DNA of 64,000 nt from a virus (lineage: Duplodnaviria > Heunggongvirae > Uroviricota > Caudoviricetes). Shown one piece after another: positions 1-64,000 of this stretch. The notes under the pieces are model-generated. The model was given only the letters and a program-made list of their open reading frames with translations, made no database searches and had not been told where the DNA came from. The stretch lies in the IMG/VR virus record IMGVR_UViG_3300031413_000570. One strand, written 5' to 3'. Numbering within the stretch: the stretch's first letter is position 1; the number at the start of each line of letters is the position of its first letter. Both the position numbers and the translations under genes were made by a program.

Positions 1-47
1 TCTCAACAGTAAGCTTCCAATCCAGGCAGTGGCAAAAAAGTAACCTC

Positions 48-542
48 ATGTATATGAAACGAGAAGAGTTCCGCGACGGAATGATTACTTTTATTCCTGA
101 AATAACTGTGATACGCAACTGGGCTAACATTGATGTTATCTGGTCAGAATACTTTAGCGTTCTTCTTCATGGCTACAAATACACCAGAAACAATCATGGT
201 TTCTTCCCAGTGTTCGGGGTAGCTGAAATTGTACTCAATAATGCAACCATGCAAGCTCTGGGAACAACCGCTGAAGAACTCACCTACGAAGAAGCGATCC
301 AACTTGCTGATTACCCTCGATGGATTACAGTAGCAAAACTTCAAAACGGTCTTCTGGCACCAAAGCCTGGTGCTAAACGCTGGCCTGACAGTCTACGAGA
401 ATGCGATCCCGCGATACTTGAACTGATGGCTGAAGTAGGAATGGATATTCCTGAAGGAACAGATGGTTGGTATACCTTCTCTAAAGTTCAGAATGATCTG
501 AAAAGGCAAACTGTTATTCCTGTAGTTATGGCTCAACCATAA
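48..542 (+). CDS. Hypothetical protein, paralog 1 of a tandem triplet
   Basis: 164 aa ORF sharing FIPE, LTYEE and IPEGTDGWY motifs with the next two ORFs. Confidence 0.75.
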   Translation: MYMKREEFRDGMITFIPEITVIRNWANIDVIWSEYFSVLLHGYKYTRNNHGFFPVFGVAEIVLNNATMQALGTTAEELTYEEAIQLADYPRWITVAKLQNGLLAPKPGAKRWPDSLRECDPAILELMAEVGMDIPEGTDGWYTFSKVQNDLKRQTVIPVVMAQP

Positions 543-572
543 TGAATTACAACAACTCCGGGTTGCATCACA

Positions 573-1094
573 ATGTATAGACAATTTCTAAACCATAAAA
601 ACAAAAACTTAGCTTTCATCCCTGAAAGCTACAATTTGGTATGCATACACAAAGCTGACGATGTGTTGCAGAATCAGTATGTCGCCCAAATTCATGCATA
701 TCGCCATATCATTAAAAATGGTGTCCACTCAGCAGCTTACGGAATGTCGACCGTTCGACTTTCCAATCAACTACTGAACCGTATCCGCAGAACAGTTGAA
801 AGTCTGAACTATCAAGAAGTTCTGGATTTAGCTTCAACTTATAACATTGGGTGGACTGCAGCTTACACTTTATCCCCGCAGCAGCCAGCCAAGATAGGTC
901 GAGCGGTAAAGAAGCACCCAGAATTGCAGCAAGATTATGATGTAGGTGTTCTGCATTCAATGCTTGAAACCCCACTGGAAGTTCCGCAGAACACAGATGG
1001 CTGGTACCGAATGAATTGGCAGCCAAGTGAACTCGAAACAGCAATCCGAAACACTTGGATTAGACACATAGACCCAACAATGGACCCTCGTTAG
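573..1094 (+). CDS. Hypothetical protein, paralog 2 of a tandem triplet
   Basis: 173 aa; AFIPES, AYRHII, LNYQE, KKHPEL-DYD, VPQNTDGWY. Confidence 0.75.
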   Translation: MYRQFLNHKNKNLAFIPESYNLVCIHKADDVLQNQYVAQIHAYRHIIKNGVHSAAYGMSTVRLSNQLLNRIRRTVESLNYQEVLDLASTYNIGWTAAYTLSPQQPAKIGRAVKKHPELQQDYDVGVLHSMLETPLEVPQNTDGWYRMNWQPSELETAIRNTWIRHIDPTMDPR

Positions 1095-1099
1095 GGAAA

Positions 1100-1597
1100 A
1101 TGATGTACGAAAAAACTAAACGTGCAATAAACGGTAGTTTTGCTTTTGTCCCTGAAAGCTTGAAGATTACAGCTCCATTTGAAGGAACGAGCATAATTCA
1201 GATTATGGCATATCGCCATATAATTCATAAAGATAGCCACGCCACATGTTTTGGGTATGCTGTTGTTTATGAATATCCTTTTTTATTTGAAAGCATAGGC
1301 AAACCTTTATCAAAGCTGACTTATCAAGAAAGCTTAGATACGATTTCTTTTAATCCGATGAGGTGGAATACTTTACATAAGCTCAATGAAGAAAGTTTTA
1401 AGACCATGCCTCTTGCTCGAAAAAAGCCTGAATTGAATGAAGATTATGATCCCACCCTTCTAAGTCAGATGAGGGCTGATAGAACATTTATCCCTGAACA
1501 CTTGGATGGATGGTATAAAAAGGCTACTACTTTGAGCGAAATTGAACAAAAGTTCTTGGATTATCGACATCCTGAAGAACTTTCGCTTACAGAGTAA
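1100..1597 (+). CDS. Hypothetical protein, paralog 3 of a tandem triplet
   Basis: 165 aa; AFVPES, AYRHII, LTYQE, KKPEL-DYD, IPEHLDGWY. Confidence 0.75.
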   Translation: MMYEKTKRAINGSFAFVPESLKITAPFEGTSIIQIMAYRHIIHKDSHATCFGYAVVYEYPFLFESIGKPLSKLTYQESLDTISFNPMRWNTLHKLNEESFKTMPLARKKPELNEDYDPTLLSQMRADRTFIPEHLDGWYKKATTLSEIEQKFLDYRHPEELSLTE

Positions 1598-1702
1598 TCG
1601 TTCAATTTCTTCCCAGGAAGTTTTTGTGGTAAGCTAACCTTATTCCAAAAACCAGCTATATGCTGCTACAGGAATTCACTACGATAGAAAAGAAGGCATA
1701 GT

Positions 1703-2308
1703 TTGGCAGAGTCAAATACACCCGCGTTCCCGTCACCCGTTTTTGATCGACTTCTCAAAGATCGAATCATCTGGCTCGGAGAGGATGTGCGGGATGACAA
1801 TGCAAACGAAATCTGTGCAAAACTCCTTCTCCTTTCAGCGGAAGACTCTGAGAAGGACATCTACCTTTACATCAACTCCCCTGGTGGTTCAGTAACTGCC
1901 GGTATGGCCATCTACGACACAATGCAGTTCGTACCCAACGATATCGTTACTGTTGGTCTGGGGATGGCAGCTTCCATGGGTCAGTTCCTTCTTACAGCAG
2001 GTACGAAGGGTAAACGATTTGCTACACCTAACCTTAGGGTCCTTCTTCACCAGCCGTCTGGTGGTTTTGGTGGTACTTCGAGCGATATCCAGACTCAGGC
2101 TAAGCTGATTATTGACATGAAGCACCGCCTTGCTGGTATCACTGCTGAGAACACTGGCAAGACTGTTGAGCAGGTGAACCTTGATGGCGACCGTGACCGT
2201 TGGTTCACTGCTGAGGAGGCTCTGGAGTATGGTTTTGTTGATTCCATTCAGTCGAGCGTGAAGAAAGTTAACGCAGTTGTTGAAGCTGCTGATGAGGAGA
2301 GCAACTGA
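1703..2308 (+). CDS. clpP1: ATP-dependent Clp protease proteolytic subunit (ClpP1-like)
   Basis: [20 protein letters not shown] (catalytic Ser), HQPSGG (His), DRDRWF (Asp); TTG start; tandem with a second clpP as in Actinomycetota. Confidence 0.95.
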
Positions 2309-2310
2309 TT

Positions 2311-2946
2311 ATGAATACACCTAATATTGAAGCCCGTTACATCCTGCCTTCTTTTGAAGAGCGTACAGCTTATGGTATGAAGCAGCAGGACCCTTACGCT
2401 AAACTATTCAGTGAGCGTGTTGTCTTCTTGGGCGCCCAGGTTGATGATGTTTCTGCGAATGATGTGATGTCTCAGCTTTTGGTTCTTGAGGCTTTGGACC
2501 CTGATTCTGACATCACGATGTACATCAACTCTCCTGGTGGCTCTATGACTGCTCTAAGTGCGATTGTGGACACTATGGAGTACATTGGTCCTGATGTTGC
2601 TACTGTGTGTTTGGGTCAGGCTGCGTCTGCTGCTGCAGTGATTCTTGCTGCTGGAGCTCCTGGTAAGCGTGCTGCTTTGCCTAACGCCCGTGTGATGATT
2701 CATCAGCCGGCTACTGAAGGTACTCGTGGTCAGGCTTCTGACATTGAGATTCAGGCTGCTGAGATTTTCCGTATGCGTGCTTGGCTGGAGAACAGCCTTG
2801 CTGGTTACACTGGTCAGGATATTGATGTTGTTCGTCAGGATGTTGAGCGTGATAAGTTCTTGACTGGTCAGCAGGCTCTTGATTATGGCATTGTGGACAT
2901 GATTCTGCCTTCCCGTAAGAAAGCTCGTATGTTACGTGCAGCATAA
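2311..2946 (+). CDS. clpP2: ATP-dependent Clp protease proteolytic subunit (ClpP2-like)
   Basis: RYILPSFEERT N-terminus typical of actinobacterial ClpP2, [28 protein letters not shown]. Confidence 0.95.
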   Translation: MNTPNIEARYILPSFEERTAYGMKQQDPYAKLFSERVVFLGAQVDDVSANDVMSQLLVLEALDPDSDITMYINSPGGSMTALSAIVDTMEYIGPDVATVCLGQAASAAAVILAAGAPGKRAALPNARVMIHQPATEGTRGQASDIEIQAAEIFRMRAWLENSLAGYTGQDIDVVRQDVERDKFLTGQQALDYGIVDMILPSRKKARMLRAA

Positions 2947-2958
2947 TTGAATAGTTTC

Positions 2959-3000
2959 AGCCCTCCAATAGTTGTTATTCTAACTATTGGAGGGCTTTTT
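2959..3000 (+). terminator. Intrinsic terminator after clpP2
   Basis: Inverted repeat agccctccaatagtt / aactattggagggct followed by a T-run. Confidence 0.85.
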
Positions 3001-3038
3001 CTGTACTATAACTGATTTATCCTGTTTTGGACAGCAGA

Positions 3039-3068
3039 AAGCCCCTCAATTTGTTGGTTGAGGGGCTT
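3039..3068 (-). terminator. Intrinsic terminator of the minus-strand unit ending at 3076
   Basis: Inverted repeat aagcccctcaa / ttgaggggctt. Confidence 0.75.
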
Positions 3069-3075
3069 CTTAGTG

Positions 3076-3282
3076 TTAGCAGAACGAACAGGTGTCACAA
3101 AGGTCTAGATGGTCAGGAATGATGAGCCAACCTTTTTCTTTCTCAAGGTAAGCTCTGGCGAAACCGAAACGCGTCTCGGCGGAGTCTGTTTCAGCTACCA
3201 GGAAATCCCCTGATTCTTCTTTACCACAGTCATCGCAGAAAACGGTGATGTGTGCTGGATATGTTACTACTGCATCAGGCAT
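3076..3282 (-). CDS. Small hypothetical protein with two CxxC motifs
   Basis: ATG at 3282 after ggagggca; CDDC and CDTC motifs. Confidence 0.6.
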   Translation of the reverse strand: MPDAVVTYPAHITVFCDDCGKEESGDFLVAETDSAETRFGFARAYLEKEKGWLIIPDHLDLCDTCSFC

Positions 3283-3754
3283 TTGCCCCTCCTTCACTGT
3301 CCCAGTTGCTTTCCTGGTCTCGCAGGACGCTTTCTTCAGCAGGAAGCATCCGAATTCGAGGACGTTCACTGTGAGGAATAGCTCTATGTGCTTTCAGCAT
3401 ACCTCCATGCTTGATGATATCGCGGACACTCAGACCCTGAAACACAAGACGAGAGGCCAGTTCTTCTGCAAGCTCCACTGCTTCAGGAAGAGGAAAACGG
3501 AAGTTCTCGATGAACTCTTCAGTGCGTGAAGAAGGAAGGGATTCATAAGATTCGTTAAGGTTCGCATCGAATGCTTCGTTCAGGTACATCACAGCGTAAC
3601 GTCCTTCTGAACGCCTCACGATGTTTACAGAGAAGTAACGCTCTTCATCTTCTTCGCGGATTTCTTTCGGAATCGCGGTAACAGTGAACTCTGTGACTGT
3701 CTCAAGGAGCGGAGCCAGCTCAGGATTTTCAATGTAAGGCAGAATACTATTCAT
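3275..3754 (-). CDS. Hypothetical protein
   Basis: 159 aa ORF; tggtagaat extended -10-like element upstream. Confidence 0.65.
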   Translation of the reverse strand: MNSILPYIENPELAPLLETVTEFTVTAIPKEIREEDEERYFSVNIVRRSEGRYAVMYLNEAFDANLNESYESLPSSRTEEFIENFRFPLPEAVELAEELASRLVFQGLSVRDIIKHGGMLKAHRAIPHSERPRIRMLPAEESVLRDQESNWDSEGGANA

Positions 3755-3820
3755 TCGAATTCTTTCAGTAGATGTACACTATGATTTCATTCTACCACTA
3801 ATGAAGCTCATAGTCCATTG

Positions 3821-5029
3821 TCAGTTACTGGTAATGCTATAAATTTCTCCTTGGTGCCTGATTTTGAAGTCTCCATATCCTGCATCGCTCAGTCCTCCCA
3901 CATATTCAGCAAATTCGGTGAGTGACAGGAAAGTTTTGTCATCAATAAGAATACGAGCGTTCGGGCCAATCTCTGCTTCTTTTTCATTGCAGATGAGGAC
4001 AGACCCAATAAGATTTGAAGAGAGTACCAAGTTGAGCCATTCTTCGTCCACCACATCTTCTGTTTGAGTAGAGTAACCTACAACTCGATGTTTGACTTCA
4101 TTCCATAAAGCATCTATGCGGATGAGTTCGTTGTTTCTCTCAACAGCCAAACAGGTGAGAGGGTTATAGCCACTCCAACCTTCGGCTTGCTTTGTTGTTA
4201 CTCCGTGAGTGAAGATTTCATGTGCAATGGCTTTTATTGCTTCACGAGGTTCATAATGAGCATCACGGTATTCAACATCGCTTGGGCTTCTAAGGATGAC
4301 AGATTTGCTCACCATACGATGAGTAACGTACAAAGGTTCACCGATTCGAAGTTTGCCGGCTTTGATGAGGATGTCAAACTTTTCTTCACATTTGAGGTGT
4401 GAAGGATTTGGTACTGTGAACTCTGTTTCTGCTGAATCCAAAGTAGCTGGTTCTTCAGTTGTGAGCTGCGTTTCAGGGGCGATGATGCCTAAGCTACGTG
4501 CAATTTCTTTGATATCTGAACCAGCTAAACCAAGTACTGCGATTTGGTGTTCAACGATGATGCGAGCAACTGAGTCTGCATAGGCTCCGTTGACATTGGA
4601 TGGAATTGTGACACCATGAGACCAGTTTTGGTTCCCTGCGTTGACAACACCAAAACCAAGTTCTTTCATCTTGTAAGCACATAAAGCTTCAATTGTTTTA
4701 CGTGTTTCTGTATCCCACGGTTCACCTAAACTTTCAGCCATACCAATGAGAGGGTATTTGATAGTGGGCAACCATGGTGACTTTTTATGTGTCTGGTTGT
4801 ACCTTGCCAGAGGAGTATCACTGGTTTCTCCAGTGTAATGAGTTAGGTTGTGCAGGTAGTCTCTGTCATCATAGAAGTAGACAACACTTGAAACATCTGA
4901 TGCGTTACGAGGCTTCAAGTATTTGATGTCTTCCAAACGGTAGACCATTCTGACTATTATGTCAGGGTCAGGGAAAGACCTCCGCTCTTCAAGCAGAGCT
5001 CCGCCGTTACTTAATTTTATGATACTCAC
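3821..5029 (-). CDS. Putative GIY-YIG-like nuclease with C-terminal RAMA-like domain(s)
   Basis: N-terminal VYFY...YTGET...RYNQTH resembles GIY-YIG; LIKAGKLRIGEPL and ARILIDDKTFLSLTEFAEYVGG resemble RAMA; GTG start after ggag. Confidence 0.5.
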   Translation of the reverse strand: MSIIKLSNGGALLEERRSFPDPDIIVRMVYRLEDIKYLKPRNASDVSSVVYFYDDRDYLHNLTHYTGETSDTPLARYNQTHKKSPWLPTIKYPLIGMAESLGEPWDTETRKTIEALCAYKMKELGFGVVNAGNQNWSHGVTIPSNVNGAYADSVARIIVEHQIAVLGLAGSDIKEIARSLGIIAPETQLTTEEPATLDSAETEFTVPNPSHLKCEEKFDILIKAGKLRIGEPLYVTHRMVSKSVILRSPSDVEYRDAHYEPREAIKAIAHEIFTHGVTTKQAEGWSGYNPLTCLAVERNNELIRIDALWNEVKHRVVGYSTQTEDVVDEEWLNLVLSSNLIGSVLICNEKEAEIGPNARILIDDKTFLSLTEFAEYVGGLSDAGYGDFKIRHQGEIYSITSN

Positions 5030-5179
5030 TGTTTAACTCCTGAAAACGTGGGGGATTTGTTTCGGTTATCGGTGAACGTTGTCATATTGGACAAAGTTTT
5101 GTTGACGAATATGACAAAATTGTTTTTAGGAGTAAGTAGAGGTCACTGAACCAAGGTAAAAAGCTCCACGACTTCAGCT

Positions 5180-5689
5180 TTATTGGTTGTAAGGAGCTAT
5201 CACGATTATCGCTGTGTTGACAAAGACTATACATCCGAACACTGAGTATCCAATCCAGACAACCCAAGCAAGAATGGTTTCAATTCGAAGAAGAGGAGAA
5301 GCTGTTTTGTGTATGAAAGCACTCTGTTCAGCCATCATCATGACTTTAGGGTAAACCCAGAAAGCGTTGACGATGATGGTGATGGGAGTTAAAAACAACA
5401 GGGCGACAAGAGCAAGAATCATGCTGCCGTTTGCTGCAATGTTCTGTGTAACAAGAGCTGCAATTGCCCAGCAGATTCCTATACCTAACAGGACAAGGTG
5501 GAGAAGAAAAGAACCCATTTGGGAAAGCTCAACACCGTTTGCAGCTGTGTTAGTTAACTCTGTGTCACCTGCTGGGTATACACCTGTGTTGATCTGTCTG
5601 CGGATTTTAGCTCTGCGAGTTAGGATAACAGGCATAGCGACAAGACCGTAAAGGAGTACAACTCCTAAAAGTATCAATGCAAAAAGCAC
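5180..5689 (-). CDS. Membrane protein
   Basis: Four hydrophobic segments in 169 aa. Confidence 0.7.
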   Translation of the reverse strand: MLFALILLGVVLLYGLVAMPVILTRRAKIRRQINTGVYPAGDTELTNTAANGVELSQMGSFLLHLVLLGIGICWAIAALVTQNIAANGSMILALVALLFLTPITIIVNAFWVYPKVMMMAEQSAFIHKTASPLLRIETILAWVVWIGYSVFGCIVFVNTAIIVIAPYNQ

Positions 5690-5763
5690 AATAGCAACCT
5701 TCTTTAGAACGATGGGTTCTTACAAAGGTTGCTATCGGTTTTGGTATGGAAGTTGTAAAAGTT

Positions 5764-5982
5764 TTAGGTCAACTGCCAGACACCTGTTCTACCTTGCGTC
5801 AAAGTCAGCAAAGTGGTGCCTTCTTCGGCAGGTTTGAAGGGGTTGGGATTTTTGTAGGAACGGAAAGGTCGAGGCTCTTCAGTAGAGCTGCTACCTGTTG
5901 CTTGACGAGCCCGGTCACGCATGCGGCTATGCACTCCTCGAAGCAAGTCTTCGATGTTTGAAGTGTCAATATCTGGGTTCAT
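5764..5982 (-). CDS. Small hypothetical protein
   Basis: 72 aa ATG-started ORF co-oriented with neighbours. Confidence 0.5.
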   Translation of the reverse strand: MNPDIDTSNIEDLLRGVHSRMRDRARQATGSSSTEEPRPFRSYKNPNPFKPAEEGTTLLTLTQGRTGVWQLT

Positions 5983-6183
5983 GGGTAATTCCTAACCATT
6001 AGATGCTTTGAGATAAGCATATCATAGTGTTTCTGGATCACAAAATCCTTGAAAAATCAAGTAAATGAGAGTCATTATTTCTAAGATGTTAGAATTGAGA
6101 AGTGAAATCAACTGTATTGGTGAACGGATGCCACTGTTCCGATATTGAAATGGATACAGTTCGAACAGGAAGAAGACCCAATT

Positions 6184-6816
6184 ATGGTAGCAGTAGTTAC
6201 ATCTAACAACATTTACAGCCGAGACAACCGAGCTCCTGCACCTGCTGTGCATGAAGATGATGGTACGAACTTCCCTTGGCGTATGTTCTTTGATGAGAAC
6301 CAGCGTATTGTGGATGCTGACACTCTTGCTGAGTGTTTAGATTATCTCATCGTTGGCTATTCTGTGCTGAATGATGAAGAAAAAGCAGCTGCTCGTGAAG
6401 AGCTTGCTGGTCGTGTGCAACAGCTTGCACGTGCAACCATTGTTTCCTCTATTACCCCTGAGCAGGCTGAGAAGCTTGCTGACTGGGAATGGAACTTGTT
6501 GAACTTCGGTGATAACAACTTGCAGAACCCTTACGGTTGGGGTGACGGCACTGGTGTGATTGGTGAAGCTGATGAAGAGAAGATTGATGAATGGAACAGC
6601 ATCCATCCTTTGGTCCTTGTTGACACAAAGTACAAGCCTTTCACTGAAATCTTCCCACCTTTGTCAGGTGAAGGTGACTATGAAGAGGTGAAGAACATCA
6701 TCTGGTTGCGACCTAATGATGAGTTGGGTTTCTTGCGTTCATTGTCACGCATTGGTTATATCACTTTCGGAGCTCCTTCTGCTGTTGTTGCTTTGGAAGT
6801 TGCACGTAAGAACTAA
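6184..6816 (+). CDS. Conserved hypothetical protein (RDNRAP family), paralog of 40428..41027
   Basis: Shares RDNRAP-PAV, WRMF, AEKL-DWEW, EGDYEEVKN-IWLRP and FLRSLSRIGYI-FG with 40428..41027; ATG at 6184 preferred. Confidence 0.85.
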   Translation: MVAVVTSNNIYSRDNRAPAPAVHEDDGTNFPWRMFFDENQRIVDADTLAECLDYLIVGYSVLNDEEKAAAREELAGRVQQLARATIVSSITPEQAEKLADWEWNLLNFGDNNLQNPYGWGDGTGVIGEADEEKIDEWNSIHPLVLVDTKYKPFTEIFPPLSGEGDYEEVKNIIWLRPNDELGFLRSLSRIGYITFGAPSAVVALEVARKN

Positions 6817-6830
6817 AGTTTGAAAAAGAG

Positions 6831-6861
6831 AAAGGCCCCAACCGTTTTGGTTGGGGCCTTT
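6831..6861. terminator. Bidirectional terminator between convergent genes
   Basis: aaaggccccaacc / ggttggggccttt with A/T flanks. Confidence 0.85.
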
Positions 6862-6872
6862 TTTGGTTGCTG

Positions 6873-7343
6873 TTACCAGCTGACCACGCGCTCTCGGACG
6901 TGTTCAATCCAGTCACCAATTTCGATGACAGGAAGAGATGCCTGAACATCTGCTGTCATGCTCTGGCCTGCAATGTAAATCCAGGCTTTACGCTTTTCTC
7001 CACCGAGAGTGAACTCGTGAAGAATGCGGTCGTAGTGGTTTCGACCGTAGTCTTCACCGTGGTATCCTTCGAGGGAGTCCAATCGCTGCATGGTGGCTTC
7101 ATACTCATCAGACTTGATGTAGATGAGAGTTGCAGTGATGGTGTTCTCACCACGAGTGATGTAAGGGAACCCTGTACGACCGTACATGGTGAAACCTTCA
7201 AGACTAATGTCCTGCTCGCTAATGGTGTGACCCTGGAGGATGTAGTTATAGTTGTGGCAGGTAGGGCGAAGTGTTCCGTAAACAAGAACAGGATACTGTG
7301 CGTCAGTCATTGAGGCTAATGACCTTTCTAAATAGGTAGACAT
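6873..7343 (-). CDS. Gamma-glutamylcyclotransferase (AIG2-like) family protein
   Basis: VLVYGTLRP-HN signature, RLDSLEGY, KAWIY; start could be 7343 or 7310. Confidence 0.85.
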   Translation of the reverse strand: MSTYLERSLASMTDAQYPVLVYGTLRPTCHNYNYILQGHTISEQDISLEGFTMYGRTGFPYITRGENTITATLIYIKSDEYEATMQRLDSLEGYHGEDYGRNHYDRILHEFTLGGEKRKAWIYIAGQSMTADVQASLPVIEIGDWIEHVRERVVSW

Positions 7344-7500
7344 AATTGCGTATGTTTCTATTTTACCAGATGCTATAGATGCTGTCAAATCATGTATTTT
7401 AGTTACCGAGTTTTACTCAAAAATGATTGTTGGAAACGCAGATGTCTTTACACATTGCCGATAGTCATATAAGAGCAATCCTCTAACAGAAAGAATAAAT

Positions 7501-10500
7501 ATGTGTAATGCTATTCGTGATGGTGGGCAGCGTTGTCCAGTCCATCAGCACCACAACATTGCAGCTATCAAAGCAGCCTCCCATTTGAGTGGTTTGACCC
7601 GTCTGCAGACTGAGCGTTTATTCGCTGAGCTCCGCCGTGAAGGTCGTAACGCTGAACCTTTGACTAACCGCCTCCGTGCTGGTTCTTTACGTCGTATCCG
7701 TAACTCTGTTGCTGGAACTGATGTTGCTGAAGCTGTAGAATCCGAAATCGAACGATCACGTCAGCATGACACTGAGATTGACCCTGCAAGTGGTTATGCT
7801 CAGCGTGCTTTGTTGACTCGTTCCCGTGAACGTGCAGCTGCTTTGAATGCTCGTTTCGCTGAAGTTGCAACTCGTACTGGTTACACCCAGGAAGAAGTTG
7901 CAGCAAAGTACAAAGAATTCCGTAACGCTGTAGACACCAGTCGCGGTTCAGCTGTTCCTGCTGAATACGACCAGAACACTCGTCGTGCAGCAGTTCTTGC
8001 TAACCTTCCTTACGACCGTGCATCTGTTGTAGCTATCGAGAAGTTGAACACTCTTGCTCCAGCTGAAGAAGGTCGCCGTGTTGCTCTGCGTCCAGCCCCT
8101 GAAGGCTCACACATCAACTCCTACGGTTACGATGAAGGACGTATGGAAGTTGTCTTCAACAGCAACACTGACCGTATCTACGCTTACCAGAACGTTCCTG
8201 CTGAACTGTGGAACCGTTTCTCTGAAAGCGAATCACCTGGACGTATCTTCGCTCGTGAAATTCGCGGCGTAGGCGACTACCAGTACGCTTCTGAAGCAGC
8301 AGCTGAAGCTGACGCCCACCGTGTACGTTGTGGTTCCTGTGGACAGTTCCGTGCAGCTGCTCACTCCTGCCCTGAGCGTGAACAGCGTGAAGAGATTGCA
8401 ACTACTCTTATCACTGCTGGTCAAACACCAGCAGAAGTTGCAACATTCATCGCAGAGAACGTTGAAACACCTGAAGACATCCAGAACCAAGCTGCAGCGA
8501 CTGCCGCTTTCGAAGAATACCAGAACGACCTCGCTGCTGGGGTCTATGAAGCTTACGATGCAGAAGTTGAACCAGCTCCAACAGCTGAAGAAGTTGCTGC
8601 TGAAGCTGAAACACCTGTTGAGGATGCTCAGACCACTCCTGCTGCAGAAATTCCTGCCTACGACTTGAACGCTACGAACGGTTCGATTCTTACTGACCAG
8701 GACACTGGATACCTCAATCAGGTAGGTGTCGACAACGCTCCAGAAGCAACTGCTAACTACGTTTCAACAGTAGAAAACCAGCGTGAACCAGCAGCTTTGT
8801 CAACAGAAGCTATTTCTGTTGGGTCTGATGAGCTTCTTTCAAGAGTTCAAATTGCCAATAGCATGGACTCTTTGAACAACTACTACTACTGGAACCGCGA
8901 AGAGCTTGAAACCCATCTTGGTGCGGACACAATTGCTGAAATCGACAGCTCTCCAGAACACATTTACTACGTAGTTGGTGTACGTGAGGAAAGCGGAACT
9001 CCTGAAGTTCTTGCCAGCTACGACTCCCGTTACTACACTGGTAACTCCAACAACGCATGGGGAACTTCTGCTGCTAACTACCGTATGACTTACGGCTACA
9101 ACATCACTCGTAGAGGTTTCAAAGCTCCTGAGCAGACTTTTACTGAAGAAGAAAGAGATGCTTTAGTAGAAACTGAAACTACTCAACTTGCAGGTTTGGT
9201 TGAATCTGGTCAAGCTGTCCGAATTGAAGGTACAACTTCTGAAACTCGCAAGTATGTTGTAGACGGTAACAAAACTGACAACCGTTCAAAGCTTTATGTC
9301 CGTATGGGTAACGCTACTGCTTTCAAACGAGCTATTCGTGAGAACAAAGTAGTAATCATGCCTGTTTCCATGCGTCACCCTTACGGCGTCAACTCTGTTG
9401 ACGACCAGGGCTTCCATGTTGAAGCACGCAGCAACACTGAAGTTAAGGGTGAAATCGCTGTTCGTCGCAACAGTGAAGGTGTCATGGAAGTTATTAGCAC
9501 CGAACGTAAACTTCGTTGTAACTGCCGTGACTACCGCCTGAAGTACTACTGCCAGCATGTAAACTATGCTCAGCGTCACTTTGCTAACGTTGCACAGCAG
9601 ATGATTCCTGTTCCTCGTGCAGCTGTACCTGAAAGCGAACGTCCTCACCGCTTATTGACTCAGGCTCTGCATGACCGTGCAGACACCAGAGTTGTTGAGC
9701 CAGAGAACGAAGCTCCTTACATCAGTTTCGGTACAGAACTTTCTGGTGAAACTCGTTCAGGTAGCTATTGGCAGGCACGTAACTACGGTGAAATTCCAGC
9801 CGACTTACGTCCTGCAGACCCAGACAACATCACTCCTGATGAAGCAGCAAACTTGCAGGGCTTCAGCACCACTGTTGGAAACATCACCAACTTCTCTGTT
9901 CCTGTTGGTCCAGGTCAGTTGCGTACTGCTTTGCGTCGTGGTGATGTTGAAGTTCCTATTAGCATGAACTTCGGATGGCGTGGTTCCGTTGTTACCGGTT
10001 CACTTACCTTCAACCAGAACAGCTCTGCTGATTTGGAAGATTTGACTGTTCGTACCCGTAGCTTACGCTGTACTTGTGCTGCCTACCAGGAAAACTATGA
10101 CTGCGAACACGTACGTGCTGCTGCAGCTATGGGTCGTCCTCTTCTGGGTATTGGTTCTCGTACCATCACAAGCAACACTCCAAACTCAGTATACGTTGCT
10201 GAGAACCGTTACCGTAACGAAATGCGTGCACAGGCTGAAGTTGCTGGTTACATGGCTCGCGGTATGTCTCGTGAGGAAGCTCAGGCTGAAGTTGCAGCTG
10301 AACTTGCTCGTCGTCAGGCTGAGCAGGCTGAGTATGAAGAGCGTCGTGCCCGTGAGCGTGCTGAGTATGAAGAACGTCAGGCTGCTGCACGTAGAGCTGA
10401 AGTTGAACGCATGCGCTCAATGAACGCTGATGTTATCGCAGGTAACGAAACTTACCGTGCCAGCATGCTTGCACGTTGGGAAAATGTTGAAGAAACTTAT

Positions 10501-11544
10501 GCAGACAACCCTAAGCAGTTCTTCGATGACTACCAGGACACATTGCGTCGTAAGCGTGACGGTGAAGAAGTAATTCCTTTCCGTACAGAGAACGTTACTG
10601 ACGGTATCTGTGCTGATGAGCCTGGTGCTCGTGCGTTCGGTATTGAACTTGAGTTCGACATCAAACGTGGTGTGAACAAGTCTGAAGCTTTGCGTAAGAT
10701 TGGTCAGGAGCTTCACGCTGCTGGTCTTACCACCACTTCACAGCAGACTCGTTACCACTCTGCTCGTTCAAGCGGCTGGGCTAACTGGTCATTCGAGCAG
10801 GACTGTACTGTGGACGCTGAAATCGTTTCTCCTTTGATGAAGGACACTCCAGAACACTGGGAGCAGCTGAGAAAAGTTACAGAAATTGTTAACCGTAACG
10901 GTGGTATCGCTACCACACGTACAGGTTCTCACGTTCACGTGTCAACTGCTTCTTACGAAATGTCAAGTGCTAAGCATGCTGAGCTTCTTCGTACAGTGAA
11001 CAATAACGAAGACAACTTGTACCGTTTGGCTGCTAACCCTGCAACAGGTAAACACCGTGGAACACGTTGGTGTGCACCTAACGCAACTGACACAGCAAAC
11101 GACATTAGTGATGACGTGGCAGATGGACACCAGGTTCTTGGTTACAACCACAACAGCCATGGTGTTGGTTTGAACTTCGAAGGAACAGCAAGCACTACCT
11201 ACAAGAAGTCTAACATCGAGTTCCGTATGTGGGACGGTACAATGGACCCTGCTGTTATTCAGCAGCAGGTTGCCATCTCCGCCGCTATTACAGACTACGC
11301 TGAGCGTAAGGTTATTGTGGACAAGGTTTCTAAGAAGCCAGCTGCTGGCGACCGAGTAACTATTGGTACCAGCAAGCGTAAAGAAAAAGCTGTTCTTACT
11401 GCTGCTAACACAACAACTCACACAGAGGAAACTTTCAAAGAGTCCAGTGCCCAAGCTGCTGAGTTCTTTGACAAGTTGTTCCGTCGTAAAGAAGACCGTG
11501 CTGCTGCAGCGTCATTGTTCGCTGCAACTAACTGGCAGTCATAA
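7501..11544 (+). CDS. Giant multidomain protein: Cys leader, KTSC, Zn ribbon, two SWIM fingers, coiled coil, amidoligase (COOH-NH2 ligase type 2)
   Basis: MCNAIRDGGQRC; KTSC-like INSYGYDEGRMEVVF...YAYQNVP...SPGRIF (about 8100-8280); CGSCGQFRAAAHSC; CNC..CQH (9517-9558); CTC..CEH (10069-10110); FGIELEFD (10636), EIVSP, GSHVHVS, IEFRMWDGT. Confidence 0.85.
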   Translation: MCNAIRDGGQRCPVHQHHNIAAIKAASHLSGLTRLQTERLFAELRREGRNAEPLTNRLRAGSLRRIRNSVAGTDVAEAVESEIERSRQHDTEIDPASGYAQRALLTRSRERAAALNARFAEVATRTGYTQEEVAAKYKEFRNAVDTSRGSAVPAEYDQNTRRAAVLANLPYDRASVVAIEKLNTLAPAEEGRRVALRPAPEGSHINSYGYDEGRMEVVFNSNTDRIYAYQNVPAELWNRFSESESPGRIFAREIRGVGDYQYASEAAAEADAHRVRCGSCGQFRAAAHSCPEREQREEIATTLITAGQTPAEVATFIAENVETPEDIQNQAAATAAFEEYQNDLAAGVYEAYDAEVEPAPTAEEVAAEAETPVEDAQTTPAAEIPAYDLNATNGSILTDQDTGYLNQVGVDNAPEATANYVSTVENQREPAALSTEAISVGSDELLSRVQIANSMDSLNNYYYWNREELETHLGADTIAEIDSSPEHIYYVVGVREESGTPEVLASYDSRYYTGNSNNAWGTSAANYRMTYGYNITRRGFKAPEQTFTEEERDALVETETTQLAGLVESGQAVRIEGTTSETRKYVVDGNKTDNRSKLYVRMGNATAFKRAIRENKVVIMPVSMRHPYGVNSVDDQGFHVEARSNTEVKGEIAVRRNSEGVMEVISTERKLRCNCRDYRLKYYCQHVNYAQRHFANVAQQMIPVPRAAVPESERPHRLLTQALHDRADTRVVEPENEAPYISFGTELSGETRSGSYWQARNYGEIPADLRPADPDNITPDEAANLQGFSTTVGNITNFSVPVGPGQLRTALRRGDVEVPISMNFGWRGSVVTGSLTFNQNSSADLEDLTVRTRSLRCTCAAYQENYDCEHVRAAAAMGRPLLGIGSRTITSNTPNSVYVAENRYRNEMRAQAEVAGYMARGMSREEAQAEVAAELARRQAEQAEYEERRARERAEYEERQAAARRAEVERMRSMNADVIAGNETYRASMLARWENVEETYADNPKQFFDDYQDTLRRKRDGEEVIPFRTENVTDGICADEPGARAFGIELEFDIKRGVNKSEALRKIGQELHAAGLTTTSQQTRYHSARSSGWANWSFEQDCTVDAEIVSPLMKDTPEHWEQLRKVTEIVNRNGGIATTRTGSHVHVSTASYEMSSAKHAELLRTVNNNEDNLYRLAANPATGKHRGTRWCAPNATDTANDISDDVADGHQVLGYNHNSHGVGLNFEGTASTTYKKSNIEFRMWDGTMDPAVIQQQVAISAAITDYAERKVIVDKVSKKPAAGDRVTIGTSKRKEKAVLTAANTTTHTEETFKESSAQAAEFFDKLFRRKEDRAAAASLFAATNWQS

Positions 11545-11556
11545 TAATTGAATAGA

Positions 11557-11593
11557 AGAAATCCCCCTGGCAGGTTCTGTCAGGGGGATTTCT
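11557..11593. terminator. Bidirectional terminator
   Basis: agaaatccccctggcag / ctgtcagggggatttct between convergent genes. Confidence 0.85.
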
Positions 11594-12402
11594 CATTTCT
11601 CTAACTTCAGCATAGGAGAAGCCGGCTGGAGACTTTTTGCTTCCAGAAACTCCAAATGGGCTTGCATCTGGCTCAGCGAATGGGCGGTATTCTTCTGAAC
11701 GATACTACGAACCTGGTTTTCAATCAGGGTCAGCTGCTGCACCAGAATGTTAGCTGCCTGCTCAGTCACTTCAGGGGATACATTGCTGAGTCCATTGAAA
11801 AGCCGTAACGCTTCTGGGATGTAGGAGTTCACAACCTGCTCTAACGTGAAACTGTCTTCAACAGAGTTCTCTTGCTGCTGGGCAGTTGTAAGCAGGGATA
11901 CAAGAGAGTGTAACCTGTCGTTAGCTTCTTTGTGGTTCAAGTCAATGACAGTTTCAGTGTCTACACTTTTCTTTCTAGAAGGAGCCAGAATCTGAGGCCA
12001 GTAGTTCAGGTGGTCTCTCATCAATTTCACAATGTACTCATTGAACTCATCAATCAAGTAAGAAGGGTCACCCTGATCCAACATCTCAGTCCTCATGTAA
12101 CTGATTTGCTGAGGAAGACTCCTGTGAATGACTTCCCACAGAAGAAAAGCCTGAGGGTCCTTTAGCTGCTGCCTGTCAATGGTGGGGAGACGTGTGAAGA
12201 AATTCTGTAAAGTGCTTTTGCATCTTTTCTTCCATTTGTCGTCACCGAAAGCTGCTTGTCCGATGCGAGCTTCGAGAGTCTGATGAATTTCTTTAATCTC
12301 TTCGGGGGAAACTGTCCTAGTCCAAAGAACAGCTGTTTTAAACTCATCAGATGTAGATGAGTGTTGCTGTTGTTCAGCATTATTCTTCTTAAACCAGCTC
12401 AT
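11593..12402 (-). CDS. Hypothetical helical protein; C-terminus paralogous to 16307..17203 (XpaC-like)
   Basis: EQVVNSYIPEAL...SQMQAHLEFLEAK; TACAAT 7 nt upstream of ATG 12402 suggests a leaderless start. Confidence 0.7.
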   Translation of the reverse strand: MSWFKKNNAEQQQHSSTSDEFKTAVLWTRTVSPEEIKEIHQTLEARIGQAAFGDDKWKKRCKSTLQNFFTRLPTIDRQQLKDPQAFLLWEVIHRSLPQQISYMRTEMLDQGDPSYLIDEFNEYIVKLMRDHLNYWPQILAPSRKKSVDTETVIDLNHKEANDRLHSLVSLLTTAQQQENSVEDSFTLEQVVNSYIPEALRLFNGLSNVSPEVTEQAANILVQQLTLIENQVRSIVQKNTAHSLSQMQAHLEFLEAKSLQPASPMLKLEK

Positions 12403-12562
12403 AGCTTCCATTGTACCAAAAATACAACCTCTTTACAACCACACAATTTATCTGAGAGTTTTCTGGGAGTATGCTGTTTTAGCTAAAGTATGGGAGTAAT
12501 GACCGAACTACTTAACAACACATACTACAGTGTTTTACGGTAACAAAATGGAGGAACCACAA

Positions 12563-13063
12563 ATGACTACCACAGAAACAACCGACAAGAAAACCAACAC
12601 AGTAGACAAGTCAATTGACGTAAACGTGCCAATTTCAACTGCCTACAACCAATGGACCCAGTTCGAGTCCTTCCCTCGTTTTATGAACGGGGTTGAAGAA
12701 ATTACTCAAACTGATGACACTCACAACCATTGGAGAGTCTCCATTGCCGGGGTCAAACGAGAATTCGATGCAGTCATTACAGACCAGCATCCTGATGAGA
12801 AAGTCGCTTGGAAGAGCGTAGACGGTACAACTCATGCTGGTCAGGTTACTTTTCATCGTATTGATGACAATACAACCAGGGTAACAGTCGAACTGGAATG
12901 GAAGCCAGAAGGACTGGCCGAAAAAGCCGGAGCGGCTCTACAGCTGGATGATGTTCAGGTCCAGCAAGATTTGAAGAACTTCAAGGAGCTCATCGAAGAC
13001 CGAGGAGCAGAAGAAGGAGCTTGGCGAGGCGATGTGGATAATAAGTTTGGCACAGTAACATAA
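12563..13063 (+). CDS. SRPBCC family (polyketide cyclase/dehydrase-like) protein
   Basis: SIDVNVPISTAYNQWTQFESFPRFM, HPDEKVAWKS, DLKNFKELIE, EEGAWRG typical of the actinobacterial family; ggagg RBS. Confidence 0.9.
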   Translation: MTTTETTDKKTNTVDKSIDVNVPISTAYNQWTQFESFPRFMNGVEEITQTDDTHNHWRVSIAGVKREFDAVITDQHPDEKVAWKSVDGTTHAGQVTFHRIDDNTTRVTVELEWKPEGLAEKAGAALQLDDVQVQQDLKNFKELIEDRGAEEGAWRGDVDNKFGTVT

Positions 13064-13067
13064 TATT

Positions 13068-13113
13068 AAAATGAAAATGCCCTCTATGTCATCATGGAGG
13101 GCATTTTCATTTT
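13068..13113. terminator. Bidirectional terminator
   Basis: aaaatgaaaatgccctctatg / catggagggcattttcatttt. Confidence 0.85.
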
Positions 13114-13561
13114 AAAGCTGTTCAGAAACTATCACAGCAGTCCCATTTTCATCTGGTGATCCAGAGCTGGTTACCGACACAGTAGCTTGTAGATTATCCT
13201 TTACGAGAGTTATCTCTAAATCTTCATCCACTTCTGTATTCACTATTACAACCCAACCTTGGTCAACTAAACTAGCTGACCAATTTCGTGCAAAGTCGAT
13301 ATCAGGGTTAGTTGAGTATAAACTCATTACTCCCGAATCTTCGTCTTCAATAGAAGCTGTAAAAGAATGTGAAGGGAGATTATATTCATTCCATTGCTCA
13401 GGAATGGTAATTGCTTCTACCGATTCAGAAGGGGCTGGAGAAGCCGCTTCACTTGTTTTTATTGAATCATTTGTTTCAGGAACGTTGTCTACTTTAGCGC
13501 TACAACCCACTAAAATAGTCGTCGTAGCAACCACAGTTATTAGAAATGCAATTTTTTTCAT
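13112..13561 (-). CDS. Putative lipoprotein
   Basis: MKK + hydrophobic stretch + LVGC lipobox; start overlaps the upstream stop. Confidence 0.75.
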   Translation of the reverse strand: MKKIAFLITVVATTTILVGCSAKVDNVPETNDSIKTSEAASPAPSESVEAITIPEQWNEYNLPSHSFTASIEDEDSGVMSLYSTNPDIDFARNWSASLVDQGWVVIVNTEVDEDLEITLVKDNLQATVSVTSSGSPDENGTAVIVSEQL

Positions 13562-14361
13562 ACTTTTGATACTTCCTGACCTAACCAAACTAGTAACCCT
13601 TTCCCTGCCGCATGACCTGAAGTTTTAGCAAAGATGACATCAGAGTCATCTAAAACTTCCAAGTATCCAGTGATAATTTTTGTCCTGGCTCCACCCAGTT
13701 TTAAAGTTTTCAGCATTTTTCGCATCTTTTTACCAGTAAAAGTATCAAAATAAGCGTCAACTTCATCTAACCAGCTATCAGTTTCTGCCATCCATAATAC
13801 CTGCCAAAGTACAATGTCACTTACTTCATGAACCACCGTTACATCCAGCCACCCTTCTTGGATAGCATCAACAAACTCTACAACACCGTCCACGGTACCT
13901 GAATCCGCTTGAATAGCTGGAGCAGCAGCCCAAAGTACCATTTGACTCAAACTTGCTTTTGCTAACGCCTGATAATAGTTTTCTATTTGAACGGTGTCAG
14001 CATTGTTGGCAATTACTGCATAATTGTAGGCTAAAGTGCTGAAATATTTCCATTCCTCATAAATTTCATCATTGGATTCCAAAAAGCGTTCGCAAGGCTC
14101 ATACGTATTTAGCTCATATACATTTAAACTATATGCTGGATGGGCGCCTTCGACTAAAGTACTCATATTTCCATATGTGTAAGGAGCCATAACAGAAGTA
14201 GCTGTTTCCGCTGCACCTAAGCATTCTTCCATTGATGAATAAGGCGACCTATCTGACATAGGTCGAGTATCTTCAGCAGGAGTAGCGTGGGCTGAAGTTA
14301 CAGAAACCATAACCATCGCAATCGCAACCGCTAATGAAAGTATCGATATACGTTTTTTCAT
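13558..14361 (-). CDS. Putative secreted protein
   Basis: MKKR + hydrophobic stretch + AHA signal peptidase site. Confidence 0.7.
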   Translation of the reverse strand: MKKRISILSLAVAIAMVMVSVTSAHATPAEDTRPMSDRSPYSSMEECLGAAETATSVMAPYTYGNMSTLVEGAHPAYSLNVYELNTYEPCERFLESNDEIYEEWKYFSTLAYNYAVIANNADTVQIENYYQALAKASLSQMVLWAAAPAIQADSGTVDGVVEFVDAIQEGWLDVTVVHEVSDIVLWQVLWMAETDSWLDEVDAYFDTFTGKKMRKMLKTLKLGGARTKIITGYLEVLDDSDVIFAKTSGHAAGKGLLVWLGQEVSKV

Positions 14362-14492
14362 AACATCTCTCAGTATTGTTTCTCTCAGTATACATGAAAA
14401 CGAAAACACTCAGAACAAAACCTTGCAAGCGGAGCGTAAACCTGATACAGTGAAACCTATAAGTAACCCATCCGAACAAAAGGAAAGATAGA

Positions 14493-14939
14493 ATGACTAT
14501 CAAAGACACCCTCAAGGCTGACCTCACTAAGTTCCTCAAGGAGCGTAACGAGCTCGGCAAGACCACCCTCCGTGGCGTCCTCGGTGCTGTGGAGACTGCG
14601 GAGAAGTCCGGCAAGACTGCTGTCGAGTTCACTGACTCTCAGGTTCTGGAACTCCTTGGTCGTGAGGTGAAGAAGCGTCGTGAGACTGCTACCATCTACG
14701 CTGGGGCTGGTCAGGTTGAGCGTAGCGAGCGTGAGACTGCTGAGGCTGACCTCATCGCCAAGTACCTTCCTGCTCAGCTTGACCGTGAGGCAATTGAGAC
14801 TTTCGTAGACAACGCTGTTGCCGAGCTGGGTGCTGCTGCGAACATGGGTAAGGTCATGAAGCTTGTCACGCCTTTCACTAAGGGTCGTGCTGACGGCAAG
14901 CTTGTCAGCGAGATTGTTCGCAGCAAGCTTGACGTGTAA
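14493..14939 (+). CDS. GatB/YqeY domain protein
   Basis: LKADLTKFLKER...EVKKRRETA...RETAEADLIAKYLPAQL...MGKVMK...GRADGKLV. Confidence 0.9.
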   Translation: MTIKDTLKADLTKFLKERNELGKTTLRGVLGAVETAEKSGKTAVEFTDSQVLELLGREVKKRRETATIYAGAGQVERSERETAEADLIAKYLPAQLDREAIETFVDNAVAELGAAANMGKVMKLVTPFTKGRADGKLVSEIVRSKLDV

Positions 14940-14951
14940 GTAAAGTCAAGT

Positions 14952-14994
14952 AGAAGGGCGGAAGAACTGATTCTGGTTCTTCCGCCCTTCTTTT
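14952..14994 (+). terminator. Intrinsic terminator
   Basis: agaagggcggaagaac / gttcttccgcccttct plus T-run. Confidence 0.85.
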
Positions 14995-15008
14995 GGTATC
15001 ATTAGGAT

Positions 15009-15386
15009 ATGATCCCTTCAGACTACCGACGTAAAATCTTTGGTGACGCCCAAATCATCAATTACAACGTCGGGTTTGAGTTCATCATGTACACCTTAGA
15101 AGTCTCTAACGCAATGATGGAGACATATGATGCTTTAGAACCAATGGAGACATTCCAAGTTACCCATGTTGTTCCCTTAGAGAACGATTTGGATGATGTC
15201 ACTTCTTGGCTATCCACACCAACAGCAAAACTCATTGAGACTGCCTGGCGTGAAGAAGAAAAAGATTTGATGTTTGAAAAGCAAGAAGACACTCATATGG
15301 TGTTGTTGTCTTTGGGAGGATACGCAGTCCTCGTTCCTCTGCCAATGTATGGTTTTTTCGATCTTGTAGATAACACCGATAGCTAA
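15009..15386 (+). CDS. Hypothetical protein (likely leaderless)
   Basis: 125 aa; TATCAT (14997-15002) 6 nt before ATG. Confidence 0.65.
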   Translation: MIPSDYRRKIFGDAQIINYNVGFEFIMYTLEVSNAMMETYDALEPMETFQVTHVVPLENDLDDVTSWLSTPTAKLIETAWREEEKDLMFEKQEDTHMVLLSLGGYAVLVPLPMYGFFDLVDNTDS

Positions 15387-15389
15387 ATC

Positions 15390-16274
15390 ATGACTGTTCG
15401 TGTAATTGATTTGTTCGCTGGTATTGGTGGTTTCCACCAAGCATTCCATAACCTCAACACTGAAGTTGTGTTCTCCTCTGAGTGGGAACCTAACGCTCGT
15501 AAAACATACCAAGCTAACTTCGAAAAAGTTTCACCTAAAGTGTTTGAAGGTAATAACTTCGCAGGTGATATCACCCAGGTAGACCCGAAGAACATTCCTG
15601 ACTTTGATGTCATCTGTGGCGGTTTCCCCTGCCAGCCATTCTCCAATGTTGGAAAACGACAAGGCTTTGCTGATGAAAAAGGTCGAGGTAATTTGTTCTT
15701 CAACATTGCTGCAATCATCAAAGAGAAGCAACCAAAAGCTTTCTTTCTTGAAAATGTCCGTGGTCTTCTGAGCCATGACAGTGGAAACACTTTCTTAGCT
15801 ATTCAGAAAATTATTGAAGAGCTGGGTTATTCTTTCCACTGGAAACTCATCAAAGCTTCTGATTTCAATGTACCTCAGCACCGTCCTCGTGTGTTCATGG
15901 TTGGTTTCCGTAACGACATTGACGACTCCAACTTCTCCTTCCCTGAGTCTGTACCTTTGACTAACACAATCAGTGAAGTGCTTGGAGGTGTTGTAACTAC
16001 ACCTGCTGGTAAAGATAGAGCAGTTGGTTTCACCCTTCGAGTAGGTGGGCGCCGCAGCGGTATACATGACAGGCGTAACTGGGACGGCTACGTTGTTGAT
16101 GGTGTGGAGAGATTCATCACTGTAGATGAAGGACGCAGAATGCAAGGGTTCCCTGAAGGATTCGAGTTTCCTGTCAGTGATGTTCAGGCTTTCAAGCAGT
16201 TAGGTAACAGCGTTGCAGTGCCGGCAGTGCAAGCAACAGCTTCTCAGCTGCTTGACATCATCCGACACAGTTGA
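15390..16274 (+). CDS. dcm: Orphan DNA (cytosine-5)-methyltransferase
   Basis: DLFAGIGG, GGFPCQPFS, ENV, PQHRPRVF, KQLGNSVAV; no adjacent nuclease recognised. Confidence 0.95.
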   Translation: MTVRVIDLFAGIGGFHQAFHNLNTEVVFSSEWEPNARKTYQANFEKVSPKVFEGNNFAGDITQVDPKNIPDFDVICGGFPCQPFSNVGKRQGFADEKGRGNLFFNIAAIIKEKQPKAFFLENVRGLLSHDSGNTFLAIQKIIEELGYSFHWKLIKASDFNVPQHRPRVFMVGFRNDIDDSNFSFPESVPLTNTISEVLGGVVTTPAGKDRAVGFTLRVGGRRSGIHDRRNWDGYVVDGVERFITVDEGRRMQGFPEGFEFPVSDVQAFKQLGNSVAVPAVQATASQLLDIIRHS

Positions 16275-16299
16275 CGTTACCTTGCAAATACGGTACAAT
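16271..16299 (+). promoter_or_regulatory. Primary-sigma-type promoter for a leaderless gene
   Basis: TTGACG-N17-TACAAT, ATG 7 nt downstream at 16307. Confidence 0.75.
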
Positions 16300-16306
16300 C
16301 TAAAGT

Positions 16307-17203
16307 ATGTGGTGGAAAACTAAGCAGACTAACGAGCTCGCAACTCATGCTCTGGAGATGGCTAATGCCGTCCAGAAGCTTCCTGTTGTTGTTACTGTTG
16401 CTGATAAGTTCCGTAAAGGTCAGGTAGATAACAGCATTTACGACCTGAGAAATGCATTCATTCGTCTTCCTATCAGTCCGACAACCCGCCAGCGTTACGC
16501 CAGCAACCGTACTTACATTTCTTTCCAGGCTCCTTATCCTCACCGACGTAAAACCGTCAGTCTATTTGACTTTCTCATAAAGAAGCTTCAGACGGTGGAT
16601 TTTGTTCGAGCGGATTCTCGTACTCTCATGCGTATTGTCGATATTCTGAATGAAGAAATTCCTCGTAAAATTCGTGAAGCAGAAACTGAGTACACTCTGG
16701 AAGGTTGGAGTAACGAGGAGAAGAACAACAAAGATGTTGATGATGCTATCGAGCGTGCTATTGCTGAAGCTACTGCCCTTCCTTCCACTCTTTCAGGGCT
16801 TCATGCTGAAGTTCAAGACGAAGCAGGCAACATTCTTGCCTCCGACATTACTTTCCCTGACATCAGTATGTATTCAGAGCTTGAGGAGCTTTCTGCTGAG
16901 CTGGAGGCTTTGAAGCTTGATTGGGAGCATGCTCATTCACTTCCTATGGAAACAGAGGATGAGTTCACTATTGAGCAGGTAGCATTGTCTTATCTTCCTG
17001 ACGCTCTCGTTCTTTTCGAACGATTCCGTCGCAGGACTAAAGATGAAACAAACAACCGAGCTAAGGACCTTCTGTTGGAGCAGGTGAAGCTCATTCGTAA
17101 GCAGGTGACGTTTGTACTGGAACAGCATACTGAAGACAGTTTCAGTCAGATGGAAGCACATATGAACTTCCTGAAAGCTAAGAACGACCAGCTTGGTCTG
17201 TGA
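16307..17203 (+). CDS. Hypothetical protein with XpaC-like C-terminus, paralogous to 11593..12402
   Basis: EQVALSYLPDAL...SQMEAHMNFLKAK. Confidence 0.7.
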   Translation: MWWKTKQTNELATHALEMANAVQKLPVVVTVADKFRKGQVDNSIYDLRNAFIRLPISPTTRQRYASNRTYISFQAPYPHRRKTVSLFDFLIKKLQTVDFVRADSRTLMRIVDILNEEIPRKIREAETEYTLEGWSNEEKNNKDVDDAIERAIAEATALPSTLSGLHAEVQDEAGNILASDITFPDISMYSELEELSAELEALKLDWEHAHSLPMETEDEFTIEQVALSYLPDALVLFERFRRRTKDETNNRAKDLLLEQVKLIRKQVTFVLEQHTEDSFSQMEAHMNFLKAKNDQLGL

Positions 17204-17212
17204 CCTTGGGGG

Positions 17213-17262
17213 AGTAAAGCCTTTACACTTGACTGAACTAAATCAAGTGTAGAGGCTTTACT
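17213..17262. terminator. Bidirectional terminator
   Basis: agtaaagcctttacacttga / tcaagtgtagaggctttact. Confidence 0.8.
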
Positions 17263-18016
17263 ATTTCCCTAATGGTAAAGACCCTGAGTTTCTAACTGAA
17301 TGCAACCCGAAAAGGTCCATCTTTTTCTTCTGCCTGAAAGTCACTGTAGCTGTTTGATCTTCTCTGTAGTCCCAAACTACCAGAGGTCTTTTTGTTCCTG
17401 TTATCACACCATTACTGTGTTCTTTGACGTAATGCAAAGCCACATCCAGGTTTTGTGCGTAACAATACAGAATTATCTTATGATCTTTAGCTTGTTTGTG
17501 CAGTTCAGCTCGTAAAGCTATTCCGTATTTTCTTCCAACTGGTAAAGCGTAATGATTGAAGAAAGCCCATCTGTCTGAACTTTCAACACGAACACTTAAA
17601 CCTGTTTCATGTCGTTTCGAATGGAACACATGAATGTTTTTACGGAAGTTATCGACAAACATTTGGACAACTGACATACCAACTAAGGTAAACACTGCTA
17701 ACATTTCAGCTATAATCAAGTTGGATTTGAAACTTTGAAGAATGACTACTTGTAACATGAGTAAGAATACCAAGTTCAACCCGTATTCATTGATAAATAG
17801 CCGGCTGGCTTTGAACCTCTGTTGAGGCTTATGCATTACAGATAAAGGTCCAAGTATTGTTGAAAGATGGAGCAGTACTCCTTGTTTAGCAAGTTGTAAT
17901 GTGTGAGATTGGTTCATGCCAACTGCTTCTACTGGGACTATGCTCATAACGAAGATATTGGCTGATTTCTCATGTTTGCGAGGAATCAAAGATTGTGTTA
18001 TGATTGACTCACTCAA
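17261..18016 (-). CDS. Membrane protein, possibly with a degenerate GNAT-like C-terminus
   Basis: Two hydrophobic helices, then PVGRKYGIALR...ILYCYAQNLDVALHY; start uncertain. Confidence 0.5.
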   Translation of the reverse strand: MSESIITQSLIPRKHEKSANIFVMSIVPVEAVGMNQSHTLQLAKQGVLLHLSTILGPLSVMHKPQQRFKASRLFINEYGLNLVFLLMLQVVILQSFKSNLIIAEMLAVFTLVGMSVVQMFVDNFRKNIHVFHSKRHETGLSVRVESSDRWAFFNHYALPVGRKYGIALRAELHKQAKDHKIILYCYAQNLDVALHYVKEHSNGVITGTKRPLVVWDYREDQTATVTFRQKKKMDLFGLHSVRNSGSLPLGK

Positions 18017-18034
18017 CGAAAGGAAAAACCTAAA

Positions 18035-18724
18035 ATGGGTTTGTTTGATTTTGCTAAAAAGGCCACAGGTTCGGACCAGGCCACGAATTCTGCTCCTGCA
18101 CCTGCTGCTCCTGCAAGCACCGGTGGCATCGACCTCGGTAAGAAGAGCGGAAACATTTCTCTTGCCAAGGGTCAGCGTGTCACCATTGACAAGACTCCTG
18201 TCATCCGTGCCCGTGCCACATGGGACTCAAACACTGACTATGACCTCTACGCTCTTGTCCTTCTCAAGGACGGTACCCAGCTCGTAGTTTCCACCTTCGG
18301 TTCTCAGGAACAGCCTAACCCTACTCCTACCGTCCTGAACGGTGCTGTTCGCCACTTGGGTGACGTTGGTCGCGGCAGCAAGGGTCAGGCTGAGGAAATC
18401 ATCGAGATTAAGATGACTGACGACATCGTGAGCGTTGTTCCTGTCGCTTACTCTGCTCAGAGCAACGGAACTGGTTCTTTCCGTAAGTACAAGGTCTCCC
18501 TGAGCATCGACAATGGTGCTGGTACAGAGGTCAGCATTGACGCCAAGAGCGCCAGCATGAACCCTGTCATCTACTCCCTCGCCATTGGTGCTATCCGCAA
18601 CACTCCTCAGGGTGTTGTTATCGAGCACCTGGAGAAGTACTCCCGCACTGGTTCCGAGAACCGTCCTGCTTTCCGTAACGGCGAAGTGGTCATGGACGCT
18701 GGAGCCAAGAACCTTTACAAGTAA
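18035..18724 (+). CDS. TerD-domain stress protein
   Basis: ISLAKGQRV, WDSNTDYDLYAL, VRHLGDV, EEIIEI, FRKYKV. Confidence 0.8.
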   Translation: MGLFDFAKKATGSDQATNSAPAPAAPASTGGIDLGKKSGNISLAKGQRVTIDKTPVIRARATWDSNTDYDLYALVLLKDGTQLVVSTFGSQEQPNPTPTVLNGAVRHLGDVGRGSKGQAEEIIEIKMTDDIVSVVPVAYSAQSNGTGSFRKYKVSLSIDNGAGTEVSIDAKSASMNPVIYSLAIGAIRNTPQGVVIEHLEKYSRTGSENRPAFRNGEVVMDAGAKNLYK

Positions 18725-18732
18725 GTAGCAAC

Positions 18733-18774
18733 ATAAGTAAAGCCCCTCAGGAAGTTCTGAGGGGCTTTACTTAT
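18733..18774. terminator. Bidirectional terminator
   Basis: ataagtaaagcccctcag / ctgaggggctttacttat. Confidence 0.85.
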
Positions 18775-18779
18775 TGGAT

Positions 18780-19682
18780 TTACTGTTGAGTGTTTTCTTC
18801 CGCAGCAGCAGGGTCGGTTACTTGAACTGTAAGACCGTAGTTACCGCCAGCGTTGATGTCTTCACCAAGTTTGACAAGAGAATCATAAGTGATTCCTTCG
18901 TCAACTGCACCGTAAGCAATTGTGACGTTCTTGTCAAGGCTGATGAGAGAAATTTCATTGGTAGCTGTGAACACTTCTTTGCCATACTGAAGGTTGAACT
19001 TCAGAAGGTTGTCAAAGTTGTCCATCTTGCCGTAAACTGCACCTGTCTGACTGTAGCTGTTCCCGCCGGCTTCTGGGAGGTTGATGGCAATCACATCGAT
19101 ATTTTCAGCCAAATACTCTTCAACGATAGCTTTAGTTGGAGCTACTTCATTTTCCTTGGTAGTGAAGGTTGCAGTGATTGAAGAATCCTTCTCGTTGGTA
19201 ATGTCACGAGGAGCAATCTGCAGGTAAGCTCCATCATTATCTTCACGTGTCTTCAGTGCTTTTTTGACAAGAGTTGTAGTTTTTTCATCCTTCAACTCAT
19301 CTTGACTAAAACCATACAGTCCAACGTATCCTTCTGTTACATCCAGCCCAATTTGGTAGTAGACTGTGATGTCCATGTCAGGAAGACGTTTCTGGATATC
19401 TTCGAAATCAGCTGAGGTAAGGGATGTTGTGATGATTCCAATTGAAGCACTGTCAGCTTCAGCGTTCTCATCTGTTTGAGCGTTCTGATCTGTACCAGCA
19501 AAGGTTTGAACTTTCACCTCTTTGAAGTAGTCGGCCCCGTCAAATGCTTTATCGAAATCAGCTTGGATAGCATTTGTTGTTTTGGGTGTGCTGTTTACGG
19601 TGACCAGCACACCTGCTACGATAGCCCCTGCAACAGCTAACAGTGCAACCACTGCAAGGATAATCTTGTGTCGTCTCTTCAT
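18780..19682 (-). CDS. Membrane-anchored or exported protein
   Basis: MKRRHK followed by a single N-terminal hydrophobic helix. Confidence 0.7.
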   Translation of the reverse strand: MKRRHKIILAVVALLAVAGAIVAGVLVTVNSTPKTTNAIQADFDKAFDGADYFKEVKVQTFAGTDQNAQTDENAEADSASIGIITTSLTSADFEDIQKRLPDMDITVYYQIGLDVTEGYVGLYGFSQDELKDEKTTTLVKKALKTREDNDGAYLQIAPRDITNEKDSSITATFTTKENEVAPTKAIVEEYLAENIDVIAINLPEAGGNSYSQTGAVYGKMDNFDNLLKFNLQYGKEVFTATNEISLISLDKNVTIAYGAVDEGITYDSLVKLGEDINAGGNYGLTVQVTDPAAAEENTQQ

Positions 19683-19715
19683 GAGAACCTTTCATTTGTC
19701 TTAATGTTATATAGG

Positions 19716-20423
19716 CTATTGGGTTTGGAACACAGCTGTAGCAGTAAGGCTACCTGCTGGTACTTCAGTGAAGCCAGCATCATGGACTACTGCGTCCACT
19801 TCCTCTTCTTGAGGCATTTTGGAAACCTTCTTTACTGTAACAGCTAAACCGGACTCAACCCAGGCTTGCACTTTAGCGTCATTGGCATACATGAAGAAAA
19901 GCTGAACAGCATGACCTACCTGAGCAACCAGCTTACCTGTTGACATGTTCAAAGATTCAGGTACGCTGACTGCAAGATAAGCGTCAGGAAGCTCTGTACG
20001 CTCTGTCAGGTCCTCAGACTGTAGACCGGTCACCTGGAGCTTCCTCAGCTCTGCTGGCTGCTCTGAGAGGCGTACAGGGGCGAAGACGCGGACTTTAGAG
20101 CCGTTGTACTCAGCTTCAACAAAAGGAATAGCTGTGTTGGCGGTTTTATCCCAAGCTGAGTTACGAGCTCGTTTAACAATCTTCCGAATCCGACCAGACA
20201 TCCAGGTTGCAACAGCAACACGAGTCAGTTCATCTTCATCTAATAAGATTTTTGTCAACGCTAAAGAAGATGCCTGTAGGACATCCCTTTCTGCTGGAAG
20301 CTCACCGAGTTCATTCTTAGTGTCATTTACGACAAAAATCATCGCATACGGGTCATCATCATCCTGGGTTGTCCAAGATGGAATTTCCTGGTTACGCAAA
20401 TGTGCATAATCTACTTCAACCAT
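19716..20423 (-). CDS. Peptidyl-tRNA hydrolase, PTH2 family (actinobacterial extended type)
   Basis: MSTGKLVAQVGHA and VHDAGFTEVPAGSLT signatures. Confidence 0.8.
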   Translation of the reverse strand: MVEVDYAHLRNQEIPSWTTQDDDDPYAMIFVVNDTKNELGELPAERDVLQASSLALTKILLDEDELTRVAVATWMSGRIRKIVKRARNSAWDKTANTAIPFVEAEYNGSKVRVFAPVRLSEQPAELRKLQVTGLQSEDLTERTELPDAYLAVSVPESLNMSTGKLVAQVGHAVQLFFMYANDAKVQAWVESGLAVTVKKVSKMPQEEEVDAVVHDAGFTEVPAGSLTATAVFQTQ

Positions 20424-20532
20424 AATCTACTCGCCTCTCGTTTCATTTCTATTCTACTATTTTCTGCTTTATTCAGCCAAGACTGTCAAAATATGAGGGA
20501 ACCAAGCCTTTTAGACCTGATTCCCTCACGTT

Positions 20533-21399
20533 TTAGGATTCTGTTGTCATCTTCAACGCTGGCTGCGGACCAGGCTGAGCTGTTTTGTTATAGCCAGGGT
20601 CAATAGCAATTTGAATACTGTCAGACACCTGAGTAGTCACAGTGTTGCGGTCAGGGTTGACTTTTGATGCATCCCGGAAATCTTTCTCCGTTGGCCACCA
20701 GCGATTGCCCACAAAGTTGTATGCCGTGGTATGACCATGTACCTGGATGAAAGGCATTGACTCTTCATCCTTCCATGATTCCCAGACTTCACCAGTAGAC
20801 AAAGCCCACACAGGACCGACAGGAGTCCATGGCGTATTCTTTGCACCATGGAGCATTGCACCTGGTTTGGTGACAACTTTGATTGGAAGGTTGTTGATGT
20901 CATTAGCAACCTTCATGACATCTGTTTCGTTCTTCAGAATCACATCCCAGAACTCTTTAGTTACACCAGCATGGGTGAACAAAGCACCTTTCCCTGGGAT
21001 AGGGTAAGGGCGTGCAGATTTGGTCAACTCATGGAACAATACAGGACCTTCAACAGCGTAAGCCACCTTCAGGAGTTTCTTGCCTAACCAGGAAGCCAGA
21101 ATCCGCTGGGAATCAGCTGGGATAACATCACCCCAGAAGAAAGGAGCCCCGTCGATGTACTGGAATTCATGGTTACCCAAAATCTGAATCCACTGGCCTG
21201 GGTTAGCTTCCATCACTTTGTCGACAAGAATTAACACCGCAGGAGAAGAAGGACCTTTGTGAATAAGATCACCAGTGTGAATAACAATGACATCTTTGGG
21301 AAGCTTATGGGTTTTAGGGTTCAGACCAATGGCTTCCAAACCAGCTTTCAACTGCTGATAATGACCACCAGTGTCACCAAACACATGATACGTTGTCAT
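20533..21399 (-). CDS. Calcineurin-like metallophosphoesterase
   Basis: GDTGGH, GDLIHKG, LGNHE, THAG, HGHT. Confidence 0.9.
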   Translation of the reverse strand: MTTYHVFGDTGGHYQQLKAGLEAIGLNPKTHKLPKDVIVIHTGDLIHKGPSSPAVLILVDKVMEANPGQWIQILGNHEFQYIDGAPFFWGDVIPADSQRILASWLGKKLLKVAYAVEGPVLFHELTKSARPYPIPGKGALFTHAGVTKEFWDVILKNETDVMKVANDINNLPIKVVTKPGAMLHGAKNTPWTPVGPVWALSTGEVWESWKDEESMPFIQVHGHTTAYNFVGNRWWPTEKDFRDASKVNPDRNTVTTQVSDSIQIAIDPGYNKTAQPGPQPALKMTTES

Positions 21400-21466
21400 T
21401 TCACCACCATCTCAATCTTTTTTTGGGCAAAAGTTTTCATCTTACTATTATACCATAGTCAGCTGA

Positions 21467-22222
21467 TTACAATAAGGCTTCTTTGTTAAACAGCTCTTCC
21501 AGAATGCTTCGGGGTTTTACCAGCAACCTTGCGAAATAAACCAACATGGAACCAGAAACACCTTCAGTCTTAGGCTTGTGGTTTTCGATCATGTATTTCA
21601 ACTGCTCGACAAGCTTTTCTGACTCCACTAAACGATACGGTGACTTATACCAGTTCTTATCCCTGGTGACGAACACTTTCTCTTGAGCGATGCAGACAAT
21701 CCCCATGACTTTGACATCTTTAGGTGTCTTCTTACGCCATGATTTCAACGCGTAACCAATTTTCACTCGACCTTGAGGGAAGTACACAGTTCCTCGCTTG
21801 ATAGCACCTTTTTCTGTCACTGAATACTTACGCTGGGCTTTCCATCGTTTTGAGTCAATGACAACCACTAAATCTTTGTACACAAGAATATGGTCAGTGT
21901 CTCCGTTTGATTCGGGCCAGGATAGAGAATGGAACACAAAAACGCCAGGGGTGTCAGCAGCGAACTTGTCAATAATTTTTGCTGTATGCTTCTCGCCTTC
22001 GATGCCAGGAGCAAGAGAGGCTTTCATTCTGTTACCGTCAATACCCCATGTTAGGGAGGAAGCAGGCACACCGAACACTTTCTGCCCTGACCGAAGCAGT
22101 GTTTTTATTTCTTCGTTGCTGTTGTACAGATAGTCAGGTTTGAAGTCGAGTTCGAACTCTTCTTCAGGGTTGTCTTTCTTGTTCTGGATGTACTCATCCA
22201 AACGAGGTAACTCTTCAGGCAT
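21467..22222 (-). CDS. NERD (nuclease-related domain) protein
   Basis: GIEGEKHT...VFHSL...DTDHILV...VVIDSKRW PD-(D/E)XK-like motif. Confidence 0.75.
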   Translation of the reverse strand: MPEELPRLDEYIQNKKDNPEEEFELDFKPDYLYNSNEEIKTLLRSGQKVFGVPASSLTWGIDGNRMKASLAPGIEGEKHTAKIIDKFAADTPGVFVFHSLSWPESNGDTDHILVYKDLVVVIDSKRWKAQRKYSVTEKGAIKRGTVYFPQGRVKIGYALKSWRKKTPKDVKVMGIVCIAQEKVFVTRDKNWYKSPYRLVESEKLVEQLKYMIENHKPKTEGVSGSMLVYFARLLVKPRSILEELFNKEALL

Positions 22223-22692
22223 TAATTACTTTTCTTCCAGCCCCAACGCTTTTTCTTTTCTGGAATCTGCGTTGTTGTGGGGTTCAAGCTGGAAATAAGT
22301 TCGTTCCAGTGTGCTTCTTCGAAATCTGAAAGGTCAGTAGTGAGGCCAAGCTGGGAGTCAGGGCTGTTCTTACGAGCGAATTCAACCTGCTGACCTTCTT
22401 TCTCTTTGTACTCATTGAAGACACCTTTAAGAGGTTTTTCTTGTCTGGTGAAAGAGTTGATGATGCCTGTGTGACGGAAGTAATAGCAGAGAGCGCTACC
22501 GATGAGAGCAGTGAAAATGAAAGGACCTAACATGCCTCCTGCATCTCTTCCTACAGGGACTAACCAAAGTGCAGGTAATGCGTAGCAGAGGAAAACTTTG
22601 AACCAGTTGGGTATAACTACGGTTTCGTAGTCTTCTTTGAAGAGTTCATTTTGGACAAGCGAATCGAACGCTTCATCATCAGTCATTTTCAT
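22222..22692 (-). CDS. Small membrane protein
   Basis: Two hydrophobic segments. Confidence 0.6.
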   Translation of the reverse strand: MKMTDDEAFDSLVQNELFKEDYETVVIPNWFKVFLCYALPALWLVPVGRDAGGMLGPFIFTALIGSALCYYFRHTGIINSFTRQEKPLKGVFNEYKEKEGQQVEFARKNSPDSQLGLTTDLSDFEEAHWNELISSLNPTTTQIPEKKKRWGWKKSN

Positions 22693-22699
22693 TAGGCTC

Positions 22700-23320
22700 C
22701 TATAGCACAGTCAGTTCAATAACTGTAACATTTTTCTGTTCGGGGGCGTAGAAACCAGTGGAATCATACTCAGCTCTAAAAGCCACGCCCGGAGTGATTC
22801 TATCTACAGTAAATCGGCTTAAAGGGGAAAGAACAATTTCCTTCTCGTTTGTTGTCAGTGATGTCACAGCGTAGTCCTGCTTCACACCTTTGATGACCAG
22901 CACTGCCGGCTCTTCTTCTCCTGCAAAACGAGCAGCGATAACTGGGTCTGTTGAAGTTGACAAGAAGAAGGGGAAGGAAATCTCCTGCCCTTCCACATAG
23001 TCTGAAACGAACTGCTGGCGGGTGCCGCGATACAGGACAGGAAGCTCTGCGGTAAGGGTTTTACGACCAACCGCAGCATGGATGTTATCGATGATTTCCT
23101 GGTAGCTTTCCTTAGTCTTCCTGGATTCGATAATTTCCTGGTTCAGCATGAGCTGGTTGATTTCTTTGTACCCGGAAGACGTGTAGAACTCCACGGCATG
23201 GAATTCGTTCGCAGTTAGTGCTGTCATGAAAATGTTACGGAGTTCCACGTACTGAGTATCAGGAACTGTCTTACTGAAAACCGTCATTTGGTAAAGACGC
23301 TTTCTTGTAGTGATGAACAA
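22700..23320 (-). CDS. Mono-ADP-ribosyltransferase (R-S-E clade, VIP2/Alt-like)
   Basis: YTSSGYKEIN, LYRG, FLSTS, NEKEIVL (ExE); start may be at MTVFSK. Confidence 0.8.
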   Translation of the reverse strand: MFITTRKRLYQMTVFSKTVPDTQYVELRNIFMTALTANEFHAVEFYTSSGYKEINQLMLNQEIIESRKTKESYQEIIDNIHAAVGRKTLTAELPVLYRGTRQQFVSDYVEGQEISFPFFLSTSTDPVIAARFAGEEEPAVLVIKGVKQDYAVTSLTTNEKEIVLSPLSRFTVDRITPGVAFRAEYDSTGFYAPEQKNVTVIELTVL

Positions 23321-23363
23321 GGAAGTGTTGCTTGATGTTCATCTTAGCATGACAATTGGTTTT

Positions 23364-23882
23364 TTACAACTGCTTAGGACAGATGGGTACTAACAAGCTG
23401 ATGCTTTCATCTGTGGATACTGAAAGTAGGAAGTTATCTGCTGGAGAGATATCGAAACTTACAACAGGAGCGAAAGCTAATGTCTTGGCTTCTACCTTGG
23501 CAATTACTTTAGGAGTGAGCTGGGGATGTCTTACTGAAGGGTTGTAAGTAAGAGTTTTGATGCCATCGCCTGGTTTTTTGTCACTAATGTTTACCCAGTT
23601 GTTGTCTGAGGCAAGGATCAATGTGCCTTCTAATAGTGTGAACTCTTCACCTGAAAATAATGTCACGGTGACAACTTTGATTCCTTCTGCTTCGTCATCT
23701 GGTGTTACATCCAGAATGTGGGAAGGAGCGAAGGTTCCTTTGTTGGTGAAGCGAAGTACAGTGTCTCTGTTATCAGCCTCGTCCAGAATGTCATCCAGAG
23801 TACGAGTCTTACCGTCAGTGTTGACAATGCTGGTTTCAGCTAAAGCAAAGAATTGGGGTTTCATGGGGTTGTTTTCTTTCAT
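23364..23882 (-). CDS. Stand-alone degenerate Hint-fold protein
   Basis: AETSIVNTDG...TLDDI, VTLFSGEEF, NWVNISDKKPGD and VVSFDISPADNFLL resemble Hint blocks; Cys1, TxxH and terminal HN absent. Confidence 0.5.
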   Translation of the reverse strand: MKENNPMKPQFFALAETSIVNTDGKTRTLDDILDEADNRDTVLRFTNKGTFAPSHILDVTPDDEAEGIKVVTVTLFSGEEFTLLEGTLILASDNNWVNISDKKPGDGIKTLTYNPSVRHPQLTPKVIAKVEAKTLAFAPVVSFDISPADNFLLSVSTDESISLLVPICPKQL

Positions 23883-23910
23883 GGTTCAAAATGGTGATGC
23901 AGGTTAAGGG

Positions 23911-23955
23911 GAGAGGGGAGAGGAAAGCCATAGATGCTCTTTCCTCTCCCCTCTC
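23911..23955 (-). terminator. Terminator after the DivIVA-like gene
   Basis: gagaggggagaggaaag / ctttcctctcccctctc. Confidence 0.75.
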
Positions 23956-23979
23956 ATGCTTACCCTACATGGTCAGAAA

Positions 23980-24942
23980 TTAGTTTCTGTTCTTTTCAGT
24001 TGTCGCAACGTCGTCATCATCTTCTTCATCGAGTTCATCGAGAAGCTCTTCATTGGAAACCTCTGTTGGGTCGACTACAGTGATGTCTTCCTCGTCGTCT
24101 TCAACTACTACAGCAGCAATGGCAACTTCTTCGACTTCGCCGTCAACTTCAACTTCGACAACTTCTACAACAACAGGGTTGCTGTCATCTTCATCTGCGT
24201 CTACGTCAGCATCCTCTTCAACTTCAACGTCGCCGTCTTCGCCTTCGAGGTCAACAGCTGGGTCTTCTACGTCAACATCAACGTCTTCAGAGACAACCTC
24301 TTCGTCAAGTTCGCTTCCAGCAAGAGCTTCGTTCACAGCAAGCTTGTCCAGCTCACCCTGGAAGAAGTCTGTCAAGGTACGACGAGTAGCAAATTTGATA
24401 CCTTCGAGGTGCTCAATCTGCTGTGTCAAGTCAACAACCTTGAGCTCTGCGTTCTCACGAATCTTTTCTGCATCTGCACGAGCAGACTCAACATGCTCAC
24501 GTGCAAGACGTGAAGCGTTCTGAAGAAGAGTTGAAGCCTGGATGGCTTCTTCTTCTACAGTGTCAGCAACTGGTGCGGCGACAGGAGCTGCTACAGCAAC
24601 TGGAGCGTTCTCCAATTCGACTACACGAGCTTCAGCTACCTCAACACGACGCTCAGCGTCAGCCAAACGAGCTTCGAGGTCTGAAGTGTCAACAGAATCA
24701 GCAGACTCTGTACCTGCTTCAAGTGCAGCAACACGTTCGTTAGCTTCCGCTAATTCACCCTGAGCTTTTTCTGCAACTTCAACGCAGTAGTTCTGGTACT
24801 CAATAATTTTCTTGAGTTCTTCGTAGTGGGTTGTCAACCAATCATCGACAGATTCTTCCAGGTAACCTCCACGACGGGAGATAGGGAACTCTGGAACAGC
24901 GTTGTCAGTGATTTGCTGAATCTTCTTCACTTCATCAGTCAT
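23980..24942 (-). CDS. DivIVA/Wag31-like coiled-coil protein with acidic tail
   Basis: FPISRRGGYLEESVDDWL DivIVA motif, two coiled coils, Asp/Glu-rich C-terminal third. Confidence 0.7.
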   Translation of the reverse strand: MTDEVKKIQQITDNAVPEFPISRRGGYLEESVDDWLTTHYEELKKIIEYQNYCVEVAEKAQGELAEANERVAALEAGTESADSVDTSDLEARLADAERRVEVAEARVVELENAPVAVAAPVAAPVADTVEEEAIQASTLLQNASRLAREHVESARADAEKIRENAELKVVDLTQQIEHLEGIKFATRRTLTDFFQGELDKLAVNEALAGSELDEEVVSEDVDVDVEDPAVDLEGEDGDVEVEEDADVDADEDDSNPVVVEVVEVEVDGEVEEVAIAAVVVEDDEEDITVVDPTEVSNEELLDELDEEDDDDVATTEKNRN

Positions 24943-25003
24943 TGTTATCTATCCTTTTTCTTTCCTTGTAGGTTAAGCACTATTTGCTATCGGCGCTAAA
25001 ACA

Positions 25004-26824
25004 TCAAACTTGTTGATATTTGACTTTCAGTGCTTGTTGTTCTTGCATGATTTCCCAGAGCAGACTCTCATCTGCAACGGAAACACTGTCGTTAGAAGCA
25101 GCAGCAATGCGAGCATTCAATGCTTCAACTGCTTCCATGTATTTGATTCTCAAGAAAGTGTCCATCAAGCGGGTAAGTTGGACAGTTTCTTGACCTTCAG
25201 CTACTTTCAACTCTGTAAACATCAAAGGGTTGTCAGCTGGAAGATTGGCGATGATATCTGTTGCTCTTTCAGGGTCAGCAAACAGCTGAGCTGAAAGCCT
25301 TTTCTGTGCAAAGATTTTAGACATCTCAGTAGGGTACTGGAGGAAAGCAGCGAAAACTTTGTCATCAATCGTTAACTCATGTTCACGGTTTCGGTTCTGC
25401 TGTGATGACTGGTTCGAGTTATTCGAAGGTTTGCGAATCACTTCCAACAGCTGAGAATAAGGAACTCCAGACCAGAACGAAATCTTACGAACATACGCAT
25501 CATGAGCTAACGGGTCTTTGATGAGTGCCAGTGTGGGTCTTGCTGCATTCACGAAACCAGTTCGCCCCTCAGGGGTTGACACATCCCAGTTATTCTTCTC
25601 AAGCTTCAGAATGAACTCAATCATGCTAACTGAGTTGTTCAAACGAGAGATAAGCTGCTCATCCCCGTATTTTAAACGCAAATCGCATGGGTCAAGGTGA
25701 ACAGTTTTCGTATCACTCAAAGATTCTTCATCAGTGTCAGGCACTTCCAACGATAGGTCCACAACATAGCTGCTTAGTTGAATCTCTGGGATTCCGTTGA
25801 AGACTTTTTTAGCTGCTTCAATACCAGCATTGTCGGGGTCGAATGTGAAGTAAAACTTGAACTGGTTACCTTTTTTGGTAACAGTTGAGGCTAAACGTTC
25901 GAGTGTGTCAGCATGAGCTTTCTGGAACGCAGTACCACAAGAAGCGACAACGTTTTTGATACCAGCAGCCTGCATTGCCATCACATCAGTCTGACCCTCA
26001 ACAACAAACACTGCTCGTTCGTCAACAATTGCTTTACGGGCAAAGTTCAAACCGAGAAGAGCTTTGGATTTGTTGTACAGTCTCGTCTGAGGAGAGTTCA
26101 AGTATTTAGGAGCTTTGCTACTTTTATCTTCGTAGATAATACGCCCAGAGAAGCCAATCGGTCTTCCTTCAACGCTGTAGATCGTCCACATCAACCTGTT
26201 GCGGAACTTCTCACGCACTTCGCCTCGGCTAATAGTGGCTACACGGTTAGTGTCTTCGTTGCCCATGATTTCAGTTTCTTTAGCCAGACCAGCTTCAACA
26301 ATTTCTTCTTTAGAGAAACGGTGAGAGTAAAGAAGCTTCATTAGACCAGTGTTCGGTGCCCATCCAATGGACGGGTCTGTTTTAGCGAACTCCAGAAGGT
26401 TTCTATCAGCAAGATTTTGCTTAGCAGGATGCTGGTCAGGCAGGTTTAGGAAGTTTTCGTGGAAAAAGTCTGCAGCGATTTTTGTCATGTCTTGGTAGCG
26501 CTTCAGTTGACGATACTGTTCATCATCTTCATCATTGGTTACTTTGACACCAACTTCGTCAGCAATGTATTGGACTGCTCCTGCAAAAGAGAGCTGTTCC
26601 ATGTTGCGAACTAAGTCGAAAACATCTCCTGTTTCACCGCAACCGAAGCAATGGTAGCGTTGTACTGCAGGGCGAACGTTGAAGGATGGTGACCGCTCAG
26701 CATGGAAAGGGCAGAGTCCCAAAAAGTTCGCTCCGCTAATTCGTAGTGCAACACCACGCTTTTCCAAGAAGTCAACAATGTCGGCTTTGTTTCTGACTTC
26801 ATCAAGGGTTTCTTTACTAAACAT
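25004..26824 (-). CDS. dnaG: DNA primase
   Basis: GLCPFHAERSPSF...CFGC zinc finger, KYLNSP, VVEGQTDVMA, DPDNAG Toprim motifs. Confidence 0.95.
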   Translation of the reverse strand: MFSKETLDEVRNKADIVDFLEKRGVALRISGANFLGLCPFHAERSPSFNVRPAVQRYHCFGCGETGDVFDLVRNMEQLSFAGAVQYIADEVGVKVTNDEDDEQYRQLKRYQDMTKIAADFFHENFLNLPDQHPAKQNLADRNLLEFAKTDPSIGWAPNTGLMKLLYSHRFSKEEIVEAGLAKETEIMGNEDTNRVATISRGEVREKFRNRLMWTIYSVEGRPIGFSGRIIYEDKSSKAPKYLNSPQTRLYNKSKALLGLNFARKAIVDERAVFVVEGQTDVMAMQAAGIKNVVASCGTAFQKAHADTLERLASTVTKKGNQFKFYFTFDPDNAGIEAAKKVFNGIPEIQLSSYVVDLSLEVPDTDEESLSDTKTVHLDPCDLRLKYGDEQLISRLNNSVSMIEFILKLEKNNWDVSTPEGRTGFVNAARPTLALIKDPLAHDAYVRKISFWSGVPYSQLLEVIRKPSNNSNQSSQQNRNREHELTIDDKVFAAFLQYPTEMSKIFAQKRLSAQLFADPERATDIIANLPADNPLMFTELKVAEGQETVQLTRLMDTFLRIKYMEAVEALNARIAAASNDSVSVADESLLWEIMQEQQALKVKYQQV

Positions 26825-26859
26825 TTCCTTCTATTCTAACAGTTAATGGGGGTTAGGCA

Positions 26860-28071
26860 TCAAAACTTGGTTTTGATCGTTGCTTTACGTGGTCGGTGTT
26901 GACGGTCAGCCCATTTACCGTTAACTATCGCCTCTATACGAGGTTTTAGGATGTGCGAGTACACACTGTTTTCGTCATTGCTGCAGAGTATGAACTTGCG
27001 AGAAGATGTTGGGTCTTCGTAGTTCAAATCCAGAACAGCATGCCCTGTTGTTCCTGAGCCGGCGAAGAAGTCCATAATCAAAGCATCCTTTGGAGTCATC
27101 ACATCAATGATATGTTTCATGAATTCCAAATCTTTAGGTTCTTCGAAAGAGACTTCTTCTCCCAAAATCTTCTGCAGCAACTTCTCTGGTGAGCGAGAAG
27201 GAAAACTGAACACTGAGCGGATTACTTGATCTGGAGTGTCTTTCAGGTAAAGCTTCTTGAGAGGCTGCTGACTGTCAGTAGTTCCCCAGATTATCTGGTC
27301 AGAGTCAATGAGTTCACCGAAAGTGTCTTCACTCACTCCCCAACCACGAGTGGGAACTGATACAGGATTGCCAGTACTCGGGTTGATGACTTCGTAATAC
27401 AATCCGTTCCTGGGTGCTGACAAATCCGAGTATGTGTATAGCCCTTTACTGTCTGCGTTGTAGAACTGCTTCAACCGTTGTGGAAAGTTCTGACTCTTTA
27501 GCCATTCTCTTAGCTCTTCAGTTATGAATTCGTAGTTCTCACCGTGCTTGAGACGCAATTTTCGTTCTTGTTTGCGTAGAATATCCAAACCTTCACGCTT
27601 TTTACGCCATTTTGTGCCAGATTTGAGCAACACAGGCATAGATTTTGCGTATAGCAAGAGATATTCGTGGGAGGATGACACTAATCTTGCGTTATTGATG
27701 ACGCTTCCTGTGTCAATTGTAACCATTCCAATGAAGTTGTCTTCACCGAATACTTCGTCCATGAGTAGACGCAAACGAGGTTGAATTGTGTCATCTGCTG
27801 ATGCAGCAATGAAGCCTGTGTTCTTCAAAGAAGGGCGAGAAGCAGCTAACCTAATCCTCATAAAATCAACCCAACGTTCGTGGTGCTTTCGGCGGTTAGG
27901 TTTTGTTACTTTGTCTTTGGACAGAGAAGCAGTTTTGCTGAGATTCTTAGGTGGATCAATGTAGATGAAATCCACTTTGCTTTTTAGGTTCTGTGCATTC
28001 TCCGTCAAGAAAAGAAGGTTCTCCGATTTGATGACAGAGTGTTCAAGAAGAGCTTTTTGTTTCAACGTCAT
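26860..28071 (-). CDS. Type III Mod-like (beta-class N6/N4) DNA methyltransferase with altered catalytic motif DPPK
   Basis: IYIDPPK (normally DPPY), LRLLMDEVFGEDNF, DFFAGSGTTGHAV, RKFILC; no Res subunit adjacent. Confidence 0.8.
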   Translation of the reverse strand: MTLKQKALLEHSVIKSENLLFLTENAQNLKSKVDFIYIDPPKNLSKTASLSKDKVTKPNRRKHHERWVDFMRIRLAASRPSLKNTGFIAASADDTIQPRLRLLMDEVFGEDNFIGMVTIDTGSVINNARLVSSSHEYLLLYAKSMPVLLKSGTKWRKKREGLDILRKQERKLRLKHGENYEFITEELREWLKSQNFPQRLKQFYNADSKGLYTYSDLSAPRNGLYYEVINPSTGNPVSVPTRGWGVSEDTFGELIDSDQIIWGTTDSQQPLKKLYLKDTPDQVIRSVFSFPSRSPEKLLQKILGEEVSFEEPKDLEFMKHIIDVMTPKDALIMDFFAGSGTTGHAVLDLNYEDPTSSRKFILCSNDENSVYSHILKPRIEAIVNGKWADRQHRPRKATIKTKF

Positions 28072-28685
28072 TGTTGCTGCTTCTCATTAGGAATACCGAT
28101 TTCGTTCAAGGACGAAGCATCAGGAACAATCTGGAACTCCCCGTCAACTCGAATAATTTTCACAGGAGGAAGACTGTCTTTTTCTACTTTGGTAACAGAC
28201 GACTCGGCAAGGATAGGCAAAGGAGCTGTAATCTTGGAACGGTCAATTTCATACACAGTTCCACCAAGCTCTTCATCCTCGGTCTCAGTAATTGCATCTA
28301 AGGGCAATTCTGCAGTAATAGGTTGACCTTTGGTAGCCAGAGACATCAGTAGAATACTGCTGTATGTTGTTCCTACGTTGTCGTAAGACCCGTACTCTAC
28401 AGCAATTTTGTCAAATAGCTCAGGGTCGACTTCTGCGAACCGTTTGAAGATTACATCACGAACTGCATCTGTACTTTGCCCTGAAAGATTCTGCTTCTTC
28501 AAGTCAGCATAAGCAGCACTAATCTGTTCATTATCCAGAGATGTTGCTTCTTTCACATATTCAGAGTAGAAGCTGGCTACACTCTCTTGTTTCTGCTGAC
28601 TCAAACCTGAACAGCCTGACATTGAGAACATCATGGCAGTGACAGCTGCCACTCCAACTAAAGATCGTACAGTCTTTCTAAACAT
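28068..28685 (-). CDS. Putative lipoprotein
   Basis: Signal peptide ending in MSGC lipobox. Confidence 0.7.
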   Translation of the reverse strand: MFRKTVRSLVGVAAVTAMMFSMSGCSGLSQQKQESVASFYSEYVKEATSLDNEQISAAYADLKKQNLSGQSTDAVRDVIFKRFAEVDPELFDKIAVEYGSYDNVGTTYSSILLMSLATKGQPITAELPLDAITETEDEELGGTVYEIDRSKITAPLPILAESSVTKVEKDSLPPVKIIRVDGEFQIVPDASSLNEIGIPNEKQQQ

Positions 28686-28708
28686 TGTTCTATCTTACTC
28701 CTAAAACA

Positions 28709-28746
28709 GTTTCAGCCCCTGAATAGAAGGATTCAGGAGCTGAAAC
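28709..28746 (-). terminator. Terminator after the topoisomerase A subunit
   Basis: gtttcagcccctgaat / attcaggagctgaaac. Confidence 0.7.
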
Positions 28747-28760
28747 GTATGCCGTTGTGG

Positions 28761-31199
28761 TTATCTACCGAAGATTGTTGGCACTTCAGTTGATTTGCTT
28801 CCAGAAGCGTCACGTTTGGCGTTTACTGGAGGTAGAGCGACCTTTGTTCCTGTTGCATCAGTGGCAACAATGTCAGCACCAACATATGCTGCCATCAAGC
28901 CGTTTTCGCTTTTCAGCATAGTGTGTGAACGAACTCCACCAGTTGCTCGACCTTTAGCTGGGTAAGCTTTGAAAGGTGAAAGCTTCACCGTCTGACCTGT
29001 GACAGTCAAAACATTAGCGAAAGGAACTTCTTCAGCGGTAAGAAGGTTAGCGGCAAGAACAGTCTGACCAGCAGCCAGTTTGATACCTGCAATTCCACCG
29101 CCCTTAGCACCCTGTGGACGAATCTTGTCAGCTGAGAATGTCAGCAAGGAAGAGTCAGAGGAAAGAAGTACAACTTCTGAGCCTTCAACCTTCTCAACCC
29201 AACGAGCAACAACAATCTCATCACCAGCAGCAAGGCTAATGAGTTCGAACTCATCACTGCGAACAGGGTAATCAGGTGTAGTAATTTTCACAGAACCGAG
29301 CTTAGTAGCAAAGAATGTTCCCACCCCTGCTTTGATAGTCTCATCCTCGACTGGAGCAATAGCGATTACACGTTCGTTCTTACCCAAACCAGGAACGGAG
29401 ACGGAGGAAGAAGCCGGCTTGTTTTCACTCAGGTGCAAGACATCTGTTCTGTACCCTTTACCTGTGTTAGTGATGAAGACTACTTTGCCTTTTAAGTGTG
29501 TTGGAAGTGCAGCGACAACAGGGTTGACTTTGCTACGACCAATAGGCTTTACATCTGTTGCTTTGTTACCAGCTACACGAACAATTGAGCCGTCAGCGTA
29601 GACGCCTACAACGCTTGGGGCATCTTCAACTTCGAATGAACCAGCACTGACAACAGCTTTGGTAGCTTCAAGGTGTTCAGCCAGAGAGCCATCGACAAGT
29701 ACTGAACGGCGTGGACGGTCCATAACCTTCTTGACTTCTTCAAGTTCTTTCCCGATGGTTGCTCGAAGGACTTTTTCGTCGCTGAGGATAAGGTTGAGAG
29801 CTTTAATCTCTTCTTCGATGCCTTTTTGCTCGTTTTTCAAAACCAGCTGGTCGTATTTAGTCAAACGACGGAGCTCTAAGCCGAGGATGTAGTTCGCTTG
29901 AATTTCGTCAAGCTTGAACTTTTTTATCAGGTTAGTCCGGGCTGTCTCTACGTCAGCTGCACTTCGAATGATACGAATTACTTCATCAATGTTGACAAGA
30001 GCTTTCAGAAGACCACCCAGGATGTGTAGGCGTTCTTCTTTTTTCTCTTTCCTCTTTTTAGTACGACGAGTAACAATATCGATGCGGTGATTGATAAAGA
30101 TTTCAAGCTGACGTTTCAAGCCAAGAACCTGAGGTGTACCATCTTCAACCAGAGCTACGTTGTTGAAGTTGAAGCTTACTTCGAGGTCAGTCAATTTATA
30201 CAGTGACATGATAAGAACGTCAAGGTTGAAACCTGCTTTAGTTTCAACTTCAAAACTGATACCGCTACGTCGGTCAGTGTAGTCACCGACATCAGCGACA
30301 CCTTGAATCTTGTTTTCTTTTATGCCTTCTTTGATTTGGTCAATAATGCTTTCTGAACGAACTTCGTAAGGCAATTCGTAGAAAATAATGGTTTTTTTAC
30401 CACGACCAAGGTCTTCAATGCGGTATGGAGCTCGCATTGTAATTTTCCCACGGCCTGTGTCATAAGCTTCTTTGATTCCGTCGACTCCAAGAATCTGGCA
30501 ACCAGTTGGGAAGTCAGGGCCTGGGACGAAAGACATCAGCTTGTCTAAATCAGCATTAGGGTGAGTCAGCAACCAGCGAGTTGCATCGATTACTTCTCCT
30601 GGGTTATGAGGAGCCATGTTGGTTGCAAAACCAACAGCAATACCTGACACTCCGTTTACTACCAGGTTAGGGTACTGGACTGGCAGGACAGTTGGCTGGT
30701 CAGTAGTTTGGTCGTAGTTGTCAACAAAATCAACTGGTCTCTCACTAAGCTCATTGACAAGGACAAGAGCTTCTTTTGAGAGACGTGCTTCTGTATAACG
30801 AGGAGCAGCTGCTCCTGCTCCAGGACGGTCACCAAAGTTACCTCGACCATCCACTAATGGAGTCATCATTGTGAATGGCTGGGCCATTCGAACCATAGCA
30901 TCATAGATGGATGAATCACCATGAGGATGAAGGATACCCATGACTTGTCCCACAATACGAGCAGATTTTACGTGAGCTTTGTCAGGACTGTTCTTATCAC
31001 GGAACATGGTGTAAAGGATGCGACGCTGCACAGGCTTCAATCCGTCACGAGCATCCGGAATTGAACGGTCACTGATGACGTAATATGCATAAGACAAGAA
31101 TGATTCTTGTACTTCATCGTCCAAAACTACTGGAACGATGGATTTGGCAACTTTTGAGAAGTCTGCCTTGTTCTCTGCTTCTACTTTTCTTCTAGCCAT
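28761..31199 (-). CDS. Type IIA topoisomerase subunit A (ParC/GyrA-like; no clear GyrA box)
   Basis: PDARDGLKPVQRR, HPHGDSSIY, AAPRYTEARL (catalytic Tyr), GPDFPTG, beta-pinwheel C-terminal domain. Confidence 0.95.
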   Translation of the reverse strand: MARRKVEAENKADFSKVAKSIVPVVLDDEVQESFLSYAYYVISDRSIPDARDGLKPVQRRILYTMFRDKNSPDKAHVKSARIVGQVMGILHPHGDSSIYDAMVRMAQPFTMMTPLVDGRGNFGDRPGAGAAAPRYTEARLSKEALVLVNELSERPVDFVDNYDQTTDQPTVLPVQYPNLVVNGVSGIAVGFATNMAPHNPGEVIDATRWLLTHPNADLDKLMSFVPGPDFPTGCQILGVDGIKEAYDTGRGKITMRAPYRIEDLGRGKKTIIFYELPYEVRSESIIDQIKEGIKENKIQGVADVGDYTDRRSGISFEVETKAGFNLDVLIMSLYKLTDLEVSFNFNNVALVEDGTPQVLGLKRQLEIFINHRIDIVTRRTKKRKEKKEERLHILGGLLKALVNIDEVIRIIRSAADVETARTNLIKKFKLDEIQANYILGLELRRLTKYDQLVLKNEQKGIEEEIKALNLILSDEKVLRATIGKELEEVKKVMDRPRRSVLVDGSLAEHLEATKAVVSAGSFEVEDAPSVVGVYADGSIVRVAGNKATDVKPIGRSKVNPVVAALPTHLKGKVVFITNTGKGYRTDVLHLSENKPASSSVSVPGLGKNERVIAIAPVEDETIKAGVGTFFATKLGSVKITTPDYPVRSDEFELISLAAGDEIVVARWVEKVEGSEVVLLSSDSSLLTFSADKIRPQGAKGGGIAGIKLAAGQTVLAANLLTAEEVPFANVLTVTGQTVKLSPFKAYPAKGRATGGVRSHTMLKSENGLMAAYVGADIVATDATGTKVALPPVNAKRDASGSKSTEVPTIFGR

Positions 31200-31204
31200 T
31201 ATAT

Positions 31205-33304
31205 TTACATTACCTCAGCATTAACTTTATCACGGTTGGTTGTAATCCATTCTTTACGAGGAGGCACTTTCCCTCCCATTGCAAGTTCAAGCATTTCACT
31301 AGCACTTTCAATGTCTTTGACAGTAATCTGCTTCAAACGTCGACGCTCTGGGTCCAACAAGGTATCCCAAGTTGGGTCCACGTCCATCTCACCCAGACCT
31401 TTGTTACGTCCAATTTTGTAATTGACTTTGCGGGTCTTGAGTTTAGCGACTACTTCTTCCAGCTCTACTTCATCAACAGCATAAATAACTTCGTTATCTT
31501 TACCATTGACTGTTACAGCAAACAATGGAGGAATGAGGGAGTATAATCTTCCAGCCTCTACGTACTCTCTCATGTATTTCCAGAAAAATGTGATGAGGAG
31601 AACTCGAATGTGGTTACCGTCAACGTCAGCGTCAGCAGCAATGATAATTTTGCTATAACGAGAATCAGGAAGGTTGAAAGTTCGACCTGAACCAGCACCT
31701 AATACCTGGATGATAGACGCACACTCTTGGTTTGCAAGCATGCCTGCTGAAGTTGCTTTTTGAACATTCAGAATCTTACCTCGGATGGGAAGTAAAGCTT
31801 GATAACGAGCATCACGAGCACCACGCATGGTACCCAAAGCAGAGTCACCTTCTACAATCAGCAACTCAGAAAATTCTGAGTCTGGATTCTTGCATTCCAC
31901 TAACTTTGATGGAAGGTTGTTGGAAGATTCGAGTTTAGACTTCTTGCGGTTAGTCTCTTTAGCCAAACGAGCAGAAACTCGGTTACGAGACGACTCAACA
32001 ATTTTGTTAGCAATTGTCTTCAGGTTAGCGGCATTTTTCTTGTCCGCAGCCCAATCAGCTAACTCTTTAGTCAAAGCTGCTGAAACGACTTTACCTGTTT
32101 CAGTACCACCAAGACGCTGTTTGTCCTGACCTACGAAAGAAAGTTCACTCTGTGAGATACTGATGATAGCAGTAAGACTTTCCTGGATGTCTTCCAGAGT
32201 AGGTACTTCGTCTCTTGCTTTGAGTAACCCGCGAGTGTTCTTGATAGCGTCAAGGAACACTTTGGACATGGCTCTTTGGAATCCTTGAACATGGGTTCCG
32301 CCGAGTGGTGTGTACAGAGTGTTAGCGTAGGAACGAATGTTGGATACGTCGTAGCTGTCTCCCCAGCGGAAAGCTACTTCGATTTCTACAGTACGGTCTA
32401 CGATTTCGTTCTTCATCGACCCGTCTGCTTGAGGAACAGGAACTTCTTCCTTGAACCCACCTGAAGTTGTAAGGTGAACAGGCTTTGTGATGGGCTTGTC
32501 AGTAGCGAAAGTCTCCACCATTTCAAGTAAACCACCATCGAATTCGTAGTCATCGAACTGTTCTTCACCGGAAAGTTTGCTGTCGATGATGATTCGGATA
32601 CCTGGTACGAGGAATGCGGTAGAACGTAATGTTTCTCTTAGCTCATCAACACGGAAGGATGATTCTTTACCGAAGATTGCAGCGTCTGGCCAGAACTTGA
32701 TTGTGGTTCCAGTTGGGCGTTCTTTTTTCTCTTTAGCTGTACGAGTGTCTTTGGATACTTTCACATCCATGGATGGGGTGAAAGCAGCATCAGGACCGCT
32801 ATCATCTGCGAAATGCCCAGGAAGTCCTTGCTTGAAGGACAAGCGGTGGATGGTTCCATCGTTTTTGTACACAATGGTGTCAAAACGCTTGGATGTTGCG
32901 TTAGTTGCAGTTGTTCCCACACCGTTCAGACCAAGAGAAGCTGTTGCTGCATAACCACTACCAGCAGCACCGAATTTACCACCGGAACCAACTTTTCCGA
33001 ACGCCATGAAGATACCGTTCTCACCAGTGGTTTTGTTCACACCAGTTGGAACACCACGGCCGGTGTCTTCGACTGAGGCAGCACCATCCGCGTACAAGGT
33101 AATCTTGATGGTTTTACCGTGTCCTGCTTTGAACTCGTCAATAGAGTTGTCAATGGGTTCTCTCAAAGCAACTAACTGCATATGGTCGTAAGGACCAAGT
33201 GTTAGTGAAGGTCTCTTACGAATGTGATCGATGGGAGACATGGAAATCATTGAGTCTGCGTTATAATCCGCTGGCCCTGCTGGGGTTGTCTTCTTTGTAG
33301 CCAT
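31205..33304 (-). CDS. Type IIA topoisomerase subunit B (ParE/GyrB-like)
   Basis: EPIDNSIDE, DTGRGVP, GLNGVGTT, VEGDSA, PIRGKILN, DADVDG, KGLGEM; ATG 33304 preferred. Confidence 0.95.
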   Translation of the reverse strand: MATKKTTPAGPADYNADSMISMSPIDHIRKRPSLTLGPYDHMQLVALREPIDNSIDEFKAGHGKTIKITLYADGAASVEDTGRGVPTGVNKTTGENGIFMAFGKVGSGGKFGAAGSGYAATASLGLNGVGTTATNATSKRFDTIVYKNDGTIHRLSFKQGLPGHFADDSGPDAAFTPSMDVKVSKDTRTAKEKKERPTGTTIKFWPDAAIFGKESSFRVDELRETLRSTAFLVPGIRIIIDSKLSGEEQFDDYEFDGGLLEMVETFATDKPITKPVHLTTSGGFKEEVPVPQADGSMKNEIVDRTVEIEVAFRWGDSYDVSNIRSYANTLYTPLGGTHVQGFQRAMSKVFLDAIKNTRGLLKARDEVPTLEDIQESLTAIISISQSELSFVGQDKQRLGGTETGKVVSAALTKELADWAADKKNAANLKTIANKIVESSRNRVSARLAKETNRKKSKLESSNNLPSKLVECKNPDSEFSELLIVEGDSALGTMRGARDARYQALLPIRGKILNVQKATSAGMLANQECASIIQVLGAGSGRTFNLPDSRYSKIIIAADADVDGNHIRVLLITFFWKYMREYVEAGRLYSLIPPLFAVTVNGKDNEVIYAVDEVELEEVVAKLKTRKVNYKIGRNKGLGEMDVDPTWDTLLDPERRRLKQITVKDIESASEMLELAMGGKVPPRKEWITTNRDKVNAEVM

Positions 33305-33826
33305 AGGTTTTATCTTTGTCGTCCTATTAGTGGTGGTGGTTCTTAGTGTATATTCTGTCAAAATTTGCAGTCAGTTTTATTCATTCTAACTGTCTTTCAT
33401 TCTGACAAGTTTGTGTTATCGGCTGTACTTTTGGTGCCTTGTTCCTGATTGCCACGTCTACAAAGCCTTCCAATGTGCTTTATAGCCTGATGAATGCAGG
33501 AAAAAGAAGAAGTTTAAAAACTTCGGGAAAATGTTTTGCTCAAGGCTTGAATTGGATGGTTAGCATCCTTTGCCTTCTTCCTGCCGTACAGGGAAAATGG
33601 TCTCATAGAAAATGAGTTACTGCGATTTTTGTCAAGTTTTCGCGGTCGAACAAGGTCAGTCATTTTAGTCTCAGTCATTAGTAGTTAGTTTCGTGTCAAA
33701 TTAGTTATGTATAGTGCTTGTTGAAAAGCTTTTGTTATAAAATTATAGCAGCAAATCAGATATCGGCTGAATAAAACAATGTTTGAATAGTACACCTGAC
33801 CAGGTATTTTACTATTCTGAATGGTA

Positions 33827-34666
33827 TTATTTAGCCAATAGTGATGCTGGAATTTGGTTGTTAGGCCAACGGATAAATGAGCCAGCATCAAAGAGAAGTT
33901 CATGACCGTAATGGTTAAACCGGTCAAGCCATGGTTGATTAGTTTCCAGTTTTTTCTTAGTCAGGTAATCTTCTTGACCATGAACTACTGGAAGAGTTCC
34001 ATAGTTTTTCTCATACCCATTACGGTCGTAGAAATGCTCTAATCGAGCTCTGTGGTTAATAGCATGCTGGACGTACTCTTCATGATTTTCATCTGTATGC
34101 TCCAGTGTGCCATCCCCACTGTTCGTAGGTGTTCCCGAAACAACATAGCCTTTTTCATCCGCATGCTTCAGAAGTGTTTTACGGAAATACGAACCCAACC
34201 CGGCTCCTCGTAAGTCGGCATCTACTCGCATATCAGCAACGCTGACTCTGGTTATGTCTTTCTTAGGACCATAGCCATCATACTGACGCAGGCTGAAAGA
34301 CGCATAAGGTCTGTATGTGTCGTTTATGTGCTTCTCTAAGTCTTTTAAAGTTTCGAACGAAGGAACAGTTGTACGGTCTATAGAGTTGATGTATTCGAGA
34401 ACTTCTGGTCTATTTGCTTTGAAACGAAGAGTATCTGTCTGTTCTTCTCCGCTATGGTTGACGAATAAAGCAGCCATGCCGTTATCGATGAAAAGCATGT
34501 TCGGTTTCAAATCTTTGAGCTGGCGGGCTTCTATGTACGCCATGACATCTTGATCTTTCAAAGCATGCTCCATCGCATTTTGAATGGACAAACCCTCAGG
34601 GCAGCGAGGGTCACCACAGCCTCCGAAGGAATGCTTCTTAGATTGACATTTTTTGATTGTAACCAT
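33827..34666 (-). CDS. GNAT acetyltransferase with Cys-rich leader, paralog of 46077..46877
   Basis: KCQSKKHSFGGCGDPRCPE leader; VDADLRGAGLG motif A; FYDRNGY. Confidence 0.75.
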   Translation of the reverse strand: MVTIKKCQSKKHSFGGCGDPRCPEGLSIQNAMEHALKDQDVMAYIEARQLKDLKPNMLFIDNGMAALFVNHSGEEQTDTLRFKANRPEVLEYINSIDRTTVPSFETLKDLEKHINDTYRPYASFSLRQYDGYGPKKDITRVSVADMRVDADLRGAGLGSYFRKTLLKHADEKGYVVSGTPTNSGDGTLEHTDENHEEYVQHAINHRARLEHFYDRNGYEKNYGTLPVVHGQEDYLTKKKLETNQPWLDRFNHYGHELLFDAGSFIRWPNNQIPASLLAK

Positions 34667-34735
34667 GCTCAATATCTAACAACTCCGAAAACCTCATTTA
34701 TATGGGCTTTCCAAAAAAGTTGTTAGACTCCATCT

Positions 34736-34963
34736 ATGAGCAAATCAAAATCCAAATTCTGGCCCATCTTTTTCAAGGTTGCACTCATCGCTACTCCAGT
34801 GATCGTCTTCGCAGCCATCACTACTTTAGCTGCTACTATGGCTTATAATGCCCGTGGTGATTATGGTTTGCACCTTGTTCTTGGAACTGCTGCTCTTTGC
34901 ACAGGTATTATCGCTGCTGGCTCCTGGGCTATTCGTTGGACCAACCGTGTCCCCTGGGCTTGA
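34736..34963 (+). CDS. Small two-helix membrane protein (likely leaderless)
   Basis: TAGACT 6 nt before ATG; two hydrophobic helices. Confidence 0.65.
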   Translation: MSKSKSKFWPIFFKVALIATPVIVFAAITTLAATMAYNARGDYGLHLVLGTAALCTGIIAAGSWAIRWTNRVPWA

Positions 34964-34972
34964 TAAGAATTA

Positions 34973-35018
34973 AATAGTAATGGCACCCTCTATAACTCAG
35001 AGGGTGCCATTACTATTT
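34973..35018. terminator. Bidirectional terminator
   Basis: aatagtaatggcaccctct / agagggtgccattactatt. Confidence 0.85.
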
Positions 35019-35606
35019 TCAGACGAGTGTTGCTCCAGCTTTTTCCATCTCTACCAGAGCAGCAGCACTGCGTTCAGGGTCAACACCAGCAACGTAGTCA
35101 GTCAACACGTTCACAGTGAACCCCGCTGTCAAAGCATCCAGAACTGTAGCCCTAACACAATGGTCAGTGGCGAGACCTACAACATCAATCTCAGTGACAT
35201 CCAAATCTCGGATAAGCTCTTCGACTTTCTTGGTACCACCCATGAAGTCTCGTCCTTCAAAACCTGAATAAGCAGCTTCGTACTCACCTTTGACAATACG
35301 AAGGTATCGTAGGTCAGGCTGTTCCTGCACTCTGGCAAGAACAGCTGCTGCCAGCTCAGCTCGGACAGCAGAACCATTCGTGTTAGCTGCACAGTGGACA
35401 GGCCAGGTGTCTACATAATCAGGTGTCTCTGCCCAGTGATTACCAGGTTTGATGTGCCAGTCCTGTGTAGTGATGACTGCATCATAATGAGTATTGAGAA
35501 GTAACTCAGCTGTGTTCAATGCAACACTTTCGCCACCTGTTACTCCAAGGCTTCCACCTTCGATGAAGTCGTTCTGGACATCTACAATCAGCAATGCTTT
35601 AGTCAT
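35019..35606 (-). CDS. pncA: Nicotinamidase/pyrazinamidase (isochorismatase family)
   Basis: IVDVQNDFIEGGSL, DWH, WPVHC, KG...YSGFEG, GLATDHCVRAT. Confidence 0.9.
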   Translation of the reverse strand: MTKALLIVDVQNDFIEGGSLGVTGGESVALNTAELLLNTHYDAVITTQDWHIKPGNHWAETPDYVDTWPVHCAANTNGSAVRAELAAAVLARVQEQPDLRYLRIVKGEYEAAYSGFEGRDFMGGTKKVEELIRDLDVTEIDVVGLATDHCVRATVLDALTAGFTVNVLTDYVAGVDPERSAAALVEMEKAGATLV

Positions 35607-35615
35607 GATTATTCC

Positions 35616-35828
35616 TTATCGTCCGTAGCCCATTGGGTCTACAGGTTCATGGTGAGTTGGGGTGAAAGTGCAGTAGCCGTCTTTGACTTCGACACGACCT
35701 GAAACAGTAGGCGAGAATTCCACTTTGAGTGAAGTGACTCCTGGTAGACCTGTTTTGGCTTTGTCCATCAGCTCCAGAATTGCTGCCAGATTGTCGCGGG
35801 TGAACTCGTTACGGGCTGTGTTCGTCAT
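35616..35828 (-). CDS. Small hypothetical protein
   Basis: 70 aa ORF in an operon; start overlaps the upstream stop. Confidence 0.6.
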   Translation of the reverse strand: MTNTARNEFTRDNLAAILELMDKAKTGLPGVTSLKVEFSPTVSGRVEVKDGYCTFTPTHHEPVDPMGYGR

Positions 35829-36451
35829 CGGTTTGCTCCTGTTGTTGTGAACTCTGCAACCAAAGCTGCTTTGTCCAAGATGTTTGTGTTGAAATCCTCA
35901 ACTGTTACAGTCATCAGCTCAGGTTTTGTTGTGCTGAAGATACGTTCTCTGTCGTACATTCCTGTGCCGTAGTTAGTATCTGTATCAACGGCAATAACAT
36001 GGTAGGTCTGACCGTCAGTGGCAAGCTGAAGTGCAGCTGTTTTTGCCTGAGCATAGGTCTCAACAATCATGGTGGGGAAGAACTTGTCATGGTAGACAGT
36101 GCCACCAATGCTGGCATCCATCGTATGACCTACAAGGTAAATGGTTTCAACGTTGAGCTTAGGTGCAGGAAGAGTGTCATTATCCTGTAGAGCCACAGTC
36201 ATGTAGTCTTCCCATGCAGCGTTCAGAGTTTCGTCTGCGACTTGGGCTTTAGGGTAAGTCTTGATAAAATCTGTCTTTGTTCGGTACAGGTCACCGAAGT
36301 TCAGTTGATAAGCCTCCTGCACACGGTCATAGAAAGGCTTTGTAGTGTATGCAAACCAAAGTGCAACGTTGCGTTCTCGCGTGATGAGCGTCGGGACTTG
36401 CCATCCTCGACCTTCACACTGGTCGTAATTCGTAGCTGTGAGATACAGCAT
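35825..36451 (-). CDS. Hypothetical protein
   Basis: 208 aa; ggagaa RBS upstream. Confidence 0.7.
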   Translation of the reverse strand: MLYLTATNYDQCEGRGWQVPTLITRERNVALWFAYTTKPFYDRVQEAYQLNFGDLYRTKTDFIKTYPKAQVADETLNAAWEDYMTVALQDNDTLPAPKLNVETIYLVGHTMDASIGGTVYHDKFFPTMIVETYAQAKTAALQLATDGQTYHVIAVDTDTNYGTGMYDRERIFSTTKPELMTVTVEDFNTNILDKAALVAEFTTTGANR

Positions 36452-36632
36452 GATATTCTCCTTGTTGTTTTAGAGCGGGCGTTCAAGTAACCCCGTTATG
36501 TTCTTATCTTACCACTGTTAAACAGTATCGGCAACTTTTTAGTCAAATTGACGAAAAAATGTTGAAATGGCAAAAATAGTTTGATCTTTCCCCAAAATAC
36601 TTGCCATCTGATGTTCATGCTAAACTTCTTCC

Positions 36633-37265
36633 ATGACTGACGCAACTTTATACTCACTTTATGGCTTCCTTGGCGACCAGTATGGGAACCAGGGGTTCTA
36701 CACGGAGACACTTCCCTTCTACAAAGATGACGAAGGGGTGTTTTACCGACAGAAACAAGAAGAAGAGGTAACCCGAGTAGAGCCAACTGAGATGAAATAC
36801 ATCTGGCCGGTCAAAGCAGAAGTGCAAGGCACCCTGGATCAAATTGTCATCATTACAGGTGAAGACTTCCTTAGCGACCTTGACGCACTCTCCATTGTAA
36901 ATGACATCACAACCTGGGAAAAAGAAGATGTTTTCTTCTGGAAGCTTTCAACTCGTGAAGAGTACAAAAGCCACCAGGCTGCGTTTAAGAGCCGAGCAGT
37001 TGAATGGCTCACAGCTTACCTCAAAGCAGAGGAAAAGCCTTCAGTGGAGCTTGTAGACTCTGCTATCACTGTTATTGGCACGTCAGGAGAGCCAACCAAG
37101 GAAGACTATGCGTTGACAGGTCTTGCCAGCCGGCGAGCAGGCGACTTAGTTGGTTACAGACTCCAAGCACTTCTCATCTCCAGTCAAATCACTGATGACC
37201 ACTATGACAATATAGAAGAATACGACAAAGCAGTAGATGCTTTAGAAGCGTCTCTACTTGGTTGA
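36633..37265 (+). CDS. Hypothetical protein (likely leaderless)
   Basis: 210 aa; tgcTAAACT 6 nt before ATG. Confidence 0.7.
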   Translation: MTDATLYSLYGFLGDQYGNQGFYTETLPFYKDDEGVFYRQKQEEEVTRVEPTEMKYIWPVKAEVQGTLDQIVIITGEDFLSDLDALSIVNDITTWEKEDVFFWKLSTREEYKSHQAAFKSRAVEWLTAYLKAEEKPSVELVDSAITVIGTSGEPTKEDYALTGLASRRAGDLVGYRLQALLISSQITDDHYDNIEEYDKAVDALEASLLG

Positions 37266-37273
37266 ATAAATGA

Positions 37274-37313
37274 AACAAAAAGGCCCTGACAAATTTGTCA
37301 GGGCCTTTTTGTT
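37274..37313. terminator. Perfect 40-bp palindrome, bidirectional terminator
   Basis: aacaaaaaggccctgacaaa|tttgtcagggcctttttgtt between convergent genes. Confidence 0.85.
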
Positions 37314-37324
37314 AACTATGAAAC

Positions 37325-40300
37325 TCAGTAGTAACCGTCGTCATCGTCATCGTCATCGTCATCATCGTAACTGTCATTATAGTTTTGCCAGTTGGTAACA
37401 GCAAACAATGAAGCAACTCTCTGACGGTCTTCCTGACGACGGAACAATCCATCGAAGAACTGAGGAGCTGAACCCATTGACTGCTCGAAAGTTTCACGTG
37501 TATGAGTACGGCTTGTGCCTAACAAAGTACGCTCTGCTGTACGAGCTGCACCAATACGTGAACGAGAAGCTGTCGGACGAGCTGATTCACCGTTGTTGAT
37601 TACGTTACGTTCAGCCTGGTCAGTCATTGCTGCTGAAACCATAATCTGTCGCTGAATAACAGCAGCATCCAGAGTAGCATCCCACATACGGAACTCAATG
37701 TTAGAACGGCTGTAATCAGATGAGTAGGTGCCTTCGAAGTTCATAGCATAGCTGTGAGACATATGGCTACCCAAAACGTTATGGCTACTTGACACATCAG
37801 CAGAAACGGTTTCACTTGTATCGTTTACGTTAGGTGCACACCAACGCATACCACGGTGGCTACCACGTGCAGGGTCTGTTGCCAAACGGTACATCATTTC
37901 GTCATTCTGGTTCACCTGACGTAACAGCTCAAGGTGCTTCGCAGGAGAAGACTCATAAGAGGCAGTGGAAATATGGACGTGAGAACCAGTACGAGTAGTA
38001 GCAACCCCACCGTTACGAGTAATAATCTCCAAAGCTGTCTTCAACTGGTTCCAGTGTTCAGGAGTGTCCTTCATGATTGGTGAGACTAACTCACCATGAA
38101 CAGTGCAGTCTTCTTCGAAGGACCAAGCACCCCAGCCGCTTGCACGAGCAGAGTGGTACTCCTGCTGGTAGTTCTCTTCAGTCAAACCAGCTTCGTAGAG
38201 TTCTTCAGCGATTTTACGTAATGATGTAGAACGGTTGTGACCACTTCCAATGTCGAACTCAAGTTCGATACCGAATGCACGAGCACCAGGCTCATCAGCA
38301 CAAATACCGTCAGTGACGTTCTCTGTACGGAAGTCCATGTACTCTTCACCAGCACGCTTGCGACGGAGAGTTTCACGATAGTCTTCGTACAAAGCGTCGA
38401 CGTTCCCAGTGTAACCAGGCTCTTCTTCTTCCCAGCGAGCCATCATACGAGTACGGTACTCATCGCTGGTAGCTACGACAGTAGCATTTCGTGTACGCAA
38501 AGTTTCAGCTTCACGCAGACCACGTTCCATGTTGATTCGTTCACGTTCAGCCTGAGAAGCACGGTAGTAACGTTCCTGCTCTTCACGCTGTCTCTGCTGC
38601 TCAGCACGCTCTTCTTCAGCTAACTCAATAGCTCTTGCACGGTCAACACCAGCGGTACGCATACGGTTACGAATACGCTCCTCATCCTGAACAGCAACAG
38701 AATGACGGTTGATGTAAGAAGTGTAATGCTCCCCTTCAACAAAACGACGGCTACGGTTGGTCAAGAACACATAAGGGTTACGGGCAGTTGCACGCACATG
38801 AACACAGTCGTAGTTTTCCTGATAATCAGCACAAGTACATTTCAGGTGGCGTTCACGAATAATAGCGTCTTCAAGAGTTTCGCCTTCAGCCAAACGGCCA
38901 ATCTGGATGGTTCCAGAGACAGTGCTTGATGGCAACATTCTGTTAGCAGTATCAGGTGAAGTCATTCGGTTGAATTCTGCAGAAACAGGCATTGAGAAGT
39001 CAGCACGGTGCAAATTGTCTCGGACTACGTTGATGTAATGCAAAGTTGTCACAGTTGACAAAGCATTGAACGCATCACGAGTTTCAATCATTACCTCAAG
39101 TTCTTCAGCCGTAGGATTATCCCTATCGAAGAAAGCACGGGTGAATGTAGAAGGTCTACGGTTCTGCATACTGCCAGTGTGAGCTCTGAATGTCTCATGC
39201 TCAGTAAACTCTTCACCTAAGTTCACAACATGGCGAGTAGTTCCGTCTGGAGCCTGAGAAGTTGATGCTGTACCAAATGGCAGTCTCTCCTGGAAGTCTG
39301 CACTCGCAACATACTCAGCAACTTCTTCTTCTGAAGCAGACGAAGCATAATCAACACGGGTTAAGTCTTCTACTACGAAAGCAGCTTCAGGAACCTCAGG
39401 AGACACTCCAGCGTCCAAAGCTTCTTGAATGTTCTCTGCAGGGGTCCCAAAAGCAGCTAAGTTGTTTCGAGCTGCTCTTTCTGGGCAGTTGTGTCGCTGA
39501 GCTCGGAATTGTCCACAAGAAGCGCAACGTAACACATATCCGTCTGCTTCAGCTGCTTCAGGACTATCATAGGTGTATTCAGAGTTTCCTCTGATGCTTC
39601 TGCTGTATACAGAACCTGGACGCTGAGCTGAACGCAATCGTTCATATAACGCCTCAGGTACGTTCTGGTAAGCGTAGAAGGTTTCTGGTTCATGCTGGAA
39701 AGAGACTTCCAAACGACCTTCATGGTAACCAACAAAAGCTAAATTGGTGCTGTTGATTGGTTCATGGTTCTCAATGCGAGCCTGACGGTTATCAGGAGAA
39801 ACAAGAGTGCGTACACGCTCTAACGCAACAACAGAGGAACGGTCGTAAGGAAGACCTGCTCTTCTTTGACGCTGAGTTGCTGCAGCAGTATGTTCTACCG
39901 GCATTTCTACGTTGTTACCAGTAGGAACAGCATCATACTCTTCATAGTATTTAGCTTGAACTTCTTCAAGAGTGTAACCTGTACGGTCGGCAACAGATTG
40001 TAGTTCAGCTTTGAGAGCTTCGGCTTTTCTTTTAGAAATTTCAACCAAATGCGTTAGAGCATAGGATGTAGCCTGGTCAGGTTCTTCGTTCCAACGGTCA
40101 GCAATTCTCATCTGACGTTCATACGCGGTCAGATCGTTAGCTTCTTCAGCAACAACCCGGAGGTTGTCAATTGCCTGCTGGCGAGCTGCTGGAGAGATTT
40201 CTGTAATATCCGCTCCTTCTCTGCGAAGTTCACGGAAAGTATTCTCTACCTGACGACGCTGCAGACCAGTGGCGGCTACGACTGCACGAATACCAGCGAT

Positions 40301-40357
40301 GCTGGTGTGCTGATGGATTGGGCAACGGCGTCCACCGTCACGAACTGCATTACACAT
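37325..40357 (-). CDS. Second giant protein: Cys leader, KTSC, Zn ribbon, SWIM, coiled coil, amidoligase; poly-Asp tail
   Basis: MCNAVRDGGRRC; VGYHEGRLEVSF..YAYQNVP; CASCGQFRAQRHNC; CTCADYQENYDCVH; FGIELEFD, ELVSP, GSHVHIS, IEFRMWDAT; ends YDDDDDDDDDGYY. Confidence 0.85.
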   Translation of the reverse strand: MCNAVRDGGRRCPIHQHTSIAGIRAVVAATGLQRRQVENTFRELRREGADITEISPAARQQAIDNLRVVAEEANDLTAYERQMRIADRWNEEPDQATSYALTHLVEISKRKAEALKAELQSVADRTGYTLEEVQAKYYEEYDAVPTGNNVEMPVEHTAAATQRQRRAGLPYDRSSVVALERVRTLVSPDNRQARIENHEPINSTNLAFVGYHEGRLEVSFQHEPETFYAYQNVPEALYERLRSAQRPGSVYSRSIRGNSEYTYDSPEAAEADGYVLRCASCGQFRAQRHNCPERAARNNLAAFGTPAENIQEALDAGVSPEVPEAAFVVEDLTRVDYASSASEEEVAEYVASADFQERLPFGTASTSQAPDGTTRHVVNLGEEFTEHETFRAHTGSMQNRRPSTFTRAFFDRDNPTAEELEVMIETRDAFNALSTVTTLHYINVVRDNLHRADFSMPVSAEFNRMTSPDTANRMLPSSTVSGTIQIGRLAEGETLEDAIIRERHLKCTCADYQENYDCVHVRATARNPYVFLTNRSRRFVEGEHYTSYINRHSVAVQDEERIRNRMRTAGVDRARAIELAEEERAEQQRQREEQERYYRASQAERERINMERGLREAETLRTRNATVVATSDEYRTRMMARWEEEEPGYTGNVDALYEDYRETLRRKRAGEEYMDFRTENVTDGICADEPGARAFGIELEFDIGSGHNRSTSLRKIAEELYEAGLTEENYQQEYHSARASGWGAWSFEEDCTVHGELVSPIMKDTPEHWNQLKTALEIITRNGGVATTRTGSHVHISTASYESSPAKHLELLRQVNQNDEMMYRLATDPARGSHRGMRWCAPNVNDTSETVSADVSSSHNVLGSHMSHSYAMNFEGTYSSDYSRSNIEFRMWDATLDAAVIQRQIMVSAAMTDQAERNVINNGESARPTASRSRIGAARTAERTLLGTSRTHTRETFEQSMGSAPQFFDGLFRRQEDRQRVASLFAVTNWQNYNDSYDDDDDDDDDDGYY

Positions 40358-40427
40358 ATTTTCCCTTGCTCATTTTCTTCTTTATAGCTATCGGGGACAA
40401 ACCCTACTTTGTCCTTTGCCAGATGGT

Positions 40428-41027
40428 TCAGTTAACTACATTCTGAGCAGTTCCGAAAGCAATGTAACCAATACGAGATAATGAACGGAGAAAGTCAAGC
40501 TCGTATTCAGGGCGTAACCAAATTAGGTTCTTAACCTCTTCATAGTCTCCTTCTTTGGAGATTGGTCGAGGAATTTCAGTATGTGGTGCATATGATGTGG
40601 TTACAAGTACAAGAGGAAGGTCAGAGAACCAGAAATCAATAACTTCATCATTCTTGATTGTTCCTAATGTTCCTTCTCCCAAACCCCAGCCATAAGTATC
40701 TCCAGCACTTGTAAGAACTTCCCATTCCCAGTCTTTCAGCTTCTCTGCTGTTTCTGGAGTAATGCGAGATGCAATCATGGTGCGTGCTTTGAGCTGCACT
40801 GTCTGAGCTAAATTGATTCGAGCTTGTAGTTTGTCCTCAGCAGATAGAGCAGCGTATCCAGTGATGAGGACTCCCAAAGCATCTTCTGTTGTTTCGCAGT
40901 CAGCAACTAAACGGTTTGAATCATAGAACATACGCCACTCAAATTGGGACCCATCCATTTTTACAGCAGGCGAGGGAGCTCTATTATCTCTGGCAGCTAA
41001 TTGGTTTGGTGTAATTACAACAGTCAT
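40428..41027 (-). CDS. Conserved hypothetical protein (RDNRAP family), paralog of 6184..6816
   Basis: Same conserved blocks as 6184..6816; directly upstream of the second amidoligase. Confidence 0.85.
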   Translation of the reverse strand: MTVVITPNQLAARDNRAPSPAVKMDGSQFEWRMFYDSNRLVADCETTEDALGVLITGYAALSAEDKLQARINLAQTVQLKARTMIASRITPETAEKLKDWEWEVLTSAGDTYGWGLGEGTLGTIKNDEVIDFWFSDLPLVLVTTSYAPHTEIPRPISKEGDYEEVKNLIWLRPEYELDFLRSLSRIGYIAFGTAQNVVN

Positions 41028-41110
41028 GTCAATCCTTTTTCGGTATACCTCATAGAAATCGGTTTATTGGTACCAAAACGGACCAGGACAACTGAACGAA
41101 TAAATTTCTA

Positions 41111-42544
41111 TCACTTTTCTTTGCTGGTGAAAGTGATAGAGTTTTTCTCCTCATACTCCTGCCAACCTAAAGTCCTCATATTGTTCACCACTACTGAAAA
41201 ATCATCAGTGTCGTTCACCGGAACAAATACTGTATCAATCGCATTTCCTTCAAGCCATCCTTGAAGGACTTCCACATCCGGTTCGTACATCAAATCATAC
41301 GTCGTTTGGACGCGTTCTTTACCAATCAAGTCGTTTCGCCCGTCTAATGCAACTAAAACATCAGGTCTATACAGAATCAACGTACTTCCTGCTTCAATGG
41401 TTGACAGTACCCGTGCGTCCTGAGGAATATTATCTAACGAAGAAGGTCTGACAGGTAAAATGCTTTCCACATCTGTACTTACTCTGTATGTGAGGACACT
41501 TGCAAAAAGGAACGCAGTTATTACTGTGCCAGCAACGGCTGCTGACAGTGCTTTCCATTTATCTGTCCACCATTGCGGAACAAAAACTAAACCAGCCAAC
41601 AAAATGACAACCAGATAAATTGACATCCTGATGGTTGTCACGGACAATACAACAAAAGCGACTACTGTCAAGGCGTAAACAAATTGCTTTGTTCTGACAG
41701 CAAAGAACCCCACGACCACCGCTGCGGCAATAGCCAAAGCAACCGACAGGTTCAAAGTTCCATTGAAAAATATGCCAGACCACTCTTCAATGAAGTTCTC
41801 TGACTCATTTTGAACTAACGACACTTTCAGTAATGCTGTAATACCAAAAGGCGAACACACAACTCCAATTGTGCAAGCTGCTCCCACTGCTATTACAGAA
41901 ACCCATCTACGAACAGCAGGAACGTCTTTTATTGCCACATATGTAACGAACGGGAGTAACGCAATAGCTAAAACCCCTGTGAGATGCATGTTGATCCACA
42001 ATATGCTTACACTGAAACCAGCTAACACAAAGCTGGATAGCTTATAGGCAAAACGGTTGATGTCTTTCAGGTATAAACTGGTCAGAAGGAAAAGAAGAAG
42101 CAGTACAATGTCTGCAGTGTTGGAACGGCCGTTCAGGTACACATGCAGTACCGCCCAGACTGCCCCCAGAATGACAAACTGCCAGATGGTCGGGATGTTT
42201 ATCTTCCTTAGGAAAAGAACAATTGAAGTATAGACCACGATGTTAGTGAGCACAATGACCCAAAAGAAACTTGCAGTTCCCAACAAGTTGTAGCTTCCGT
42301 AGAGAACTACATTCCACAACCATGAATTAGGTGACCAAAGTTCGCCCAAAGTTTGCAGATTCCAAACATCCTTGATGAAAACTTGCACTTGACCAGACTG
42401 GACGATATCGCCCCCGTTACGAACACCCCATAGCATGTCCGTGCCTTGAGTAAAAGCTCCCTGGATAACACTCAAACTCAGTATCAATACACCGAACATG
42501 ATGTATTTCCATGAAAAGGTTCTACGGTTGGATAAAAGTGACAT
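41111..42544 (-). CDS. Polytopic membrane protein, putative GT-C glycosyltransferase-like; paralog of 42522..43955
   Basis: DMLWGVRNGG, PNSWLW, LNGRSNT, WINMHL, EEWS, LDGRNDL; roughly a dozen hydrophobic segments. Confidence 0.6.
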   Translation of the reverse strand: MSLLSNRRTFSWKYIMFGVLILSLSVIQGAFTQGTDMLWGVRNGGDIVQSGQVQVFIKDVWNLQTLGELWSPNSWLWNVVLYGSYNLLGTASFFWVIVLTNIVVYTSIVLFLRKINIPTIWQFVILGAVWAVLHVYLNGRSNTADIVLLLLFLLTSLYLKDINRFAYKLSSFVLAGFSVSILWINMHLTGVLAIALLPFVTYVAIKDVPAVRRWVSVIAVGAACTIGVVCSPFGITALLKVSLVQNESENFIEEWSGIFFNGTLNLSVALAIAAAVVVGFFAVRTKQFVYALTVVAFVVLSVTTIRMSIYLVVILLAGLVFVPQWWTDKWKALSAAVAGTVITAFLFASVLTYRVSTDVESILPVRPSSLDNIPQDARVLSTIEAGSTLILYRPDVLVALDGRNDLIGKERVQTTYDLMYEPDVEVLQGWLEGNAIDTVFVPVNDTDDFSVVVNNMRTLGWQEYEEKNSITFTSKEK

Positions 42545-43955
42545 AACCGTCGCCATCTTTCTCAATCCAATCTAACTTGTTCATGTTTTTCACAATAGGG
42601 CTGTAGGCTTCTGGGTCTTCAACAAATACAGTATCTACGTCATATTCTTCAAGCCAATCCTTGATGTCATCTAAATCATCAGAGAATAAGATGTTGGAAG
42701 ATTCAACGAACCGCTCTTTTCCCATCAAATCATTTCTGCCATCTAACGTTACTTGTACATCTGGACGGTAAAGAAGCAAAGTTCCTCCGCTGTCTTGGTC
42801 TGTGGCCACTACCGCGTTTGAAGGAACATCTGAAAAGTTTGCAGGGTCAACAGGAAGAATGCTATTCCAGTCCGTTGAAACCTTAGCTGTAGAGTAGGCG
42901 CCTACCCCTAACATGGCAACAGCAACTAAGATGGCTACTGTTTGAACATATCTCCGATACGGTAATTTCCATCTGTGTACCATGCGTAAAGAAGCAAGAA
43001 TGAAGACAAGCAAGAAAGGAGTGAATCTGATCGTGTCGAAAGTGACATAGCAGAATACTACAAGTATGGCAGCAATAATCCATTGTTTTTGCTGCAAAGC
43101 AACCAACGCCAAAACAGCTCCAAAAACAACTACTGCGATGACAGCCCAGTTGGGTGTTCCTGTAGCAAAGACGTTAGACCATTCGATGAAAAAATCTTTC
43201 GATTCGTTGGTTACTTGCGAAACCTTCACTAAACCTGTTACTCCAAAAGGTGTCAAAGGAATAGCTAAAAGGACTCCCATAAAAGAAGCAGCAGCGAATA
43301 GAAGTTTCTTTTTGAAAACATAGTTGTAATGGTGGATGTATACAACAGCTGGGAACACGGCGATGGCTGCTAATGCAGTCAGATGAAGATTCATCCATAA
43401 CGCGGTTGCCCCGAATGAAAGCAGAGCATACAAGCCTGTTTTGAGCGGTAGCTTTTTGACAGTCCTTAGCTTCCCTGCCCCCAATAAGAACACTCCAAGA
43501 ATAAGGAAATCAACGGTATTCGAACGGCCGTTCAAAAACTGAACTGTAACAGCCCAAATAAGAAATAAACCTACAAACTGCCAGGTTGGAGTCAAGCGTG
43601 ACGCTCTCAGAGTTAACCAAAAGCATAGGTAGATTAGGAAGTTTGTTGCAGCTGTCAGAACGAAAAAACCAGCTGTGCCAAATGCTGTGAAGCTGGCATA
43701 CAGGATGACATTCCATAACCATGAATTAGGCGCCCACTCTTCGCCTAAGGTAATAGCATTCCAAGCATCAGGAGTGAATACTGTTGCTCCATTACGGAGC
43801 AGGTCTCCTCCATTACGAGCTCCCCAGAGAATGTCAACTTCAGGTAAAAATGAAGCTCTGAAAAGACTAACTCCTGTGATGAAGATCAAGACTAACGCTA
43901 CGAATGGTTTGCCGTTGAATGTGAAGGTCAAAAATTTCTGCAGCTTGTTCTTCAT
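42522..43955 (-). CDS. Polytopic membrane protein, putative GT-C glycosyltransferase-like; paralog of 41111..42544
   Basis: DILWGARNGG, PNSWLW, LNGRSNT, WMNLHL, IEWS, LDGRNDL. Confidence 0.6.
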   Translation of the reverse strand: MKNKLQKFLTFTFNGKPFVALVLIFITGVSLFRASFLPEVDILWGARNGGDLLRNGATVFTPDAWNAITLGEEWAPNSWLWNVILYASFTAFGTAGFFVLTAATNFLIYLCFWLTLRASRLTPTWQFVGLFLIWAVTVQFLNGRSNTVDFLILGVFLLGAGKLRTVKKLPLKTGLYALLSFGATALWMNLHLTALAAIAVFPAVVYIHHYNYVFKKKLLFAAASFMGVLLAIPLTPFGVTGLVKVSQVTNESKDFFIEWSNVFATGTPNWAVIAVVVFGAVLALVALQQKQWIIAAILVVFCYVTFDTIRFTPFLLVFILASLRMVHRWKLPYRRYVQTVAILVAVAMLGVGAYSTAKVSTDWNSILPVDPANFSDVPSNAVVATDQDSGGTLLLYRPDVQVTLDGRNDLMGKERFVESSNILFSDDLDDIKDWLEEYDVDTVFVEDPEAYSPIVKNMNKLDWIEKDGDGYVTFIQP

Positions 43956-44926
43956 CAGCTAATATGACGCAGCATGGCTTTAGTCACTGCCTCCACGATA
44001 GGCACAGGAACACTGTTGCCAAACTGCTGCCATGCTTGGGTTCTGGAGTTTGGGAGTTGGAAAGTTTCAGGGAATCCTTGAAGCCTGGCGCATTCACGAG
44101 GGTGGAGTTTACGAACAACCATGTCACCGTTTACTCCTGCAGTGTAGTACAAACCAGTTTTCGCTCCGACACCTCCGCCGTAAGCTGAAAGGGTAATTGC
44201 ATGTCCTAAGTCTGAGTAGATTCTTTCACCTTGACCACCTTTGCCCAGATGTCCCACTCGGATTGGTTTGTTCACAGCCACAGCTTTGTTGATAGCAGCC
44301 TGATTCAAAACGATGTCGTTACGGTGAGTGATGACTAAATCCTCTACTTCTTCTGGTGGCAGTAGAACATCTTTCAGAGAAATAGCAGTGTGAGGAGGTT
44401 CAGGAAACACGAATGGAGTGTTGTTGAGGTCTTCCCTAATAGCAGCCATGAACACTCTTTGCCTGTTCTGTGGTACTCCAAAGTCGGAAGCATTATACAG
44501 CTGATGAGTGAAGGTGTATCCCAGTTGTTCCATTGTGTTACGAACAACTTCTAAAGTCCTTCCTCCATCATGTGAAGCAAAGTTGCGAACATTCTCCAAC
44601 AGCACCAGAGGAGGTCGTTTCTCTTTGATGATACGAGCTACATCGAAGAAAAGTGTTCCGCGAGTATCTTCGAATCCTAAACGCTTACCTGAAATACTGA
44701 AAGCCTGGCATGGGAAACCAGCGGAGAGGAGCGTGTGGTCAGGGACGCTTGTTTCATCGATCTTAGTGATGTCTCCATTCACTTCAACACCGTAATTGTT
44801 GAAAAGAACAACAGAACAGTTTTTGTCCCATTCTGAAGTGTAGACAGACTCAAATCCATTGCGTTCCAACGCAATGTGGTTACCGCCGATACCGGCAAAA
44901 AGGTCTATAAAGGTAAGGTCAGTCAT
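43955..44926 (-). CDS. dcm: DNA (cytosine-5)-methyltransferase, M.HhaI-like (predicted GCGC)
   Basis: DLFAGIGG, AGFPCQAFS, ENV; TRD GKGGQGERIYS..GHAITLSAYGGG..AKTG closely resembles M.HhaI as recalled. Confidence 0.9.
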   Translation of the reverse strand: MTDLTFIDLFAGIGGNHIALERNGFESVYTSEWDKNCSVVLFNNYGVEVNGDITKIDETSVPDHTLLSAGFPCQAFSISGKRLGFEDTRGTLFFDVARIIKEKRPPLVLLENVRNFASHDGGRTLEVVRNTMEQLGYTFTHQLYNASDFGVPQNRQRVFMAAIREDLNNTPFVFPEPPHTAISLKDVLLPPEEVEDLVITHRNDIVLNQAAINKAVAVNKPIRVGHLGKGGQGERIYSDLGHAITLSAYGGGVGAKTGLYYTAGVNGDMVVRKLHPRECARLQGFPETFQLPNSRTQAWQQFGNSVPVPIVEAVTKAMLRHIS

Positions 44927-45930
44927 GGATTAGCTATCGGTTTAATTGAAGTTGGTTTGTATCTCAAGGACATCATCACATGCTGAGTGTGAGCGTTAGG
45001 TAAATCAGCTGCTGACAGCTTTTTGACTGTCAACATGATGTGTTCAGGTCTATCTGCAGTGTTGCTACTTTTACGACCCAAGAACCATGTGTCAGAAAGA
45101 TATCTTTCTGACAACGCCATTTTGTCATAATGCGTCCGGGTTAGCGTGACTGTAAGCTTATCCAAGTCATAGCTGACCACTCCAGTTAGAGAAGAAACAA
45201 AAGCTGCCAGAATTTGAGACACTTCCACTTTGTCTTTCAGCGGGACATTACTGGAACCTGACTTTTTTAGCCTCACCTTTTGAATAGTCAAAGAAACATC
45301 TCTTAGAAAATGTAAGTCAAACAAGCTAAACAATGTCACTTTTTCCCGGTAAGGTACAGCAACAAAAGCGATTTTCTGATTGACAAATTTCTTAGCCAAC
45401 CAAGCCCTGGTGACAAAATTCTCTACTTCAGGTGTTACTACTAAACGAGATTGAGAAATTTGACTGATGTAGTCTTCCAGTAAGCTACCTGTCCGAGGTT
45501 TGCCTTCTGGTGTTAGAATGATTTGACCTAACTGAGCCTGGTAGGATTTCACCTCAACAGCAAAGAAAGGCTCTGTTTCTCCTTTGACGGAAACTTCGAT
45601 ATCATTCTTCTGAGAGTTAGACCCTCCATGATGCTCTACAGTAAGAACATCTGCGGGTAAAATTTTAGTTGCGGCTGAATAAGCTCGCAGTTCGTTGATT
45701 TCATGGTTAACCCCAGCAGCGGTAGCAGGCACCCCATGGTTACTCGAATAACGAGTGGCAGTCCAATTTTTCTTTGTAATGTCTGACAGTTTTGATACTA
45801 CAGAAGAATAGAAACTGTCATAAGCTGACAAGATTTGAGTAATCTCAGTCTGAAGGTCTTCTGGAAGAGCTGCCATTTCAGGCAGAGATGCTAAACCAGC
45901 ATCTCTGTTAACATCAGCAACCTTTTCCAT
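44923..45930 (-). CDS. Putative type II restriction endonuclease (PD-(D/E)XK)
   Basis: Stop overlaps the methylase start; KNDIEV...AVEVKS motif; TACAAT 6 nt before ATG. Confidence 0.5.
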   Translation of the reverse strand: MEKVADVNRDAGLASLPEMAALPEDLQTEITQILSAYDSFYSSVVSKLSDITKKNWTATRYSSNHGVPATAAGVNHEINELRAYSAATKILPADVLTVEHHGGSNSQKNDIEVSVKGETEPFFAVEVKSYQAQLGQIILTPEGKPRTGSLLEDYISQISQSRLVVTPEVENFVTRAWLAKKFVNQKIAFVAVPYREKVTLFSLFDLHFLRDVSLTIQKVRLKKSGSSNVPLKDKVEVSQILAAFVSSLTGVVSYDLDKLTVTLTRTHYDKMALSERYLSDTWFLGRKSSNTADRPEHIMLTVKKLSAADLPNAHTQHVMMSLRYKPTSIKPIANP

Positions 45931-46076
45931 ACCTTTATTGTATCAAGACATCCCATCTTAACTCATTTTCTTTAGACTCCTGCAGAATGCTCTGTAAGCG
46001 ATTAGAGTAGTAAGGATGACTCCGTGGAAGCAGAAGTAACAATGCCGTCTTAGACGAGCACCACAGGTCTATCTGA

Positions 46077-46877
46077 CTACTTCTGGAAGCCTTCGGGCCA
46101 CTGGCCTTGAGGTAGTCTGACGAGCTGAGGAGTTTGAGGTGAACCTAAATAGGTTTTACCCTGACTGGTGAATTTACTCATCTCTTGTTCGTTCAACTGC
46201 CAAGGCTGTTGAGTCAGTTCGTCCTTCCATCCAATTGGAATCCAGAACGGGTTCTGTCGAAAACCATTCTTCTGGTAGAAACGAGTGAGCCTTTCCCTAT
46301 GAGCCAAAGCTTTAGCTTCATACTGCGGGTGGCGGGTATCTATCTTCTTATCCCCGGCAGAAGTCGGGGTGAGAAAAAGCATGCTGTTGTTAGCGTCTGC
46401 ATGCTTGGTAAGAATGTCCATAATCCATCCACCAACACCTTGACCTCGTAAGCCAGGTGATACATAGAACTCTTTTACTGTGTGGCCAGCAACAGGGCTA
46501 TTATGTAGAGTCGCACCCAGTAGCAGAACAACATTAGGGTCTTGTGTGAAAAACTTCTGGATGTCTGAGTAGGATGAGAAAGATGGGACTGTTTTCAGGT
46601 CGTACTGATGAGATATTTTTTCAGGAGCTATCCCTACAGTTAGTTGTTCATTGGTAGTGTCATCTGACAAGACCAGTTGATCCCATTCTTCTGCGTTCGA
46701 CGCAGGGTAAACACCAATTGGTTTGAAACGATCCATCTCTTCTTTTACCGCGAACATCGTCTGATAGTCTTCGTCTAACAGCGCCTTATCGAAAACTTCT
46801 TTTAGATGGTTCCTCTCAGGACAACGCGGGTCGCGGCATTGCCCTGGAGTGCGAGCTTGGCAGCGGACGTTCTTCAT
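46077..46877 (-). CDS. GNAT acetyltransferase with Cys-rich leader, paralog of 33827..34666
   Basis: RCQARTPGQCRDPRCPE leader; VSPGLRGQGVG; FYQKNGF. Confidence 0.75.
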   Translation of the reverse strand: MKNVRCQARTPGQCRDPRCPERNHLKEVFDKALLDEDYQTMFAVKEEMDRFKPIGVYPASNAEEWDQLVLSDDTTNEQLTVGIAPEKISHQYDLKTVPSFSSYSDIQKFFTQDPNVVLLLGATLHNSPVAGHTVKEFYVSPGLRGQGVGGWIMDILTKHADANNSMLFLTPTSAGDKKIDTRHPQYEAKALAHRERLTRFYQKNGFRQNPFWIPIGWKDELTQQPWQLNEQEMSKFTSQGKTYLGSPQTPQLVRLPQGQWPEGFQK

Positions 46878-46901
46878 AGAGTGTTCCTAACCGTAAAGGA
46901 A

Positions 46902-47387
46902 TCACTGCTTTTTGTTGATATAGTCATCAAGTAGACTGTTACGAAGAGAATCTAATGTTTCCATAGGGGTAGACTGGAAAACAGGATTGTTCATTAGGGT
47001 AAAGTTCAGAGCAGCTAACATTCCCAGCATTTCAACTGGCTCAGTCAAACTATACAGCTTAAGGAAAAACTTACCTGGAGTGCTGTCTTCAGAAGCGTCA
47101 AGAAGATTCATAAGTTCAGTCTCTGTTCCTGAAAGACCGCCTTCAGGTGAAAGAAGGTTCGCTCGGAGCACATCATACATTCTTTTCGCGTTGCTGTCAC
47201 CTGTAATCAAAGTGGACAGCACGCCTGAAACAAACACCAGACCTTTAATTAGCTCTTCAACCTGCATAACCCCCAGAACATCAACCATGCGTTCAAGTTT
47301 TTGGTTTGGATCGCAGTAGGCTTTCATGAAAGAAACCCCAGCAAGACCTGCTTCATTATCTTTGCCTAACAGAGCATCTACAAGCAT
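46902..47387 (-). CDS. Hypothetical protein
   Basis: 161 aa ORF, helical character. Confidence 0.65.
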   Translation of the reverse strand: MLVDALLGKDNEAGLAGVSFMKAYCDPNQKLERMVDVLGVMQVEELIKGLVFVSGVLSTLITGDSNAKRMYDVLRANLLSPEGGLSGTETELMNLLDASEDSTPGKFFLKLYSLTEPVEMLGMLAALNFTLMNNPVFQSTPMETLDSLRNSLLDDYINKKQ

Positions 47388-47448
47388 ATTCGTTTCCTTT
47401 TCTTCTGCTGTTACAACTGTGTACTGTAACAGTATTTTATGATTCGTT

Positions 47449-48126
47449 TCAGTTAACTACTTCATGTCGGATGCAGTGATCCATTGTTTCTTTCAGAAGA
47501 ACAGCTGTAGAGCTTGTTGCTGTCTTTGCATTGTCCAGGACAAGACTTGCTTCATTGAGTATCTTTTCTAACGTAGACACATACAAGCCTGAATAGGAGC
47601 TGCCTGTTTTTTGAGCTTGACGCACTACATAGAAACCGTAAACTTTCATGAAGGGATATCTTTCACGATATGCAGCTACCTTCTTGACAAGGTTGTTATG
47701 ACCACCCAAAGCGATTCTTTTCTTACCTCTGCGACCATACATTTTTCCATCAATATCAATTGAGACGGAATCAAAATTGGATAAAGATTTAGCTTCGATA
47801 ATAACGAGCGTGTTCTGGTAGATCAGAATGTTGTCTGTCTCCCCGTCTTCATCTCCATAGTTTCCGATTGAATGGAAAACGTATAAGTCTTTGTAGTCAA
47901 AGATCAGCAGGTTGAGTAGATTAGCGACAGCATGCTCTGTTATCAAGCCTTTCATCTTCCCGTCATCATCAGCAGTGATTTTGGCTCGGGGATGAGGAAA
48001 TGGGTATGGTGTTCCATACAGTCTACGATCAGAAGCCAGCATTTCTCTGACTTCTTTGGGGGTGTACAGTTTTAACCTGTCGTCTAACATTGGTGTCCTT
48101 TTTGCTTGTGAGAAGCTATCGGACAC
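47449..48126 (-). CDS. NERD domain protein
   Basis: GLITEHAV...VFHSI...ETDNILIY...IIEAKSL. Confidence 0.7.
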   Translation of the reverse strand: MSDSFSQAKRTPMLDDRLKLYTPKEVREMLASDRRLYGTPYPFPHPRAKITADDDGKMKGLITEHAVANLLNLLIFDYKDLYVFHSIGNYGDEDGETDNILIYQNTLVIIEAKSLSNFDSVSIDIDGKMYGRRGKKRIALGGHNNLVKKVAAYRERYPFMKVYGFYVVRQAQKTGSSYSGLYVSTLEKILNEASLVLDNAKTATSSTAVLLKETMDHCIRHEVVN

Positions 48127-48135
48127 GTGAAAGAG

Positions 48136-48411
48136 TTAGTCCTTGGAAAGGTTCTCCAGTAACCCAAACAGGCGACCTCGAAGAACTTCGACTACTTCTT
48201 CTGTCGTCATGTCTGCTGCTGCAGCGTACTCCTGCATGAGAAGGAAAGTCAGGACAAGACCGCCTCCGCCGGCTGTCTGCATTGTGAACAGAGGAGCCAT
48301 CAAAGAGCGAGTTTCATCATCCAAAGGACTGTCATCTGTCTTGTCATAGAAAGTCAGAAGCAGAAGAGCGTCTTCCATCATGGTGTTGAGCTTGTCTTTT
48401 GAGGTATTCAT
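48136..48411 (-). CDS. Small hypothetical protein (likely leaderless)
   Basis: tggTAGAGT 6 nt before ATG. Confidence 0.6.
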   Translation of the reverse strand: MNTSKDKLNTMMEDALLLLTFYDKTDDSPLDDETRSLMAPLFTMQTAGGGGLVLTFLLMQEYAAAADMTTEEVVEVLRGRLFGLLENLSKD

Positions 48412-48465
48412 GGACCTACTCTACCATTTCTTCCTGGGAAACACCTGTTTGTTCATTGCGTACAA

Positions 48466-48514
48466 ATAACGAAGAAGGACGCCTCCATCAGTAAGAGGTG
48501 TCCTTCTTCGTTAT
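48466..48514 (-). terminator. Terminator after the tRNA nucleotidyltransferase
   Basis: ataacgaagaaggacgcctc / gaggtgtccttcttcgttat. Confidence 0.8.
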
Positions 48515-48515
48515 A

Positions 48516-49955
48516 TTATGCCAAGTTATTCTTAATCCAGGCCAAACCAGATTCACGGGTGCGGAAGCCATCCGCATATTGAGCTGCTCGGGCTTCGTCC
48601 AAAGAAATTCTCATCCAAGGACCTGGACGACGGTCAGGGAACAACGCCATCAAGTCTTCACCTTTGACCAAATCAGGTTCAGGTCCATCAAGAAGACCTA
48701 AAGTGTGGGCTGTGTTCTGAATACGTTCTGCTTTTTCAGTCTCACCACGAGATTTAGCCAGGTAAACCCAATCCTGAATGGTGTTGTGACGGGTCAAAGA
48801 CTTAGCCCAGTGTCTCATCGTCGCTTTCTCTTCGTCCTCAGGAAGCTTCAGACGAGAAAGGTTGTAAGCACCGTTCTTAGCATCATCCCCGATAGTTGTG
48901 TAGCTGAGGAAACTCTTAGCATCATTATCATTCAAATGTGAAGCAATGTTTGCTGACAAAACGTAAGCATACTTACTCTTAGGAATTGTTCCATCGTCAG
49001 CTAACGCCTGAGTCCTTTGCAAATTCTGACCCAATTTTCCATCATTGGCTTCAGCTAATCCACTGAAGTTAGCATCCCAGCCAGTAGACTTCAGCAGTTG
49101 GAAAGCTTTGTGAGGAGCTTTACCTTTTGAGTAGAGTTTCTCAAACTCAGTTTGAACACGCTCTTTAGCTAAATCCTGGAACTGTGGCTGTAAAGTCTGG
49201 GCTTTCACAACAGTGTCAGGGTGAAGCTCCATGTCGAAACGAGAAGCCATCTGAACTCCACGAAGAACACGCAAAGGGTCTTCATCAAAAGCATCAGAGA
49301 TGTGACGCAGTTGCTTTTTGTCTAAGTCTTCAAGACCTTCATGCTTGTCGATGATGTACCCAAGCTGATTATCATACATCAAAGCGTTGATGGTGAAATC
49401 ACGACGAGCTGTTGCTTCATACATTGAAAGCTCTGGAAGCAGTTCAGTGGTGAAGCCTCGATGACCGTCACCCACTTTAGAATCTTTACGAGGAAGGGAC
49501 ACATCAAAGTCTTCTCCCCCGATTTGGATTTTAAGCACACCGAAAGATTTGCCTACTTCATCAACTTGCCCAATTTTACGCAAAGAGGCAACAACTTCTT
49601 CAGGGGTAGCTTTGTACACTTCGATGTCAACATCTTTGGAGTCAAGTCCCAACAACGCATCACGAACGCTTCCACCTACAACGTAAGGTTCATAACCGTC
49701 TTCACGTAACTGGTTCAAGACACGCTGTGCATTCTCGGTGAGTTCCATGGAATAGGCACGGATTTTACCGCCATCAGCAGTCAGATGAGCTTTCTTCTCT
49801 CGAAGTTTCTCCATCTCATCGGTGATACTGGCAACACGATCAGTATTACCTTGCTTAGCATGGTACTGCTTCTGGGCTTGCAAATTCCTTACGTGAATGC
49901 CGAACGCGTTATCTGAGTTGCAACGGCGTCCACCGTCTTCTAATTTTCTACACAT
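48516..49955 (-). CDS. cca: Class II tRNA nucleotidyltransferase (CCA-adding-like) with Cys-rich leader
   Basis: MCRKLEDGGRRC leader; VGGSVRD, DVDIE, RRDFTINA, EDPLRVLRG, ERVQTEFEK. Confidence 0.85.
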   Translation of the reverse strand: MCRKLEDGGRRCNSDNAFGIHVRNLQAQKQYHAKQGNTDRVASITDEMEKLREKKAHLTADGGKIRAYSMELTENAQRVLNQLREDGYEPYVVGGSVRDALLGLDSKDVDIEVYKATPEEVVASLRKIGQVDEVGKSFGVLKIQIGGEDFDVSLPRKDSKVGDGHRGFTTELLPELSMYEATARRDFTINALMYDNQLGYIIDKHEGLEDLDKKQLRHISDAFDEDPLRVLRGVQMASRFDMELHPDTVVKAQTLQPQFQDLAKERVQTEFEKLYSKGKAPHKAFQLLKSTGWDANFSGLAEANDGKLGQNLQRTQALADDGTIPKSKYAYVLSANIASHLNDNDAKSFLSYTTIGDDAKNGAYNLSRLKLPEDEEKATMRHWAKSLTRHNTIQDWVYLAKSRGETEKAERIQNTAHTLGLLDGPEPDLVKGEDLMALFPDRRPGPWMRISLDEARAAQYADGFRTRESGLAWIKNNLA

Positions 49956-50046
49956 CTGATTATCCTTACTCTATGTCCCTTATACCTATCGGTTAAATGA
50001 GTGTGGCCACCTGGAACATGTCAGATGGCCACACTCATGCTGCTTT

Positions 50047-50388
50047 TTACTCGTTTAGAGCAGTTCCTGTGATGGGAGTAAACAGCTCAGCAGGAAGACC
50101 AGTGAAGTCCCCATCAAGAATGCGGGCATCTTTAGCAATGGCCTGGACTCCGTTGTTGGAAACAACCAAAAAGTCACCAATTGCAACGATGACTCGTGTC
50201 TCATAACCTCCACGCTGGTCACCATCAACAACAACAAACCCCTGCTTCTTCAGCTTACCCCTAATGACATCTTTAGGGTCCACTCCGGCAAAAGCGTGGA
50301 GGTTATTAGCAATCTCCTTCAGGTCCTCCTGCTTTACAGTGCTTACCGTGATAACAGGAAGAACTGGACGGAACTGGAACTTAGGCAT
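50047..50388 (-). CDS. Hypothetical protein
   Basis: 113 aa ORF co-oriented with neighbours. Confidence 0.6.
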   Translation of the reverse strand: MPKFQFRPVLPVITVSTVKQEDLKEIANNLHAFAGVDPKDVIRGKLKKQGFVVVDGDQRGGYETRVIVAIGDFLVVSNNGVQAIAKDARILDGDFTGLPAELFTPITGTALNE

Positions 50389-50465
50389 AATGTTTTTCTT
50401 TCGTCAAATGGATAGAAACCAAACTTGAATACAGCTCACACTATACTCTTGTATCAATGTTTGTG

Positions 50466-51113
50466 TCAAGCTAATTTGTTAAACATTTGTTCATCATCAA
50501 TGAACCGGTTCTTCAGTTTATCCAGCCATGCCAGGTTCTTGATTTTGAAAGAAGTTAAACGATTACGGTTATCGTAGCCACCTTTACAAACTACTCCTTC
50601 GAAAGTCATACCTTCCAGCGAACCTGTTTTCACTGCAGAAATGAACTCTTGGGAAGGTTTACCTTCAAACAACAGTTCAGGAGTATCGACATGCTTGAAT
50701 ATTTTGTTGAAATCTTTTGGAGGTAACATGCCTTGCTTATACACATGAACATCAAAAAGTGTTACATCATGAGGTTCGTCTTCGTGATATCCAGCGAAGC
50801 TGTGTTCTCCGTAGAATTCAAAGAAAGCTGTTGCTTTCTGATACTTCTGTTTACGGAAAATTTCATCCAGAACTTCGGTATATTTTTCTTGAATCAAAGG
50901 GATTGCTTCTCCCAGTAACGGGTTAGACGTGTCAATTAGTTGACGACGCGAACCGAACTTTGAGAACCCTGTCTTACGATTCCATTCAGCACGTATGTTA
51001 GAGCCATCTAACTTGTCGTATGCATAAATGTGGGTATTGCGAATAATCTTATCAATAGATGGGTATTGTTCCACCAGGTTACTTACTTTCTTAAATAGAA
51101 TGGTTGCCTGCAC
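50466..51113 (-). CDS. ATP-dependent RNA ligase-like nucleotidyltransferase
   Basis: Motif I DKLDGSN, III FEFYG, IIIa LFDVH, IV EGVVCK, V FKIKN; no OB domain. Confidence 0.75.
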   Translation of the reverse strand: MQATILFKKVSNLVEQYPSIDKIIRNTHIYAYDKLDGSNIRAEWNRKTGFSKFGSRRQLIDTSNPLLGEAIPLIQEKYTEVLDEIFRKQKYQKATAFFEFYGEHSFAGYHEDEPHDVTLFDVHVYKQGMLPPKDFNKIFKHVDTPELLFEGKPSQEFISAVKTGSLEGMTFEGVVCKGGYDNRNRLTSFKIKNLAWLDKLKNRFIDDEQMFNKLA

Positions 51114-51218
51114 TCAGGTGGAGTTAACTCGACACCTGATGAGGTTTATGTCATTAGAAGTAAGATTAGTAGTTCAGCATGGTTTTATTATAGCATGCTT
51201 TACTGCTGGATGCCAACT

Positions 51219-51620
51219 TTATTTGAAAACGCCGAAACAGGTAGTTTCCCCAACAGCTACCTGACGTGTCTGCAAGGTAGCTGAGCTGTTAGCAAACATT
51301 TTACCGGTGGTGGATTTTGAAGCTGACGCGTAAGTTAGTCCGTCAGCAGAGATGGTGCTACAGGTTTTATCGTTCACGGCTAACAATTTCTTATCAACCA
51401 GTTGAGCTTGAGTGCCATAGACATCATAAGCTTGCTTGTATGAGTTTTGTGCCGTGGACAGAGAAGTCAAAGCTTGTCTTGCTGAGTTGTTCTGAGCCCA
51501 AGGAATGATACCTAACACAGTCACAGATGTAATCCCAGCAAGAACACCTACTACAATAATTCCCACGATGATGGAAGGAAGGTCAACTGCACCTTTTGAA
51601 GATTTGAAAAGGTTCATCAT
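51219..51620 (-). CDS. Type IV pilin-like protein (class III signal peptide-like N-terminus)
   Basis: KSSKG-AVDLPSIIVGIIVVGVLAGI..IIPWAQ. Confidence 0.55.
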   Translation of the reverse strand: MMNLFKSSKGAVDLPSIIVGIIVVGVLAGITSVTVLGIIPWAQNNSARQALTSLSTAQNSYKQAYDVYGTQAQLVDKKLLAVNDKTCSTISADGLTYASASKSTTGKMFANSSATLQTRQVAVGETTCFGVFK

Positions 51621-51688
51621 ATGGTTCCTGATAAAAAGGTCATGTGTCTTACACATTATCGGGCGTTAGAAGGAAATAGGGTGTTTCC

Positions 51689-51916
51689 CTAATCGTGCTC
51701 AGCTACACCGTGTTCTTCGTCAATTTCACGATGGACATCTCGTTTGACACGAGGGATGATTATCTTCTTGATAATGAACCCCCATATGACTGAGACAATC
51801 AAAATGTCAAAAACAACTGAGAATGCAAGTTCAAATAGAAGGTGAGCTGGGTCTGTTGCTATTTCAACGAACTCTTCAAGGACACTTCCTCCAGCTGAAT
51901 GAAGGAAGAACATCAA
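51689..51916 (-). CDS. Small membrane protein
   Basis: One long hydrophobic helix; start overlaps the upstream stop. Confidence 0.55.
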   Translation of the reverse strand: MMFFLHSAGGSVLEEFVEIATDPAHLLFELAFSVVFDILIVSVIWGFIIKKIIIPRVKRDVHREIDEEHGVAEHD

Positions 51917-52818
51917 GCTGCTTTCTCAGGAGAGTAACGGCGTTGAATATCGAGAAGCTTTGCTTTACCGTCAGTTAACTGGTTCAGAATGTTTTTGTAA
52001 CCAATCTCTGAAATTGGCAAGTCATTGTTGACGTAACCTTGTTTCACTCTGTGTGTAAGCTCATCAATGACTCCAAGATACTTGGTTGATTTTTTGTACA
52101 ATGACACTGCGGACATTCCTGCTTCAGTGTGGTGAAGTGACAAAGCATTGTCAGTGAAGTCACTGATTTTACCAACAGCTACACGAGGATTTTTGATAGC
52201 TTCGATTACATGGTCACGGTACACTGCATTTTTCTGAGCTGCCGGCATGTAACGGTCTTCGCTGATAGGGTTTGACATACCTTCAACCATTCGGGCTGCA
52301 TTTTTACCAAAGTTCTTTTCGATGTAACGGTAAGAAATCTCACGAGCGTGTTCTTCGTCACGTGGTTCTTCTTTGGCGTATTCACGAGCAATCTCAAAAG
52401 GGTGGTCTTCCACAGTGTCGTGAAGTAATGAGCCAATCAGAGTTGCTTCATCATCGCACCCGTATCGAATGATTCTTAGAGTGTTACGCAGAGGGTGTTC
52501 GATGTAAGGAGTGCGCTCATGGTAGGCACGGTTAGCTCTTGTGTCTGTCTTATGTAAATCAGCTGCGAGAAGTAAAGCCTTCTTTACTCTGGCTGCGTTG
52601 ATGCTGGGAGTCTTGTTAGCGTAAGCCATGACAACTGAAGCGATCTGGGTGCTGTCATAAGTCTTCAAAGCAGTAGTGAAAATCGCTTTATTTGAATGCT
52701 GGAGAGGGTACTTCACGTATTCACGAATTTCACGGTGAGCATCAAAACCCAAACCTGTACCATGTTTCCAGCAGGTTTTTGGGTTCTTAGCTCGGCATCT
52801 GTCTGTTGTAGTAGTCAT
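51913..52818 (-). CDS. RelA/SpoT-type HD hydrolase (small alarmone hydrolase/Mesh1-like) with Cys-rich leader
   Basis: RCRAKNPKTCWKHG leader; TPYIEHP, LLHDTVED, GKISDFTDN. Confidence 0.7.
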   Translation of the reverse strand: MTTTTDRCRAKNPKTCWKHGTGLGFDAHREIREYVKYPLQHSNKAIFTTALKTYDSTQIASVVMAYANKTPSINAARVKKALLLAADLHKTDTRANRAYHERTPYIEHPLRNTLRIIRYGCDDEATLIGSLLHDTVEDHPFEIAREYAKEEPRDEEHAREISYRYIEKNFGKNAARMVEGMSNPISEDRYMPAAQKNAVYRDHVIEAIKNPRVAVGKISDFTDNALSLHHTEAGMSAVSLYKKSTKYLGVIDELTHRVKQGYVNNDLPISEIGYKNILNQLTDGKAKLLDIQRRYSPEKAA

Positions 52819-52850
52819 AATCTATCTCTAACGATAGCATGACATGTTTA

Positions 52851-53528
52851 TCAACCGTTTAATGAATAGAAAGCAACTGAGTCAGTCCAAATTGGTGAAA
52901 TCTTTGTGACATCCCCCGGTTTTGAAGCATGAATGAGTTTGTTGTTGCCTAAGTAAATTCCAATGTGGTACTCAGAAGCTCCACTGTAGAACACTACGAA
53001 GTCCCCTGGCTGAGCTTCAGCTCGTGACACAGGATGAGTGTAGGCAGAGTGTGCTTCACTGCTGACACCATGAGGGAAGTCAATGCCGGTTACCTGATTT
53101 GTAACCCATTTGACATACCCTGAGCAGTCCCAACCTGAAGGAGTTGCTCCGCCGAACACGTACGGCACACCTTCATACTGTAAAGCAAGCTGGACAATCT
53201 GTTCTTTGGTGCTACCGTTGAGAGCAGTAGGAACAACTGGAATGGATGTAGTGGGTGTTGTAGTTGTGACAGCTGTGGCTGAAGTGAAAGGAGCTGATTC
53301 AGGGGCAGGAGGGTCAGTTACAGTGTAACTGTCTCGGGAGATATCTGCAGCTACTGAATCTGATGATGCAGTGAAAGTTTGGGTGTTTTCAGAATCTGTT
53401 GCGTAGATGCTTGAAAGGTCTAACGCTTGGGTGGTTGATTCTGGTTCTGGGAGTACAGAGATGGGGGTTGTTGCTGTTGTGATGATTGTAGAAATGGCAA
53501 TAAGAGGGGATAAAACGGTAACGCTCAT
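52851..53528 (-). CDS. NlpC/P60 peptidoglycan endopeptidase, secreted
   Basis: GVPYVFGG..PSGWDCSG, PGDFV, HIGIYLG..LIHAS; hydrophobic N-terminus. Confidence 0.9.
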   Translation of the reverse strand: MSVTVLSPLIAISTIITTATTPISVLPEPESTTQALDLSSIYATDSENTQTFTASSDSVAADISRDSYTVTDPPAPESAPFTSATAVTTTTPTTSIPVVPTALNGSTKEQIVQLALQYEGVPYVFGGATPSGWDCSGYVKWVTNQVTGIDFPHGVSSEAHSAYTHPVSRAEAQPGDFVVFYSGASEYHIGIYLGNNKLIHASKPGDVTKISPIWTDSVAFYSLNG

Positions 53529-53825
53529 GAAAGAAAAAAGTCCTTGAGTAAACACAAAATAATGTAACGGAAAGATAACGACCTTATACTCTATCGTCTC
53601 CAAATGCGAATTCGTACATGTTTGACATTTTTAATGTCGCTTTAGGAGTAGGTCGCGCCGATTGGAGGCTTTGAGCCCAGAGTTTGGTCGTTATCAAAGA
53701 TCAATTCGCCAGGTTGATTTAGACGAACCTGACAAGCTTATCACACCAGAAACAAGTAGTTACAGCTCATGTAACTCTCACAGCATCCTCTAAGTTCATT
53801 TGATTCGTCACCAGTAGTTCCTGGC

Positions 53826-54029
53826 TTAGAATGTGGTACTTTCTCTATAAGCCATCCGTCTGCCCTGAGGTGAACTCTTCAATGCCGCTGAGTGGAAAGC
53901 AAGAACAGCTTTAGCTAAACGAATTTTCTGATTCTCAAAACTGTCATCCCAGCTTTCTGATTGCTTAGCTAAATACTTAGCTTCGTCAAGATCGATGACA
54001 AGTTCGTTAGTTTTCCCTAAATACTTCAT
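53826..54029 (-). CDS. Small hypothetical protein (likely leaderless)
   Basis: tggTACAAT 6 nt before ATG. Confidence 0.55.
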   Translation of the reverse strand: MKYLGKTNELVIDLDEAKYLAKQSESWDDSFENQKIRLAKAVLAFHSAALKSSPQGRRMAYRESTTF

Positions 54030-54127
54030 GCTCTTATTGTACCATTCTGACGAAGAAAAGACTCTGTAGCCTTTTTCTTTCTCAGAAAAGAGTTGAGGAC
54101 CGATATGTAATACTGTTAAGAAGCATG

Positions 54128-54149
54128 GCCGCCTACGGGCGGCTTTTTT
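54128..54149 (+). terminator. Short GC hairpin plus T-run
   Basis: gccgcc-tacg-ggcggc-tttttt. Confidence 0.7.
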
Positions 54150-54204
54150 AGTTTAACCACATGTCCGATCCGTACACATCAAACAAAGTGAAACACCTCA
54201 ACCA

Positions 54205-54879
54205 ATGAACTCTCTTGTCATCATCATCGGGATACTCTCCTCCATCTGCTTAGTCATGTCCGGACTGTCCACCCAAAGAAAGCGTATGCTTATCTTTGCT
54301 GTTGCGACCAGTGCTCTATGCGTTGTACAGTACAGCCTCACCGGTTCGATTCTTGCTCTCATCATCTGCTTCATCGGAATCTTCCGAAACTTGACAGCTT
54401 TAGCTGCGATTAAGTGGCCCATCTTCCACAGCTGGATGTTTTTGGTGTTCTTCTTACTAATGAACACGGGAGCATTTCTTGTGACCGCTAAATGGGATGC
54501 ATTCAATGCTATTGACACTCTTCCGTTGATTGGTTCGTACCTTGGAACAGTCGCCATTTTCTTCAGCAAGATGACAATTACAAAAAGCTTCATGATTGCC
54601 TGTGGAGCTACGTGGCTGTTCTACGAATACCACGCTGGAATTTACGGTCAGATGGTTGGTGAGACATTCACTCTGGTAGCTAACGTTGTAGCTCTTGCCA
54701 CTCTTATGTCCGCATCTCGTCGCGGTGTTGCTGAACAGGATGTTGACAACGTGGACACTCAGATTATTGAAGTAATTACCAGCAGCATTCCTGTCATCAC
54801 AGAAAAAGTCCGCACGGCAACCATTCCAGTAATGACAGTTGCAACAGCCTCAATCCCTGTTTACAAGAACGAGAAATAA
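54205..54879 (+). CDS. Polytopic membrane protein (YgjV-like)
   Basis: Repeated transmembrane helices, W..Y...G.Y motif near the C-terminus. Confidence 0.6.
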   Translation: MNSLVIIIGILSSICLVMSGLSTQRKRMLIFAVATSALCVVQYSLTGSILALIICFIGIFRNLTALAAIKWPIFHSWMFLVFFLLMNTGAFLVTAKWDAFNAIDTLPLIGSYLGTVAIFFSKMTITKSFMIACGATWLFYEYHAGIYGQMVGETFTLVANVVALATLMSASRRGVAEQDVDNVDTQIIEVITSSIPVITEKVRTATIPVMTVATASIPVYKNEK

Positions 54880-54880
54880 A

Positions 54881-54913
54881 AAGAAGGGGAACCTTCTGCA
54901 GGTTCCCCTTCTT
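54881..54913. terminator. Bidirectional terminator
   Basis: aagaaggggaacct / aggttccccttctt. Confidence 0.8.
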
Positions 54914-54937
54914 CGCTATGTGCGTTGTGTTATTACT

Positions 54938-54966
54938 ATTCTACCATTAAAGTGCTGGTCAGACAA
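54938..54966 (-). promoter_or_regulatory. Primary-sigma-type promoter with no ORF before the next terminator
   Basis: TTGTCT-N17-TAGAAT with extended TG. Confidence 0.6.
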
Positions 54967-54970
54967 GAGA

Positions 54971-55014
54971 ATAAGCCCCAAAAACCTTGATTTTATAAGG
55001 TTTTTGGGGCTTAT
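54971..55014 (-). terminator. Terminator of the tRNA-like gene
   Basis: ataagccccaaaaacctt / aaggtttttggggcttat. Confidence 0.8.
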
Positions 55015-55023
55015 CTATTTTGA

Positions 55024-55152
55024 TTCCGCTGACGGGATTTGAACCCGTGTCTTCTATTTTTTCGCTGGCGCGCTTTCCCACGAATGACTCATGTAGGTTT
55101 GCAACCCTACTCAAATCAATTAGATGTTCTACCGAACTAATACTACAGCGGC
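55024..55152 (-). tRNA. tRNA-like gene with about 55 nt inserted in the anticodon loop (Ile-GAT or Phe-GAA if spliced; no encoded CCA)
   Basis: Acceptor GCCGCTG/CAGCGGA (G1:A72 mismatch), D-region TAGTATTAGTTCGGTAGAAC, stem TCTA/TAGA, T-arm ACGGG-TTCAAAT-CCCGT; own promoter and terminator. Confidence 0.65.
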
Positions 55153-55171
55153 ATGTTTTGTTGTTATCTCT

Positions 55172-55200
55172 ACTGTAACACACTCTAAATCAGAATGCAA
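55172..55200 (-). promoter_or_regulatory. Primary-sigma-type promoter of the tRNA-like gene
   Basis: TTGCAT-N17-TACAGT with extended TG, about 20 nt upstream of G1. Confidence 0.7.
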
Positions 55201-55208
55201 ATCCTTTT

Positions 55209-55391
55209 TCAAACTGCGGATGAAAGAATTTTCATGATGACAATAGAAGCTACAACAAGAATCACTAAGGCCACCAAAGGAGCAATGACAACGCCTCTGG
55301 CCAGGTACGGTTTGGGTGGACCTAACTCGTCAAGAGAGACAGTCTTGTCATGTTCAAAATAAGAGGATTCATCAGCAGTTTTATTTCCCAT
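55209..55391 (-). CDS. Small membrane protein
   Basis: 60 aa with one hydrophobic helix. Confidence 0.5.
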   Translation of the reverse strand: MGNKTADESSYFEHDKTVSLDELGPPKPYLARGVVIAPLVALVILVVASIVIMKILSSAV

Positions 55392-55492
55392 GAATAGAGA
55401 TATCGGTCATGAACTGCATCTGGTCGAAAGACTTTGAAAAGGGGTCAAATTGTGGTAAAATAAGGTAACTTAAAGGCTTGGAGAGAACCATC

Positions 55493-55927
55493 ATGGAATT
55501 TGTCATCAAAGACGCCACCCCTAAACCACAGACACCCAACTCATTCGAAGTAGACATCTCAACCATCATCGGAGATGACGAAGCCTACCAATCTTTCGTC
55601 GTTGGTCCTTTCATTAAAGACCAAGATGAGTACGCCTTGCAGAACCTGCTTGAGACTCTGACTGCAATGACGGCAATCGAACCTAACGGCATGGCTGACG
55701 GAGAACATTACGATGAACTTCCAGAGTTCAGAGCCTGGTTCAAAAACTCTAACGAATATGCAAATGAAGACGAAGTGCCTCTGGAACCTTGGAAGAATGT
55801 AAACCCTAAATGGTCGTTCTACTGGGTGACAGACGCCTACTCTTACGAACACAACAGGTATAATTCGTACACTGTTTACTATTATGATGAAAACCTTGTC
55901 CAGCACAGTGTATACGTGCAACTCTAA
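55493..55927 (+). CDS. Hypothetical protein
   Basis: ggag RBS before ATG 55493; Tyr/Trp-rich C-terminus. Confidence 0.65.
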   Translation: MEFVIKDATPKPQTPNSFEVDISTIIGDDEAYQSFVVGPFIKDQDEYALQNLLETLTAMTAIEPNGMADGEHYDELPEFRAWFKNSNEYANEDEVPLEPWKNVNPKWSFYWVTDAYSYEHNRYNSYTVYYYDENLVQHSVYVQL

Positions 55928-55951
55928 CTTACCTTTAGAAAGAAGTAGAAT

Positions 55952-56269
55952 ATGAGTGATACAACAAAGACTACCAAAGCCGTAAAAGCAACAAAAGAGA
56001 AAGCGCCCAAACCTCCGAAAGTCACCAAAGCGGAGAAGATGATGGAAGAGCGTGCTGTTCATAACTTCGAGAACACGTGTGCTGCAGTGAAAAGTGTTTC
56101 ACCCAGCTTTATTCGTGTGGCCATCGAAGCTTTGGAAAAAGCTAATCTCACTGCAAAAAGCAAGAATCGTATTCTTGTAGGCAAAGCTGCAGTTGAAGAG
56201 AAGATGAAAACAACTCCGAAGATTGTTCTGCCTAAAGAATGGTCCAAGCTTGATGAGCTGACCAAATGA
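55952..56269 (+). CDS. Small basic hypothetical protein
   Basis: Lys-rich N-terminus; followed by a terminator. Confidence 0.65.
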   Translation: MSDTTKTTKAVKATKEKAPKPPKVTKAEKMMEERAVHNFENTCAAVKSVSPSFIRVAIEALEKANLTAKSKNRILVGKAAVEEKMKTTPKIVLPKEWSKLDELTK

Positions 56270-56304
56270 AGAAAGCCCCTCATAATTGAGGGGCTTTCTT
56301 CATT
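56265..56304. terminator. Bidirectional terminator
   Basis: aatgaagaaagcccctca / tgaggggctttcttcatt. Confidence 0.85.
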
Positions 56305-56311
56305 ATTAAAG

Positions 56312-57331
56312 TCAGGCTTTAGTTCTGCAGGTTGGACCTAAGCTGCCTTCACCTTTGAATGGTTTGCCGCAGCGAACACAGTTGCCGGTCTGGAAGACAT
56401 TGTTGATGCTGATTGGACCTGTTGCTTCATTCACAAAAGGAACAACAGTCACTGCAACATCATAGTCACGCCAAGCCTGAATGGCTTGTGGGTTGTCGTC
56501 CACGCAACGCACAACATCGTAATGACGGATGATGTTTTTGTACATGTCTTTCTTTACTTCATAGTCTGGACGGAAGTCAGACTCTGGACGCATGTAAATG
56601 TTTTCGTAAGGAACATTGTGTTCGTCTAACCACTTTTGGGTAGTTTCACGGTAAGGTTCGCTGCGAGCAGTAGTAATGAGAACTGCGAAGCCAGCTTCGT
56701 GAGCATCTTTAGCCATCTGTAACACTTCGTCGTTGGCTGGTTCAAATTCGCTCATACGGTGGAATGAATCAAAGTCACGCTGACGACCTTGAAGGAAGTG
56801 ACGGACTCCGCGAACATCATTCAAAGTACCGTCCATATCGAAACACACAGCTGGCTTTTTGGATGAAGGTTTCACGAAAGGCTTCACTGGGTATGAACCA
56901 GGGAAAACAGGGAACTCTCCGTTAGGGCCTAAACGACTGTACATACGCTTCATTACGTCTTCTGGCACTTGGCGTTCACGGTTAGCGTTACGACGCAAAG
57001 CTTCTTTCAAAGGAATTGGAAAGTCTTTGTGTTCTACAGTTGCACCTAAACGCTGTGCTGCTTTGATTGTCTTAGGCAAGAACTTGGTTGAAAGGTTAGT
57101 ATTGTCAGACATGACATCTTTACCTGCACGGAGAGCTCTTTGAGTAAGATCAAATTCCATCTGGCTGACATCTTTTTCTCGACTGTGGTTGGATGCTGAT
57201 CCAGTCAGAGCTTCACGAATGTCGTCACGGTTGATACGGACACGGTTGTCAGGGTTTTCCATAACCCATTGCTGAGCATATGTTGATTTACCTGAAGCAG
57301 GTATTCCTCTAAGGATTGTTAATGTGGGCAT
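56312..57331 (-). CDS. Polynucleotide kinase/3'-phosphatase (T4 PseT-like) with C-terminal Zn finger
   Basis: GIPASGKST P-loop, RINRDDIR, HAD motif FDMDGTL, ITTARSE, VDD; C-terminal CVRC...GPTC. Confidence 0.9.
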   Translation of the reverse strand: MPTLTILRGIPASGKSTYAQQWVMENPDNRVRINRDDIREALTGSASNHSREKDVSQMEFDLTQRALRAGKDVMSDNTNLSTKFLPKTIKAAQRLGATVEHKDFPIPLKEALRRNANRERQVPEDVMKRMYSRLGPNGEFPVFPGSYPVKPFVKPSSKKPAVCFDMDGTLNDVRGVRHFLQGRQRDFDSFHRMSEFEPANDEVLQMAKDAHEAGFAVLITTARSEPYRETTQKWLDEHNVPYENIYMRPESDFRPDYEVKKDMYKNIIRHYDVVRCVDDNPQAIQAWRDYDVAVTVVPFVNEATGPISINNVFQTGNCVRCGKPFKGEGSLGPTCRTKA

Positions 57332-57613
57332 GTGCTATCTCTAACGTTTCAAGCTTGAGTAAATGAACAGAAAAAATGCCAGCAAGTAAAGCAGTAATTT
57401 CAATTAGAAATTCAAGATTATTCTCTGGTCTCTGAACCATAAAAGAAATACAACAAGTGTACAATAGTAACGCTTTCAGTAATCATCAAGGTTGAATCGA
57501 ATCTGCAGGATGACCTGGGGTAATCCTGCAGATGTATATATATTAAGATGAGATAACGGTGTTGTTATATAACTTTCTATCCACCGATAACACGGTTAAA
57601 CAGAAAGAGAAAA

Positions 57614-58432
57614 ATGAACCGTAAAGCCGTTTTCAGCACAATCGTATTGACACTCAGTGTAGCCATGCTTACTGGATGTACTGCCAATACACCTGAACCA
57701 ACACCTACAAAAACTTCGAGCAGTAAACCTGCACCCACAAAAACGGCTACACCCACACCCACCCCTACCCCAACTTCTACTCCCTCCCCATCAGCTTCTC
57801 CCACTCAAAAACCAACCACTAAGCCAGCTCCTGTACCAGTTCCTGCACCTGAGCCAGAGCCTGCTCCAATCAAAACAACAGTAGTTGAAATTGGTGCAGA
57901 TGAGTTACGTTTTGAAAACCTGGGAGGCAAGACTCTACAGAGTTTCAACTACGAAGACACTCCAGTCAAAGCAATTGCTGCTCTGACCGACTTGTACGGT
58001 TTCGAACCAAAAACAGAGTACACTGGTAACCAAGTCTGCTACGGAGAGTTGAACATCTACAAATGGGACAACATGCGTATCTCTTTCTACACATCAACTC
58101 AAGACCCTAACCAGACAGAATCTTTCTTCGCCGGCACCAGTGAGCCAAACCAGAACTATGAGCGAGTCATTCAAGCCCCTAATGGTGTACAAGTCGGGTT
58201 CTCATACTGGGACTACGTGAACAAGAACCCTAACCTTCTTCACGAAGAAAGCAAAGCCGAATACCCTTACGGTAGCGGTAAAATCCAAGAATGGGCACAA
58301 GCCATGGCTGAGCCAACAGCGAAACCTTTACCTGAAGGTAACGACATGAATGCTTCTGGAAGTATCTACAGCGCAGAGAATGGTACTGTGAAATCCATCG
58401 GAGCTCCTCAGTACCTTTATGGTGACTGCTAA
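57614..58432 (+). CDS. Lipoprotein with Pro/Thr-rich linker
   Basis: LTGC lipobox, PTPTPT and PEPEP low-complexity linker. Confidence 0.8.
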   Translation: MNRKAVFSTIVLTLSVAMLTGCTANTPEPTPTKTSSSKPAPTKTATPTPTPTPTSTPSPSASPTQKPTTKPAPVPVPAPEPEPAPIKTTVVEIGADELRFENLGGKTLQSFNYEDTPVKAIAALTDLYGFEPKTEYTGNQVCYGELNIYKWDNMRISFYTSTQDPNQTESFFAGTSEPNQNYERVIQAPNGVQVGFSYWDYVNKNPNLLHEESKAEYPYGSGKIQEWAQAMAEPTAKPLPEGNDMNASGSIYSAENGTVKSIGAPQYLYGDC

Positions 58433-58436
58433 ATAG

Positions 58437-58478
58437 AATAAGGAAAGCCCCTCAGACATCTGAGGGGCTTTCCTTATT
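58437..58478. terminator. Bidirectional terminator
   Basis: aataaggaaagcccctcaga / tctgaggggctttccttatt. Confidence 0.85.
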
Positions 58479-58484
58479 GTGGGC

Positions 58485-58997
58485 TTAGTATCCAGAAGAG
58501 TAGCCTGCGACACTTACTACTATCAGGTAACCAATGAACAAGATGCTAAGGGCAATGCCAAGATAACCTAAGATAAGACCAGTAAGAGCCAATCCATAAC
58601 CGTTATCCCCAGTTCTTTTAATCTGGGCCAAAGCAATGTGACCCAACACAACAGCTGCAATAGCTCCGATGAAAGAAAGTACAACTTGAGCAATGCCAGC
58701 AGCTAATGCGATAACAGCTAAAACGTTAGTTGAACTCTGCTGATAGACCGGCTGGTTATACGCTTGGTGGTTTTGTATCGCGTAAGGGCTCTGTGGGTGT
58801 CCATACTGATTTTGCTGCGGCTGGTAAGGATTCTGAGGGTAAGGACCCTGAGAATAAGGACCGTGGTTGACAGGAGCTGGGGCAGGAGCCTGTGCCTGAG
58901 GGCCACTGTAGTAATTTGGTTGCTCTGGGTCAGATTTCTTCAAATTTGGCTGACCATGAGGTTCTGGTGTGACTGGGTTGAAATTGTAATCTGTCAT
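58485..58997 (-). CDS. DUF4190-like membrane protein
   Basis: Pro/Gln/Tyr-rich N-terminus; [40 protein letters not shown]. Confidence 0.85.
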
Positions 58998-59023
58998 AAT
59001 GAATGTATCGGTCGTTTATAGAA

Positions 59024-59072
59024 GAATGGGGAGTGAATACAGTTAGGCAATCCCTGTATTCACTCCCCATTC
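59024..59072 (-). terminator. Terminator after the exonuclease
   Basis: gaatggggagtgaatacag / ctgtattcactccccattc. Confidence 0.8.
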
Positions 59073-59080
59073 CTGAAACT

Positions 59081-59725
59081 CTACTTACCGTCCCAGGTGA
59101 GAATGTTCATAAGAAGCTCACCCTGCTCAGCTGCATCCTGAACAGCAAGATGGGTATGAGGCAGAGTAGATTTCAGCTTCTTAGGCATGAACCTTTTAGT
59201 GAAACGAGAAATGAGAGTGTTTGCCCGTGTTTTGAACTCGGTTTTGATGTCCAGATGGCGAGAAAAACCAAATGGCGAACCGTTCTTCGAAAATCTCACG
59301 GCGTACCAGTAGGTGAACATGAAGTCAAAACCAAGAGGGTAGGCTGCAAAAATTGCGTTGGTAGTGTCATGCTCTACCTTTTTCGCTTCAACCCATGCCG
59401 AAAAACGTGTCATAGCGTCAACTGGGTCTTCGCCATGCTCAATGATGTAAGCTCTTCGAAGCTCGCCTGTTGTGTCCTTCGCTGAGGCTTCAACTCCGAA
59501 GTTCTCAAACACTCCAACTTTCATGGCGTCACGCTGCCATTCATCAGAAATAGGCTTCAATTCAGCGTAGAATCGATTCTCAGGGGCTGTAACGTCAAAC
59601 TTGACAACCTGCCCATCCTGGGTCTGATAACCCGCTACAACAGCTCCCAGAGCTGTCATGGAGTAAGGCCCTGGAATTGGACCGTCTGCTTCAATGTCTA
59701 CTGAGATGTAAATTTCTTTAATCAT
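59081..59725 (-). CDS. DEDDh 3'-5' exonuclease
   Basis: SVDIEADGP (ExoI), GFDF (ExoII), HLAVQDA (ExoIII). Confidence 0.85.
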   Translation of the reverse strand: MIKEIYISVDIEADGPIPGPYSMTALGAVVAGYQTQDGQVVKFDVTAPENRFYAELKPISDEWQRDAMKVGVFENFGVEASAKDTTGELRRAYIIEHGEDPVDAMTRFSAWVEAKKVEHDTTNAIFAAYPLGFDFMFTYWYAVRFSKNGSPFGFSRHLDIKTEFKTRANTLISRFTKRFMPKKLKSTLPHTHLAVQDAAEQGELLMNILTWDGK

Positions 59726-59745
59726 ATTATCTCAGGATAACATTA

Positions 59746-60324
59746 TTACAGCCATCCTGCAACAATAAGTTTCTTTTTCGCTGGTGTTGTGTAGATTCGA
59801 AGGTTACTAAGGAACTGTTTCGTGCTGTGAGCAGTAACTGGTATCCCAAGTTCTTTTGATAAGCCTGACATCATAGATGACGTATCCGGCTCGCACCAAC
59901 CCATCATGTCAGCGTCCCTCATAATTTGCTCAACAGGTCGATACATTTGCCTGCCAGGATTTTCTGTTGCCTGGATAAGCTGCTTCAAATAAGCTGGTGT
60001 CAACTTGCATTCAACAGAGAAGAACACTTCATAAAAATCAATGAACTTCAAAGCTTTGCGGATGTTGTCAGAGTCAGGACCAGCTGTACCAGTATGGTCA
60101 TAGTCATGGAAGATACCAGCAACCAGAAGATGTCGTAAATCGTAAGAGTTGTAACCGAGTTGGACACCGATGTCGTAAGCATTTACTGCAAACACATAAT
60201 TATGTTCATTGTTGTGATACGGCAAAGAAGCCGCAGGGTTCCTGGATGCAAGTTTCAAGATACCAGTAACAGGTAACTCTGCTTCTTGCAAACGGGAACG
60301 CACTGCGGCTTCTAAGCGGCTCAT
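59746..60324 (-). CDS. HD-domain phosphohydrolase
   Basis: PYHNNEH, FHDYDH, MRDAD. Confidence 0.8.
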   Translation of the reverse strand: MSRLEAAVRSRLQEAELPVTGILKLASRNPAASLPYHNNEHNYVFAVNAYDIGVQLGYNSYDLRHLLVAGIFHDYDHTGTAGPDSDNIRKALKFIDFYEVFFSVECKLTPAYLKQLIQATENPGRQMYRPVEQIMRDADMMGWCEPDTSSMMSGLSKELGIPVTAHSTKQFLSNLRIYTTPAKKKLIVAGWL

Positions 60325-62816
60325 GCTTCCAAAGCCTCCGTGGAGCCAATCTTGTCACGGGTAACGCCATTGAAGGTCAACGCTCCGTCAACGAAATCAA
60401 CCACGACAGCTTTGTTTTCAGTGAACATATCGAACAACAGCATCTCACTGACACCATCTTCCACAAGCTGCTGCATGGCACGACGCAAAGGACGAGCGCC
60501 CAACGACTGGTCGTAACCAACAGTCACGACATGCTTTTTGGCAGCTTCAGTCAAATCGACTGTAACACCAGCAGTGGCAAGACGTACATTCAGACGGGCA
60601 ATGAATACGTCAATGATTTCAACAAGCTCTTCAGTGTTCAGGTGAGGGAACACAACAATGTCGTCAAGGCGGTTCAAGAACTCAGGCTTGAATTCCTGCT
60701 TCAGCTCTGTCAGAACTTTGTTCTTCATTGTGTTGTACGTTGCACCTGTGTCACCCAGAACCTGGAATCCGACAGACCCAGAAGCAATCTGACGTGCACC
60801 AAGGTTGGTTGTCATGATGATGATGGTGTTCTTGAAATCAATCACTCGACCCTGACCGTCAGTAAGACGACCTTCTTCAAGGACCTGCAAAAGCGGGTTG
60901 AAGATGTCAGGATGAGCTTTCTCAATCTCATCAAACAGAATTACGCTGTAAGGCTTACGACGAACACGTTCAGTCAACTGGCCGCCTTCTTCATGTCCAA
61001 CATACCCAGGAGGAGCTCCGAACAGACGAGAAACAGTGTGCTTCTCACCGTACTCGGACATGTCCAACGAGATGAGTGCAGAGTCTTCGTGGAACAAGAA
61101 CTCAGCAAGAGCTTTCGCAAGCTCAGTCTTACCCACACCGGTAGGTCCAGCGAAGATGAACGAACCAGCAGGACGGTTAGGGTCTTTCAACCCTGCACGC
61201 TGACGGCGAACAGTCTTAGAGATAGCCTGAATAGCAGCTTTCTGTCCAATCACTCGGGCAGCCAGCTCAGTTTCCATGCTCATGAGACGCTTGCTGTCAT
61301 CAGTCAGCAAGGTAACAGGGATGCCTGTAGCAGCAGTCAGAACAGCAGCAATCTCAACATCGGTGACAAGGGTAGGCTCATCTGAGGTGGTGTTCTTCTG
61401 TACTTCAGCAGAGATAGCTTCTTTCAGCTTGCTCTCCTGAGCTCTTAAGTCAGCTGCAAGAAGGAAGTCTTCAGCTGCAATAGCTGTTTCTTTCTTTGTA
61501 ATCAGACCAACAAGCTCCAGCTCAAGCTCTTTCACTTCAGGAGGAGTGCTAAGGCGATTGATTTTGGCACGGGCTCCAGCTTCATCCATCAAGTCAATGG
61601 CTTTGTCAGGAAGGAAGCGGTCAGGAACGTAGCGGGAAGAAAGAGTGACAGAAGCTTCGATAGCTTTGTCAGTCAAAGTGATGTTGTGGTGCTTCTCATA
61701 TTCGCTACGCAGACCTTTCAGAATCTGGACAGCTTCAAGGATAGTAGGCTCAACAACATCAACCTGCTGGAAACGACGAGCCATGGCTGCATCTTTTTCG
61801 AAGTGCTTACGGTACTCATCGTAAGTTGTCGCACCGATTGTCTGCATCTCACCACGAGCCAGCACAGGCTTCAGAATGTTAGCAGCGTTCAGTGAACCCT
61901 CTCCACCACCAGCAGTGATGAGAGAATGGATTTCGTCAATGAACACAATGACGTTCGAATCCTGAATTTCCTGAACAAGTTTCTTCAGACGCTGCTCAAA
62001 ATCACCACGATATTTTGTTCCAGCAAGGATACCGGCTAAGTCAAGCGACCATACATCACGCTCTTTCACCGAGTCGGGAAGACTGTCAGAGTTCAGCAAA
62101 GCCTGAGCTAATCCTTCAACGATAGCTGTTTTACCGACACCAGGCTCACCAACAAGGATAGGGTTGTTCTTGGTTCGACGGGAGAGCACCTGAAGAGTAC
62201 GCTCAATTTCTTTACTTCGACCAACAACAGGGTCAAGCTTTCCTTCACGGGCAAGCTGTGAAAGGTTTGTGGCGAACTGTTCAAGGGTAGCAGTCTTCTT
62301 ATTCGAACCAGCCAGACTTACTGGAGAACCTGGTGCAGTGGTACCCGCGAACATAGGAGCATCTTCAGGAGCACGCTCTTCACCATCATTGGCTTTGATG
62401 CTTGCCAGCACAACAGTCTCCAGCTGAGCAATGTCCACTGCAAGCATTGTCAGGCAGCGGTAAGCGTGTGACTCAGTGTTTCGAAGTACAGAGAGAATGA
62501 GAAAATCAGTTGTTACTTTCTTCTTACCCCCGATGTTGAGAGCGAAGAAGAAAGACTTCTCGATGATGTTCTTAGTGTCCTGATCGAAACCAGGAGCAGT
62601 ATTACTGTTCCCAGTTGGAGCATAGGCGGTGGCGATAACCTGAGCTAATGTCTCAGTGGTAACACCAACGGAGTCAAACTTTGCTTTAGTGCTGGGGTGT
62701 TCGGTAAGAGCAAGAAGAATGTATTCACTTCCAGTCTGACCAGCTCCAGCTTCAGTAGCAAGGGCGATGGCTCGGCGGATAATCTGACTTGTGGTGTCCG
62801 TAAAACGGTCGTTCAT
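60321..62816 (-). CDS. clpC: ClpC-type Hsp100 ATPase
   Basis: Clp-N repeats, GEPGVGKT, FIDEIH, UVR-like M domain, GPTGVGKT, DMSEY, SVGF ClpP-docking loop, GARPLRR. Confidence 0.95.
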   Translation of the reverse strand: MNDRFTDTTSQIIRRAIALATEAGAGQTGSEYILLALTEHPSTKAKFDSVGVTTETLAQVIATAYAPTGNSNTAPGFDQDTKNIIEKSFFFALNIGGKKKVTTDFLILSVLRNTESHAYRCLTMLAVDIAQLETVVLASIKANDGEERAPEDAPMFAGTTAPGSPVSLAGSNKKTATLEQFATNLSQLAREGKLDPVVGRSKEIERTLQVLSRRTKNNPILVGEPGVGKTAIVEGLAQALLNSDSLPDSVKERDVWSLDLAGILAGTKYRGDFEQRLKKLVQEIQDSNVIVFIDEIHSLITAGGGEGSLNAANILKPVLARGEMQTIGATTYDEYRKHFEKDAAMARRFQQVDVVEPTILEAVQILKGLRSEYEKHHNITLTDKAIEASVTLSSRYVPDRFLPDKAIDLMDEAGARAKINRLSTPPEVKELELELVGLITKKETAIAAEDFLLAADLRAQESKLKEAISAEVQKNTTSDEPTLVTDVEIAAVLTAATGIPVTLLTDDSKRLMSMETELAARVIGQKAAIQAISKTVRRQRAGLKDPNRPAGSFIFAGPTGVGKTELAKALAEFLFHEDSALISLDMSEYGEKHTVSRLFGAPPGYVGHEEGGQLTERVRRKPYSVILFDEIEKAHPDIFNPLLQVLEEGRLTDGQGRVIDFKNTIIIMTTNLGARQIASGSVGFQVLGDTGATYNTMKNKVLTELKQEFKPEFLNRLDDIVVFPHLNTEELVEIIDVFIARLNVRLATAGVTVDLTEAAKKHVVTVGYDQSLGARPLRRAMQQLVEDGVSEMLLFDMFTENKAVVVDFVDGALTFNGVTRDKIGSTEALEA

Positions 62817-62971
62817 AAAACCATACTTCCTTCTATGTGGTTCACGTAATCATAACACATACACCCAGGTAAAGTAAAACTGAGAGCCTTTTTCATGTGT
62901 CATTCTTGTTAACGTTTATTGGTGTTGTTTTGTTTCCGGGCTTCACCTATTTTATCCGATAAACTAGCATC

Positions 62972-63274
62972 ATGAGTAAAACATGGAAAACTCGCCCTTT
63001 GATGGTACGAATCAACGACAAAGAAGACAAAGCTGTCGATGCTGTTGAAAATCATGACCATTCAGAATTTGAATGCTCTCTTCCTGATTCCCCTGTAGCA
63101 CAGTTGAAACTGACCCATGAACAATGGCGTGCATTGAACTGCCGCTATGACTGGGGTTACTCTGGACACAACTTGTGTGGTTGTCCAATGTGTACAGACC
63201 GTTGGGGTAAAGAAAGCAAAAAGAAAGAGCGTCGTCAAGAAGGACGCAAACTTGCTCAGCAAAAAGACTACTGA
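62972..63274 (+). CDS. Small Cys/His-rich hypothetical protein (likely leaderless)
   Basis: HDH..C, CGCPMC, basic tail; TAAACT 6 nt before ATG. Confidence 0.65.
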   Translation: MSKTWKTRPLMVRINDKEDKAVDAVENHDHSEFECSLPDSPVAQLKLTHEQWRALNCRYDWGYSGHNLCGCPMCTDRWGKESKKKERRQEGRKLAQQKDY

Positions 63275-64000
63275 TTTTTAGTATCTTCAATTAGCTGCAA
63301 AGAAATCCCAAGAATCTTATCGATGCTTTCTTGCAGGTTCACTGAAGGCTTCTCAGTGATAATGTTCTCTTTCTGCAGCTTAGCTTTTTCTTCAGCTGAT
63401 AATGGTGCCGGCCAGGTTCCTGAAATCATTTTGATGGCAATCATTCTTTGTTCAGCAGTACAGTATTCAGGGTACAAGTAATGAGCTTTATAGTAGACGA
63501 CTTCTTCAGGACCTGAGCGTGGCTGCGCATAACATTCGGCTGCTGCTTCTAACCCAGCTGAAGGTAAGAACGGTCGGGTTGTTTTGTTAACTTCCGGCAT
63601 CAACATTTCGAAATCATGGTTTAGCTGTAACAGATGGTAGTAGTAAACAGCTGATTGCAAAGGATTTACATATGTTGGATAGCCGCCTGCCTTCTCTGCA
63701 ACCATCTCTTTCTGCAGCACATGAGCAAATTCATGTTTGTATAACAGACTGGCTTGAGAGAAGTTGCTGTTCACATTCTCTTTCTTTACATAGATGACCT
63801 GAGAATCATCCATGACGTTTACATATCCCATCACGGAAGCTGACCAAGGTCCTACTCCTCCAGAGTGCAAGTCTTCAACCAAACGAATTGATACTGAACC
63901 AAAATCTTTGAAAGGTCGAGAAGCAGAGCTATCCAGCTGGACAGTAACAGGCTTGGAGAAGAATATTACAGCAGCGTTCAAAAGATAGAGAGCTCCTACT
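63268..64000 (-). CDS. Putative zinc metallopeptidase-like protein, probably truncated by the window edge
   Basis: HEFAH (HExxH) and downstream EAAAE; frame remains open to position 64000. Confidence 0.5.
   Translation of the reverse strand, partial: VGALYLLNAAVIFFSKPVTVQLDSSASRPFKDFGSVSIRLVEDLHSGGVGPWSASVMGYVNVMDDSQVIYVKKENVNSNFSQASLLYKHEFAHVLQKEMVAEKAGGYPTYVNPLQSAVYYYHLLQLNHDFEMLMPEVNKTTRPFLPSAGLEAAAECYAQPRSGPEEVVYYKAHYLYPEYCTAEQRMIAIKMISGTWPAPLSAEEKAKLQKENIITEKPSVNLQESIDKILGISLQLIEDTKNQ

What the first reader, a model, noticed from the sequence alone, without database searches (positions are those of the whole stretch)
55024..55152. Separately transcribed tRNA-like RNA with a structured insertion of about 55 nt in the anticodon loop
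Acceptor, D-like, anticodon-stem and T arms are all present, but 64 nt separate TCTA from TAGA. The insert has small hairpins (GTAGG-GTTGCAAA-CCTAC; CGTG-GGAAAG-CGCG). It is too short for a group I intron and I see no bulge-helix-bulge. Removing about 55 nt would give anticodon GAT (Ile) or GAA (Phe). It lacks encoded CCA, has a G1:A72 mismatch, has its own promoter and terminator, and lies among PNKP, ligase and CCA-type genes. Hypotheses: a protein-spliced intron processed by element enzymes, a nuclease-resistant decoy, or a regulatory tRNA mimic.
Basis: partly seen in the sequence, partly recalled or inferred. Interest (0 to 1): 0.78.

Follow-up and report, generated by a model that had tools for sequence, protein, structure and literature searches.

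The report
tRNA-shaped phage RNA with two-hairpin cargo
A very large phage-like element carries a small RNA gene shaped like a tRNA, but two conserved hairpins replace the anticodon loop, so it almost certainly cannot decode and most likely acts as a stable tRNA mimic beside the element's RNA-repair genes.

Summary
Window 55024-55152 (minus strand) encodes a 129-nt RNA with an acceptor stem, D arm, 4-bp "anticodon" stem and T arm. Two hairpins of about 60 nt sit where the anticodon loop should be. It has its own promoter-like site and terminator.

It is a real, selected RNA. I found two diverged homologues on 0.7-0.9 Mb metagenomic contigs. 94.6% of paired cells are kept (about 40% in slid controls), and 20 of 38 pairs changed on both sides.

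The intron reading is not supported. No anticodon is conserved after excision, the proposed GAU lies in a covarying stem, and the insert loops are the best-conserved parts. ARAGORN with introns and Rfam find nothing.

The closest published analogue is phage T4 RNA C (function unknown). An unannotated RNA in 50 Streptomyces phages has the same layout, the same apical cores (UGCA, GCGC) and the same position by RNA ligase/PNKP. Homology to it is suggestive, not proven.

All apical hexamers are self-complementary, which hints at loop-loop pairing or a symmetric protein site.

This scan noted the same sequence on another genome (e1-5436739) and the Streptomyces family (e1-4040653). Function remains inferred. 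No expression data were available.

The parts
55024..55152 (-). 129-nt tRNA-shaped RNA gene (G1 = 55152, discriminator A = 55024)
   Evidence: Sequence. Covariance-model hits in three lineages. Covariation.
55146..55152 (-). Acceptor stem, 5' strand GCCGCUG
   Evidence: Pairs with 55025-55031. Four of six scored pairs changed on both sides across lineages. The G1-A72 mismatch is shared with L007 but not with L018.
55025..55031 (-). Acceptor stem, 3' strand CAGCGGA
   Evidence: As above. It is followed by discriminator A and AUCA, with no encoded CCA.
55126..55143 (-). D arm (GUUC-GGUA-GAAC mini-hairpin at 55137-55126; canonical register from 55143) with the GG dinucleotide
   Evidence: GUUC/GAAC is kept in L007 with a 9-nt loop, and GUCU/AGAC in L018 with a 10-nt loop.
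55121..55124 (-). 'Anticodon' stem, 5' strand UCUA
   Evidence: Pairs with UAGA at 55053-55056. L007 has CUCA/UGAG, so 3 of 4 pairs changed on both sides.
55085..55118 (-). Hairpin 1 (7 bp, A/A mismatch, 5 bp; apical loop GUUGCAAA at 55098-55105)
   Evidence: 9 of 12 pairs changed on both sides. The apex core UGCA is invariant. The hexamer is UUGCAA here and in L007, and GUGCAC in L018 and Streptomyces phages.
55061..55084 (-). Hairpin 2 (UUCGU-G-GG / CC-A-GCGAA; loop AAAGCGCG at 55069-55076)
   Evidence: GGAAAGCGCGC is identical in all three lineages. The stem varies compatibly.
55057..55062 (-). A-run (AAAAAA) joining hairpin 2 to the 3' strand of the 'anticodon' stem
   Evidence: Conserved as A5-A6 in all three lineages.
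55053..55056 (-). 'Anticodon' stem, 3' strand UAGA
   Evidence: Covaries with 55121-55124.
55032..55048 (-). T arm ACGGG-UUCAAAU-CCCGU
   Evidence: 3 of 5 pairs changed on both sides. The loop is UUCAAAU in the window and L007, and UGCAAAG in L018.
55172..55200 (-). Promoter-like site TTGCAT-17 nt-TACAGT (TG before the -10), 19 nt upstream of G1
   Evidence: Read. It was not listed by the consensus scan. L007 has TTGCAT-17-TATGCT 7 nt before its G1. Inferred, not shown.
54970..55015 (-). Intrinsic terminator (19-pair stem, bidirectional) 9 nt after the discriminator
   Evidence: Analogous terminators follow the L007 and L018 copies.
56312..57331 (-). T4-type polynucleotide kinase/phosphatase, the only neighbour shared by all three lineages
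   Evidence: Pfam AAA_33 + HAD_PNKP and phrog_505. Neighbour comparison.

Best explanation
The gene makes a stable, non-decoding, tRNA-shaped RNA: a tRNA body used as a chassis, with a conserved two-hairpin module as cargo in place of the anticodon loop.

Inferred mechanism:
- The RNA is transcribed from its own sigma-70-type promoter and ends at its own terminator.
- The acceptor/T-arm/elbow part lets tRNA-processing enzymes mature it: RNase P at the 5' end, 3' trimming, then CCA addition by the host enzyme or by the element's own CCA-type transferase. This part also stabilises the RNA.
- The functional surface is the cargo: hairpin 1 with an invariant UGCA apex, hairpin 2 with the invariant loop GGAAAGCGCGC, and an A-run.
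- It cannot read codons. I think it most likely acts as a tRNA mimic in the tRNA damage/repair conflict served by the adjacent PNKP, RNA ligase and CCA enzyme, by binding a protein. That protein could be a host tRNA-targeting nuclease (the RNA as sponge or decoy) or the element's own repair enzymes (the RNA as cofactor or regulator).
- Its two self-complementary apical hexamers may also pair it with a second copy.

Shown: the gene, its structure, its conservation and covariation, the absence of a conserved anticodon, and the recurrent position beside PNKP.

Inferred: expression, processing, CCA addition, the binding partner and the biological role.
For: - Real structured RNA. Model R1, built from the window type only, finds L007 at 67.4 bits and L018 at 38.6 bits.
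- Covariation. 94.6% of cells are paired, against 33-44% with slid partners. 20 of 38 pairs changed on both sides, and no shuffle of 500 reached this.
- RNAalifold on the same CM-derived alignment (A4) recovers the acceptor, D, hairpin 1, hairpin 2 and T helices: 34 pairs, 16 of them compensatory.
- The sense strand folds 9-13 kcal/mol better than the antisense strand in all three lineages, and four G-U pairs are used in the window copy.
- The tRNA body is canonical in all three lineages, but no anticodon loop exists. ARAGORN, with and without introns, and the Rfam tRNA model do not call it.
- The cargo loops are the most conserved segments.
- Each of the three copies has its own terminator. 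The window and L007 copies have matching promoter-like sites; L018's promoter is unclear.
- PNKP is the only neighbour shared by the three lineages, 0.6-1.8 kb away.
- 50 Streptomyces phages carry an unannotated RNA of the same layout directly upstream of their RNA ligase/PNKP genes. Its apices are GUGCAC and AGCGCU, while the tRNA chassis differs between subgroups.
- T4 RNA C shows that phages make stable RNAs of this general design (PMC9697503).
Against: - There are no expression, end-mapping or aminoacylation data.
- Only three independent lineages are known, so covariation rests on few events, and alignment A4 was fitted to the model.
- The RNA is absent within 6-10 kb of PNKP in nine other related loci. 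The link to RNA repair is therefore recurrent but not obligatory, and PNKP often sits near ordinary tRNA genes in phages anyway.
- Homology to the Streptomyces family is not secure. The reciprocal model R3 gives 43.3, 33.4 and 21.3 bits, against up to 35.4 bits for ordinary tRNAs.
- No partner protein was identified.
- The palindromic apices can equally be read as one closing pair plus a UGCA tetraloop.
Confidence: 0.55

Rival explanations
1. It is an intron-bearing tRNA. The roughly 55-60-nt insert is cut out by an unidentified endonuclease and the halves are healed and sealed by the neighbouring PNKP and RNA ligase, giving a working tRNA (Ile-GAU, Phe-GAA or similar).
For: - The tRNA body is complete, and PNKP plus an RNA ligase are encoded nearby, analogous to the yeast Trl1 heal-and-seal pathway.
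- UU precedes the insert and GAAAAAA follows it in the window and L007, which can be read as parts of a Phe-like loop.
- Anticodon-intron pairing is normal in eukaryal pre-tRNAs (established knowledge).
Against: - No excision gives the same 7-nt loop and anticodon in all three lineages, and the UU...GAAAAAA reading leaves 8 nt.
- ARAGORN -i finds nothing at default and gives inconsistent isotypes when loosened: Phe-AAA for L007, Arg-CCG for L018 and none at the true ends for the window.
- There is no bulge-helix-bulge, no Rfam ribozyme or intron, and no splicing endonuclease among the ORFs scanned.
- The insert loops are more conserved than the tRNA body.
- In the Streptomyces relatives the 'anticodon' stem is 7 bp and the remainder is not an anticodon loop.
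Confidence: 0.06
2. It is an aminoacylated tRNA mimic that acts on the ribosome, a minimal tmRNA-like rescuer or a specialised adaptor.
For: - The only weak Rfam match is to tmRNA (15.5 bits).
- The L018 copy has a tRNA-Ala/tmRNA-type acceptor: GGGGCGG...CCGCUCC-A with G3-U70 and A73.
- One reading frame through hairpin 2 ends at a stop at the junction in all three copies (my reading).
Against: - The window and L007 copies have C3:G70 and a G1-A72 mismatch, so the Ala identity element is not conserved.
- The score is far below Rfam's gathering value (47 bits), and ARAGORN finds no tmRNA.
- There are no pseudoknots.
- The putative tag differs in length and C-terminus (..APAKK, ..LTKK, ..APV). 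The conserved block GGAAAGCGCGC shows no synonymous variation, which indicates an RNA-level constraint.
- No SmpB was seen in the ORFs scanned.
Confidence: 0.05
3. It is a Y-RNA-type partner (YrlA-like) of a Ro60/TROVE protein working with RNA-repair enzymes.
For: - Bacterial YrlA RNAs mimic tRNA and are linked to RNA-repair operons (established knowledge; PMC7824862 notes TROVE proteins with a tRNA-like partner in some jumbo phages).
- The genomic context is RNA repair.
Against: - The topology differs. Here the 5' and 3' ends form the acceptor stem, not a Ro-binding stem.
- There is no Rfam Y RNA match.
- No TROVE domain was found in 28 window ORFs and 1 L007 ORF scanned with Pfam, mostly in 41-62 kb, nor in the precomputed Pfam lists of the related loci.
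Confidence: 0.05
4. It is a decaying tRNA pseudogene disrupted by an insertion, with no function.
For: tRNA finders reject it. It also has a G1-A72 mismatch and an odd D arm.
Against: - Every helix, including those of the insert, is kept by compensatory changes across lineages whose PNKP proteins are only 53-74% identical.
- The terminator is kept in all three lineages, and a matching promoter-like site in the window and L007.
- The 3' half is nearly invariant in a relative whose flanking genes differ by about 7%.
Confidence: 0.02

Closest known systems
Bacteriophage T4 RNA C (species 1 RNA, rnaC, 139 nt) and RNA D
   Same: It is a phage-encoded small stable RNA with paired ends and a canonical T arm (CCGGG-UUCGAAU-CCCGG), and two extra hairpins between them. 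Its function is still unknown (PMC9697503). It has no Rfam family.
   Different: There is no detectable sequence homology (10.6 bits, E 0.13 with R2). T4 RNA C lies inside the tRNA cluster and is co-transcribed, and it lacks a clear D arm and a closed 'anticodon' stem. Its hairpin apices are not the UGCA/GCGC palindromes.
Unannotated 133-137-nt tRNA-shaped RNA of Streptomyces BE-cluster phages (Samisti12, Wofford, Anedea, Genie2, LilMartin, Targaryen, Mandalore, Coruscant); noted earlier by this scan, and I found no publication describing it
   Same: The order of parts is the same: acceptor, D arm, closed 'anticodon' stem, hairpin 1, hairpin 2, purine-rich linker, T arm. The hairpin 1 apex core is UGCA; L018 has the very same GUGCAC. 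The hairpin 2 apex core is GCGC. It lies just upstream of the RNA ligase and PNKP genes.
   Different: The 'anticodon' stem is 7 bp rather than 4. Hairpin 2 is CUAGUAGCGCUGCUAG rather than ..GGAAAGCGCGCC.., and the linker is AUGA rather than an A-run. Reciprocal model scores overlap those of ordinary tRNAs, so common descent is not established.
Bacterial Y RNA YrlA with Ro60 (Rsr)
   Same: It is a tRNA-mimicking non-coding RNA genetically linked to RNA-repair enzymes.
   Different: In YrlA the ends form the Ro-binding stem and the acceptor-like stem is closed (from established knowledge). Here the ends form a free acceptor stem. No TROVE gene was found nearby.
tmRNA (SsrA)
   Same: It has a tRNA-like acceptor/T-arm domain with a large insertion in place of the anticodon arm. 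The L018 copy has G3-U70.
   Different: The RNA is 129 nt, with no pseudoknots and no conserved tag frame. G3-U70 is absent in the window copy. The Rfam score is 15.5 bits against 47 needed.
Engineered 'tRNA scaffold' for recombinant RNA expression (Ponchon and Dardel; PMC3753655)
   Same: The cargo RNA is inserted at the anticodon stem of a tRNA, so that the cell processes and stabilises it. This is the same design logic.
   Different: It is artificial, so it is only an analogy for why a phage might use a tRNA chassis.
   Same: Apical loops present 6-nt self-complementary sequences, and the same two hexamers occur here (recalled from memory, not tested).
   Different: There is no evidence of dimerisation here, and no relatedness. 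phi29 pRNA loops are complementary to each other rather than to themselves.

Membership tests
Canonical (decoding) tRNA | Acceptor stem, D arm, T arm and elbow nucleotides | tested here: met
   Acceptor of 6 bp plus G-A, a D hairpin with GG, and a T arm with UUCAAAU. All are kept by covariation.
Canonical (decoding) tRNA | 5-bp anticodon stem closing a 7-nt loop with U33 and an anticodon; recognised by tRNA models | tested here: not met
   A 4-bp stem opens into two hairpins. ARAGORN finds 0 genes and there is no Rfam tRNA match even at E <= 10.
Intron-containing tRNA (protein-spliced) | Excision restores the same anticodon loop in homologues | tested here: not met
   The remainders differ between the window, L007 and L018, and GAU is not conserved. 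ARAGORN -i gives nothing at default and inconsistent calls when loosened.
Intron-containing tRNA (protein-spliced) | Bulge-helix-bulge or other splice-site motif, and a splicing endonuclease | tested here: not met
   There are no 3-nt bulges flanking a 4-bp helix in hairpin 1 or 2. No tRNA_int_endo hit was found among the scanned ORFs, but the window was not scanned exhaustively.
Group I intron in tRNA | Intron of 200 nt or more with a P3-P9 core; Rfam Intron_gpI | tested here: not met
   The insert is about 60 nt and there is no Rfam match.
tmRNA | G3-U70 alanine identity pair | tested here: not met
   The window and L007 have C3:G70. Only L018 has G3-U70.
tmRNA | Tag reading frame, pseudoknots, model score | tested here: not met
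   Rfam tmRNA scores 15.5 bits against a gathering score of 47. ARAGORN finds no tmRNA. There is no conserved tag.
YrlA / Y RNA | Adjacent Ro60 (TROVE) gene | tested here: inconclusive
   No TROVE hit in 28 window ORFs and 1 L007 ORF scanned with Pfam, nor in the precomputed Pfam lists of L006-L009 and L015-L018. The rest of the roughly 0.78 Mb genome could not be searched.
YrlA / Y RNA | The 5' and 3' ends form the Ro-binding stem; the tRNA-like part is distal | tested here: not met
   The ends form the acceptor stem.
T4 RNA C-type phage stable RNA | Paired ends plus a T arm, with extra hairpins instead of an anticodon arm | tested here: met
   Fold of T4 rnaC compared with the window RNA.
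T4 RNA C-type phage stable RNA | Sequence/structure homology to rnaC | tested here: not met
   R2 scores rnaC at 10.6 bits, E 0.13.
Streptomyces BE-phage two-hairpin tRNA-shaped RNA | Architecture and apical motifs (hairpin 1 UGCA-centred palindrome, hairpin 2 GCGC-centred palindrome) | tested here: met
Streptomyces BE-phage two-hairpin tRNA-shaped RNA | Significant reciprocal covariance-model match above the tRNA background | tested here: inconclusive
   R2 scores Samisti12 at 27.4 bits, against up to 25.5 for tRNAs in the same locus. R3 scores L007 at 43.3, the window at 33.4 and L018 at 21.3 bits, against up to 35.4 for control tRNAs.
Streptomyces BE-phage two-hairpin tRNA-shaped RNA | Position next to RNA ligase/PNKP genes | tested here: met
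   The window RNA is 1.2 kb from PNKP. The Samisti12 RNA is 1.2 kb upstream of RNA ligase and 2.8 kb upstream of PNKP.

The most novel reading that the evidence does not exclude
The RNA may be a self-assembling tRNA mimic. Its two apical loops each present a self-complementary hexamer: UUGCAA or GUGCAC on hairpin 1, and GCGCGC or AGCGCU on hairpin 2. Copies could therefore join loop-to-loop into dimers or chains that display several tRNA bodies. Such an assembly could serve large actinobacterial phages as a platform or sponge for tRNA-cleaving defence nucleases or for the phage's own repair enzymes. Palindromy is kept where the loop sequence differs between lineages, which is what this reading predicts.
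Probability: 0.2. Interest if true: 0.8.

Novelty: new variant of a known kind. Interest (0 to 1): 0.58.

Why it matters
- Phage tRNA-like stable RNAs have been known since the 1970s (T4 RNA C and D), and no function has been assigned to them.
- This RNA gives that puzzle a clearer handle. It has a compact, conserved cargo with two invariant loops, a recurrent position beside RNA-repair genes, and a probable relative in cultivable Streptomyces phages where genetics and biochemistry are possible.
- If it works as a decoy, cofactor or self-assembling platform in the contest over tRNA cleavage and repair, it would add an RNA player to a field so far described in terms of proteins and ordinary tRNAs.
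- For annotation, such genes are missed by tRNA finders and by Rfam. They should not be called split or intron-bearing tRNAs.

Tried and rejected
- **Expression:** The look-up of sequencing runs listed no RNA holder. One run was guessed to be RNA (X20). Its contigs cover only 54991-55087 of the RNA and stop there, which says nothing about expression.
- **Close variants:** contigs from runs X3 and X5 are identical across the RNA, so they give no covariation.
- **Whole genome:** none is held for the window or for the related metagenome records. Other copies in the genome, a Ro60 gene or a splicing endonuclease could therefore not be sought genome-wide.
- **Phage collection:** blastn of the locus against phages found no match. 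PNKP as a single query found no relative in IMG/VR.
- **Pattern scans:**
  - GGGTTCAAATCCCGTCAGCGG found only an ordinary phage tRNA-Glu (L005).
  - The three-block pattern found only the window and L007 types in metagenomes, and nothing in IMG/VR.
  - The looser hairpin 2/T-arm pattern found nothing in IMG/VR and one chance hit inside a coding region of a Bacillota MAG (L019).
- **Exact 18-nt hairpin match:** GTAGGGTTGCAAACCTAC occurs in IMG/VR tRNA arrays (L001, L003, L004). About 2-3 chance matches are expected for a collection of that size. L003 also lacks the 5' acceptor strand that the model proposed. I rejected it as a homologue.
- **Other PNKP loci:** no copy was found within 6-10 kb of PNKP in L008, L009, L015-L017, L020-L023 and L045, nor in 20 IMG/VR PNKP loci. 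Only ordinary tRNAs turned up.
- **Targets:** nothing in the window is complementary to the conserved loops beyond chance.
- **Ribozymes:** I considered hammerhead, twister, pistol and hatchet. The core motifs are absent and there is no Rfam hit.
- **Shared neighbour proteins:** none other than PNKP is common to the three lineages.
- **Literature:** searches found no description of this RNA.
Full report
**What is there.**
On the minus strand, window 55152 to 55024 reads as a 129-nt RNA. In order, it has:
- an acceptor stem GCCGCUG/CAGCGGA, with G1 opposite A72;
- an 8-nt linker;
- a D hairpin GUUC-GGUA-GAAC, or in the canonical register GUAU/GAAC with loop UAGUUCGGUA;
- a 4-bp stem UCUA/UAGA at the place of the anticodon stem;
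- a 4-nt variable loop;
- a T arm ACGGG-UUCAAAU-CCCGU;
- discriminator A, with no encoded CCA.

The 64 nt between UCUA and UAGA form two adjacent hairpins followed by an A-run:
- Hairpin 1 has 7 bp, an A/A mismatch and 5 bp, closed by the loop GUUGCAAA.
- Hairpin 2 is UUCGU-G-GG/CC-A-GCGAA, closed by the loop AAAGCGCG.

The minimum-energy fold reproduces this layout at -40.6 kcal/mol, against -29.3 for shuffles (z = -3.5). The sense strand folds 9 kcal/mol better than the antisense strand.

A 19-pair terminator follows at 55015-54970. Upstream I read TTGCAT-17-TACAGT at 55200-55172. The consensus scan did not list this site, so the promoter is inferred.

ARAGORN finds no tRNA or tmRNA in the whole window. 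Rfam finds nothing at gathering thresholds. Its only weak match is to tmRNA, at 15.5 bits against the 47 needed.

**Setting.**
The window is phage-like: it encodes a primase, topoisomerase II subunits, methyltransferases and large amidoligase-like proteins. Its PNKP is found on contigs of 0.5-1 Mb. Near-identical DNA occurs in phyllosphere, plant and straw metagenomes. No whole genome is held for it.

Around the RNA lie:
- a T4-type PNKP (56312-57331, minus strand);
- an NlpC/P60 protein;
- an HD-domain protein;
- a small RNA ligase;
- a CCA-type nucleotidyltransferase;
- a convergent YgjV-like membrane protein.

Between PNKP and the RNA, the plus-strand ORFs 55478-55927 and 55952-56269 look like the real genes. 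The second has a homologue at the same place in L007.

**Is it a real, selected RNA?**
Yes. Using PNKP relatives as anchors, I found a homologue 0.6 kb downstream of PNKP in L006/L007. These lie on an 880-kb contig whose PNKP is 74% identical. A second homologue lies 1.8 kb upstream of PNKP, on the other strand, in L018. This is a 696-kb contig whose PNKP is 53% identical.

A pattern scan of metagenomes returned only minor variants of the first two types.

A covariance model built from the window type alone scores L007 at 67.4 bits and L018 at 38.6 bits.

On the model-made alignment A4:
- 94.6% of cells form standard pairs, against 33-44% when the partners are slid;
- 20 of 38 pairs show changes on both sides;
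- none of 500 shuffles reaches the observed values.

RNAalifold, run on the same alignment, predicts the acceptor, D, hairpin 1, hairpin 2 and T helices. It gives 34 pairs, 16 of them with compensatory changes.

The 4-bp stem changes from UCUA/UAGA to CUCA/UGAG between the window and L007.

These counts rest on three lineages and a fitted alignment. Still, the pattern is unambiguous, and the use of G-U pairs fixes the strand. A relative about 7% diverged in the flanking gene differs at 1 of 97 positions over the RNA's 3' half and terminator.

**What is conserved.**
- The most conserved stretches are in the insert. GGAAAGCGCGC in hairpin 2 is identical in all three lineages. The UGCA core at the apex of hairpin 1 and the A-run are also kept.
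- The tRNA body varies more. G1-A72 with C3:G70 occurs in the window and L007. L018 instead has a tRNA-Ala-like acceptor GGGGCGG/CCGCUCC-A, with G3-U70 and a T loop UGCAAAG.
- PNKP is the only protein-coding neighbour shared by the three lineages.
- No copy lies within 6-10 kb of PNKP in nine other related loci.

**Against the intron reading.**
It reads AGA in L007, and L018 has AGAUGG at that point.
- After any excision the remainder differs between lineages. The most attractive reading (UU ... GAAAAAA) leaves eight nucleotides and fails in L018.
When loosened it gives Phe-AAA for L007, Arg-CCG for L018 and nothing at the true ends for the window.
- There is no bulge-helix-bulge, no ribozyme or intron family, and no splicing endonuclease among the ORFs scanned.
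- A discarded intron would not be the best-conserved part of the gene.

**Comparison with known RNAs.**
T4 RNA C (139 nt) has the same general design, with paired ends, a canonical T arm and two extra hairpins. Its function is still unknown (PMC9697503), and it has no Rfam family. It is not detectably homologous to the window RNA.

After I had reached this comparison, the scan's earlier notes showed that similar tRNA-shaped phage RNAs had been met on other DNA. One of them was a Streptomyces phage RNA placed ahead of RNA-repair genes. I tested that lead:
- Model R2 hits Samisti12 at L046:4075-4208 with 27.4 bits, aligned through both hairpins.
- 50 Streptomyces phage records carry the RNA, all without annotation.
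- Eight diverged variants fold into the same order of parts. Their hairpin 1 apex GUGCAC and hairpin 2 CUAGUAGCGCUGCUAG are invariant, while the tRNA chassis differs between subgroups.
- In Samisti12 the RNA lies directly upstream of the RNA ligase and PNKP genes.
- L018 has the very same GUGCAC apex.

A model built only from five Streptomyces sequences scores L007 at 43.3 bits, the window at 33.4 bits (filters off) and L018 at 21.3 bits. Ordinary control tRNAs reach 35.4 bits.

I therefore regard the two groups as the same kind of RNA and probably distant relatives, but homology is not proven.

**The apical hexamers.**
The hairpin 1 apex is UUGCAA (window, L007) or GUGCAC (L018, Streptomyces phages). 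The hairpin 2 apex is GCGCGC (this clade) or AGCGCU (Streptomyces phages). All four are self-complementary.

A random 8-nt loop contains a 6-nt palindrome with probability 0.046. Where the sequence differs between lineages, palindromy is kept by paired changes.

Three readings fit this:
- loop-loop (kissing) pairing between copies;
- a symmetric protein-binding site;
- more simply, one closing pair on an invariant UGCA tetraloop.

The stems contain G-U pairs, so this is not a DNA-level palindrome. I noticed the pattern after the fact, so I treat it as a hypothesis.

**Most likely working.**
The tRNA body serves as a processing and stability chassis, as in the engineered tRNA scaffold (PMC3753655). 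The two-hairpin cargo is the functional surface.

The RNA cannot decode. Given its recurrent position by PNKP and RNA ligase, I think it acts as a tRNA mimic in the tRNA cleavage/repair conflict. It could be a sponge for a host nuclease, or a cofactor or regulator of the repair enzymes, possibly as a dimer or oligomer.

Only the gene, its structure, its conservation and its context are shown. Expression, maturation, partners and role are inferred.

**Verdict.**
This is a real, conserved, non-decoding tRNA-shaped RNA. It is a new variant of the old but unexplained class of phage tRNA-like stable RNAs. This scan had already seen it on a near-identical genome (e1-5436739) and seen its likely relatives in Streptomyces phages (e1-4040653).

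Noticed in passing
L022:12185-12258 (+): A 617-kb relative carries a suppressor-type tRNA with anticodon CUA (ARAGORN labels it 'tRNA-Pyl'). It lies 1.1 kb downstream of its PNKP, and a T4-type RNA ligase gene starts about 0.9 kb beyond it.
   Followed up: no
L004:371-502 (+), also L001:5826-5957 (-) and L003 about 960-1090: IMG/VR phage tRNA arrays hold an unannotated stretch between tRNA-Met and tRNA-Pro. It contains the exact 18-nt hairpin GTAGGGTTGCAAACCTAC of the window RNA, followed by a tRNA-like T arm. I judged the match coincidental, but the stretch itself looks like another uncalled tRNA-like RNA.
   Followed up: partly
L046:4219-4347 (+) (Streptomyces phage Samisti12); also L054 about 440-570: A second, different 129-nt tRNA-shaped RNA lies 10 nt after the first. 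It has its own acceptor and T arm and a different internal cargo, and it is unannotated.
   Followed up: partly
window 56312-57331 (-), C-terminal about 25 residues: The PNKPs of this clade end in a conserved Cys motif, C-x-R-C-G...G-P-x-C. C318, C321 and C335 are invariant in 18 sequences. T4 Pnkp lacks this motif (from memory). It may relate to the Cys-rich tags noted on other enzymes of this genome.
   Followed up: no
window 55478-55927 (+) and 55952-56269 (+): The real genes between PNKP and the RNA appear to be on the plus strand. One is an acidic 149-aa protein. The other is a Lys-rich 105-aa protein, conserved next to the RNA in L007 (38% identity). The long minus-strand ORF 55559-56062 looks spurious.
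   Followed up: partly
L049:301-433 (+) (Streptomyces phage Genie2): The Genie2 copy of the Streptomyces RNA also has G1 opposite A72, as do the window and L007 copies. The recurrence of this mismatch in separate chassis may be meaningful.
   Followed up: no
window 54970-55015 and 54880-54914: Two strong hairpin terminators lie back to back between the convergent YgjV-like gene and the RNA gene. The first is symmetric enough to act in both directions.
   Followed up: no
L018:8847-9332 (+): A 161-aa ORF near the L018 RNA starts with a Cys-rich N-terminus, MSTIQACRAKKPSVCPYHG. It resembles the leader tags that first readers noted on enzymes of the window's genome.
   Followed up: no
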